DNA of 38,138 nucleotides from positions 1-38,138 of the IMG/VR virus record IMGVR_UViG_3300037458_001599, one strand, 5' to 3'. Both the position numbers and the translations under genes were made by a program. Position 1 is the stretch's first letter. Each line of letters opens with the position of its first letter. Below, one piece after another: positions 1-38,138 of the stretch. The notes below the pieces were generated by a model, which worked only from the letters and a program-made list of their open reading frames with translations, did not search any database and was not told where the DNA came from. Source of the stretch: a virus (taxonomy: Duplodnaviria; Caudoviricetes).

Positions 1-1
1 C

Positions 2-232
2 TCAGGGCTGGGACTGGCGGTCCACTTCAGACAGCCACCACGCCACGCTCAATCCGCTGTCCTTGAAGGGCTGGTACGCCTCGGCCATGGTCGTCAGCTC
101 GGCCATCCAGTTGATGGATGTCCACTCCGTCCTGAGCGGGCGCAGGATGGAGGCGATGGTGCTGATGTCCTCGCCGTAGGCCATGAGGATGACGCGCGCC
201 AGCTGGCGCGCGTCAGCAGCGTTGATGGCCAT
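2..232 (-). CDS. hypothetical protein (76 aa)
   Basis: ATG abuts the stop of the upstream gene; protein-like composition. Confidence 0.7.
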   Translation of the reverse strand: MAINAADARQLARVILMAYGEDISTIASILRPLRTEWTSINWMAELTTMAEAYQPFKDSGLSVAWWLSEVDRQSQP

Positions 233-556
233 CTAGTCGCCTCCACTGGCCATGTGCCAGTCGTGATGTGTCGTGGTGCGCTTCGTCATCGTGGGCGGCG
301 TGATGGTGCTCGCCCACTCGGCCCCCGGCGTGTCGTCCACGTAGAGGCACTCCCAGGGGCGGGTGATGAGCTGGCCGCAGGTGTGGCACAGGTACGTGAC
401 GCTCCCGACCAGGTCGAAGCGTCCGCCGGCCATCGTCGCCACGAGCGCGACTTGCGGGATGGACAGGCCCGTCGAGTCGATGGCCGACCTGGACCCCAGG
501 ACTCCAAGGACCCGCCGGGCTGCCTCGCGCCAGCCGGCGCTCGTGGCGACTGCCAT
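233..556 (-). CDS. hypothetical protein with CxxC and C-terminal HHxxH, possibly Zn-binding (107 aa)
   Basis: Start reassigned to ATG 556 (MAVATSAG), 2 nt after the upstream stop; CHTC and HHDWH motifs. Confidence 0.7.
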   Translation of the reverse strand: MAVATSAGWREAARRVLGVLGSRSAIDSTGLSIPQVALVATMAGGRFDLVGSVTYLCHTCGQLITRPWECLYVDDTPGAEWASTITPPTMTKRTTTHHDWHMASGGD

Positions 557-558
557 GT

Positions 559-972
559 CTAGGTGAGTGGCACCGTGATGGTCCCGGCACTGATCGAGAC
601 GACCGCGCCGGAGACGATGGAGACGGTATTCAGAATCAAGTCCGCCGTGGCCGTCCCGACGTTGCCGTCGGCGATGGCGGCTGGGGTGCCGGACGAGATG
701 CGGAACCAGGTCGCCGTGTCGGTGTCGTCGGCCGAGCTGTCCTGGGTGATGGCGTTGGCCGTGGCGACGCCCGCGGAGGCGGCGCCGAAGGCCGTGGCAT
801 TGAACGTGAGGGTCGCGAGGAGCGTCTGCGCGCCGACGGCCGTGTCGGTCGTCGCCGCCCGCGTGTCGCCGTAGATCTTGAGCGTGCCCGCGCCGCCCGT
901 GTCGATGCTGTCGACGAGGGCGTTGCACATCGCCGAAGCGACGGCCTCACTCACGCTGAGGTCGGCTGCCAT
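559..972 (-). CDS. putative virion structural / minor tail-like beta-rich protein (137 aa)
   Basis: GGAGG RBS; Ala/Thr/Gly-rich; LKIY..LLATLTF..TATWFRI..DGNVGT..LILNT pattern resembles phage tail-associated proteins. Confidence 0.6.
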   Translation of the reverse strand: MAADLSVSEAVASAMCNALVDSIDTGGAGTLKIYGDTRAATTDTAVGAQTLLATLTFNATAFGAASAGVATANAITQDSSADDTDTATWFRISSGTPAAIADGNVGTATADLILNTVSIVSGAVVSISAGTITVPLT

Positions 973-975
973 GGG

Positions 976-1173
976 TCAATCCTCCTGGGGTGGTACGTGG
1001 GATGGGTGGTAGGAGCGTGTGGTCTTGGTGAGGTGCTCGAGGTCGGTGACGCCGGCCTCGTCGGCGAAGACGACCTCCTCGTCGGGGATGTCCGTGCCAC
1101 AGGCCCAGCAGCGGTAGACGACGCGGCCCGTGAGCTGGACCTCGCCCGCCGGAGCCCGCCACTCGGCGCTCAT
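976..1173 (-). CDS. hypothetical protein with CWAC motif (65 aa)
   Basis: C-terminal part of track ORF 976..2022; ATGA overlap with the upstream gene at 1170-1173. Confidence 0.65.
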   Translation of the reverse strand: MSAEWRAPAGEVQLTGRVVYRCWACGTDIPDEEVVFADEAGVTDLEHLTKTTRSYHPSHVPPQED

Positions 1174-1472
1174 GCGACCTGGCTCTTGACGGTGCCGTAG
1201 ATGCCACTCGCGGCGGCGCCGCCCATGATGCCCACGAGCACGGCCTGCAGGACGGCCTCGCCGCTCACCGAGACGCCCTGCAGGACGAACAGCGCGAGCA
1301 AGGCGAGCAGCGTGGCGATGCCGATGGAGAGCAGCGGCCCCCAGCGCGTCACGGCCTCGGCCGAGAGAGCGGCTGCGCGCTTCACGACTTCCACGGCGAT
1401 GACGGTGACGATGGTCACGCCGCTGATCGTGAGCAGCGCGCTGACCTGCGGGACGTCGGGGTCCATGCTCAT
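1170..1472 (-). CDS. putative holin (about 3 TM segments, 100 aa)
   Basis: MSMDPDV start with GAGGAGG RBS and ATGA overlap; VEVVK..GPLLSIGI..GIMGGAAASGIY pattern resembles small phage holins; follows the peptidase gene. Confidence 0.7.
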   Translation of the reverse strand: MSMDPDVPQVSALLTISGVTIVTVIAVEVVKRAAALSAEAVTRWGPLLSIGIATLLALLALFVLQGVSVSGEAVLQAVLVGIMGGAAASGIYGTVKSQVA

Positions 1473-2233
1473 GCCTCCTCGCTGCGCAGCGCGTCGACCG
1501 CGTCGCGCGCCTGGATGAGAGCCGCCTCGCGCGCTGCCGCCTTGGCGTTCGTGCAGTCGCCGGGCTGCTGCTCCAGGCACGTCTTGAGCGCCTCCATCGT
1601 CCGATACAGGGTCGTCCGCGAGCCGCGCCGCACGATGGCGTAGAAGGGCAGCCCTGCCGGCGTGTGGAAGCGGCTTGCGAACTGGCGCAACTCCTCGCGC
1701 GGCACCCAGCGCGGCCGGGAGCGTGCCGGGCGCAGCGGGTCGTCCACGAGCGCGGCGTCCTGCCGGGCCCGGATGACGAGGATGGAGTGGTCGTAGTCGT
1801 CGTCGCCCTGGGCCGTACGCAGGAAGCTGCGCATGTTCGTGATGCGGCTGGGGTTGCCCTGCAGGAGCACGCTGCTGCGTTCGGTGAGCGCGGCCCACAT
1901 GCCGGCGAAGTCAAGGTCTGCCGAGCCGTCGGTCGTGCGGCGCAGGGCCGGGAGCTGCGGCCAGTAGACCGCGACGCCGCGGGCGAGGTCCTCGAGCGTG
2001 GAGCCGCCGACGAGGTCGCCACTGGCGTCGCGGAGCGCCTCGCGGGTCGCCTTCAGGCGCCGCTGGCCGTAGGGCCACCAGTCGCGGTCGCGGGTCGCGG
2101 CACCCGTCGTCCAGATGTCGATCAAGCCGTAGCCGCTGGCCCAGGTGCAGTCGACGAACTGCGTCTCGCCCCAGACTTCGGTGATGTGGGGCGGGGTGTA
2201 CAGGTCGGGGTCGAGCGAGAGGGTCCGGGTCAC
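1469..2233 (-). CDS. C39-like (papain-fold) cysteine peptidase, putative lysin (254 aa)
   Basis: QFVDCTWAS (Cys), DHSILV (His), VDDPL (Asp) in papain-like order; flanked by membrane proteins. Confidence 0.6.
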   Translation of the reverse strand: MTRTLSLDPDLYTPPHITEVWGETQFVDCTWASGYGLIDIWTTGAATRDRDWWPYGQRRLKATREALRDASGDLVGGSTLEDLARGVAVYWPQLPALRRTTDGSADLDFAGMWAALTERSSVLLQGNPSRITNMRSFLRTAQGDDDYDHSILVIRARQDAALVDDPLRPARSRPRWVPREELRQFASRFHTPAGLPFYAIVRRGSRTTLYRTMEALKTCLEQQPGDCTNAKAAAREAALIQARDAVDALRSEEA

Positions 2234-2547
2234 AGGGTCGGCCTCCGCATGTAGCGAGCCGCCAGCGTCCAGCCCGCGGCGGCGAGGAGGATGAGCGCGC
2301 TGAAACGCAGCGTGGAGAGCAGCAGGCTGATGTTGGGGATGACGCCCGTCTCGAGCCGTGCGAAGGCCGAGAGCAGCGTGGTGAGGCAGAGCAGGACGAT
2401 GGCGACGGTGCCGGCCATCATCGAGGCCGGCATGCGTGCCAGCCAGGCACCCGCCACGACGGTGAGGCTGGCCACGAGCAGCAGCGCGCCGAGGACGATG
2501 TTGGCCGCGGCCATGACCGCGTCGGGGGTCAGCGCTTCAGGAGCCAT
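2230..2547 (-). CDS. membrane protein, about 3 TM, lysis-module candidate (105 aa)
   Basis: Three hydrophobic stretches, basic C-terminus; GTGA coupling to the peptidase. Confidence 0.7.
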   Translation of the reverse strand: MAPEALTPDAVMAAANIVLGALLLVASLTVVAGAWLARMPASMMAGTVAIVLLCLTTLLSAFARLETGVIPNISLLLSTLRFSALILLAAAGWTLAARYMRRPTL

Positions 2548-2744
2548 GCCACGCTCTCGATGCCCAGGAGGACGAGGACCGCCGCCAGGACGAGCGCGAG
2601 CGCCCAGTCGCTGAGCGACGTGTAGCGCTCACCCAGTACCGCCGGACCGACTCGGTCGAGCATGATGCCGGCGACGAGGGTGCCGGCGACGAGCCAGCGG
2701 ACCCGCTCTCGCAGTTCCTTGAGCTCGTCGGGGTCATGGGACAT
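2529..2744 (-). CDS. membrane protein, 2 TM (71 aa)
   Basis: Two hydrophobic segments; first gene left of attP. Confidence 0.7.
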   Translation of the reverse strand: MSHDPDELKELRERVRWLVAGTLVAGIMLDRVGPAVLGERYTSLSDWALALVLAAVLVLLGIESVAWLLKR

Positions 2745-2764
2745 CCCACGGCTTCAGACGACGA

Positions 2765-2795
2765 GCCGTGGGCCGGAGGGGGGTCGGCCCACGGC
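2765..2795. promoter_or_regulatory. perfect 11-bp stem-loop in the leader of the lysis module
   Basis: GCCGTGGGCCG-N9-CGGCCCACGGC. Confidence 0.55.
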
Positions 2796-2869
2796 ATCGC
2801 ACGAGGAGAGGAGGGGGGTCGCTCTCACGCTCGTGGTGTAGCACATCGGGGCCCGGAAGTCACTACCGC

Positions 2870-2893
2870 GTGACACGCCCGGTGACACGCCGG
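2870..2893. repeat. putative integrase arm-type sites, left pair (12-bp tandem GTGACACGCCCG)
   Basis: gtgacacgcccg gtgacacgccgg; same motif recurs on the other side of the att core. Confidence 0.7.
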
Positions 2894-2917
2894 GGCCCGA
2901 AACGCGCACGACCTCGG

Positions 2918-2965
2918 CGGCTTATATCCGACTGGTTCCTGGTTCGAATCCAGGCTCCCCTACCA
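2918..2965 (+). other. attP core: 3' half of a tRNA-Ile(TAT) gene, not a complete tRNA
   Basis: Anticodon arm CGG-CTTATAT-CCG, T arm CCTGG-TTCGAAT-CCAGG, acceptor 3' strand CTCCCCT-A-CCA; no D arm or 5' acceptor strand upstream; adjacent to the integrase 3' end. Confidence 0.88.
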
Positions 2966-3016
2966 ATCCTGAGCGTCAGGAGCGACCAGCAGGTGCAGGA
3001 GTGAGCACGAGCACCA

Positions 3017-3046
3017 GCCCGGTGACACGCCCGGTGACACGCCCGG
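3017..3046. repeat. putative integrase arm-type sites, right group (2.5 x GCCCGGTGACAC)
   Basis: gcccggtgacac gcccggtgacac gcccgg directly after the integrase stop. Confidence 0.7.
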
Positions 3047-4204
3047 CTAGCCGCCCACCATGCGCTCGAGGGCGTCGGCAGCCTCGCGCTCCCGGCCCTG
3101 GGCGACGTGGGTGTACACGCTGAGCGTCGTGCCGACCTGGGAGTGGCGCAGGTACTGCTGGGCGAGGCGAGGATGGACGCCGTCGGCGGCCAGCAGCGTG
3201 GCCGCCCCGTGGCGCAGGTCGTGGAGGCGCAGCGAGGGCAGCCCGGCCTTCGCGAGGAGCGCCTGGAAGCGCTTCGTGAGCTGGGTCGCGTTGACCGGCC
3301 AGCCCGAGGGCGTGACGAACACGAGACCCTCCTCGGTCGGCACGCCAGCGGCGATGCGCTCGAGGAGCTGACCGCGCTGGTGCTCGACGAGGCGCGACAC
3401 GACGAAGCCGGGGAGCGGCACGGGCGCCTCGCTGGCCCGGGTCTTCAGCTGGGCCCGGACGGCCCGCTCGCCGGAGCCCACGAGCTGCCAGCGGACATGC
3501 GCGAGGCCCGCCTCCAGGTCGACGTCGGCCCAGGCCAGGCCGAGCACCTCGCCGACCCGCAGGCCGCACAGGGCGAGCGCGTAGGCGGCCTCGTAGCGGT
3601 CGTCCTTGACGGCGGCCAGGATGGCGCGGGCCATCTCCGGGGTCATCGCCTCCCGGGCGACCCGCGGCACCCGCGGCATCTCCACGAGCAGGGCCACGTT
3701 GCGCTCGAGGTGGCCGCGGCGGACCGCCATGTCGAGGGCACGCCGGAGCATGGCCAGGGCGTTGCGGCGGGTCTTCGCCGAGGCCGCGGCCGGTGGCGTC
3801 TCGGGGTCCTTGAGATGACGCCGCGAGGTCATGCGGTTGAGCGAGGCCTCGATGTCCTCGGCCTCGAGGCGGGCGATGGGGATGTCGGCGATGGGCTGCC
3901 ACTCGGCCAGCACGGCCCGGTAGCCGCGCACGGTGTTCGGGGCGAGCGACGGGCTGGCCGTCTCAGCCAGCCAGCCCCGGAGGTAGTCGCCAAGGGTCGG
4001 GCCGTCCACCATCGGGTCGAGCAGCTCGGCGAGGGCCGCCCTGGCCTCCGCCTTCGTCCGTCGGACGCGGCGCACGACGTGGCGATCGGCGCGTGGTCCG
4101 AAGCTCGCCTGCGCCACCCAGCGCACGTACTCCTGGCCGTCCGGGCGTGTCCGGGTGCGCTTGTACAGGCTCCCCTCGCCGCTCATCCGGCGCGTCCTCC
4201 CCAT
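3047..4204 (-). CDS. int: tyrosine integrase (385 aa)
   Basis: GEGSLYKR N-terminus, GLRVGEVLGL (R), LHDLRH (HxxR), LRHSQ..TTLSVYTH (H, Y); start reassigned to MGRTRR. Confidence 0.95.
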   Translation of the reverse strand: MGRTRRMSGEGSLYKRTRTRPDGQEYVRWVAQASFGPRADRHVVRRVRRTKAEARAALAELLDPMVDGPTLGDYLRGWLAETASPSLAPNTVRGYRAVLAEWQPIADIPIARLEAEDIEASLNRMTSRRHLKDPETPPAAASAKTRRNALAMLRRALDMAVRRGHLERNVALLVEMPRVPRVAREAMTPEMARAILAAVKDDRYEAAYALALCGLRVGEVLGLAWADVDLEAGLAHVRWQLVGSGERAVRAQLKTRASEAPVPLPGFVVSRLVEHQRGQLLERIAAGVPTEEGLVFVTPSGWPVNATQLTKRFQALLAKAGLPSLRLHDLRHGAATLLAADGVHPRLAQQYLRHSQVGTTLSVYTHVAQGREREAADALERMVGG

Positions 4205-4343
4205 GGCTGACATCGTAGACCCAGCTCGATGGCACGAGCAGCCTCCGGCCGACGCGGCGGAGCGGGGCATGTCGCCGGACCGAGCTCGGCGAGACACCGA
4301 GGCTCGCGGCGGCCGCGGTGACCGAGAGCCACTCGTCAGCCAT
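3963..4343 (-). CDS. excisionase-like HTH protein (first ~45 aa), 3' part overlapping int
   Basis: WLSVTAAAASLGVSPSSVRR..RRVGRRLLVP is an Xis/HTH_17-like pattern; immediately upstream of int. Confidence 0.6.
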   Translation of the reverse strand: MADEWLSVTAAAASLGVSPSSVRRHAPLRRVGRRLLVPSSWVYDVSHGEDAPDERRGEPVQAHPDTPGRPGVRALGGAGELRTTRRSPRRAPRPTDEGGGQGGPRRAARPDGGRPDPWRLPPGLAG

Positions 4344-4491
4344 CGCCCTTCAGCGCGTCGTGAGCGGCGAGGGCGGCGGCTACAGCATCTTGCGACTGCT
4401 GGGTGTCGCAGGGCCAGAGGTCGCGGCACTCGTTGCAGAAATCGAACTCTGTCGCGACGTGCCGCGCCCTGATGGCGTCCACGTTCGTCAT
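4336..4491 (-). CDS. small Zn-finger-like protein (H..CNEC..WPC, 51 aa), not in ORF track
   Basis: Translated by hand: MTNVDAIRARHVATEFDFCNECRDLWPCDTQQSQDAVAAALAAHDALKGDG; ATGA overlap at 4488-4491. Confidence 0.65.
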   Translation of the reverse strand: MTNVDAIRARHVATEFDFCNECRDLWPCDTQQSQDAVAAALAAHDALKGDG

Positions 4492-4844
4492 GGCTTCACC
4501 AGCGCGTCGTGGGCGGCGAGGGCGTCGCGGGCCTGCTCATCGGAGCGGTCGGAGGGTGGGCCGTCGTAGTACGACTCCAACGCCTCGGCCAGCCGGTCGG
4601 CGTCCTCGCGGGCAGCGTCACGCTGGCGTTCACGGGCGAGGACTAGGTTGCTCAGTTCGTAGTTCAGTTGGCGGCACTCAGCCAGCGCAGCCAGGGCCCA
4701 GTCGGCGCGCTCGCGCTCCTGCGCCCTGGCCTCGGCCTCGATGGCGAGGATGTCTGGGACGATGGCCGCAGGTGACGGCGACAGGAGTAGGCGCTTGGCG
4801 TAGTCCGCGAGCGTCTTCCCCGTCGGCGTCGTCGGCTCGCTCAT
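4488..4844 (-). CDS. hypothetical coiled-coil protein (118 aa)
   Basis: ATGA coupling at both ends. Confidence 0.7.
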   Translation of the reverse strand: MSEPTTPTGKTLADYAKRLLLSPSPAAIVPDILAIEAEARAQERERADWALAALAECRQLNYELSNLVLARERQRDAAREDADRLAEALESYYDGPPSDRSDEQARDALAAHDALVKP

Positions 4845-5227
4845 GGCTCATCTCCCAGCGCAGCGGCGATGGCTGACTCGTACTCCACGAAGTCGGAATA
4901 GAGCGAGAACGCGAAGCCCTGCCAGCGTGTCTCGGCATCGAACTCGTCCATGCGGTCTACGGGCCTGCCGCCATCGGGGGGCCACCTGTCGAACGCGAAG
5001 CCGTACTTGCGCATGTAGCCTCGTACTGTCTCTGCTGGGGTCAGTCCGACACGTTCCACCGCCGCCCCGATGGCAGCCTGTCGGGCGAGGGTCTGTCCTG
5101 CGGGGGTGGCGAGGATGGCGGGCCAGCAGTAGGTGAGCCTGCCGCGGCCGTCTGCCACCATGGCCACGGAGTCCGGGCAGGTATGGGTTTCGATGGCCTC
5201 GGCCAGCAGGGTCGTGATGTCGCTCAT
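4841..5227 (-). CDS. hypothetical protein (128 aa)
   Basis: Start reassigned to MSDITT with GAGGAG RBS; C-terminal half of track ORF 4841..5551. Confidence 0.7.
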   Translation of the reverse strand: MSDITTLLAEAIETHTCPDSVAMVADGRGRLTYCWPAILATPAGQTLARQAAIGAAVERVGLTPAETVRGYMRKYGFAFDRWPPDGGRPVDRMDEFDAETRWQGFAFSLYSDFVEYESAIAAALGDEP

Positions 5228-5551
5228 GGCGCGGGCTCCTCGAGGTTCAGTAGCCGTCGGGGTACGTCTAGGCGGTAGTGCCCTCCCCGGCGGCTCTCCT
5301 CCCAGACCATGGGCCAGATGAAGCCGCCCATCATGGCCCCCACCACATCCTCGTTGCCCGACCAGCCGCCCGTGTGCAGTTCTACCTCGATGCTGTCCTC
5401 GTGGTCGGTCTGTACCCAGTAGTCCGGGTAGCGCCAGCACTCGCGGGCAGTAGTCGAGCCAGCCGTCGATGTCCTCCATGGGCCAGTCGTGGATGTCTTG
5501 TAGCGTCTCGTCGGTGGGGTATCCGTCCTTGTCGAAGGTGGGCGCGCTCAT
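5224..5551 (-). pseudogene. phage hypothetical gene interrupted by one extra base near 5445-5447
   Basis: Span is 328 nt (3n+1); removing one base gives MSAPTFDKDGYPT...CRECWRYPDYW...LHTGGWSGNEDVVGAM...WEESRRGGHY...EEPAP ending in the ATGA overlap at 5224-5227. Confidence 0.75.
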
Positions 5552-5850
5552 GGCGCGGGCTCCTCCGTCATCACGACATCACTCGTGCTGCGGTCGGGGA
5601 CGCACCCGCACTCGCACTGGGAGCAGGGCCTCGGGTGGAGGTCGTGGTGCTTGTCACCGGGCCCCGTCGTCACGACGAGCCTCTGCGCGTCGTAGCGAGA
5701 GCCCATGAGGCCGAGGTGGTCCTGGATGGCGCGCAGCAGGGTGAGCCCGGAGACCTCGTCGTCCTGTTCCATGATGACGTCCGGCTGGCCGTCCTCGAAG
5801 GTCAGGATCCAGCCGTTCCTGGCGCGGTAGACGGTCAGCTCGGGGATCAC
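5548..5850 (-). CDS. hypothetical protein with Cys-rich C-terminus (100 aa)
   Basis: GAGGAGG RBS; stop/start overlaps at both ends. Confidence 0.7.
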   Translation of the reverse strand: MIPELTVYRARNGWILTFEDGQPDVIMEQDDEVSGLTLLRAIQDHLGLMGSRYDAQRLVVTTGPGDKHHDLHPRPCSQCECGCVPDRSTSDVVMTEEPAP

Positions 5851-6068
5851 GGCAGCCCCTCCTCGATCTCCTGGTCGAGCCTGGCGATGGCGCAGTCAGG
5901 GACCTTGTCGCCGGCGGCGCGGTGCGCGATGAGGTGCGTCCGCATCCCCTGGCGCGTGGCGAAGACGGGGAAGTGATCGCCGCCCATCGAGCAGGCGCAG
6001 CACTCCCAGCCGTCTCCCGTGCGGTAGACGTAGACGTCAGAGCCGTGGCCGAACCGGCAGTAGCTCAC
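5847..6068 (-). CDS. small Cys/His-rich phage protein (MSYCR..SDVYVY..CCAC, 73 aa)
   Basis: Closely coupled ORF; putative metal ligands C, C, H, H. Confidence 0.7.
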   Translation of the reverse strand: MSYCRFGHGSDVYVYRTGDGWECCACSMGGDHFPVFATRQGMRTHLIAHRAAGDKVPDCAIARLDQEIEEGLP

Positions 6069-6069
6069 G

Positions 6070-7131
6070 TCACCAGCCCTCGGCCTTCCGGTTCTGGACG
6101 ATGATCGGCAGGCTGATCGTCGGGCCGTGCTCTGGCGTCGAGACCCAGAGCGCCTGCATCGCCGGCTCGGGGCGCAGGTTGAGGCCGTAGGCGAACTCGT
6201 CGTAGCCCTTGAGGCTGCCGCCCATGATCATCCCGCGGAACGGCGGCATGTACTGGTGGAAGTGACCCAGGACCATGACGTGCATCGGCCTGGCCGTCGC
6301 CATCTGGCGCACGGTCTTGCGGTGGACGCCCAGGAGCAGCGGCGCGAGCTCGGCCGAGATGCCGCTCCCGCCGCGGAACTGGTCGCCGTGGGTGAGGGTG
6401 TAGTTGGTCTCGTAGATCCGGACGGTCAGGTCCATCGCGTCGCTCACCTGGAACGTGACGCGCGGGTCGCCGGCGAACCTGGCCGCGACCTGGCGCCAGA
6501 GGAGCCACTCGATGTTCGACTGCGCCCGGTCCTTGAAGACGGGCTTGCGGCTGTTGCGCCCGTGGTTGCCCACGACGCAGGCGACGTGGAGCTTGCCGAA
6601 CTCCTCGGCCAGGGTGCGGAGGGCCGCCGTGAGCTGGCCGATCCAATGGTCGGCCGACTCGTAGAGGGTGCCCTCGTTCGTCTGCTTGAGCTCCTCGTGG
6701 ATGTCGCCCGACAGGATGTCCCCGGTGGCCGGCACGAAGAGCCCCTCGATCTCGACGCCCGCGATGTAGTCGCGGGCCTGGACGATGACCTTCTCGACCC
6801 AGCGGTGGAGCCGGAGCTCGGCGATGCGCCGGTCGTACGCGTTGATCTCGTCGACCTGGATGGGCTCGACGACCTCGTCGAAGTGCGTGTCGGTGAGCTG
6901 CGCGCAGACGATCCCCACATGACGCCCGCCCTTCGACCGCGGCTTCAGGGTCCAGGCCGGCGCGGCCGGCGTGCGCGAGAGCTTGTCGGCCAGGCCGAGC
7001 ACCTTGCGCAGGTCGCGGTTGTCGTCCTCGAGCGCGCGGATGCGCGCCTGGTAGGCGCGCCCCTGGCGGTCGGCCTCGGCGACGCGCTCCTGCTGCTCCC
7101 GGATGGGGGCGAGAGGATCAGGCCCGTCCAC
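6070..7131 (-). CDS. calcineurin-like metallophosphoesterase with N-terminal coiled coil (353 aa)
   Basis: DTH, GDILSGD, GNHG, THGD, GHFH motifs in canonical order. Confidence 0.9.
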   Translation of the reverse strand: MDGPDPLAPIREQQERVAEADRQGRAYQARIRALEDDNRDLRKVLGLADKLSRTPAAPAWTLKPRSKGGRHVGIVCAQLTDTHFDEVVEPIQVDEINAYDRRIAELRLHRWVEKVIVQARDYIAGVEIEGLFVPATGDILSGDIHEELKQTNEGTLYESADHWIGQLTAALRTLAEEFGKLHVACVVGNHGRNSRKPVFKDRAQSNIEWLLWRQVAARFAGDPRVTFQVSDAMDLTVRIYETNYTLTHGDQFRGGSGISAELAPLLLGVHRKTVRQMATARPMHVMVLGHFHQYMPPFRGMIMGGSLKGYDEFAYGLNLRPEPAMQALWVSTPEHGPTISLPIIVQNRKAEGW

Positions 7132-7372
7132 AGCGGCACACTCCCTTCCGGTGGCGCTGGATCGTCTGCGAGTCGCGCGACACGCCGCACTCCTTCGCCA
7201 GCCAGGCCTCGATCGTCACGCCGAGGATCGACGGATCCGCGCATGCCAGGCCGAGCAGGTGGGACTGCCGCTCGGGCAGCTCCTCGAGGAGCCTCCCGAT
7301 GGAGCAGGTCACCACCCTCGGTCGCTGGTAGCGCCGTACCTCCGCGAGCTCGTCGACCGTCGTCGCCATCAC
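7118..7372 (-). CDS. small HTH/Zn-binding protein (84 aa)
   Basis: CSIG..TIEAWL..SQTIQRHRKGVCRC; overlaps the phosphoesterase start. Confidence 0.6.
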   Translation of the reverse strand: MMATTVDELAEVRRYQRPRVVTCSIGRLLEELPERQSHLLGLACADPSILGVTIEAWLAKECGVSRDSQTIQRHRKGVCRCGRA

Positions 7373-7584
7373 GTCTGCGCTCCTTTCACGCGTCCGCTCG
7401 TGGGGAGCTCGGTTCCCCCCTGACAGGCCCTTCGGTGGGCCTCGGTATAGCCCCGCTCGAGGCGCCGCTCGAACGGTTCTCCAGCCGCGGCCAGCTCGGC
7501 CAGGGCCGCGCAGTAGGGATCTCGGCTGGTGGTCTCCGGCTCGTCCTCGATGACGTAGCCGCAGCGCGGGCAGCGCGTCATCAC
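7369..7584 (-). CDS. hypothetical protein with CPRC motif (71 aa)
   Basis: GTGA overlaps at both ends; C-terminal part of track ORF 7369..8004. Confidence 0.65.
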   Translation of the reverse strand: MMTRCPRCGYVIEDEPETTSRDPYCAALAELAAAGEPFERRLERGYTEAHRRACQGGTELPTSGRVKGAQT

Positions 7585-7994
7585 GCCGGCCCCCCGTCCA
7601 GCTCGACGATGGAGACGTCGACGCCGGCGTCGCCGTAGAGCTTCCCGACCGACAGGGACACGACCCTCGAGTCGTCGACGAAGACGACGCCGGTGCAGGC
7701 GTCCAGGAGCGCCCTGGCCAGCTTGTCGACGTCGGGCTTCGTGGCCGGATGCATGACGCGCCTCGGGGCCGACTTCGGCCGGCGCAGGTAGAAGTCGGCG
7801 GCGACGGCGACGGGCCCGTCGATCGTCGGCCGGTCGCCCATCGCCGCGCGCGCCTCGGTGGCGATGGCGTGGCGCCAGGCCGCGAGGGGCGCAGACGTCG
7901 ACACGACGCGGGCTCGCCCGCCGGAGACGAACGCCCTGGTGCTGCCCTGCGGGACGGGGAGGCCGCGGACGGTGAAGACGATCGGATCGCTCAT
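7581..7994 (-). CDS. rusA: RusA-family Holliday junction resolvase (137 aa)
   Basis: GLPVPQGS, KPDVDKLARALLDA, FVDDSRVV motifs. Confidence 0.92.
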   Translation of the reverse strand: MSDPIVFTVRGLPVPQGSTRAFVSGGRARVVSTSAPLAAWRHAIATEARAAMGDRPTIDGPVAVAADFYLRRPKSAPRRVMHPATKPDVDKLARALLDACTGVVFVDDSRVVSLSVGKLYGDAGVDVSIVELDGGPA

Positions 7995-8398
7995 GGGTTG
8001 ACAACCTGCACGCTATCGTCTAGATTATCGGCACAAGGAGGCGCCGAGATGCTGAAGCACCGATGCAAGGACGGACAGGCCACCAAGCTCGAGCGGCACG
8101 GACCAGTCGGGACGATGGTGGAGGTCACCTTCTCCTGCCCGCGCTGCGGGTGGACGCAGACGGCAGAGGTCATCAAGCGCGAGTCGCTCAAGGCGGTCAA
8201 CGCGGCCTTCGGGCTCGCGCTGAAGTGAAGACGCTCGCGGAGGCGGCGGCGGTCCTCGGACTGTCCGCCGCCACGCTGCGCAACCAGATCCGCAACGGCC
8301 GCCTCCGCGGCCGGCTCGTGGGCAAGACGTGGACCGTCAGCGAGCGCGAGCTGGAGCGGTACAGGGTCGAGTCGCTGGGGAGGCCGGGGCGCCGTCAT
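7991..8398 (-). CDS. possible bridging ORF (135 aa) antisense to the + strand operon
   Basis: GGAGG RBS and ATGA overlap with the methyltransferase stop; TGA overlaps the rusA ATG; sequence does not look like a folded protein. Confidence 0.35.
   Translation of the reverse strand: MTAPRPPQRLDPVPLQLALADGPRLAHEPAAEAAVADLVAQRGGGQSEDRRRLRERLHFSASPKAALTALSDSRLMTSAVCVHPQRGQEKVTSTIVPTGPCRSSLVACPSLHRCFSISAPPCADNLDDSVQVVNP
7998..8026 (+). promoter_or_regulatory. sigma70-type promoter
   Basis: TTGACA-N17-TAGATT followed by AAGGAGG RBS and ATG at 8049. Confidence 0.85.
8049..8228 (+). CDS. small Zn-ribbon-like protein (HRC...CPRC, 59 aa)
   Basis: Own promoter and strong RBS; MLKHRCKDG...FSCPRCGW. Confidence 0.75.
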   Translation: MLKHRCKDGQATKLERHGPVGTMVEVTFSCPRCGWTQTAEVIKRESLKAVNAAFGLALK

Positions 8399-8404
8399 CG
8401 GTAG
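8225..8404 (+). CDS. Xis/MerR-like HTH DNA-binding protein (59 aa)
   Basis: GTGA coupling; TLAEAAAVLGLSAATLRNQIRNGRLRGRLVGKTWTV. Confidence 0.85.
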   Translation: MKTLAEAAAVLGLSAATLRNQIRNGRLRGRLVGKTWTVSERELERYRVESLGRPGRRHR

Positions 8405-9675
8405 TCCTCCACGGCCCTCCGCAGGCGCCAGCCGAGCCACTCGGCCACGGGCGCGACCACGCCGTTCCCGCAGCAGCGATAGCGGTGGCTGTCGAGCCCC
8501 GGCGGGTCAAGGTCGAGGGTCATGCCGGTGGCTCCTCCGACGATGAGGTGCCCCGCCTGTACGTCGTTGTCGTCTGGTCCGCCCCTGACTGGCGAGGGCG
8601 CGTTGACCAGTCGCTGACGATCGTCCAGCCGTCGTCCCAGCCCATCAGCCGCTCGCACTCCGTCGGCGTGAGGCGGCGCACCGTCCACGACGAGGGTGTC
8701 GGTGCCGTCTCCCCGTGGACTGGAGTGGCCGTGGTGGCCTGCGCTGGCGCTGACGGCGTTGGCGAGTCGGACGGGGAGCAGGGTGTCGGTGTCGTCGTCG
8801 TGGCGCTTGTAGCTGGTGCCGGTGACTGCGCGAGCGATGTCAGCGCCGTCTCCAGCTCCGGGGGCAGCGTCCTCCCCCGCTTCGACGCCCGTCGGAGGAT
8901 GCCTTGGGCAGCGCGTGCCGACAGCGAGTATCTCGGCGGCGCGGAGGGCAGCAGCACGTCCGTCAGGGTCGTCGTCACCGCTGCGCACGGCGACGATGAA
9001 GACCCGTCGGCGGCGCTGGGGCACTCCGAAGTGACGAGCGTCGAGCACCCGGTACGCCACGCCATACCCGAGGTCTGCCAGCGCACCGAGGAGTGCCGCC
9101 ATGTCTCGCCCTCCATGACTGGAGAGGAGGCCAGGTACGTTCTCCAGGAGGCAGAGGGGAGGTCGATGCCGTCCCACAAGGTCAAGGAAGGCGAAGGCGA
9201 GGCCGCTGCGGGCACCGGCGAGCCCTCGTCGCTTGCCCGCGACGGAGAGGTCCTGGCAAGGGAAGCCGCCTGACCAGAGGGTTGCGCGATGCCAGGGCTC
9301 CAGCCCATCCCCAGGCCAGTCCCGACCTTGAGTCCCGGCGTGGTCCCATCGTCGTAGGCCCTCATGCCCAGCCCCGCTGTCGGGTCGAAGGCCCAGGTCG
9401 ATGATGTCACCGAGGTTGGGGACACCGGGCCATCGCTCGCGGAGGACGGCGCAGGCGTAGGGGTCGATCTCGCTGACGCTGACGGTGCGCCAGCCGGCAC
9501 GTTCAAGCCCAAGGTCGAGTCCTCCGACGCCGCTGAAGAAGGAGGCGTGGGTGAGAACAGCACGTCCTGCGTGCCCGTCAGCGTCAGGCTCATGTCCTCC
9601 GAGAGCAGCGGACCCTTGCCGCCGCCCTCCTTGCCCTCGCGCATCCGCAGCAGCGTCGGCTTCATCATGGGTCAC
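8395..9675 (-). CDS. DNA (cytosine-5) methyltransferase, alpha-like subunit lacking motif IX (426 aa)
   Basis: FSGVGG (I), EID (II), GFPCQDLS (IV), ENVPG (VI), VPQRRRR (VIII), CGNGVV (X). Confidence 0.92.
   Translation of the reverse strand: MTHDEADAAADARGQGGRRQGSAALGGHEPDADGHAGRAVLTHASFFSGVGGLDLGLERAGWRTVSVSEIDPYACAVLRERWPGVPNLGDIIDLGLRPDSGAGHEGLRRWDHAGTQGRDWPGDGLEPWHRATLWSGGFPCQDLSVAGKRRGLAGARSGLAFAFLDLVGRHRPPLCLLENVPGLLSSHGGRDMAALLGALADLGYGVAYRVLDARHFGVPQRRRRVFIVAVRSGDDDPDGRAAALRAAEILAVGTRCPRHPPTGVEAGEDAAPGAGDGADIARAVTGTSYKRHDDDTDTLLPVRLANAVSASAGHHGHSSPRGDGTDTLVVDGAPPHADGVRAADGLGRRLDDRQRLVNAPSPVRGGPDDNDVQAGHLIVGGATGMTLDLDPPGLDSHRYRCCGNGVVAPVAEWLGWRLRRAVEDYR
8520..9668 (-). CDS. alternative-frame beta-like subunit of the C5 methyltransferase carrying motif IX (382 aa)
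   Basis: Open for 382 codons inside the alpha gene; contains YSLSARAAQGILRRA and VRRLTPTECERLMGWDDGWT (motif IX); ATG just after GAGGAGGAGG. Confidence 0.75.
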   Translation of the reverse strand: MMKPTLLRMREGKEGGGKGPLLSEDMSLTLTGTQDVLFSPTPPSSAASEDSTLGLNVPAGAPSASARSTPTPAPSSASDGPVSPTSVTSSTWAFDPTAGLGMRAYDDGTTPGLKVGTGLGMGWSPGIAQPSGQAASLARTSPSRASDEGSPVPAAASPSPSLTLWDGIDLPSASWRTYLASSPVMEGETWRHSSVRWQTSGMAWRTGCSTLVTSECPSAADGSSSSPCAAVTTTLTDVLLPSAPPRYSLSARAAQGILRRASKRGRTLPPELETALTSLAQSPAPATSATTTTPTPCSPSDSPTPSAPAQATTATPVHGETAPTPSSWTVRRLTPTECERLMGWDDGWTIVSDWSTRPRQSGADQTTTTYRRGTSSSEEPPA

Positions 9676-9761
9676 CCCACCTCCTCCTCGAGCCAGGCGA
9701 TCAGGAGCGCGGCCAGGACGCAGAGCGCCAGGACGCCGACCAGGACGAGGAAGACGTTCAC
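9672..9761 (-). CDS. 29-aa single-TM peptide, not in ORF track
   Basis: MNVFLVLVGVLALCVLAALLIAWLEEEVG; GTGA overlaps at both ends. Confidence 0.6.
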   Translation of the reverse strand: MNVFLVLVGVLALCVLAALLIAWLEEEVG

Positions 9762-10543
9762 GCCGCGACCCCCCTCCGCAGGACCCAGGAGGAGAAGGCC
9801 ACGATGCCGCGGAACGCGTCCCACTCGGCCGGCGCGACGACGACGGGGATCTCCTCCCAGCCGTCGTCGGCCAGGTGCAGGACCGAGAGGTGCTCGACCT
9901 GGTGGAGGAGCTCGGTCGTCGGCTCGTCGACGACGTCGTCCGCGCCGACGAACTCGGCCATGAGGTAGGCGACCTGCTGGATGACGATCTCCGGGTAGAG
10001 CTCGCCGTGTCGACCCTTGACGCTCTTGCCCGTCTTGATGTCGACGATGGCCAGGGACCCGTCAGGCCGCCGGCCGAGGATGTCCAGGGAGCCGGCGTAG
10101 CCCAGCTCGAGGTTCCAGACCTGGAGCTCCTGGCCGAGCACCTCGAAGCCGGTGTCGTCCATCCAGGCGTGGTACTGGCGCAGCTTCGGAGCGGTCGCCT
10201 CGTCGACGTCCTCGGGCCGCAGGCCCTGCTCGGCCGCCAGGTGGACGAGGGTGCCCTTCTTCGCGGCGCGGTCGCTGATCTCCTCGGGCGCCGACCGCAG
10301 CCAGCGGCGCGCAGCGGAGGGATCCTCGGCCATGCGCCGGCCGAGCTCGGCGTACTCGACCATGGCGCGGTCCACGACCAGGCCGATCATCCAGGTGTGC
10401 AGGCCGTGAGCGATGCCGAGGGCTCGCGGGATGCTCGTGGCCGACAGGAGCTTGCGGCCCTGCCAGGTGTAGTAGCGCAGGCCGGAGTAGGGATCCGACA
10501 CCGCGTTGCGCGGGCCGGCCGTGCCGACCTTGACGGTGGTCAT
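9758..10543 (-). CDS. PD-(D/E)XK (Cas4/RecB-like) exonuclease (261 aa)
   Basis: GTLVH, YAGSLD, IVDIKTGK, QQVAY motifs; start reassigned to MTTVKV with GAGGAGG RBS. Confidence 0.85.
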   Translation of the reverse strand: MTTVKVGTAGPRNAVSDPYSGLRYYTWQGRKLLSATSIPRALGIAHGLHTWMIGLVVDRAMVEYAELGRRMAEDPSAARRWLRSAPEEISDRAAKKGTLVHLAAEQGLRPEDVDEATAPKLRQYHAWMDDTGFEVLGQELQVWNLELGYAGSLDILGRRPDGSLAIVDIKTGKSVKGRHGELYPEIVIQQVAYLMAEFVGADDVVDEPTTELLHQVEHLSVLHLADDGWEEIPVVVAPAEWDAFRGIVAFSSWVLRRGVAA

Positions 10544-12585
10544 GGGAGAGCCTCCTCCTCGTCGCAGGCATCGCAGACCCACCCGCCGGCCACACGCCGA
10601 TGGCGGGTGCGGTGGTCGTCATAGGAACGGCAGGGGCGCAGCCAGTCACCGTCTCCGGCCGCGAAGGTGCTCGCGCGCGTAACCGACCCCGCTCCTTCGA
10701 CACCTTCGACATCTTCGACATCTTCGTGACCCCGTCCGGAGCCCCCCGAAGATGTCGAAGATGCCGAAGATGTCGAAGATGATTGATTGATAGGGGACCA
10801 TGCATCTTCGGCACTCGGAGGCATCCTCCAGACCCACCCCGCGTCGAAGTCCGACTTGACGGAGGTCACGCCTGACCGCCTCTTCGCGGAGGTCCAGGCC
10901 GCGCGGGCGTACCCCTTCGACCGCATGTGCGCCTGGCACTCCTGCGCCGGCGCCTCCCCGCCTCGTGTCTCGAGGAACGTCACGAGGATCTCGGTCGCGG
11001 TCCTCGATGTCTCGTGGTCCTCTTCCGACATGACGTCGTCGACGGACATGGCCGAGCTGCCCAGCCACTCGACCGCCGAGACCGTCCGGCCGATCCAGAT
11101 GCGGCCAGGAGGGGTCGCGGAGATGACCCTGTAGCGGAGGGTGTCGGGCTTCTGCGCGTAGTTGCTCTTCGTGACGCCCAGGAGCTTCGAGGCACCCGTC
11201 TCATCGTCGGGGTCGACCGTGGCCGTCCAGACGGACCGCGCCGCGCCTGCCAGACCGCCCAGCGAGCCGGATCCCCGCAGCAGCGCCGGCCGGCTCGTGT
11301 CCTTGGAGAAGTGCCTCATGGCCAGGACGGCGATGTCATACTCGGCCGCGATGTTCGCGAGCGGCGACATGACGGCTGTCCGCACGTCGTTGTCGCTGAT
11401 CGTCCGCACGGTCCCCTCGATGTGGCTGAAGAGCGGGTCGATGAAGACGAGGCGCAGCCGAGGCATCGAGGCGATCGCCCGCGCCAGCTTGGCCGTGTCC
11501 TTCGGCATGACGAACTCCTCGACCAGGAAGTGGACCCGGTCCAGGTCCGCGCCGGCGACCTCGAGTCGCGGCCGCAGGACCCTCGAGGGATCGTCCTCGC
11601 GGGTGATGATGAGGACGTCTCCGGGCTCACCGCCAGGGGTGCCGTCCGGCCAGGCCCTGCCCGTCGTGATGCGCGCGACCAGGTCCATGACGCAGGTCGA
11701 CTTCGCCTCGCCTGGGTTGCCGTCGAAGAGCGTCACGGTGCCGAGCGGCATCCACCCAGGCCAGAGCCACTCGATGGGGATGCTCTCGACCTGCGAGAGG
11801 CGCACGATGCGAGGGCCTGTCGGCGAGGCATCGGTGACGAGCTGCCTGATCGTGTCGACGTCTGCGTCCGCGGCGTCCCAGCCCTTCGGCGTGCCGTCGG
11901 GCGGACGGACGACGAGGACGCTCGCGGCGACGCCCACCAGCGCGAGCTCGATGGCGGTCATGTGCTGCCGGCCCGCGTCGTCGTGGTCCGGCCAGAGCAC
12001 GACGTGCCGGCCGGCCAGCGGGAGGAGCGCCTCGCGCGAGGGCATCGCGTTCGCCCCGTACGTCCCGACCGCGGCGATGCCGGCGTCGGTCACGGCCAGC
12101 GTCGCGCGCTCGCCCTCGACGATGACGACGGGGTCGGCGTCCCCGAGCTCCCAGGAGCAGAAGAGCGCCAGGCGCGAGATGTCGATGCCCTTCGGGTCCC
12201 ACCAGATCCTCTTGCCGCCCTGGCCGTCGTCGGCCCGGCGGTGGACGCCTGCCTTCGTGCCGTCGACGTAGTAGGCATCGAAGGCACGCTCGCCCCGCGA
12301 GGCCTGCCGGCGCCCTGACGGCGCGGCGTGCCGCACCCTGGCGCCGGAGTGCCCGTTGCGGTGCTCGGCGTAGAGGTCGGACATCGTCGCGCCCATGGCC
12401 GCCACGATCTCCTCGATGCGGCAGCCGGCGTGGCAATGGATGAGCAGGCGCCCGTCGTCACCCAGCTTCCAGGTCAGGCTCGGGAGGCGGTCCTCGTGCG
12501 AGGGGCAGACCTTCTTCTGCCCCTTGCCGGGGAGGGCCTCGAGAGCCGCGACCAGGTCGGAGTAGGCCACGACGGGCGCCGGCAC
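10540..12585 (-). CDS. primase-helicase: Zn finger + TOPRIM + RecA-like AAA helicase (681 aa)
   Basis: CPSHED..CHAGC, VIVEGE, WPDHDDAG, GNPGEAKST (Walker A), VFIDPL (Walker B). Confidence 0.9.
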   Translation of the reverse strand: MPAPVVAYSDLVAALEALPGKGQKKVCPSHEDRLPSLTWKLGDDGRLLIHCHAGCRIEEIVAAMGATMSDLYAEHRNGHSGARVRHAAPSGRRQASRGERAFDAYYVDGTKAGVHRRADDGQGGKRIWWDPKGIDISRLALFCSWELGDADPVVIVEGERATLAVTDAGIAAVGTYGANAMPSREALLPLAGRHVVLWPDHDDAGRQHMTAIELALVGVAASVLVVRPPDGTPKGWDAADADVDTIRQLVTDASPTGPRIVRLSQVESIPIEWLWPGWMPLGTVTLFDGNPGEAKSTCVMDLVARITTGRAWPDGTPGGEPGDVLIITREDDPSRVLRPRLEVAGADLDRVHFLVEEFVMPKDTAKLARAIASMPRLRLVFIDPLFSHIEGTVRTISDNDVRTAVMSPLANIAAEYDIAVLAMRHFSKDTSRPALLRGSGSLGGLAGAARSVWTATVDPDDETGASKLLGVTKSNYAQKPDTLRYRVISATPPGRIWIGRTVSAVEWLGSSAMSVDDVMSEEDHETSRTATEILVTFLETRGGEAPAQECQAHMRSKGYARAAWTSAKRRSGVTSVKSDFDAGWVWRMPPSAEDAWSPINQSSSTSSASSTSSGGSGRGHEDVEDVEGVEGAGSVTRASTFAAGDGDWLRPCRSYDDHRTRHRRVAGGWVCDACDEEEALP
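10695..10811. repeat. 9-bp iteron arrays in inverted orientation, putative replication origin
   Basis: CTTCGACAY x3.5 (10695-10726) facing CGAAGATGN x4 (10747-10782), AT-rich TTGATTGATA, one more copy at 10803-10811. Confidence 0.75.
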
Positions 12586-13134
12586 CTAGAAGCGTGAGCC
12601 GCGGGCGCCGGCGACGCGCTGGCGGAGCGGGACGGCTGCCGGGGGCTCCGGGAGCGGGGGCTCCTCCTCCTCGTCCTCTTCCTCCTCCGGCTCGGGGGCC
12701 GGCACGGGGGCCGGCCGGGCCTTCGCCTTCGGGCGTGCCGGGATGGCGACGAGCGACAGGATGCGCGTGTAGCCCTTCGCGTCGCGGGCGATCTGCGCGA
12801 AGGCCTGGCGGCCGATGAGGTCGCGCTCGATGACGAACTCCTCGCGGGCGCTCGGCTCGCGGCCGAGGAGCGCGACCATGTATGCGTAGAAGGTCGACTT
12901 GGGGTGGACGTCCGCCTTCGGGACCGTCACCCAGGAGTCGAAGATGACCTGGCCGTCGTGCTCTCCGCCGTCGTCGACCGCGAAGGTCCACTCCTGGACG
13001 GTGCGTCGGCCGAAGTCGCCGTCGACCTCTCGGGGCTCGCCGATCGAGGCGAGCGCCACGAGCAGCGTGCCGTCCGGCCCGTCGTAGACGTTCTCCGGTG
13101 GTTCGTATGCCGTTCCGATCCTGACCGTGGTCAA
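12586..13134 (-). CDS. putative single-stranded DNA-binding protein (182 aa)
   Basis: Beta-rich core with aromatic residues plus acidic Pro-rich tail ending in F; lies just upstream of primase-helicase; TTG start with GGGAG RBS. Confidence 0.55.
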   Translation of the reverse strand: MTTVRIGTAYEPPENVYDGPDGTLLVALASIGEPREVDGDFGRRTVQEWTFAVDDGGEHDGQVIFDSWVTVPKADVHPKSTFYAYMVALLGREPSAREEFVIERDLIGRQAFAQIARDAKGYTRILSLVAIPARPKAKARPAPVPAPEPEEEEDEEEEPPLPEPPAAVPLRQRVAGARGSRF

Positions 13135-13245
13135 TGTGGTGCTCCCATCCGTCGCTGGCGTCTGCCGCCCAGGGTCCCGGACCGGACCGGGGAGCTCCCA
13201 GGGCGGGCAGACAGGGTCTCGAGGGCCCGCAGGTGGGCCAGCCCG

Positions 13246-13827
13246 TCAACTCATGGGCGGCAGCTCCGGGGGCTCGGGCGGGTCGAGCGCGTCGCGGGCG
13301 ATCGCCCCGATGTCGGGGGCCACGAGCGGGTCACGTGCCAGGACGCGCAGGGCCATGACCATGGCGCCGACCTGGTAGCCCAGGCGGTAGGCAGCGTCGA
13401 GCGGCCCGCCGATGACGTGGAGCTCGGGCAGGGGGAGCGGCGCGTCGTTCAGGGGCTCGGCCTCCACCGGCTCCTTCGGCGTCGGAGGCGAGGGTGTCTC
13501 GGGCGCAGGCTTCACCGGGCGAGGCCGCTCCGCCTTCGGGACCCGCAGCGGGGGAGGGGTGAGCGCCTTGCCAGGGCTGCGCTCCATCGCCTCGTCCCAC
13601 GCCTTGAGAGCCTTGCCGAACTGGTCGGCAGACAGACCGAGTGCCTCGGCTGCAGCGCGGCGGTCACCGTGATGATGAGTGAGCGCCTCGTGCGCCTGCA
13701 GGGCCCGCTCGCTGACCCAGGCCCCGTCGACGAGCACCTGCCAGGCGCCCGACGGGCCCTTGCGCCGAGCGTGCCCGCGGGGCGGGTCAGGGACCTCGGG
13801 TGTCGGGATGACGCGGATCTCGCTCAT
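13246..13827 (-). CDS. HTH (Fis-like) DNA-binding protein (193 aa)
   Basis: ALTHHHGDRRAAAEALGLSADQFGKAL. Confidence 0.6.
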   Translation of the reverse strand: MSEIRVIPTPEVPDPPRGHARRKGPSGAWQVLVDGAWVSERALQAHEALTHHHGDRRAAAEALGLSADQFGKALKAWDEAMERSPGKALTPPPLRVPKAERPRPVKPAPETPSPPTPKEPVEAEPLNDAPLPLPELHVIGGPLDAAYRLGYQVGAMVMALRVLARDPLVAPDIGAIARDALDPPEPPELPPMS

Positions 13828-14054
13828 GGCAGCAGCCTCGCCTTCGCCCCGCAGCGGGTCCGCGCGCCGACCGGGGCCGGGCAGGCGATGACCTGGAACG
13901 GGCCGCCCGCCCAGCGGGTGCGGTGGTGATCGGGCGCCTCGCAGACGTACCAGCGGGGAGGCTGGTCGGCAGGACGGGGCCGGGGGTCAGCCCCGTCCTG
14001 CCTCGGCCCGGAGCCCTCCAGTGGCGTGCTGGTGACCGGACCTGATGTGTTCAT
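13824..14054 (-). CDS. hypothetical protein (76 aa)
   Basis: GAGGAGG RBS; ATGA overlaps at both ends. Confidence 0.6.
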   Translation of the reverse strand: MNTSGPVTSTPLEGSGPRQDGADPRPRPADQPPRWYVCEAPDHHRTRWAGGPFQVIACPAPVGARTRCGAKARLLP

Positions 14055-14560
14055 GCCGCCGTCCTCCTCACGTAGGGCAGGGGGCTGTCGCCCCGCTGCT
14101 GGATGACGCACTCCGCGTCACGGCACAGGCCGTCGGGCTCGCAGGCCGCGCAGAACAGCCGCAGCGTCTCGCGGGCGTGGTTGAGCCGGCGGGTGGTGAG
14201 CTGGTCCTGCACCTCGGCCTGCTCGCGGCGGCGGCGGGTCTCCATCGTGTGCTGGCACTTGCGGCTGCAGTAGCGCGCCTTCATGAAGCGCCCCACGTCG
14301 ATGAACGCCTTGCCGCACAGCGCGCACGCCTTCGTCCGCGGGCGCTGCACCATCGTGAGCAGGGAGGGCTGGGACAGCAGGAACGCCAGCTCGAGCGCGT
14401 GCTCGATGCCGGCGAAGCTGCGGCCCGTGCGCCAGGACCAGACCGTCTCGTGACGCACGCCGAGCGCGGCCGCCACGGCGTGGTCCGACATCCTCGCGCC
14501 CGCCATCTCCCGGCCGAGCAGGGCGCCCCAGCGGACGGCACGCTCGTCGCGCTCCTTCAC
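14051..14560 (-). CDS. XRE-like HTH plus Cys-rich Zn-finger regulator (169 aa)
   Basis: SDHAVAAALGVRHETVWSWRTG; CALC..YCSRKC; second cluster CAAC..C..C; GTG start overlapping upstream stop. Confidence 0.75.
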   Translation of the reverse strand: MKERDERAVRWGALLGREMAGARMSDHAVAAALGVRHETVWSWRTGRSFAGIEHALELAFLLSQPSLLTMVQRPRTKACALCGKAFIDVGRFMKARYCSRKCQHTMETRRRREQAEVQDQLTTRRLNHARETLRLFCAACEPDGLCRDAECVIQQRGDSPLPYVRRTAA

Positions 14561-14757
14561 CGCTCGCCCTCCTGGACTGTCTCGGCGTGGAGCCGCTCGG
14601 CCCACGGCCGGTCGCAGCGCCCCTCGGCCCGCATGGCGCGGGCGAACGTCGGGGTGCAGTCGCTGCAGGGCGAGACGAACTTGAGGCTGGCGTCCTTCGC
14701 CGCGCGCAGCCACGCCTCCCACTCGCGCTCGTCCATGCACGGCGGCTGGGGGGTCAT
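14557..14757 (-). CDS. small Cys-containing protein (PCM..PCSDC..GRC, 66 aa)
   Basis: Closely coupled ORF with four Cys. Confidence 0.65.
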   Translation of the reverse strand: MTPQPPCMDEREWEAWLRAAKDASLKFVSPCSDCTPTFARAMRAEGRCDRPWAERLHAETVQEGER

Positions 14758-14761
14758 CGCC

Positions 14762-16981
14762 TCAGAGCCTTCCGACCGGCGCGAACTCGTCGGCGATGGC
14801 GTCGATGCGGCCCTTGTAGGCGACGATGATGCGCTGCTCGCGCTTGGGGTACTTGCGGAAGTTGAGTGTCTTCTTGGCCTGCGCCAGCCGAGTGAACTCG
14901 GCCTCGAGGTAGATGACCTTGTTGTAGACCGACAGGCCCTGTTCCTTGAAGAACAGCTCCGTCTCGGCTTCGTGGCAGTGGTAGGCGCCCTTGGCGTCCC
15001 GACTGTCGCCGGTCATCACGACGATGAAGCGGTTGTCGCGCAGGTGGTCGATGGCGACCCTGTAGCCCGCGAACAGCGCGTCCCTGAAGTCCTCGTACGT
15101 GGACAGGGCGTTGATCTCGCCATCCGGCGGCGAGCCGTCGTAGTCGACGTACCGCTCCACCCGGTAGTAGGGCGGACAGGCGAAGACCAGGTCGAACTCG
15201 CCCTCGGGCTCATATGTCGAGCTGTCGGCGGCCACCCAGCGCACGTCCGGGAACTGCGAACAGAGCGCGTTGTTGGCGTCGCATTGGTTCTGCCGGATCT
15301 CGCTCGCGAGGTACTGGTAGCCGCTCGCGCCCGCCACGAAACCGAACTGGACACCGCCCCCGAACGGGTTGTAGACGCGCCGCCCCTCGCGGGGCGTGAA
15401 CATCCGAAGGATGATCTCGCAGGCGACGGGGTCGAGGACCGAGGCGTTGCCGTTGTGCGAGCGCCCGGTGACGACGTTCGCGAAGCCGCTCTCGCCCTGC
15501 CAGCAGCCCTCGCGTGTCGCGTAGGCCGGGTTGGGGATGCTCATGTCCTCGCCGACCTGGTCGAGGCGGGCGTTCCACTCCTTCTTGAGCCGGAGCCAGT
15601 CGCCCTTCGTGCTGTCCCAGACGTTCGTGAGCGCGATGTGCGCGAGCGTCTTCAGCCGGTGGTAGGCCGGGTCGCCGGCCAGCATGTACTCGAAGCCCGA
15701 CGCCTTGAGGTACGTCACGAAGCCCAGCTCCTGGAAGACGGCTGGCGTCTCGAACGTGCTCTTGGGGTTCGTCGTCATGAGCATCGGCAGCCCCGCCTCG
15801 TTGCGGGACATGACCGCCAGCACCATCGCGCGGTAGAGCTCGGGCGTGTACAGCGACGGCTCGATGACCGACTGCAGAAGGCAGAACTCGCCTACCTCCC
15901 GGTTGTCCTGGAAGGTCATGAAGCCCGCGAACTCGCCCCCGATGAGGAGGATGACCGCAGAGTGAATCTGCATGTTCTTGCGGGCCGCCCGGTGCGCGAT
16001 GCCGTCCTCCAGCGCCAGCTTGGCGACCTGCTCCTCGAAGCCCGAGCCGATGACCCGCGCCACGTAGCGGAACTCGACATCGTCGCGCGCCGCGAAGACG
16101 GACGCGCCCACCAGCGCGTCATCGGGGAAGAGATACGTTTGGTCCACGACCGGCTGATACGTCATCGGTGCCCCCTCTACTCCGCATTGGTCTGGACAGT
16201 CCGAGCAATGGCCGATGAACACGTCCGGGCGGTGCAGCGACAGCAGCGTCCCGCCTCCCAGCGCGTCCGGCCGATGTGTCGTCAACAGGTCGCCGCTCAG
16301 GACGTGCTCGTTCGTCGGCGTCACGCGCAAGGGCGTGTCGATGACCGGCGCCAGCGTCAGCAGGTAGTCCTGCATCGCCCGCCGCTCACGCGCCCAGTCG
16401 GTATCACCGAAGGCACACGTCACGACGCGGCAGATGCTCCGCACGCCGGCCTCTCGAAGGCGCAGCAGCTGCCCGACGCGGTGACGCGTCTGCGCCTCGG
16501 TGTCGAGGCCGCTCGTGGACGTGTGGACGACGATGTCGAGGTCCAGCATCTGCGAGACCTGGTCATCGGTGAGCGCCTGCCAATGCTTCGTCACGACCAC
16601 GGCCGTCTTCTCGGCGTAGCGCAGGCACCGGATGACGTTCAGCGTGTGCGACCACGCATGGCTCGGGTCGCCCATGACGCCGATGCGGTACCACGTCAGC
16701 GGGTGCTGGCGAAGCTGGCGGATGAGGATGTCGCGGTGCTGGAACTGGTCGACGAAGCCGCGCGTCACGCTCCGGCCGAAGTCCACGCCCCGGAACTCCG
16801 CGATCTTCGCGGCGTAGCACTCGCCGTAGCAGCCGCCCGCCGTCGCCATGCCCTCCGAGCAGCCCTTGACGGTGTCCACGTCCATGCAGCCCTTCGCGTT
16901 CACGGTCGCCGTGATGGCGTCGTGGTACGGGCGTGGCGTGCGCGGGATGTCGAACAGGCGGGGCGCGAAGACGGCCGTCAT
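14762..16981 (-). CDS. fusion: SPL-like radical SAM domain + GNAT-like domain + CPPY-type amino-methyltransferase domain (739 aa)
   Basis: KGC-x9-C-x3-CYA, RIGVMGDP, VVTKH, CxxCxxxC; FAGFMTF..FCLLQSVIEP..FQELGF; NPFGGG, ASEIR, DLVFACPPYY; start reassigned to MTAVF (ATGA overlap). Confidence 0.8.
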   Translation of the reverse strand: MTAVFAPRLFDIPRTPRPYHDAITATVNAKGCMDVDTVKGCSEGMATAGGCYGECYAAKIAEFRGVDFGRSVTRGFVDQFQHRDILIRQLRQHPLTWYRIGVMGDPSHAWSHTLNVIRCLRYAEKTAVVVTKHWQALTDDQVSQMLDLDIVVHTSTSGLDTEAQTRHRVGQLLRLREAGVRSICRVVTCAFGDTDWARERRAMQDYLLTLAPVIDTPLRVTPTNEHVLSGDLLTTHRPDALGGGTLLSLHRPDVFIGHCSDCPDQCGVEGAPMTYQPVVDQTYLFPDDALVGASVFAARDDVEFRYVARVIGSGFEEQVAKLALEDGIAHRAARKNMQIHSAVILLIGGEFAGFMTFQDNREVGEFCLLQSVIEPSLYTPELYRAMVLAVMSRNEAGLPMLMTTNPKSTFETPAVFQELGFVTYLKASGFEYMLAGDPAYHRLKTLAHIALTNVWDSTKGDWLRLKKEWNARLDQVGEDMSIPNPAYATREGCWQGESGFANVVTGRSHNGNASVLDPVACEIILRMFTPREGRRVYNPFGGGVQFGFVAGASGYQYLASEIRQNQCDANNALCSQFPDVRWVAADSSTYEPEGEFDLVFACPPYYRVERYVDYDGSPPDGEINALSTYEDFRDALFAGYRVAIDHLRDNRFIVVMTGDSRDAKGAYHCHEAETELFFKEQGLSVYNKVIYLEAEFTRLAQAKKTLNFRKYPKREQRIIVAYKGRIDAIADEFAPVGRL

Positions 16982-17208
16982 CCCAGCGCCTCGTGCGCCC
17001 GCAGGGCCTCGTCCCAGCCGCAGTCGCACCCGGCGCCCGAGGGCAGGCCGTGGGCCGTCAGCGACGTGCAGGTGACGGCGTGGTGGCCGCGCGTCGCGAG
17101 CCGCTCGGCGTCGGCCCGGAGGGCCTCCTCGCGCGCCGAGATGTAGGCCTCGAGCGACGAGACGAGGGCGGCCATGCGAGGCTCGGCGCGCAGGTCGTCG
17201 AGGGTCAT
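16978..17208 (-). CDS. small His/Cys protein (HH..C..CDCG, 76 aa)
   Basis: GGAGG RBS; ATGA overlaps at both ends. Confidence 0.65.
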   Translation of the reverse strand: MTLDDLRAEPRMAALVSSLEAYISAREEALRADAERLATRGHHAVTCTSLTAHGLPSGAGCDCGWDEALRAHEALG

Positions 17209-17288
17209 CCCACGTCCTCCCACGCCCACCAGGCCACGAGCGCGCAGAGCAGGACGAGGACCGCGAACGCCGCCAGCGCCAGCTCCAT
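17205..17288 (-). CDS. 27-aa single-TM peptide, not in ORF track
   Basis: MELALAAFAVLVLLCALVAWWAWEDVG; GGAGG RBS; ATGA overlap. Confidence 0.55.
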   Translation of the reverse strand: MELALAAFAVLVLLCALVAWWAWEDVG

Positions 17289-17304
17289 GCCCCCTCCCTC
17301 CCCG

Positions 17305-17496
17305 CTACAAGCTGACGGCCACGTGACCGGCGAGGTACAGCGCGGCGAGCAGGACGCCCAGCCACGAGAGCCGTCGCAGGGCCGGCTCGGCCCGCTCCAT
17401 CCACGACAGCACGCGCTCCTCGGCCCACGGCCGGGTGCCGCCGGCGAGGCGGATGCCGCCGTGGGCGGGCGGGCTGGCCTGGCGGTAGCGGGTCAC
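17305..17496 (-). CDS. small protein with C-terminal TM segment (63 aa)
   Basis: GTG start overlapping upstream TGA; hydrophobic C-terminus. Confidence 0.55.
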   Translation of the reverse strand: MTRYRQASPPAHGGIRLAGGTRPWAEERVLSWMERAEPALRRLSWLGVLLAALYLAGHVAVSL

Positions 17497-17771
17497 CGGA
17501 GCCACGTCGGGTGTGCGAGATGCCACCAGCCGCACTCGCAGCGGTATGCGATCGGCCAGTCGGCCCTGCGGCGCCAGCGGGCGCTCCGCGCGAGGGCGCG
17601 GTGGGCGGCGGCCTCCGAGGGGTAGCTGGCCTTGGGGCGGCCATCGCTACCGAGACAGCGCGACGTGGACGGGCGGGGGGAGCGGCCGCCGTCCACGTGC
17701 CCTGTGAGGCCGGTTTCCTGCCCCAGGACGGCCGACGGCCCCCGATGCAGTGAAACGCTGCGCTGAGCCAT
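17493..17771 (-). CDS. phage Zn-finger-like protein (KASYPSEAAA..AYRCECGWWHL, 92 aa)
   Basis: ATG 1 nt after the cro stop; motif pattern common among small phage proteins. Confidence 0.65.
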   Translation of the reverse strand: MAQRSVSLHRGPSAVLGQETGLTGHVDGGRSPRPSTSRCLGSDGRPKASYPSEAAAHRALARSARWRRRADWPIAYRCECGWWHLAHPTWLR

Positions 17772-17772
17772 G

Positions 17773-18024
17773 TCAGGCGGCCGTGTCGGCCGGGAACAGC
17801 AGCGACTCGGGGACGTGGAGCGTGTCCGCCGCACGAGCCCGGAAGTCGGCCGACGGCCGGCGCTTGCTCTGGATGACGAGGGTCACGTAGGAGGGGCTCT
17901 TGCCGGTCTTGCCGGCCAGCCAGCGGGCCGAGCGCTCCTGTGCCGCGAGGACTTCCGCGAGGGGATGAGGAGAAGTGGTGACAGGCTGCACCGGAGACTT
18001 GTCAGGGGTTGAGGTATCACTCAC
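17773..18024 (-). CDS. Cro-like XRE HTH protein (83 aa)
   Basis: SARWLAGKTGKSPSYVTLVIQSKRRPS; first gene of the lytic operon, divergent from the repressor. Confidence 0.8.
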   Translation of the reverse strand: MSDTSTPDKSPVQPVTTSPHPLAEVLAAQERSARWLAGKTGKSPSYVTLVIQSKRRPSADFRARAADTLHVPESLLFPADTAA

Positions 18025-18031
18025 AGGCGGG

Positions 18032-18060
18032 AGCGTACGCTACCCGATGACAGGTGTCAA
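18032..18060 (-). promoter_or_regulatory. early lytic promoter with overlapping operator-like palindrome
   Basis: TTGACA-N17-TACGCT on - strand, 7 nt before the cro GTG; palindrome TGACA-GG-TGTCA at 18048-18059 covers the -35. Confidence 0.8.
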
Positions 18061-18073
18061 TACCCTGTACACA

Positions 18074-18439
18074 ATGGATACGCCCCCGCCTGAGACTCCC
18101 GGCCAGCGCCTGCGGGCACTCGTGGACGCCAGGTGGTCACGCCGGCAGGGCGGCATCCGCGGGCTGGCCGCGAGGCTCGGCGTCTCGGGCGAGACGATGT
18201 ACTCGTGGTTCCGCGACGACCAGGACCCGAGCCTCGACCACCTCGCCCGGCTGGCCGAGGCGCTCGGCGTCAGGCGCTACGAGATCGTGGCCGCGATGGA
18301 CGCGGAGGGCACGCTCTATCGGCGGGGCGACCCGGACCTGGTGGCCGTGGTGGAGGAGCTGCTCGACGAGCGCCTGGACGCCCTGCTAGACGAGCGCGGA
18401 GTGCGCGGTCGACGACCCCGCGGAGCCAGTCCTTCATGA
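18074..18439 (+). CDS. CI-like immunity repressor, XRE HTH without peptidase domain (121 aa)
   Basis: IRGLAARLGVSGETMYSWFRDDQDPSLDHLARLAEALGV; divergent from cro; start reassigned to MDTPP. Confidence 0.85.
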   Translation: MDTPPPETPGQRLRALVDARWSRRQGGIRGLAARLGVSGETMYSWFRDDQDPSLDHLARLAEALGVRRYEIVAAMDAEGTLYRRGDPDLVAVVEELLDERLDALLDERGVRGRRPRGASPS

Positions 18440-18519
18440 GCGCGTCAGGCTCCACGACCTTGTCCCTCCTGCTGGTCGGCAGGACAGCGTAACCGAACGG
18501 CCGTGCTATTCCTAGCGGC

Positions 18520-18548
18520 TTATCCACGAGATGGTGACGGCGTAGGCT
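18520..18548 (+). promoter_or_regulatory. putative promoter for the membrane-protein pair
   Basis: TTATCC-N17-TAGGCT in a lower-GC intergenic stretch. Confidence 0.45.
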
Positions 18549-18568
18549 TGCGCCACACGTAGCGGGGG

Positions 18569-19201
18569 ATGTGGACGATGAGGCCGCCCGAGGTCCGCCG
18601 GTACGTCGGCGCGACGGCCGAGGAGGCCCAGATGCGCTTCCAGCAGGACCTCCCGGCGTGGGTCGCCGCGGGGTGGGAACCGTTCGCCCGGGACTGGCAC
18701 GGCACCGCGCTCATCGTGACCTACCTGATGCGTGGCACACCGCCCCCCTCACCCTCGCCCGGGCCCCCGCCCCCATCGACCGCCGCGCAGCCCCAGCAGC
18801 GGACGTGGGCGGCGACCGCCATCGTCATCGGAGGCGCCATCGTCGTGCTCTCCGCGTTCCTGCCTTGGGTCAGCGCATCGGCTCTGTTCGCCTCCATCTC
18901 CAAGGTCGGCGTCGAGGGGGATGGCGTCTTCACGGCCGCCGCGGGTGTCGTCGTCATCCTGGCCGGCCTCGCCGGCATCTCGACGAGCTGGGCGTGGGTG
19001 GTCGCGCTCGTCGCCGCACTGGCGGCGGGAGGCATCGGCGTCATGGACCTGCAGGACGTGCAGGCGCGCATCGCCGGTCTCGAGAGCGAGGCGTTCGTCG
19101 CCCAGGTCGGCCTCGGCCTGTGGGGCACCGTGGCGGGGGCGCTCGTGGCGACCGTCGCCGCGCTGTACCAGGGCTTCGTCGTGGGCTCCGGCGAGGACTG
19201 A
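18569..19201 (+). CDS. membrane protein: small N-terminal soluble domain, Pro linker, about 4 TM (start may be 18578)
   Basis: EVRRYVGAT..DLPAWVAAGWEP..VTY, then hydrophobic segments (FLPW..GDG..GLGLW). Confidence 0.8.
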   Translation: MWTMRPPEVRRYVGATAEEAQMRFQQDLPAWVAAGWEPFARDWHGTALIVTYLMRGTPPPSPSPGPPPPSTAAQPQQRTWAATAIVIGGAIVVLSAFLPWVSASALFASISKVGVEGDGVFTAAAGVVVILAGLAGISTSWAWVVALVAALAAGGIGVMDLQDVQARIAGLESEAFVAQVGLGLWGTVAGALVATVAALYQGFVVGSGED

Positions 19202-19205
19202 CGCG

Positions 19206-19571
19206 GTGCCCCAGGCAGACCTCCTGCTGGCCCTCATCTTCTGGGTCGCGCTGTGGGGGACGCTGGGGGCGCTCGTCGCGCCACGCAAGGGATACCCGCC
19301 CTCGTACGGGTTCGGTGTCGCGGGCGTGCTGGGCATCCTCGGGCTGGCCTACCTGGCCCTGAAGCCGGACGCCGCCGCGCCACGTGCGACCACGCCACGC
19401 CCCGGAGAGGTCATCAGGCGCTACAGCGGGCGCACTCGCCCGGAGGCGGAGGCGGCGTACCACGCTGACCTCCCGGCAGCGCAGTGGGCGGGATACGAGC
19501 CCTATCGGCGGTACTGGCCGATGGTCACCGGCGACCCCGTGCTGGAGGTCACGTACCGGCTGACGCCCTAG
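19206..19571 (+). CDS. membrane protein: 2 TM plus C-terminal domain homologous to the N-terminus of the preceding gene (121 aa)
   Basis: GTG start with GAGG RBS; APRKGY..GFG..LGILGL; EVIRRYSGRT..DLPAAQWAGYEP..VTY. Confidence 0.75.
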   Translation: MPQADLLLALIFWVALWGTLGALVAPRKGYPPSYGFGVAGVLGILGLAYLALKPDAAAPRATTPRPGEVIRRYSGRTRPEAEAAYHADLPAAQWAGYEPYRRYWPMVTGDPVLEVTYRLTP

Positions 19572-20746
19572 CTCACCTGGTAGACGCCCGCGATGCGGAT
19601 GGTGGGTGCCTGTCCGCTCGTGACATCGGCCGCGTCGATGACCTGCGCCGTGTTGTTGTAGCGGCAGTTGTTGAACTCGATGTAGGTCGTCCCGTTCACG
19701 GCGAGGGGGACGAGGTGCTCGAAGGGGAGGTTGTAGGGGAACTTCGCGCCCTGCCAGGACAGCGGGTGCGAGTTGCCGCCCACGGTGAAGGGCAGGCCCG
19801 TGACACGGAAGTTGCCCGACGCCGTCGAATGCGTCAGGGCGCTCGTGATCATGGTGATCATGATGTGGACGAGGCGGCCCACCTTCGTGTAGTAGCCGGT
19901 CTGCGTCGTGTAGGTCACGGACAGGTCGCCCGCCGTCCCGAAGGTGATGGCCGGCGTGAACGTGCCCTCCTCGTAGTCGTCGAGGGTGTTCACGTCCGCG
20001 CTGGGGACCGCGGTCGCGGGGAAGGCGACGCCCTCCGTCCGGACGGCCGTCAGCGGGTCGGCGGCCGTGCCGATCTCGAGGTCCTGCCCCGATGCCGGGA
20101 CGAGGTCGCCGTTCGGCATGACGACCCAGCGGCTGACCGGCGTCGTGCCACCCACGGGCGTCGTGGCGATGACGAGCGTCCCCGGCATGTCCCCCGACGG
20201 GGTGTCCCCGGCCTCCACGGACAGGCGGGCGGCCAGCATGTCGGAGCCCCCGTCGCTGCGGCCCCAGAAGTCGATCCGCCCGAGGTCGTCCTCGGCCACG
20301 ACCGCGGCGTCGTCGTCACGCCGGCGCCGGAACGTGAGCGACCCGACCTTGGCGTTGCCGGCCGCCCCCACCTCGACGGCGTGGTTGGCGTCGTCCACCG
20401 GCGTCAGGAAGTTCGCCGCCGTGACGTCGCCGGAAGCGTCGAGCGAGCCGAGCTCGGCCGAGCTGGCCCGCAGGACGAGCACCTCCGACAGGATGGCGAC
20501 CGCCAGGAGGTAGCCATCCTCGCGCCGCAGCACGAGGATGTCCTGGCCGACGGCGGGCATGAGGCTCCGCGGGTAGGCGATGTTCGGCGTCTCCGTGCTG
20601 GCGCCCTCGAGGTAGGCCGAGAGGGTCGTGGCGGCGTCGACCCGCGAGACGGTCCCGCGGATGGCCGAGACGGGTCGGTGCCTGCCGAGCGCCTGGGCGA
20701 TACGCCGGTCCACGACGGCGTACAGGTCACGCTGCGCGTCGTCCAC
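19568..20746 (-). CDS. tail fibre / receptor-binding protein (392 aa)
   Basis: Last tail gene; LDDYEEGTFTP..GYYTKVGRLVH..TGLPFT fibre-tip-like pattern. Confidence 0.8.
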   Translation of the reverse strand: MDDAQRDLYAVVDRRIAQALGRHRPVSAIRGTVSRVDAATTLSAYLEGASTETPNIAYPRSLMPAVGQDILVLRREDGYLLAVAILSEVLVLRASSAELGSLDASGDVTAANFLTPVDDANHAVEVGAAGNAKVGSLTFRRRRDDDAAVVAEDDLGRIDFWGRSDGGSDMLAARLSVEAGDTPSGDMPGTLVIATTPVGGTTPVSRWVVMPNGDLVPASGQDLEIGTAADPLTAVRTEGVAFPATAVPSADVNTLDDYEEGTFTPAITFGTAGDLSVTYTTQTGYYTKVGRLVHIMITMITSALTHSTASGNFRVTGLPFTVGGNSHPLSWQGAKFPYNLPFEHLVPLAVNGTTYIEFNNCRYNNTAQVIDAADVTSGQAPTIRIAGVYQVS

Positions 20747-20747
20747 G

Positions 20748-21860
20748 TCAGCCCTCCTCGGCGTAGAGCGGCAGGACCCGGCTCGCGCTGACGCTCATCG
20801 TGCCCATGGCCACCGGGAGTGAGATGCGGTCGACGCGGTAGAGCGCATCGGTGCCGGTCTGCGCGTCGATGAAGCGCACGACGTCGTCGACGTCGAGCGT
20901 CGGGTCGGGGATGCCGCTCCACTCCACGGCGTCCCGCCACAGCGTCCGCTCGCGCAGGAGGATGGCGGCCAGGCTGTTCGCCTGGTACTGCGTCCCGACC
21001 GCGGCGGAGCGGTGGACGGGCGCCGAACGCAGCCCGATGCGGTCGGGGTGCCAGGGGTGCGAGAGGTCGGTGATGAGCGCCTCGCCGCGGACGAGCTCAC
21101 CCGACGGCTGGTCGCCGATGACGACCTGGCGGTTGACCGGCATCCAGTCGCCCCGGCGGGTGATGGCCGTGGCGAGCGCGACGCCGGCGGACTGCTCGTA
21201 CGTCCGCGCGGGCACGGCCGCGAGGGGGTCGGGCACGAGCCGCAGGACGGGCGTGCCGGTGCGGTCCATGTACGCCTCGAGGCCGTTGTCCGCCATGAGG
21301 TCGAGGGTGGCCGTCAGGCGCTCCTCGTCCTCGCCGAACGTCCGCGACGCGCCCAGGCGCCCGGCCTCCGCGTCGAGGTCCCAGCCCGAGCCGTCACCGA
21401 GGACCGGCTCCCAGAGCAGGCGCAGGGCGTCGCTCGCGGCGAGGCCCGCCCCCACCGTGACGATCTCGCCGAAGTCCTGCTGGAGGGAGACGGCCGGGTC
21501 GTCCCCCGACAGCGTGAGGCTGCCGGCGAGGTCCACCTCGAACGAGCCGATGACGAACGTCCCGAGCGTGACGTACACCTCCGTGCCGTCGATGACGGCG
21601 CCGCGGTCGACACGCAGCCGCTGCCCGGGGGCGAACTCGTCGTCGGCGAGGCCCGGCGCGAGCGTGCCGTCCTCATCCACGAGGCGGAGCCGCAGGCTGC
21701 GCCGGATCTCGCGCGTCCGGTCCACCTCGACCGTGCCGTCGAGGATGATGCGGACCGGGGCGTACGTCGAGCGCACGATGCCGCCGGCGGTGAGCGTGAC
21801 GAGCCGGCTGACCGGCCGGTGGCTGTCGCGCAGGGTCGTCTCGAGCGTCAATCGAGCCAC
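20748..21860 (-). CDS. minor tail protein (tail hub-like, 370 aa)
   Basis: Position; GTVEVDRTREIRRSL and PDPTLDVDDVV patterns resemble siphovirus hub proteins. Confidence 0.7.
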   Translation of the reverse strand: MARLTLETTLRDSHRPVSRLVTLTAGGIVRSTYAPVRIILDGTVEVDRTREIRRSLRLRLVDEDGTLAPGLADDEFAPGQRLRVDRGAVIDGTEVYVTLGTFVIGSFEVDLAGSLTLSGDDPAVSLQQDFGEIVTVGAGLAASDALRLLWEPVLGDGSGWDLDAEAGRLGASRTFGEDEERLTATLDLMADNGLEAYMDRTGTPVLRLVPDPLAAVPARTYEQSAGVALATAITRRGDWMPVNRQVVIGDQPSGELVRGEALITDLSHPWHPDRIGLRSAPVHRSAAVGTQYQANSLAAILLRERTLWRDAVEWSGIPDPTLDVDDVVRFIDAQTGTDALYRVDRISLPVAMGTMSVSASRVLPLYAEEG

Positions 21861-24800
21861 CAGGCGTAGACGCCCGTGGCCAGGCTCCAGTCCACCTCCT
21901 CGAGCGACACGCGCAGCATCGTCATGCCGCCCGTGGCCGGCTCATCCGAGGCGTCCACGACGAGGCCGAGGAAGGGGTCCCAGCCGTAGCCCGCGGGGGA
22001 CTTTACCCAGACGAGCGCGCCGCCCTCGATGAGGCGGTCGACCGCGGCCGAGAGGTTGCCGTCCTCGGAGCGCAGGTAGGTGCCCGCGAGGTCGAGGCGC
22101 CGCCCGGCGCCGCCCCAGGCCAGATGCACGGCGCTGCCCCGCCCGGGCGGGCGGTACGTCTCGACCAGGACGCTGCGCGTGCGCGGCGCGCTCGCCATGT
22201 CGAGCGGGAAGACGTCCGAGCCGGTGCTCTCCACGAGCATCCACGCCCCCGCGCGGGCCGCGGACAGGGTGGCCGTCACATAGGCCGGCTCGCTCTCCTG
22301 GGCGCCGTTGTGGGCCGTGACCTTGTACTCGTTCAGCTCGTCGAGGCGGCCGCCGTAGTGGCGGATGGTGACGCGCTTCTCGCCCGTCTTCCCGTCGCCG
22401 AGGCGCTCGGGCCCGCCGTCGATGCGGCGCCAGGCGTCCTCGCTGTCGCGCCAGTAGACGCGGTAGTGGTCGAGGTAGCTGTCCCCGCTCGCGGTCCACG
22501 CGAGCCGCACCCACGATTCGCTGTCGTCCGTCGTGGCCACGAGGCCGGCGAGCTCCGTCGGCGTCGTGAACGTGGCGTGGAAGTGGCGCCGCGTCGTGAT
22601 GGCCGAGAGTCCCGCCGTGTCGAAGGGCTCGACCTCCCAGGCGTACGTCCCGCCGTGCTCGAGCAGGAGCGGCGGGATGACGTAGGAGAGCCCCGTGCCG
22701 TCCTGCTCCACCTCCCAGATGAGCGCGTCGTCGGTGCCCGTCCGGCGGTAGATGCGGATGACGGCGTGGTCCTGGGCGAGGGCCGAGCTGAACGTCCAGA
22801 CGAGCGTCTGGGTGGGATCGAGGACCGAGGCGTCGTCGGCCGGGGTGCTGGCGGCCACGACCGGCGGCGCCCGGTAGGTGAACGTCGACCACGCGGACCA
22901 GCCGCCCCAGTAGAAGACGTCCGCCGTGTCGGCCGAGGCGTGCGCGAAGGTGAACGCCTCGCTGACCGTCACGCCGGTCCCGCCGGAGCCTGCCGTGCCG
23001 ACGGTCGAGATCGTGCGCGTCTCGAGCTTCGCCGTCCCCGTCGTGCGCCCGAGGGTCAGCTCGTCGCCGGCCGCGAGGCCGCTGACCGAGGCGACCTTGA
23101 CGTTCGTGGCCCCGGCGATGCTGGCCGCGGCGAGGGTCGTGGACGCCTTCGCCGTGGCGTCGTCGCGGTAGCGCATCCGCAGGTCGTAGCTCTGGCCCGA
23201 GGCGAGGTCCCCGCCCGGGCTCGTCTTGGCGTCCTGGACCGTCCCGATGCGGAGGTCGCGGATGTCGAGGTCCCCCGTGTACGACCCTGACGGCACGAGG
23301 ACGATGCCGATCTCGTCGACGGCCGCGGGGTCGAACGTGCCGGTGTCGGTGACACGGTCCCAGATGTCGAGGACGAGCTCGGCCCAGGTCGACAGGGTGT
23401 CGCCGGGGGCGAACAGGGGCCACTCCCAGTAGTTCCCCGAGCCGGAGCGCAGCCGGAGGCGCCAGGCGGTGAGGTTCGTGGAGCTCGTGCAGCGGCGCCA
23501 GATGCGCAGCTTCGCGCCGGTCCCGTAGGGCGTGAGCCGGAGGGTCGGGGAGAGGGCGTAGTAGCCCTGGGCCGTGGCCGCGATGGCGGCCGCCACGATG
23601 GCCGTCGAATCGCCGCTGTAGCCGGTCGGGGGCGTGCCGTACGTGGAGACGGTGATGCCGCCCGTGCCTGCCCACCCGCTCGTCCCCGTGCAGCCCTGGA
23701 GCTGCCGGCCGATGGCCAGCCGCTGGGTAATGGTCCAGGGGCTCCGGGCGACGTCCTCGCGCCGCTCCACGAGCGCCCCGCCGCCGGCTACGGGCAGGAC
23801 CGGCCAGACGGCGCTCGCGGTCTCGCGGATCTCCAGCGCCCGCGCGACCGGCCACTCGTTGTAGGCCGTCTTGTCCACGTCGTCATAGGGGGCCCAGACG
23901 TTCGGGTCGGAGGTCTCGATGACGCCCGAGGCCGAAGGCGCCGGGATGATCTCGACGGTGGCGCCCGGGAGGGCGTTGATGCGGATGGCGTAGCGCGGCG
24001 ACCACTCGCCGTAGACGCCGGTGGAGGCGAGCTTGATCTGGGCCTCCCACTCGAGGGGCGTCTCGTCGTCGCCGTCGCCCCACGCGAGCAGACCGGCGGG
24101 CGGGGTGACCGCCTCGCTCGTCGACGAGGTGCAGGACGTCTCGCCCGAATCGTGGATCTCCTCGTCGCTGCGGTAGAGGCGCCAGCGGTAGCCGGTGAAG
24201 GCGGCGCTGTTCGCGATGGTCAGCGTCGGCGTCCGCGTGAGCAGCTTCGTCGACGTGTCGATGGGGGTCATCGCGTCGGGGCCCGAGGCGGCGTGGACCG
24301 TCGTGTACAGCCAGCCCGACCAGGTGCCCCACTGGCCGTCGCGGTTCGCGTGGCGGTGGCGCCAGCGGACGCGCTGGCCGTCGGTGAGCGAGGCGCCCTG
24401 CCAGGTGACATCGCTGCGCGTCGAGGTGCCGCCGATGCCGATCTGGCCGGGCGTCCACAGGGCCGTCGCGCCGGAGCGCGTGTCAGCGTAGAACTCGCCC
24501 TCCCAGCCGGTGATGTAGTCGTCGGGGTCGTAGCTCGCGAGCGAGCCGAAGATGTGGGGCCCGTCGACCGAGGGCTCCATGTACGACTGGCGCGGTGCCG
24601 ACGCGAGGTAGCTGAGCCAGAAGCGGCCATCCGCGAGCGGGGACCAGGGGCCCCACGAGTAGTCGCTGTCCTGCGTCCGCAGCCGGTAGCGCATGGCCGT
24701 GCGCGCGGTCATCTCCTGGCCGCTCTCGGCGTAGTCGTCGGGGATGATGACGCGGTAGGCGTTCAGGCCGGAGAGGGCCGTCGGGGCGACGGTGCGGTGC

Positions 24801-25621
24801 GCGATGCGCGTCCCCGGCGCGCCGTCGGTGGCGCCATCGCCGTAGACCTCGAGGTCGGCGAGGAGGCAGGTGTTGGAGGCGTCCGGGTCGCTGAACAGGA
24901 AGTCGACGCTGAGCCGGTCCGCCTGCGAGGAGGATGAGTAGGCCGGGTCCCCGCCCGCCTCGGGGCTCGTGATGGTCGGCGCGAGGGGCGGCTTGTTGCG
25001 GATGTAGGTCAGCTCGATGTACGGCCGCCGGGCCGCGGCCGAGCGCATCCCGTGGATCTCGTAGCGGTCGTCGGTCGTGGATTCGGTGGGGGCCTTCAGG
25101 CGGAGGCCGCGGTTGTCCTCCCCGTCGCCGGCGGTGACGCCGTCGGACTTCATGACCGTGTCGGGCGCCCAGGCTTCGAGGATGCCGGTGATGTCGAGCC
25201 GGCGGACGGTCTCGGTCGCGCCGGCCAGCGGTCCCTTCGTGTAGGTCGTGCCCGCGACGGCCGGCCCGGGGTACGCCTTGCCCGAGGCGAGGACCGGCCA
25301 GCTTCCCTCGGAGCCGCCACCGGAGCCCCAGTCCTCGGTGCAGCGCTGGACCTCGTAGGTGGGGCCCGCCCCGAAGGCGACGTGGACCTCGTCGGTGGAC
25401 TTCACGACGAGGACGCCCGTGACGACCTGGTTGACGTCTGACCAGTCGAGGCCGAACTTCAGGAGGGCCCGGTAGATGTCATCGTTCGCGGCGCGGCCGA
25501 TGGGCAGGTGGCGGTCGTTTCCGTTGCCGGTGTAGCGGTCGTCGCCGGTCTCGCTGGCGTCGTACCGGACGGACTGCTCCTTGACGGCGCGGAGGACACG
25601 GGTGAAGGTCGGGGTCGCCAT
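21848..25621 (-). CDS. large minor tail protein with FN3/Ig-like and carbohydrate-binding-like domains (1257 aa)
   Basis: Follows tape measure; repeated Y/W-R-x-R..WG.WS FN3-like patterns; start reassigned to MATPTF. Confidence 0.75.
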   Translation of the reverse strand: MATPTFTRVLRAVKEQSVRYDASETGDDRYTGNGNDRHLPIGRAANDDIYRALLKFGLDWSDVNQVVTGVLVVKSTDEVHVAFGAGPTYEVQRCTEDWGSGGGSEGSWPVLASGKAYPGPAVAGTTYTKGPLAGATETVRRLDITGILEAWAPDTVMKSDGVTAGDGEDNRGLRLKAPTESTTDDRYEIHGMRSAAARRPYIELTYIRNKPPLAPTITSPEAGGDPAYSSSSQADRLSVDFLFSDPDASNTCLLADLEVYGDGATDGAPGTRIAHRTVAPTALSGLNAYRVIIPDDYAESGQEMTARTAMRYRLRTQDSDYSWGPWSPLADGRFWLSYLASAPRQSYMEPSVDGPHIFGSLASYDPDDYITGWEGEFYADTRSGATALWTPGQIGIGGTSTRSDVTWQGASLTDGQRVRWRHRHANRDGQWGTWSGWLYTTVHAASGPDAMTPIDTSTKLLTRTPTLTIANSAAFTGYRWRLYRSDEEIHDSGETSCTSSTSEAVTPPAGLLAWGDGDDETPLEWEAQIKLASTGVYGEWSPRYAIRINALPGATVEIIPAPSASGVIETSDPNVWAPYDDVDKTAYNEWPVARALEIRETASAVWPVLPVAGGGALVERREDVARSPWTITQRLAIGRQLQGCTGTSGWAGTGGITVSTYGTPPTGYSGDSTAIVAAAIAATAQGYYALSPTLRLTPYGTGAKLRIWRRCTSSTNLTAWRLRLRSGSGNYWEWPLFAPGDTLSTWAELVLDIWDRVTDTGTFDPAAVDEIGIVLVPSGSYTGDLDIRDLRIGTVQDAKTSPGGDLASGQSYDLRMRYRDDATAKASTTLAAASIAGATNVKVASVSGLAAGDELTLGRTTGTAKLETRTISTVGTAGSGGTGVTVSEAFTFAHASADTADVFYWGGWSAWSTFTYRAPPVVAASTPADDASVLDPTQTLVWTFSSALAQDHAVIRIYRRTGTDDALIWEVEQDGTGLSYVIPPLLLEHGGTYAWEVEPFDTAGLSAITTRRHFHATFTTPTELAGLVATTDDSESWVRLAWTASGDSYLDHYRVYWRDSEDAWRRIDGGPERLGDGKTGEKRVTIRHYGGRLDELNEYKVTAHNGAQESEPAYVTATLSAARAGAWMLVESTGSDVFPLDMASAPRTRSVLVETYRPPGRGSAVHLAWGGAGRRLDLAGTYLRSEDGNLSAAVDRLIEGGALVWVKSPAGYGWDPFLGLVVDASDEPATGGMTMLRVSLEEVDWSLATGVYAWWLD

Positions 25622-27576
25622 CAGCCTGTCCACCTGTAGCGGCGAGTCGAGGTGGTCGCGGCATCCCGGAGCATGCGGGCCACCTCGCCCGCGTCATAGC
25701 CCGCCTGTCGGAGCGCCATGGCCCCCTCCATCGTGACGGTGTGTCGCACCTCGACGACCGTCGGCCCGCTGGCCACGGCGTGCTCAGGGATGATGTGGCC
25801 GCTCGTCTCGGGCACGAACAGCTCACGTCGCCCGGACTCGCCGACCCAGTAGGGCATGTGAGCCGCGACGGGACCGCCGGCGGCACGCCCGGGTGCCGCG
25901 CCGACGCGCCGCCGGCCGTAGACGTCCACGTTGACGCTGACGTCGTAGTCCAGGTCGTCCAGCCGGTCCAGCTCGACCTGGATGGCATCGACGAGGGCAG
26001 CGGCTCGCTTGGCAGCTTCGACGTTGCCGGTCTCGAGGGCTCTCTCGAGCTTGCGCTGGGCGGCCTCCTGCTTGTCCTTCAGGAAGTCGACGTACTTCTG
26101 CCCGGCGAAGGGGTGCTCCATGGACCAGCGCAGGTCCGTCATCGCCTCCTGGACGGTCTTCCTGCCGCTCCGGATGGTGTCCTTCATGCTGTCGGGCAGC
26201 CCCGCCAGGCCGCTGATGACCTCGCGACTCGCGGTCCTGATCGCGACGGGGAGCGTGTCGAACTCGTCGCCCGCCTCGTCGACGGCCCCCCCGAGAGAGC
26301 CGAGCGCCTTCTCGGCCTTCTCGCTGTTCTCGGTCGCGACGATGAGTGCCTTCGCCGTCGTGACCACGGACGTCGCGTAGGCGTCCTCCTCGATGTCGGC
26401 CTCCTCGGTCGCTCTCGTCGTGTCGACGCGCGAGACGGCCAGGTCGGCCTGCTGCTTCGCCGCGTCGCGCATGCTGTCCGCGACCTCGGCCTCCTGCGTG
26501 GCGAGGAACGCCTCGGCGTCCGCCATCGTGCCGGTGCCCGTGATGAGCAGGAGCTGGGTGGTGTAGTAGTCGTCGTACGTCTTCTGGGTCGCGGTCGCGA
26601 TGTCGGCCGCGAGACGCTGCTCCTCGTTCAGCCTGTGCTGCGCGTCGAGCATCTCGAGCGCGGTGACGACGTTGCCACCCTGCTCCGCGACGGCCTCGGC
26701 GACCGCGGCGCGGAAGCGCTTGTAGTCGGCGGCCGCCGGGTCGAGGATGTCGCCGACGGAGCCCATCAGACTGCCCAGTTGCCCGATCCAGCCGACCGCG
26801 GCGGGGAGCGTGTCGGCTACCCACGTCGCCATCTCGGCCACGATGGGGGTGAGGACCGTGCCGAGGTCCTCCATCGCGTTGTTGAGCGCCTGCTGCGCGC
26901 GGACCTGCTTGCCCTCGACCGTGTCCGCGTACGCCCTGGCCTGCCCGCGGGCGAGCTGCTGAATCTTCGTCAGCGCCTCCTGCGAGGTCTTGACGTTCCC
27001 CAGGCTGATACCGAAGCGCTTGAGCGCCGTGAGGTTGCCCTGGTAGACCTTGCCGATGAGCGTCGTCGTCTCCACGAGCGCGGTGCCACGGAGGCGCGAC
27101 AGGTCCATCGCGATGGCCTGCAGCTCCTGCGCCTCGGTGACGTCCTTCGTGGCGGCCACGAGCAGGGCCATGGACTGACGCTGCTCGTCGTCGTTGAAGG
27201 CGAGCCGCTCACGGGCGGTGATGACCTCCTCGATGGCGTCGCGGTTGCCGTCCCAGCCCTCGACGTTCGCTTCCAGCGAGGCGGTGAGCTGCGCGATGCC
27301 GACCTGCTCCTCGGCCGCCGCGCGGACGGCATCGCCCATGATGTCGGCCACGCCCTTGATCGCGCCCGTGACCGCGCCGAAGATGGCGAGTCCCGCCGCG
27401 AGGCCGAAGCCGCTCTTGACGAACGAGGCGAAGTCTCCCGTCGTCATGGCCGTCCTGAAGCGGCTGCCGAAGGTGCCCGCTCCGGCGGCCCCCGCCTGCT
27501 CGCCGGCCTTCTTGGCGTCGATGATGAGCTGGCGGCTCTCGCCCCTGAACTCGTAGAAGATGTCCCCGATCTTCAC
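25621..27576 (-). CDS. tail tape measure protein (651 aa)
   Basis: Ala-rich helical; KIGDIFYEF N-terminus; RAAGGPV..YWVGESG.ELFVP C-terminal motif. Confidence 0.9.
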   Translation of the reverse strand: MKIGDIFYEFRGESRQLIIDAKKAGEQAGAAGAGTFGSRFRTAMTTGDFASFVKSGFGLAAGLAIFGAVTGAIKGVADIMGDAVRAAAEEQVGIAQLTASLEANVEGWDGNRDAIEEVITARERLAFNDDEQRQSMALLVAATKDVTEAQELQAIAMDLSRLRGTALVETTTLIGKVYQGNLTALKRFGISLGNVKTSQEALTKIQQLARGQARAYADTVEGKQVRAQQALNNAMEDLGTVLTPIVAEMATWVADTLPAAVGWIGQLGSLMGSVGDILDPAAADYKRFRAAVAEAVAEQGGNVVTALEMLDAQHRLNEEQRLAADIATATQKTYDDYYTTQLLLITGTGTMADAEAFLATQEAEVADSMRDAAKQQADLAVSRVDTTRATEEADIEEDAYATSVVTTAKALIVATENSEKAEKALGSLGGAVDEAGDEFDTLPVAIRTASREVISGLAGLPDSMKDTIRSGRKTVQEAMTDLRWSMEHPFAGQKYVDFLKDKQEAAQRKLERALETGNVEAAKRAAALVDAIQVELDRLDDLDYDVSVNVDVYGRRRVGAAPGRAAGGPVAAHMPYWVGESGRRELFVPETSGHIIPEHAVASGPTVVEVRHTVTMEGAMALRQAGYDAGEVARMLRDAATTSTRRYRWTG

Positions 27577-28034
27577 GGCGTCGCCTTCATGCGATAGCGC
27601 AGGTTCTTGCGGGCCATCGACTGGAGCTTGCCCGCGAGTGCCACGCGGACGGCGTTCACGACGATGGACTCGTCACCGACGACGGACATGACCGCCGGCG
27701 TGAGGAACGGGCGGGGCGGCTGGCGGACCGTGCCCATCTCCTGGAAACGGCCTGGGAAGGAGAAGCCCACGCCCACGACGACGCCCTGGCCCATGACCCG
27801 CATGTCCTCGGGCTTCTTGTCGGCGTCGCCTCCGACGCGCTTGCCGCCCACGTAGCTGATGAAGCCGCCGCGGTCCACGAGTCCCTCGCCGAAGGGTGTG
27901 GCGTCGGGCGGCCGGACGCGCTCGAGGACCGCCAGGGCGTTGCCCTCGAGCCCGGCGGCCATGGCCAGGTCCAGCTCGTGCAGCCGCTCGCGTGCGAGCA
28001 CGACCCGGGCCCTGGCGCGTGCCGTCTGCACCAT
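27573..28034 (-). CDS. HK97 gp10-like tail completion/neck protein (153 aa)
   Basis: FQEMGTVRQPPRPFLTPA motif; start reassigned to MVQTAR. Confidence 0.7.
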   Translation of the reverse strand: MVQTARARARVVLARERLHELDLAMAAGLEGNALAVLERVRPPDATPFGEGLVDRGGFISYVGGKRVGGDADKKPEDMRVMGQGVVVGVGFSFPGRFQEMGTVRQPPRPFLTPAVMSVVGDESIVVNAVRVALAGKLQSMARKNLRYRMKATP

Positions 28035-28035
28035 G

Positions 28036-28464
28036 TCAGTGCATCGGCCCGTCGGGGCTCGAGCCCACGACGACGGACTGCCCGAGGTCACGGGCGAGGT
28101 CACGGGCCCAGTCCCCGCGCGACCTGCGGACCGGCCCCTGCCGCCGGGCGCGCTCGCGCTGCTCGGCATAGCCCTTCTGCGTGGCCGAGAGGTAGCCGTG
28201 GGCGACGGCCATCTCCATGGCGGTCATGCGCTCCTCCGACTCGCGGCGCTGACGCTCGTGGGAGTAGGTCCAGCGGATGAGGAGCTGCTCGCGGCTCCAC
28301 TCGCGGCGGAGCCGTCGATGGTCGAGCCCGAACGAGCGGAGCGCCCATTCATCGATATCGCCAGCTGTGACGCGACGGCCACGCGCTCGATCCCGAACGC
28401 CAGCGTCTGCGAAGGTGCTCCAAAGCCCGTGGCCACCGAACGGGCCACGTCCGTCCCGAAAGGG
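28036..28464 (-). CDS. tail assembly chaperone, frameshifted (GT-like) extension
   Basis: The -1 frame is open from the slippery heptamer CCCTTTC (28458-28464) to the stop at 28036; DEWALRSFGL..WSREQL. Confidence 0.65.
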   Translation of the reverse strand, partial: PFRDGRGPFGGHGLWSTFADAGVRDRARGRRVTAGDIDEWALRSFGLDHRRLRREWSREQLLIRWTYSHERQRRESEERMTAMEMAVAHGYLSATQKGYAEQRERARRQGPVRRSRGDWARDLARDLGQSVVVGSSPDGPMH

Positions 28465-28793
28465 TCCTCTGCGGTCACCATCGCGTCCATGGCCGCCTTC
28501 AGCTCGCGCTTCGTCATGCGGGCCCGGATGACGTCGAGGCCGCCCAGCACCCCGTCGCGGTCGTACTCGGCGACGAGCCCGGCGACGGCCGTCGCGGACG
28601 TCGTCAGGAGGGCGGCGATGTCTCCCAGCCAGGACACCTCGTCGGGGATCTCGATGGCCGACATGGCCGCGGCCACCTTGCCCAGCCACTCGTCGCTCTC
28701 GTCGAGCGTGAGCGTGCGCAGCTCGTAGGGCTGGCCGCCCATCGTGAGGGAGAGGAGCCCGCGCAGGGCGAGCTCCTCCGTCCGTTCCGTCAC
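28224..28793 (-). CDS. tail assembly chaperone (G-like, 189 aa)
   Basis: Directly after major tail protein; GTG start 2 nt after its stop; C-terminal part of track ORF 28224..29501. Confidence 0.75.
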   Translation of the reverse strand: MTERTEELALRGLLSLTMGGQPYELRTLTLDESDEWLGKVAAAMSAIEIPDEVSWLGDIAALLTTSATAVAGLVAEYDRDGVLGGLDVIRARMTKRELKAAMDAMVTAEDPFGTDVARSVATGFGAPSQTLAFGIERVAVASQLAISMNGRSARSGSTIDGSAASGAASSSSSAGPTPTSVSAASRRSA

Positions 28794-28795
28794 GG

Positions 28796-29581
28796 CTAGG
28801 CCGCCGGGACGTACAGGGTGAACGGGCTGATGGTCAGGTCGGAGCCTAGGTAGCGGGCCCCGATGGTGACGCGGACGCCGGTCACGGCGTCGTCGGCCAC
28901 GGTCATCTCGAGCGACTCGGTCTGGCTGATGCCGCGCGGGATGCGCAGCTCGTGGTAGCCGTTGCCGGACTCGGACACGAGCGACCACTCCTTGTAGGCG
29001 CTGTCGGGCTGGCGCGCGAGGACCGGCGCCGTGATGCTGTCGCGCTTGTCGCCCGTCGTCTCGACCACGGCCACGCCGCCGGCGTGGGCGTAGAGGAGCG
29101 GGTCGCGGAAGCTGATATTGAGCGCGTTGATGGCCGTGATCTGGCGGTACTCGAGCAGTGTCGTGGCGTCGATGCGGAAGTAGTCGCCCACGGCGAAGTT
29201 CGTGACCGCCGTGCAGGGCACCGTCGTCACGCCCGCGGCGATGGCCGCCGTGGTCGTGGTCGAGCCCGGCGTGCCGCCGGCGTCGGCGTGGACCTCGGCC
29301 GTGAACTGCGCCCCGGGCAGGGCGAGGGCGAGGCTCGCGCCGGCCACCTCGCCGAGGGTGAACTCGATCTCGGCCTCGACGCGGCGCAGGACGTCGAGGC
29401 CCATGACGGGGCCCTTGACACCTGAGAGGTTGTCGGGCCGGAACCACTCGGTCGTGACGCGCATGACCGCGTCGTCGAGGGTCGCCCCGGCGCTCGTCCA
29501 CGCCGTGCTGACGCCGACCTCCCGATAGTAGACGAGGGCCGGGCCGATGATGTACGCCTTCGGAGTGACGACGAGTGGCAT
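28796..29581 (-). CDS. major tail tube protein with inserted beta module (261 aa)
   Basis: Position after terminator; IIGPALVY..GATLDD..EIEFTLGE..LALALPG pattern; AGGAGG RBS. Confidence 0.75.
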   Translation of the reverse strand: MPLVVTPKAYIIGPALVYYREVGVSTAWTSAGATLDDAVMRVTTEWFRPDNLSGVKGPVMGLDVLRRVEAEIEFTLGEVAGASLALALPGAQFTAEVHADAGGTPGSTTTTAAIAAGVTTVPCTAVTNFAVGDYFRIDATTLLEYRQITAINALNISFRDPLLYAHAGGVAVVETTGDKRDSITAPVLARQPDSAYKEWSLVSESGNGYHELRIPRGISQTESLEMTVADDAVTGVRVTIGARYLGSDLTISPFTLYVPAA

Positions 29582-29664
29582 GGATGCCTCCTGTTCGTGT
29601 GCTGGCCGGCGTGCCGGCCGTCGACTGGTGCGCTACCGCGTGGACGGTGCGTCAGGAAGGATCG

Positions 29665-30087
29665 CTAGGCGACCGCCCCCGCCGCGAAGTAGCCGTCGAT
29701 GCGGACGTCGTAATACGGCCAGTGGGTGTCCGGGTCGCGCACGAGGCCGTCCAGGTCGGCGGCGTAGGAACGGAGCATCCAGCGGCTCGACGAGCCCCGC
29801 GTGGCGCCGTGACCGTGCAGCGCGTCGCTGACCGCACCAGCCAGGGCCCGCGCGTTGATGGCGCCCGTGGGACTGTCGGCGCCGTAGCAGCGCGCGAAGC
29901 CCATCCAGAGCTGCAGCCCCAGGTTGCCGCTCCGCGAGCCGAACGGCCGCCGCGTCGTGGCCAGGTCACCGATGACGACGCAGGGAAGCGTGTCGGCCGG
30001 CTCGGCACCGATGCGCGTGCTGGCGATGGCCGCCACGCCCGCGTCGGCCCGGAGGATGGCAAGGATGACACCGAAGGGGTCAGTCAT
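29665..30087 (-). CDS. tail terminator-like protein (140 aa)
   Basis: LRADAGVAAIASTRI..LPCVVI..ARCYG..LAGAVSDALHG; position. Confidence 0.7.
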   Translation of the reverse strand: MTDPFGVILAILRADAGVAAIASTRIGAEPADTLPCVVIGDLATTRRPFGSRSGNLGLQLWMGFARCYGADSPTGAINARALAGAVSDALHGHGATRGSSSRWMLRSYAADLDGLVRDPDTHWPYYDVRIDGYFAAGAVA

Positions 30088-30277
30088 CGTCCGCCTTCAC
30101 GGGCGGGCGGGGGCGCCGGGCCGGGACCTCGGAAGCCGGCACGATCCCGGGGAGCGAGAGGACGTGCGGCAGGTGCTGGTCGCCGGTGACCTCGAGCGAG
30201 GCGCCGGGCTCGAGGTGGTGCTTGCCGGCGTCGTCGCGGAAGGCGACGGTCTCGGGGCCGATGTTCGTGACACGCAT
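30080..30277 (-). CDS. hypothetical protein (65 aa)
   Basis: GGAGG RBS, TGATG coupling; C-terminal part of track ORF 30080..30706. Confidence 0.6.
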   Translation of the reverse strand: MRVTNIGPETVAFRDDAGKHHLEPGASLEVTGDQHLPHVLSLPGIVPASEVPARRPRPPVKADDD

Positions 30278-30594
30278 CAGGAGACCTCCACGAGGTGGGC
30301 GTCGACGCGGTAGTGGTGGCCGATGCCGGCCTCGTCGTGGATGCCGTCGACCTGGTAGGTCGCGCCGCCGTAGACGAGGCGGTCGGACTCGGTGACGTCG
30401 GTCGGCCAGAGGTAGACGGAGTGGGTCGAGACGACGGGCCCTGCCTGGCTGAGCTGGGCCACCTCGCGGACCGACTTCGGCTGCACCCAGGCGTCCACCG
30501 TGGCGAGCGTCGCCCACGTCTGGGCCGGCACGCCGCGGTCGTCGATGCTGCCCTCGGTGGCCCGCTCGATGGTGACGACGTGCGGCAGGTTCAC
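30277..30594 (-). CDS. head closure / head-tail adaptor (SPP1 gp16-like, 105 aa)
   Basis: VTIER..DDRG..W..ATVDAWVQP..DRLVYGGATYQV pattern. Confidence 0.8.
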   Translation of the reverse strand: MNLPHVVTIERATEGSIDDRGVPAQTWATLATVDAWVQPKSVREVAQLSQAGPVVSTHSVYLWPTDVTESDRLVYGGATYQVDGIHDEAGIGHHYRVDAHLVEVS

Positions 30595-31097
30595 CGCACC
30601 ATCGCTCCCTGGAAGCGGGCCACGATGGCGGCCCGTGCGCTCGCAGCGTCGGCCTTCGTGGCGTAGCCGACCGAGTAGTCCCCGATGCGCTCCGAGACGA
30701 CGCCACCGGCCACCGAGAGGTCGATGCGCACGAGCTCCGCCTGGGCGCGCTTGCGCTCGGCCTCGTCGTCGGTCGGGGTATGGACGACCTCCACCTCGCC
30801 GAGCCAGGCGGTGGAGGGATGCGTGCCGGTGGACAGGCGGTGGAGGATGTAGCCGTCGGCGCGGTAGTCGGTCGCGTCGAGGGTGGTGGGGCTGGCCGTC
30901 TCGACCATCTCCCGTACCGAAGTGACCGTGCCGACGCGACGGTCGAGCACGAGCGCCTCGTAGCCGCCGTCGTGCCGCTCGGTGACTGCGTCGAGCGAGC
31001 CGAGGTCCGCCTCGGCCGCGTCGAGCAGGGTGAGGAGCGCGTCGTCCGACAGGCTCGTCGTGACGAAGGTGCGCAGCTCGTCGACGGTGAGCAGCAT
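30591..31097 (-). CDS. head-tail connector (gp6/gp15-like, 168 aa)
   Basis: LLTVDELRTF..DDALLTLLDAAE..SERIGDYSVGY. Confidence 0.75.
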   Translation of the reverse strand: MLLTVDELRTFVTTSLSDDALLTLLDAAEADLGSLDAVTERHDGGYEALVLDRRVGTVTSVREMVETASPTTLDATDYRADGYILHRLSTGTHPSTAWLGEVEVVHTPTDDEAERKRAQAELVRIDLSVAGGVVSERIGDYSVGYATKADAASARAAIVARFQGAMVR

Positions 31098-31702
31098 CAG
31101 ACCATCGCGTAGGTGGTGGGCAGGCTGGTGGTGTGGATGACGGTGATGTCGTTCGTCGACGTCGTCGTCACCTTGAGGTAGCCCTCGATGGTGGCGTCGT
31201 ACTGGTAGAGCAGGCCCGCCGCGGCCGAGGCCGGGATGGTGGCGAGGGTGCCCCGGCCGGTCGCGACGACGATGGTCGCGGCGACGCTGTTGTTGAGGAC
31301 GACGGCGTGGAGCTGCCCGGAGCCGGCCACGAGGTAGGCGCCCGCGGCGTTGCCGATGACGAGGGTGTCGTTGCCGCCCGCGATGACCCAGCCGGCGCCC
31401 GTGGCGCTGGTGACGGTGCGGAAGATCTTCGTGCCCGTGACGGTCGAATCAGCGACAGGGGTAAGGGTCTCGGTCTGCGCCTGGCCGGCCATGTCGGTGC
31501 CGACGATGACGACGGTGCCGAGCGTGTCGGTGCCGACCGCGACGGTCGAGTGCGTGAGCGTGACGAGAAAGCCACCGGCCCACGTCGCCACGCCGGAGTT
31601 CGCGATGGTGTACGCGCCGACCTTCATGTTCGTGCTGGTCACGAAGCGGTTCGTGACCGCAGCGGTGGCCGCGCTGATGTTGGAGAAGATGTTGGCAGCC
31701 AT
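31097..31702 (-). CDS. putative virion structural/decoration protein (201 aa)
   Basis: Thr/Ala/Gly-rich beta protein between capsid and connector genes. Confidence 0.55.
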   Translation of the reverse strand: MAANIFSNISAATAAVTNRFVTSTNMKVGAYTIANSGVATWAGGFLVTLTHSTVAVGTDTLGTVVIVGTDMAGQAQTETLTPVADSTVTGTKIFRTVTSATGAGWVIAGGNDTLVIGNAAGAYLVAGSGQLHAVVLNNSVAATIVVATGRGTLATIPASAAAGLLYQYDATIEGYLKVTTTSTNDITVIHTTSLPTTYAMV

Positions 31703-31926
31703 CAGGCCCGCACCTCGGGGGTCGTGATGGCCCGCCCGCGCCGCACCGGGTGCGGGAACTCGAACGGGGCGAACCGCTCGGGCATGAGCTTGATGTGCAG
31801 GTCATCGGGGTGGATGACCTGGCCCTTCGCGTAGATCGTGCCGTCCGACCCCAGGAACGACTCGCGCACGATGTACAGGGCGAGCTCTCCGGTCGGCGTC
31901 ACGGTGGGCGTCACCTTGGTCGGCAT
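31702..31926 (-). CDS. hypothetical head-module protein (74 aa)
   Basis: GGAGG RBS before MPTKVT. Confidence 0.65.
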   Translation of the reverse strand: MPTKVTPTVTPTGELALYIVRESFLGSDGTIYAKGQVIHPDDLHIKLMPERFAPFEFPHPVRRGRAITTPEVRA

Positions 31927-31947
31927 CCGCGTCCCTCCGTGGGGATG

Positions 31948-31975
31948 TGTGGGGGCGGCTCGCACCGCCCCCACA
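31948..31975 (-). terminator. 11-bp stem-loop after the capsid gene (terminator or mRNA stabiliser)
   Basis: TGTGGGGGCGG-N6-CCGCCCCCACA; no U-tract. Confidence 0.5.
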
Positions 31976-31984
31976 GGTCTAGGC

Positions 31985-33541
31985 TCAGGCGAGGAGCGCG
32001 AGGCGTCGGCCGGCGTCGACGTTGGCCGGCTTGGCCGTGTTGCGCCACCAGGCGTAGATCATGCGCTGGCCGGTCGGGTAGCCGGTCGTGGCATCGAGGA
32101 AATGGGGGATGACCTCGACGGACATGCCCGCGCGCTCGATGATGTAGTAGCTGGACGGATCGCAGAGGCACGCGATGACGAGGTCGTCGGTGGCGGCCAC
32201 GAAGGCCGGGGCCGACGGCGTCTCCCAGATGGGGTACTGCAACAGGCGGAGGCCGGTGTTGCCGACCGGGGACTGCTGCGGGTAGCCCACGCTGGCGTAG
32301 TTCGGGCCGCCGAAGAGCTGGCCGCCGGTCGTCTCGAGCGCCTGGAAGACGCGGATGACGCCACGGTTCATGAACCACGCCGCGCGGGCGCGGTGGCGGA
32401 TGGGGAGGGCGGCCTCGACGAGGTAGGCATCCGACGCCGCGACAGCGCCGGCGGCCGCGCCGGTGTCGATGTGGGTGTAGGCGCCCGACGTGGTGTGCGC
32501 GGCGCCGAACATGCCGATGGGGTTGTAGCCCGCGCCGAGCGCGTCGCCGGCGCCGACGGAGAAGCTGGACTCCTCCTCGGTGTCCTTCGCCTCGGAGATG
32601 AGGGACGCGATCTCGGACACGACGTCCGGGCGGTCCTGGAGCAGCTCGATGCTGACCTTGCCGACGCCGTGGACCTTGCCCACGATGGCGCTGATCTGGC
32701 CGACGGCCCCGAGGCCCTCGGTGGCCGCCGCGGCCTCGGCCGCACGAGCGACCGTGAAGGACGTCGTGGTCGGCGCGTTGTACGTGTCGGTGCCCACGAT
32801 GGTCTTGACGGTGCACGCCTGGCGGTACGGGTTGACGTTCGTCCAGGCGCCCGTGTGGAGGATGGTCGGGTCGAAGCTGAAGGGCACCGCGTATCCGCCC
32901 GTGGCGTCCGTCTGCACGGTCCACGGGGCGACGGCGCGCTGCTCGTCGGGGTTCAGTGGGCGGCCCTGCACGTACTTCGTGAAGGCCCGCATGTAGGTGT
33001 CCGAGCCGGTCGCGATGATGCGCTGGGCGAGCTCGCGGTTGGGGTTCTTCGGGGAGGGGCGATCGGCCTCGGCGAGGAGCTTCTCGATGTGCGCCTGCTC
33101 GATGGCCGGGACGGACTGCGGGTTGGGGTAGACCGCGCGCTCGACGGCGTACATGGCGCCGTCGTGGTACGCCTGGTGCAGCTCCTGCTCGGAGTCGGAC
33201 AGGCGGCGGTACTGCTCGAGGGCGAAGATGTCCTCGGGCACGCGGCGGGCCCGCGTGGCGTTCGTGCGAGGCGAGGGCGGGCTGAAGCTCACGACGTTGG
33301 CGTCGTTCCGCGCCAGCCCCGCGAGTCGCGTCCTGCGGGCCTCGATCTCGACGAGGCGAGCGGACAGCTCCTTGTCGACCTCGTCGAGGCTGGCCCACTC
33401 GGTCTGCGCCTCGGGGCTGAAGGGCTTGACACCGAACTCGTTGTCGATGTCCTTCATGCGGGCCTGGACCTCGCCCTGCAGCGTCGCCAGTTCGTCCGGC
33501 GAGCGCAGGGCCTCGAGGTCTGCAAGGGTGATCATGGTCAT
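31985..33541 (-). CDS. major capsid protein, HK97 fold with N-terminal scaffold (delta) domain (518 aa)
   Basis: Coiled-coil N-terminus, TGGYAVP, VSIELLQD, AAWFMN, RLLQYPI; GGAGG RBS and ATGA overlap. Confidence 0.93.
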   Translation of the reverse strand: MTMITLADLEALRSPDELATLQGEVQARMKDIDNEFGVKPFSPEAQTEWASLDEVDKELSARLVEIEARRTRLAGLARNDANVVSFSPPSPRTNATRARRVPEDIFALEQYRRLSDSEQELHQAYHDGAMYAVERAVYPNPQSVPAIEQAHIEKLLAEADRPSPKNPNRELAQRIIATGSDTYMRAFTKYVQGRPLNPDEQRAVAPWTVQTDATGGYAVPFSFDPTILHTGAWTNVNPYRQACTVKTIVGTDTYNAPTTTSFTVARAAEAAAATEGLGAVGQISAIVGKVHGVGKVSIELLQDRPDVVSEIASLISEAKDTEEESSFSVGAGDALGAGYNPIGMFGAAHTTSGAYTHIDTGAAAGAVAASDAYLVEAALPIRHRARAAWFMNRGVIRVFQALETTGGQLFGGPNYASVGYPQQSPVGNTGLRLLQYPIWETPSAPAFVAATDDLVIACLCDPSSYYIIERAGMSVEVIPHFLDATTGYPTGQRMIYAWWRNTAKPANVDAGRRLALLA

Positions 33542-34713
33542 GCCTCCAGGTGGCGCAGCCAAGCCTCACGGCTCCGGAAGCGCAGGGGGACCGCCACGGG
33601 TGGCGGCGTGGGCTCCGGCGGGGCCGGCTCGTCCGGCTCGTCGGGTGGCTCGTCCGGTCCCGGCTCGTCCAGGGCCAGCAGGCCGTCGATCGCGTCGCGG
33701 ATCGACCGCAGCGAGGTCTCGGTGGTGGTGGAGAAGGCGGGGCGGCCGTCCTTGGCCCGCAGGCGGGCCCGCTCGCGAGCGTGGCCCACGAGGGCGTACG
33801 CCTCGGCGCTGACGGCCTCGAGGCGCTCGTGGAAGGGCAGCGGCTCCTCGAGCTCGCCCGCTTCCGCGGAAAGGGCCCGGCGGCGGCCGGCCGTGGAACC
33901 CAGGCGGGCGACGGTCTGGGCCAGCGTTTCGACGCGGTCGACCATGCCGGCGGCGTGCGCCTTGCGTGCGGTCAGGACACGGCCGCCGCCGTAGTCGGCC
34001 TCGACCTTCTCGACGGGCACACGCCGCCCGGCGGCCACGTCGGCGAGGAACTGGCTGTAGGAGATGTCGACGCGCTCCTGGATGTCGGCCCGGGCCTCGT
34101 CTGTGAGCGGCTCGAACTCGTTGCCCTCGCTCTTGTGGGGCCCGGCGCTCACGATGGTCGTCGTGATGCCGGCCTCGTCGAGCATCCGGCTGGCCTCCTG
34201 GTGGATCGCGTAGACGCCGATGCTGCCGACCGAGCCCGATGGACTGACGACGAGCTCGTCGGCCTGGCTGGCGAGCCAGTAGGCGGCCGAGGCGGCGAGC
34301 GTGTCGGCGACCGCGACGATGGGCTTCGAGCCCCCGCGAGCGGCGCGGAGGTCGCCGGCCAGCTCGGTCATGCCCGCGACCGAGCCGCCGGGCGAGTCGA
34401 TGTCGAGGACGATGGCCGCGACCGACGGGTCGGCCAGGGCCGAGTGGATGTCCGCTCGCAGCGTCTCGACGGCGACGCCGCCGAAGGCTTCCATGAGCCA
34501 GTCGGAGCGGTGCTCGATGACACCGTAGACGGGGATGACCTGCACGGAGCCCACGCGGCTCGCGCCGTCGTGCACACCGGACAGAGCCACGACCTTCGCC
34601 GGGTCGCCGTCCTCCCGGTCCCAGGCCACGATGCGCGAGAGGGCGTCCGGCATGAGCGCCCAGGGCGCCTCGGACAGCGCCGCGAGGCGGCGCGGGGATG
34701 ACGGCTTGCTCAT
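33538..34713 (-). CDS. S49 (SppA-like) prohead protease (391 aa)
   Basis: LDIDSPGGSV, AASAAYWLAS, GSIGV, GPHKSEG; start reassigned to MSKPSS. Confidence 0.92.
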   Translation of the reverse strand: MSKPSSPRRLAALSEAPWALMPDALSRIVAWDREDGDPAKVVALSGVHDGASRVGSVQVIPVYGVIEHRSDWLMEAFGGVAVETLRADIHSALADPSVAAIVLDIDSPGGSVAGMTELAGDLRAARGGSKPIVAVADTLAASAAYWLASQADELVVSPSGSVGSIGVYAIHQEASRMLDEAGITTTIVSAGPHKSEGNEFEPLTDEARADIQERVDISYSQFLADVAAGRRVPVEKVEADYGGGRVLTARKAHAAGMVDRVETLAQTVARLGSTAGRRRALSAEAGELEEPLPFHERLEAVSAEAYALVGHARERARLRAKDGRPAFSTTTETSLRSIRDAIDGLLALDEPGPDEPPDEPDEPAPPEPTPPPVAVPLRFRSREAWLRHLEA

Positions 34714-34758
34714 GCCCGCGATGCTCACACCGGAGGGGGCGGACATGCTAGGGACAAG

Positions 34759-34799
34759 AGCGGCCAACAGCGGACAGGAAGCGGCCAATAGCGGCCAAA
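34759..34799. repeat. four phased 10-11 bp direct repeats AGCGG(C/A)CA(A/G) upstream of the protease gene
   Basis: agcggccaac agcggacagga agcggccaat agcggccaaa. Confidence 0.65.
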
Positions 34800-34896
34800 A
34801 CGAAGACCCCGCCTCTCCGATCGCTCGAAGTGACGGGGTCCTGTCGGGCCGTACGCTCTACTCGGCCCTTCCTCTCGGTCGCGAACCGAGGACCGC
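34797..34896 (-). ncRNA. putative structured RNA / attenuator between portal and protease genes
   Basis: TGC-TACACT extended -10 at 34900-34908; hairpins CTCGGT/ACCGAG, GGGCCG/CGGCCC and AGGACCCCG/CGGGGTCTT followed by CGTTTT. Confidence 0.45.
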
Positions 34897-34914
34897 ATGA
34901 GTGTAGCAGGCCCG

Positions 34915-36375
34915 TCAGGCGTCGCGCTGCCGCCAGCGGCGGAGCGTCCGCTCGCTGACCCCGAGGTCGTGCGCCTGCTGCGCCACGGTCGGCCGAGGGG
35001 CGGCGACTGGCGGTGCGGCCTCCTCCGGCTCGGCGGGCTCCTCGGCGCCCGGCTTCTGGAGCTGGACGGAGTACAGGCCCGAGTGGACGAGGCGGGTCAG
35101 GTCGCCGCTGGTCACGGCGGCCACGACCGAGTCCGGCTCGTAGCCGGCCGTCACGAGGGTATTGATCGCGCCGGCGTCCATCTGCTGGATCTCGGCGCGG
35201 TCCTTCTCGTCCTCCTGGAGGAGCGGGATGCGTCGCCCATCGACCCAGAGGCGGCAGCCGGAGGGGGTGGGCAGGATGGACTGGAGAGCGCCCGCCATGT
35301 TGCCCCAGAGGTCCCAGAGGGTCGAGTCGATGTATGCCCGCCGTGCCATGGCGTAGTTGCTGTAGGTCGCGCTGGCGAGGCCCTCACTGAAGCCCACGAG
35401 GACCGGCGGGACGCCCGCGTCGGAGGCGATGCGGCTCTCTCCCTTGCCGACCGTGACCGCGAAGTCCTCCTGGCGCAGGTTGGCGCCCACGGTCTGCACG
35501 TCGGCGGCGGACGAGAGGTACCAGGTCCGGTAGGCGTTCATGGCGCCCTTGTGGCCCTGCTCCATCTTCTCGACCCAGGCGTCGAACTTGTCGAGGGTGT
35601 TGACGACGGTCGGGTCGAGCTTGACCACGACGGCGCCCGAGGCCCCGTTCTCGAAGTACTTGAGCTTGTGGGTCGCGGCGGCCTGGTCGCCCATGATGTC
35701 GCGGATGGCTGGCGTGAGCCAGCTCATGCCGCGGAAGCGCGCGGTGGGGTCGGGGATGGGGGCGAAGTGCGCGACCTCCTCGGGCAGCAGCAGCTCGGGC
35801 TCGCCGTAGCCCTTGCCGCCGGCCCAGTAGGCGTAGCCCTGCACCTTCGCGTCGATGGCCACGATGCCCTGCTCGGGCTGCCGCTCGCTGGCGGCGATGA
35901 TGGAGAGCCAGTCCGGACGCAGGACCGAGAGCTGGCGGTCCCGCCGCACGATGATGGCGTTGCCGCCGAGGTCGGCGTACTGGATGGCGATGTTGAGCAT
36001 GTCCGGCGTCGTGGCGTTCGTCCAGGGCTGCTCGAGCAGCTCGAGCGCCGAGGTGCCGAAGAACTCGCCTGCCGGGCCCGCCGTCCCGGCCCGGAGGCGC
36101 TGCCACTGGAAGTACGCCTGGCTGAAGGTCTTGCGGCGATACTCCATGCACGCGAAGACGATGGGGTTGGCCATCATCGCCATGTGCGCGTAGCTGGCGA
36201 AGCCGGCACCGATCTCCTCCTCGCGGAAGGACAGGGACGTGCCCGTGCCCAACGGGTAGATGCCGCCGCCGAAGGTCATGGCGCCGCCCCCGGTGAGCAT
36301 GTCGTAGACGTCCCGCCCCGCCCAGCCGGCGCCGCGGACGGAGTGGGGACGGATGAGTGACTGGAGCAGGTTCAT
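34915..36375 (-). CDS. portal protein (HK97-family-like) with C-terminal HTH (486 aa)
   Basis: NPIVFAC, ELLEQP, GGNA, LRPDW, RGMSWL, YFENGA, GVPPVLVG..ATYSN; GGAGG RBS before MNLLQ. Confidence 0.92.
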   Translation of the reverse strand: MNLLQSLIRPHSVRGAGWAGRDVYDMLTGGGAMTFGGGIYPLGTGTSLSFREEEIGAGFASYAHMAMMANPIVFACMEYRRKTFSQAYFQWQRLRAGTAGPAGEFFGTSALELLEQPWTNATTPDMLNIAIQYADLGGNAIIVRRDRQLSVLRPDWLSIIAASERQPEQGIVAIDAKVQGYAYWAGGKGYGEPELLLPEEVAHFAPIPDPTARFRGMSWLTPAIRDIMGDQAAATHKLKYFENGASGAVVVKLDPTVVNTLDKFDAWVEKMEQGHKGAMNAYRTWYLSSAADVQTVGANLRQEDFAVTVGKGESRIASDAGVPPVLVGFSEGLASATYSNYAMARRAYIDSTLWDLWGNMAGALQSILPTPSGCRLWVDGRRIPLLQEDEKDRAEIQQMDAGAINTLVTAGYEPDSVVAAVTSGDLTRLVHSGLYSVQLQKPGAEEPAEPEEAAPPVAAPRPTVAQQAHDLGVSERTLRRWRQRDA

Positions 36376-36524
36376 CGGGGCACCTCCACGGCGAGCAGGC
36401 CGATGGCCGCGATGGCGCAACCAGCGACGACGAGGGCGAGGGGAACGGAGACGAGGCCGATGCCGGTGACCGCGAGGGCGACCCCGAGCAGGACGAGCGC
36501 CATGGCCAGGCTGCGGCGGGTCAT
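36372..36524 (-). CDS. small 2-TM protein between terminase and portal (50 aa; start may be 36545)
   Basis: Hydrophobic; ATGA overlap with portal start. Confidence 0.65.
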   Translation of the reverse strand: MTRRSLAMALVLLGVALAVTGIGLVSVPLALVVAGCAIAAIGLLAVEVPR

Positions 36525-36558
36525 CGGAACGTCCTCGCGTGCCATTCGTCGTTCATGG

Positions 36559-38055
36559 CTAACGGAACGCCACCATGGGGACGACCTCGGGCGCCGGCTG
36601 CATGGACGCCTGGGCGTGGACCATGGCCGCGGCCGTGAGCGCGTCGATGACGCGGCGCTCCTGCTCCGGTGCACCGCTGCGGGTCGGGCTGGAGCGGTCG
36701 AAGCGCGCCGCGCCGAAGCGGTCGATGCGCGCCACGGCGTTGAGCGCGTGGCACGTGAGCACGGGGTCGCCCGAGTGCTTGAGCCAGCCCGAGCGCAGGG
36801 CCTCCATGAACCTCTCGTAATCGTAGACGGCGAGCGCCGGCGTCTGCCCCCGGGCGATGACCGTCGAGCCGAAGGTCTCCTCGATCCAGGCCCCGAGCTG
36901 CTCGGCGCGGCTGGGGTCCATGACGACGGTGTGGATGGGGTTCCGGGCGTGCAGCGCGGTGAGCGCGCCCTCGACGAGGTGCGGGTCGAGCGAGCCGCCG
37001 TCCCGCGGCGGGACGAGGGCGATGGCCGGCCCCAGGAGGCGGTGCTCGCGGTCGCGCATGAGGAAGGGCACGATGGCCGTCGTGTCCCACTTCCAGGCCA
37101 CGTCGAGGCCGACCCAGATGGGCTCGTGGTCGGGGATGGTCTCGTCGGTCCGCGCGGCCGCCCACTCGGCCTCGGTGATGGCCGCCTCGTCACTGCGGGT
37201 GGGCAGGTTGCACACGAAGCGGCGCCAATGGGTCAGCGTCATCGTGGGCGCCTCGAGCTTGGCGCGCAGGCGGGCCGTGGTGATGGCCGCCAGCGGGTTG
37301 GCGCGCTTCACGACCCGGACGTCCTCGACGTCGGCACCCTCGGGCACGGCCCACTCGTGGAGCACGAGGGCGGGCGTGGCGGCCCGCACGAACGAGCCCC
37401 GGCGCGTCAGGGACGCCGCGGCGTCCTGGCGGATGCGCTCCCGCGCCTGCTCGAAGTCGGAGCCCGGCTCGCCCGCGGTGGAGATGGTCACGAGCTGGCC
37501 GCGGCGCTTGTCGAGCTTGCCTGCCCACGTGCGGTAGAGGCGCATGTCGCGGTGACGGTGGAGCTCGTCGATGATGGCGAGCGTGGGGATGACGCCGTCG
37601 CCCGTGCGGTCGTCGGCCGCGAAGACCTGGATGCGCCCGCCCCCGACGTGGTTGATGCGCCGGTAGCCCTCCAGGCAGGTGAAGCGCGGCACCTCCACCT
37701 TGCGCTTGCCCTTGACCTCCTGGAGCCGCGAGTGGACGCGCTCGTGGAGGGAGGCGGAGCGAAGCACGAAGCCCTCGGCCTGGCGGTACAGGATCTCGGC
37801 CTGCTCCCGCGACGAGGCGGCGATGGGCACCGAGGCCCCGTCGCGGTGCTCGCAGTGGTACAGGGCGAGCCCTGCGGCCAGCGTCGTCTTCGCGTTTCCC
37901 TCGGGGACGATGAGCCAGTTCTCCGCGCGGCCCGCGAACAGGTCACGGACGAAGGCCGACTGGAACGGCTCCAGCTCCCACGGGTCGCCCGTGTCGAGCG
38001 TGAGCCCGAGAGCCCAGGCGCGGAAGTGGGGGAGGGTGAAGGGGCGGGAGGTCAC
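36559..38055 (-). CDS. terL: terminase large subunit (498 aa)
   Basis: PEGNAKTT (Walker A variant), IIDELH (Walker B), ISTAG, GLDVAWKWD and IDALTA nuclease motifs. Confidence 0.93.
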   Translation of the reverse strand: MTSRPFTLPHFRAWALGLTLDTGDPWELEPFQSAFVRDLFAGRAENWLIVPEGNAKTTLAAGLALYHCEHRDGASVPIAASSREQAEILYRQAEGFVLRSASLHERVHSRLQEVKGKRKVEVPRFTCLEGYRRINHVGGGRIQVFAADDRTGDGVIPTLAIIDELHRHRDMRLYRTWAGKLDKRRGQLVTISTAGEPGSDFEQARERIRQDAAASLTRRGSFVRAATPALVLHEWAVPEGADVEDVRVVKRANPLAAITTARLRAKLEAPTMTLTHWRRFVCNLPTRSDEAAITEAEWAAARTDETIPDHEPIWVGLDVAWKWDTTAIVPFLMRDREHRLLGPAIALVPPRDGGSLDPHLVEGALTALHARNPIHTVVMDPSRAEQLGAWIEETFGSTVIARGQTPALAVYDYERFMEALRSGWLKHSGDPVLTCHALNAVARIDRFGAARFDRSSPTRSGAPEQERRVIDALTAAAMVHAQASMQPAPEVVPMVAFR

Positions 38056-38138
38056 CGAGAGGCCCCCGAGTTTCCCTCGCGAAGAGGGGCGCGGGTCTCC
38101 TGGGGGGTCGGACCGGGCCTCGAGACGACCCTCCCCCC

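Follow-up and report, generated by a model that had tools for sequence, protein, structure and literature searches.

A phage gene joining radical-SAM, GNAT-fold and amino-methyltransferase-fold domains points to an uncharacterised class of DNA modification

The fusion gene and its folds

Why would a phage carry a radical-SAM domain, a GNAT-fold domain and an amino-methyltransferase-fold domain on one polypeptide, and do the three act on DNA together? The window, the whole stretch of 38,138 nucleotides analysed here, comes from a temperate siphovirus and holds such a gene on its minus strand (16981–14762; all features below lie on this strand), a single open reading frame of 739 amino acids running from the ATG at 16981 to the stop at 14762. 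We take this ATG as the start because it overlaps the TGA of a small upstream gene (17208–16978; no PHROG match) as ATGA, an arrangement suggestive of translational coupling. A PHROG scan of the 39 window proteins places the gene in a replication operon. A search with the fusion protein scored 7998 proteins, 1860 of them at E ≤ 0.001; the best 119 listed are 61–82% identical, 118 of them span at least 94% of the query, and the protein is therefore not a chance product. The three-domain frame proposed in a first-pass annotation is thus real, with every quoted motif found in its place. None of the 27 records from cultured phages that were compared covers 80% of the query, so the complete fusion is absent from them, and we found no description of such a three-domain system in the literature searched. 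Contigs with the fusion occur in three wetland DNA sequencing runs; no RNA run is among those listed.

The predicted model of residues 14–270 (16942–16172; pLDDT 96.5) has the partial TIM-barrel fold of the radical-SAM superfamily. Its best structural match is spore photoproduct lyase (SPL; 4fhc, Z 12.1, rmsd 4.1, 225 aligned residues, 12% identity), EpeE and SPL fill the top 11 Foldseek rows (E 3.5e-4 to 9.4e-4), and the first 40 structural-neighbour rows can all be identified by title or name as radical-SAM enzymes, so the earlier call of an SPL-like domain holds. Besides RIGVMGDP (16687–16664), the domain carries C41-x9-C51-x3-C55 (16861–16817), the predicted SAM-binding 4Fe-4S motif, and ends in C259xxC262xxxC266 (16207–16184), a predicted second metal site for Zn or an auxiliary Fe-S cluster. 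None of the six cysteines varies among the 97 aligned sequences, and the terminal triad is likewise constant in 120 of 120; this triad had been proposed to hold a second cluster, and its presence is borne out, the cluster itself being a prediction. The spacing C-x9-C-x3-C, as first described, is present here but is peculiar to few members: the first gap is x11 in 61, x10 in 28, x9 in 6 and x12 in 2 of the 97, and the family motif is therefore C-x9..12-C-x3-C. The domain differs from SPL in this spacing (SPL has the canonical CxxxCxxC), in its extra C-terminal cysteine triad and in its attached modifying enzymes.

Profile searches place the domain only loosely. Matches to TIGR04470, the PA0069 type, are weak (5 of 97 members, far under the curated cut-offs), TIGR04070 (SPL) has no row among the 24 families recorded for the 97 members, and Pfam returned noise only. 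We also considered DUF5131/Gp37Gp68, whose pattern we take to be C-x6-C-x2-C, and rejected it, as none of the 97 has that Pfam match. PHROGs gave no match for the radical-SAM or the GNAT domain, and PDB sequence profiles gave these two domains repeat or cysteine-rich chance matches together with 3bln at E 0.78.

Residues 302–435 (16078–15677; model pLDDT 92.1) match NatC (Z 14.6, rmsd 2.2, 130 aligned) and RimI (Z 13.9), with Gcn5/PCAF among the Foldseek matches, confirming the GNAT-like layout first suggested. Across 68 sequences 39 positions are invariant, including RAARKNMQ and EFCLLQS, whose cores form the RAARKN helix (15991–15974) and the FCLLQS strand (15886–15869). The R/Q-x-x-G-x-G/A loop for the acetyl-CoA pyrophosphate is absent; as the first reading had it, a degenerate PSLYTPELY (15859–15833) takes its place, with a tyrosine invariant in 68 of 68. 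Sister GNAT proteins (P0300, P0316 and those of 14 sister loci) keep a G-x-G-x-A/G loop, and sister proteins pass PF00583, whereas Pfam returned only noise for the 68 loop-less members and the ESM Atlas only leads under 0.9 for this domain.

The linker between these two folds has features of its own. A Shine-Dalgarno-like GAGGGGG with an in-frame ATG (M273; 16177–16163) may be an internal start yielding a separate GNAT-methyltransferase protein; an in-frame ATG occurs in 22 of 25 fused linkers, and a Shine-Dalgarno-like word precedes ATG or GTG in 17. The linker also bears QTYLF (Q281–F285; 16141–16127). Sliding-clamp-binding peptides follow the consensus QL[SD]LF, a linear motif of flexible ends or linkers, and QTYLF is of the loose QxxLF form rather than the strict consensus. 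Of 113 fused linkers, 95 carry the family pattern Q-x-x-[LMI]-F, as do 40 of the 51 N-termini of stand-alone GNAT-methyltransferases, against 8 of 393 control N-termini, and clamp-like peptides also occur on stand-alone radical-SAM proteins. By analogy, we infer that QxxLF-like peptides may bind the sliding clamp.

Coupling of the domains across loci

The first-pass annotation had staked its reading on finding the three domains together elsewhere, and this expectation is borne out. The loop-less GNAT and the methyltransferase share one open reading frame in 122 of 122 loci, and a radical-SAM gene is present in 118 of these: fused in 56, upstream in 11, downstream in 39, while in 12 a second SPL-like family stands in for it on the downstream side. 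The remaining four loci are interrupted by contig ends. On well-supported branches of a quick methyltransferase tree, from which L082–L085, L089, L095, L107, L108 and near-duplicates over 90% were dropped, there are at least four changes of fusion state and at least three radical-SAM swaps. The GNAT-methyltransferase pairing is universal in these loci, the radical-SAM gene nearly so, and both persist through repeated reordering and swapping. The three domains probably serve one shared DNA-modification pathway.

The radical-SAM gene tracks the loop-less GNAT, not the canonical one. It is missing from all 12 loci with only a canonical GNAT, five of which have 1 kb or more of flanking sequence on each side; this control is a single lineage, 74–97% identical. 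The GNAT, in turn, is locked to the methyltransferase and not to the radical-SAM domain. In a relative from Riemerella columbipharyngis an LPG-synthase/FemAB-like domain replaces the GNAT (PF09924, E 0.011; TM 0.81 to a DUF2156 model), and this front domain is aminoacyl-tRNA-transferase-like. The front domain in this methyltransferase clade is always an acyltransferase fold, whether canonical GNAT, loop-less GNAT or LPG-synthase/FemAB-like.

All nine members of the replacement radical-SAM family match NF033668 (best E 1e-24, far under the curated cut-off), and the family matches M6 gp53 at 21.8 bits (shuffles at most 1.6); for the window's own radical-SAM family we found no profile match to gp53. 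The replacement family also occurs away from the module, beside a C5-methyltransferase-like gene (MT835521), and a related radical-SAM gene lies upstream of a ParB-methylase in L131 and L132. Phage modification genes cluster in islands. A three-chain complex prediction of GNAT, methyltransferase and radical-SAM proteins gave no answer (score 0.00).

The methyltransferase family and its partners

Residues 449–739 (15637–14765) form the amino-methyltransferase-fold domain (PHROG 498, E 1.4e-36; PHROG 12517, E 2.9e-38), in which motif I precedes motif IV. Its PF01555 score is 14.4 bits, under the cut-off of 26.7, and several relatives pass. D/N/S-P-P-Y/F is the catalytic motif of N6-adenine and N4-cytosine DNA methyltransferases; here motif IV reads CPPY (15178–15167), with a family-wide cysteine at the first position. 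An amino-methyltransferase with NPFGGG and CPPY had been proposed, and the domain and both motifs stand, but CPPY is not special to the fusion: it occurs in 80 of 80 close relatives and, among distant ParB-type relatives, in 80 of 82 clusters. With CPPY shared across the family, it is motif I that carries the informative change: NPFGGGVQFG (15370–15341; the form NPFGGGVQ[FM]G holds in all 80 close loci), where Asn538 replaces the family Asp and Phe546 the family Arg. Both residues presumably contact the cofactor, as we take from class I methyltransferases; the adenosine-binding Glu561 and Asp586 are kept.

Outside the GNAT-fused clade, which sits on a long branch (1.99 changes per column), the motif I Asp is present in 91 of 92 rows. 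The Arg is found in 64 of 67 partner-less rows and 6 of 7 PLP-linked rows, while all 17 rows linked to a SAM decarboxylase have Phe; as these form one clade, the Arg-to-Phe change counts as one event. The decarboxylase-linked rows also have an Asp at position 543 that the GNAT-fused clade lacks.

Such partners recur among distant relatives. In 80 clusters (2 of 82, with under 600 bases downstream, were left out), a SAM decarboxylase is attached in 15 and a PLP enzyme in 5, a share of 20 in 80 that is inflated, as the queries that seeded two of the three scans were themselves linked to a partner. Most distant relatives are a ParB-methylase alone: in 59 clusters neither a decarboxylase nor a PLP or GNAT partner is attached. 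Cultured cases are P2559S and ZRG1 for the decarboxylase and Vincenzo, Mae-JY30, Pam4 and R6L for the PLP enzyme. Activity of the P2559S decarboxylase is reported in PMC9992855. Profile comparison shows homology between the PLP partners and M6 gp52, at 65 bits where no shuffle exceeds 4.1; gp52 decarboxylates amino acids carried on DNA (PMC8989533). Two candidates were discarded: P2559S gp66, taken for a GNAT-methyltransferase from its tblastn range, is ParB-like, and phiCTP1 gp52, taken by eye for a PLP enzyme, has no Pfam match and scores 2.8 bits when left out, though it keeps its 'PLP' label as 1 of the 7 rows in the tree and the motif I comparison. The GNAT-fused clade has no SAM decarboxylase or PLP gene in its 158 scanned loci, and any argument for aminoalkyl transfer is therefore stretched over a long branch.

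The nearest annotated methylases, those of PHROG 498 (B054 gp77, phiFL3A gp36, P2559S gp66), share the domain, motif order and CPPY. They differ in being 26–35% identical and in carrying DPFAGGSVRG where the long-branch fusion clade has NPFGGGVQ[FM]G and a GNAT in place of ParB. ParB-terminase loci are mentioned in PMC4738411, and we found no biochemical test of the PHROG 498/ParB-terminase methylase family in the literature searched.

A proposed pathway and its competitors

The domains likely act in series on a DNA base. We propose that the work site would be phage DNA that has just been copied, at the sliding clamp of the host. There (I) the methyltransferase-fold domain would attach the amine-bearing chain of SAM, 3-amino-3-carboxypropyl or aminopropyl in type, to adenine at N6 or to cytosine at N4. 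(II) The GNAT-fold domain would acylate the chain amine, either on the cofactor before transfer or on DNA after it; its donor would not be acetyl-CoA but probably an aminoacyl-tRNA. (III) Rearrangement or cleavage of the adduct by the radical-SAM domain would follow. The end product would be a bulky modified base that protects against host nucleases. As distant relatives pair with a SAM decarboxylase or PLP enzyme, a bulky, undescribed base is likely made rather than a plain methyl mark. A nucleotide precursor, raised earlier as an alternative target, is less likely in view of the clamp-like peptides and the base-flipping-type families.

This particular chemistry we hold only tentatively. It is favoured by the loss of Asp and Arg from motif I in the GNAT-fused clade, with Phe for Arg likewise in the decarboxylase-linked clade, by the match of the replacement radical-SAM family to M6 gp53, and by the clamp-like peptides and replication-operon position. 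It is weakened because the nearest GNAT folds are ordinary acetyl-CoA enzymes and because profiles link neither the window's radical-SAM family to gp53 nor its GNAT to Mom. In its fullest form, a widespread clamp-riding purine or cytosine hypermodification that combines an aminoalkyl transferase fold, a tRNA-fed GNAT lacking the CoA loop and an SPL-like radical-SAM enzyme, the proposal is rather doubtful. No description of SAM-backbone transfer to DNA within a three-step hypermodification was found in the literature searched.

Known systems supply parts of such a pathway. M6 has gp53, a radical-SAM glycinyl-thymine isomerase, and the PLP decarboxylase gp52, and PaMx11 has the acetyltransferase gp48 (PMC8989533). 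There too phage DNA bears an adduct, an amino acid or an amine, that an SPL-like radical-SAM enzyme and a GNAT tailor, and both gp53 and gp52 have matches among the partners described above. However, that pathway begins at 5-hmdU and uses a kinase plus an amino acid:DNA transferase, neither of which was matched in PHROGs for the 39 window proteins or among recurrent neighbours; the fusion is anchored by an amino-methyltransferase fold with its three domains joined, and its radical-SAM family has the C-x9..12-C-x3-C motif and lacks a profile match to gp53. Mom of phage Mu, a GNAT fold acting on phage DNA with Gly-tRNA and not acetyl-CoA as donor (PMC13219725), is a model for a loop-less GNAT. 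The analogy drawn to it survives only as one of working alike: Mom scores at best 1.1 bits against the GNAT profiles (shuffles up to 3.5), and its helix-turn-helix insertion has no counterpart in the secondary structure of our model. Mom does not appear among the 50 structural neighbours listed of the 238 that reach Z 8, or among the Foldseek rows listed, though it may stand lower in the ranking. Mom also works alone. Another parallel is CmoA-CmoX-CmoY of Synechococcus phage S-B43, where a DNA-methylase fold transfers a non-methyl group from tailored SAM, with further tailoring after (PMC12783734); it differs in using C5 of cytosine, a carboxymethyl group and an ATP-dependent ligase, with no radical-SAM enzyme or GNAT.

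The best-surviving competitor, though unlikely, keeps a methyl handle: the third domain makes m6A or m4C, the radical-SAM domain takes a methyl hydrogen and the GNAT holds the group to be joined, or a Mom-like aminoacylation comes first and the other domains tailor and methylate. It accounts for the same three-domain coupling, agrees with the retained Glu561 and Asp586, and has precedents in Mom (PMC13219725) and M6 gp53 (PMC8989533). Because SPL-like radical-SAM genes also adjoin other methylases (MT835521; L131 and L132), a plain methyl group fits equally well as the radical-SAM target. Yet this reading does not account for the family's decarboxylase and gp52-like partners, for the altered motif I, or for the canonical-GNAT and FemAB-like fusions that lack a radical-SAM gene in the same clade, and there is no profile similarity to Mom.

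A plain DNA amino-methylase, with a dead GNAT that serves as a scaffold or binds nucleic acid and a radical-SAM domain that travels along as an independent enzyme of DNA repair or modification, is quite unlikely. The PHROG 498 annotation as DNA methyltransferase, the predominance of ParB-methylases alone among distant relatives (59 of 80 clusters), the lost acetyl-CoA loop, the island clustering of modification genes and the internal start often kept in fused genes all agree with it; a dead scaffold would hardly keep 39 invariant positions in 68 sequences, and an independent traveller is at odds with a radical-SAM gene that persists in 118 of 122 loci despite reordering and non-orthologous replacement and is missing where the GNAT is canonical only.

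The target could also be host tRNA, rRNA, protein or a free nucleotide. Enzymes with xPPY and motif order I–IV include RNA and protein methyltransferases, and the nearest GNAT folds are protein N-acetyltransferases. This is nonetheless highly improbable, given that the best Pfam match is a DNA methylase family, stronger in relatives, and given the SPL-like fold, the ParB fusions with terminase or replication context, and the clamp-like peptides on GNAT-methyltransferase and stand-alone radical-SAM proteins. Elp3 joins a radical-SAM domain and then a GNAT in one chain, with an intact acetyl-CoA site and tRNA as substrate, and the fusion shares that order in 56 of 122 loci. An Elp3/Trm9-like route on DNA, in which a radical on GNAT-bound acetyl-CoA gives a carboxymethyl group that the third domain methylates, is nevertheless the least probable of all, as it is precisely the radical-SAM-bearing clade that has lost the acetyl-CoA loop, the barrel is SPL-like, the third domain is an xPPY amino-methyltransferase and not a carboxyl methyltransferase, and the GNAT is locked to the methyltransferase, even though PMC13219725 mentions a radical role for Elongator.

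In sum, these results point to a common class of phage DNA modification, uncharacterised and masked by annotation as 'DNA methylase' or 'hypothetical'. The fusion is one 2.2-kb gene, and simpler versions of its methyltransferase family occur in cultured phages, which makes the proposed pathway directly testable. If the proposal is true, a methylase fold would transfer the other arm of SAM to DNA, radical chemistry on DNA would extend beyond SPL and M6 gp53, and the system would contribute a novel base, a novel means of evading restriction and a handle for DNA labelling.

The fusion gene in its viral context

PHROG matches among the 39 proteins scanned identify the virus, whose window is a complete IMG/VR record of 38,138 bases with a G+C content of ~71%, as a temperate siphovirus. 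The segment at 19.5-38 kb carries genes for terminase, portal, protease, capsid and tail, and near 17.8-18.4 kb a repressor is paired with a cro-like gene. A leftward early operon contains the fusion gene, a primase-helicase, an exonuclease, a C5 methyltransferase, RusA and an integrase. The C5-cytosine DNA methyltransferase (8398-9675, minus strand; PF00145, E 4e-43) is the second methyltransferase of the window, and at 6070-7372 (minus strand) lies an "exonuclease" gene (PHROG 284) that is metallophosphoesterase-like and has a small partner with Cys upstream. A region of the window is present in three wetland DNA sequencing runs.

The fusion gene (16981-14762, minus strand) encodes 739 aa, among which all motifs quoted in the first-pass annotation are found. 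Its start overlaps the stop of the upstream gene as ATGA, while its downstream neighbour (14051-14560, minus strand) weakly matches an HTH, then a CGNR-like zinc finger. A protein database gave 1860 matches among 7998 scored; the best 119 are 61-82% identical to the fusion protein, and 118 of these span at least 94% of the query. No cultured phage carries the complete fusion (0/27 records with >80% coverage), and the same domain arrangements recur among 23 bacterial-genome loci, mostly MAG contigs. The fusion system is real, widespread and uncharacterised.

The three domains

Domain 1 has nearly no matches in sequence libraries (PHROGs, Pfam), with TIGR04470 matched by 5/97 members. Its predicted model (pLDDT 96.5) supports the earlier call of a radical SAM domain resembling spore photoproduct lyase (SPL): SPL is the top structural match (Z 12.1, rmsd 4.1, 225 aligned), followed by viperin (Z 10.6), and EpeE and SPL make up the top 11 Foldseek rows. 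The three cysteines of the proposed C-x9-C-x3-C (C41, C51, C55) are invariant in 97/97 members, as are the terminal C259, C262 and C266, but the gap of nine is not fixed, ranging across the family from 9 to 12 residues and most commonly 11.

The predicted model of domain 2 (pLDDT 92.1) adopts a plain GNAT fold, as had been proposed (NatC, Z 14.6; RimI, Z 13.9; Gcn5 also matched). RAARKNMQ and EFCLLQS are invariant in 68/68 sequences, and a variable stretch with an invariant final Tyr stands where the CoA loop belongs. Searching 1.84 billion representatives returned 82 matches, including P0300 and P0316, sister GNAT-methyltransferase fusions that keep the canonical loop; these fix the alignment and thereby confirm that the acetyl-CoA loop is lost, as first noticed in the sequence.

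Domain 3 belongs to PHROG 498 (E 1.4e-36), in line with its assignment as a methyltransferase. The CPPY motif singled out in the first-pass annotation is present, but it is the family norm (80/80 close loci, 80/82 distant clusters) and not peculiar to the fusion; the distinguishing feature is motif I. In an alignment of 109 rows, 17 of them from the GNAT-fused clade, position 538 is Asn in 17/17 GNAT-fused rows and Asp in 91/92 remaining rows. At position 546 the GNAT-fused clade has Phe or Met (17/17 rows), partner-less rows mostly Arg (64/67), PLP-labelled rows likewise (6/7), and SAM-decarboxylase-linked rows Phe (17/17). In class I methyltransferases, the motif I end of the pocket binds the amino-acid arm of SAM; domain 3 retains the acids binding ribose and adenine. 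One gene unites three folds, recognised by model or profile, with conserved cysteines, a lost CoA loop and a remodelled motif I.

Co-occurrence of the domains and clamp-like peptides

Across 80 viral loci, BLAST found the radical SAM fused in 25, upstream in 8, downstream in 33 and absent in 14. Ten of these 14 carry, immediately downstream, another SPL-like radical SAM with canonical CxxxCxxC, a second family whose relationship to the first is remote (HHalign probability 62.8, E 7e-5). Scans of viral, genome and metagenome sequences gave a combined set of 158 loci; the loop-less GNAT type occurs in 122 of them (93 clusters at 90%), sharing one ORF with the methyltransferase in 122/122. Radical SAM accompanies it in 118/122 (56 fused, 11 upstream, 39 downstream, 12 second family), and the other four loci are each cut by contig ends. 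Co-occurrence elsewhere, the check named in the first-pass annotation, is thus near-obligate. Well-supported branches of a quick methyltransferase tree (80 rows) force at least four changes of fused state and at least three radical-SAM swaps, so the radical-SAM partner has been kept through reshuffling.

Canonical GNATs occur in 14 loci. Twelve carry only this form, with radical SAM in 0/12 (five have at least 1 kb of flank on both sides), and the remaining two combine it in tandem with a loop-less paralogue, one of them also having radical SAM; as all 14 form a single lineage, they provide one contrast, not twelve. In the tandems (L324:1-2935, L032:3761-5871) the loop-less GNAT-methyltransferase precedes the canonical one, and in L324 the second-family radical SAM comes after both.

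Two arrangements run counter to strict coupling. In one, the second radical-SAM family lies beside a gene that by eye is C5-methyltransferase-like, without the GNAT module (directly after that gene in L368:1797-3316, MT835521.1), which suggests a wider pairing of SPL-like radical SAM with DNA methylases; in the other, a relative of this family lies upstream of a ParB-methylase. There (L131/L132:812-3813) the SPL-like radical SAM precedes the ParB-methylase, with a C-terminal QISIF peptide; in L131 it is interrupted by a stop. By eye, ParB, PAPS-reductase-like and GNAT genes (L129:3-3831) or an ATPase-GNAT-like gene (L134:451-3816) precede other ParB-methylases. These neighbourhoods are phage DNA-modification islands. 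In halovirus HCTV-2, an archaeal virus (L117:1739-3967), a second, different methyltransferase follows the ParB-methylase; PMC4738411 mentions ParB-terminase-locus methylases.

A cultured strain, Riemerella columbipharyngis DSM 24015, carries a module variant (L105:3236-4873): here an LPG-synthase/DUF2156/FemAB-like domain is joined to a methyltransferase of the window's clade, and an SNF2-type helicase gene lies upstream. Members of the LPG-synthase/FemAB fold use aminoacyl-tRNA. Another locus (L108:2549-4909) has its entire module split by frameshifts into nine pieces, either a pseudogene or long-read error.

Clamp-like peptides (Q-x-x-[LMI]-F) are present in 95/113 fused linkers, QTYLF (281-285) being that of the fusion protein itself, in 40/51 stand-alone GNAT-methyltransferase N-termini, 20/65 fused N-termini, and the tails of 12/46 first-family and 4/11 second-family radical SAMs, versus 8/393 and 4/393 control ends (average lengths 37 aa for linkers, 30 and 25 aa for controls). 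Fused linkers retain an in-frame ATG, a candidate internal start, in 22/25 cases and an SD-like word in 17/25; the fusion gene has both, the ATG as M273.

Partners of the wider family and possible mechanisms

Three scans of the wider methyltransferase family yielded 195 loci (82 clusters at 75%). The 80 clusters with enough flank divide into SAM decarboxylase (15), PLP enzyme (5), radical SAM or GNAT upstream (1) and no partner (59), the partner shares being biased upward by two partner-linked queries of three. Among cultured phages, P2559S and ZRG1 carry the decarboxylase, Vincenzo and Mae-JY30 an adjoining PLP gene, and Pam4 and R6L a PLP enzyme inserted within the methyltransferase; B054, phiFL3A, Funu2 and prophiGD43A-5 have no decarboxylase or PLP neighbour annotated. 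The insert lies between motifs I and IV (L083:2012-4501, Pam4 gp70; L118, R6L gp1) and, like the other PLP partners, is homologous to the PLP decarboxylase M6 gp52 (65 bits versus 4.1 for shuffles). The decarboxylase of P2559S has been proven to be an AdoMetDC (PMC9992855), and no spermidine synthase is annotated next to it. Either partner type would lead to an aminopropyl-base, the chief reason to doubt plain methylation. Neither occurs in the window's clade (0/158 loci), which sits on a long branch of the tree, and the aminopropyl argument therefore extends to this clade by inference.

The three domains probably serve a shared pathway, and we infer that the fusion acts on DNA behind the replication fork. 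The pathway may consist of aminoalkyl transfer, acylation from a donor other than CoA, and radical remodelling, a combination that we tentatively favour as the mechanism. The system would work similarly to the M6/PaMx11 tailoring pathways (PMC8989533), CmoX (PMC12783734) and Mom (PMC13219725), but on the features tested it does not belong to SPL, Mom or Elp3; Mu Mom itself scores against the GNAT profiles no higher than Mom shuffles. As an alternative, a methyl handle or a Mom-like first step is unlikely, and a plain methylase with passenger domains somewhat more so. A target other than DNA is improbable, and Elp3-like carboxymethylation slightly more so.

The literature covered (full text, few subscription papers) holds no description of this three-domain architecture, nor of an enzyme of this kind that transfers aminopropyl or aminocarboxypropyl to DNA. 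We regard the fusion as probably a new form of phage DNA hypermodification, whose chemistry stands a reasonable chance of being new as well.
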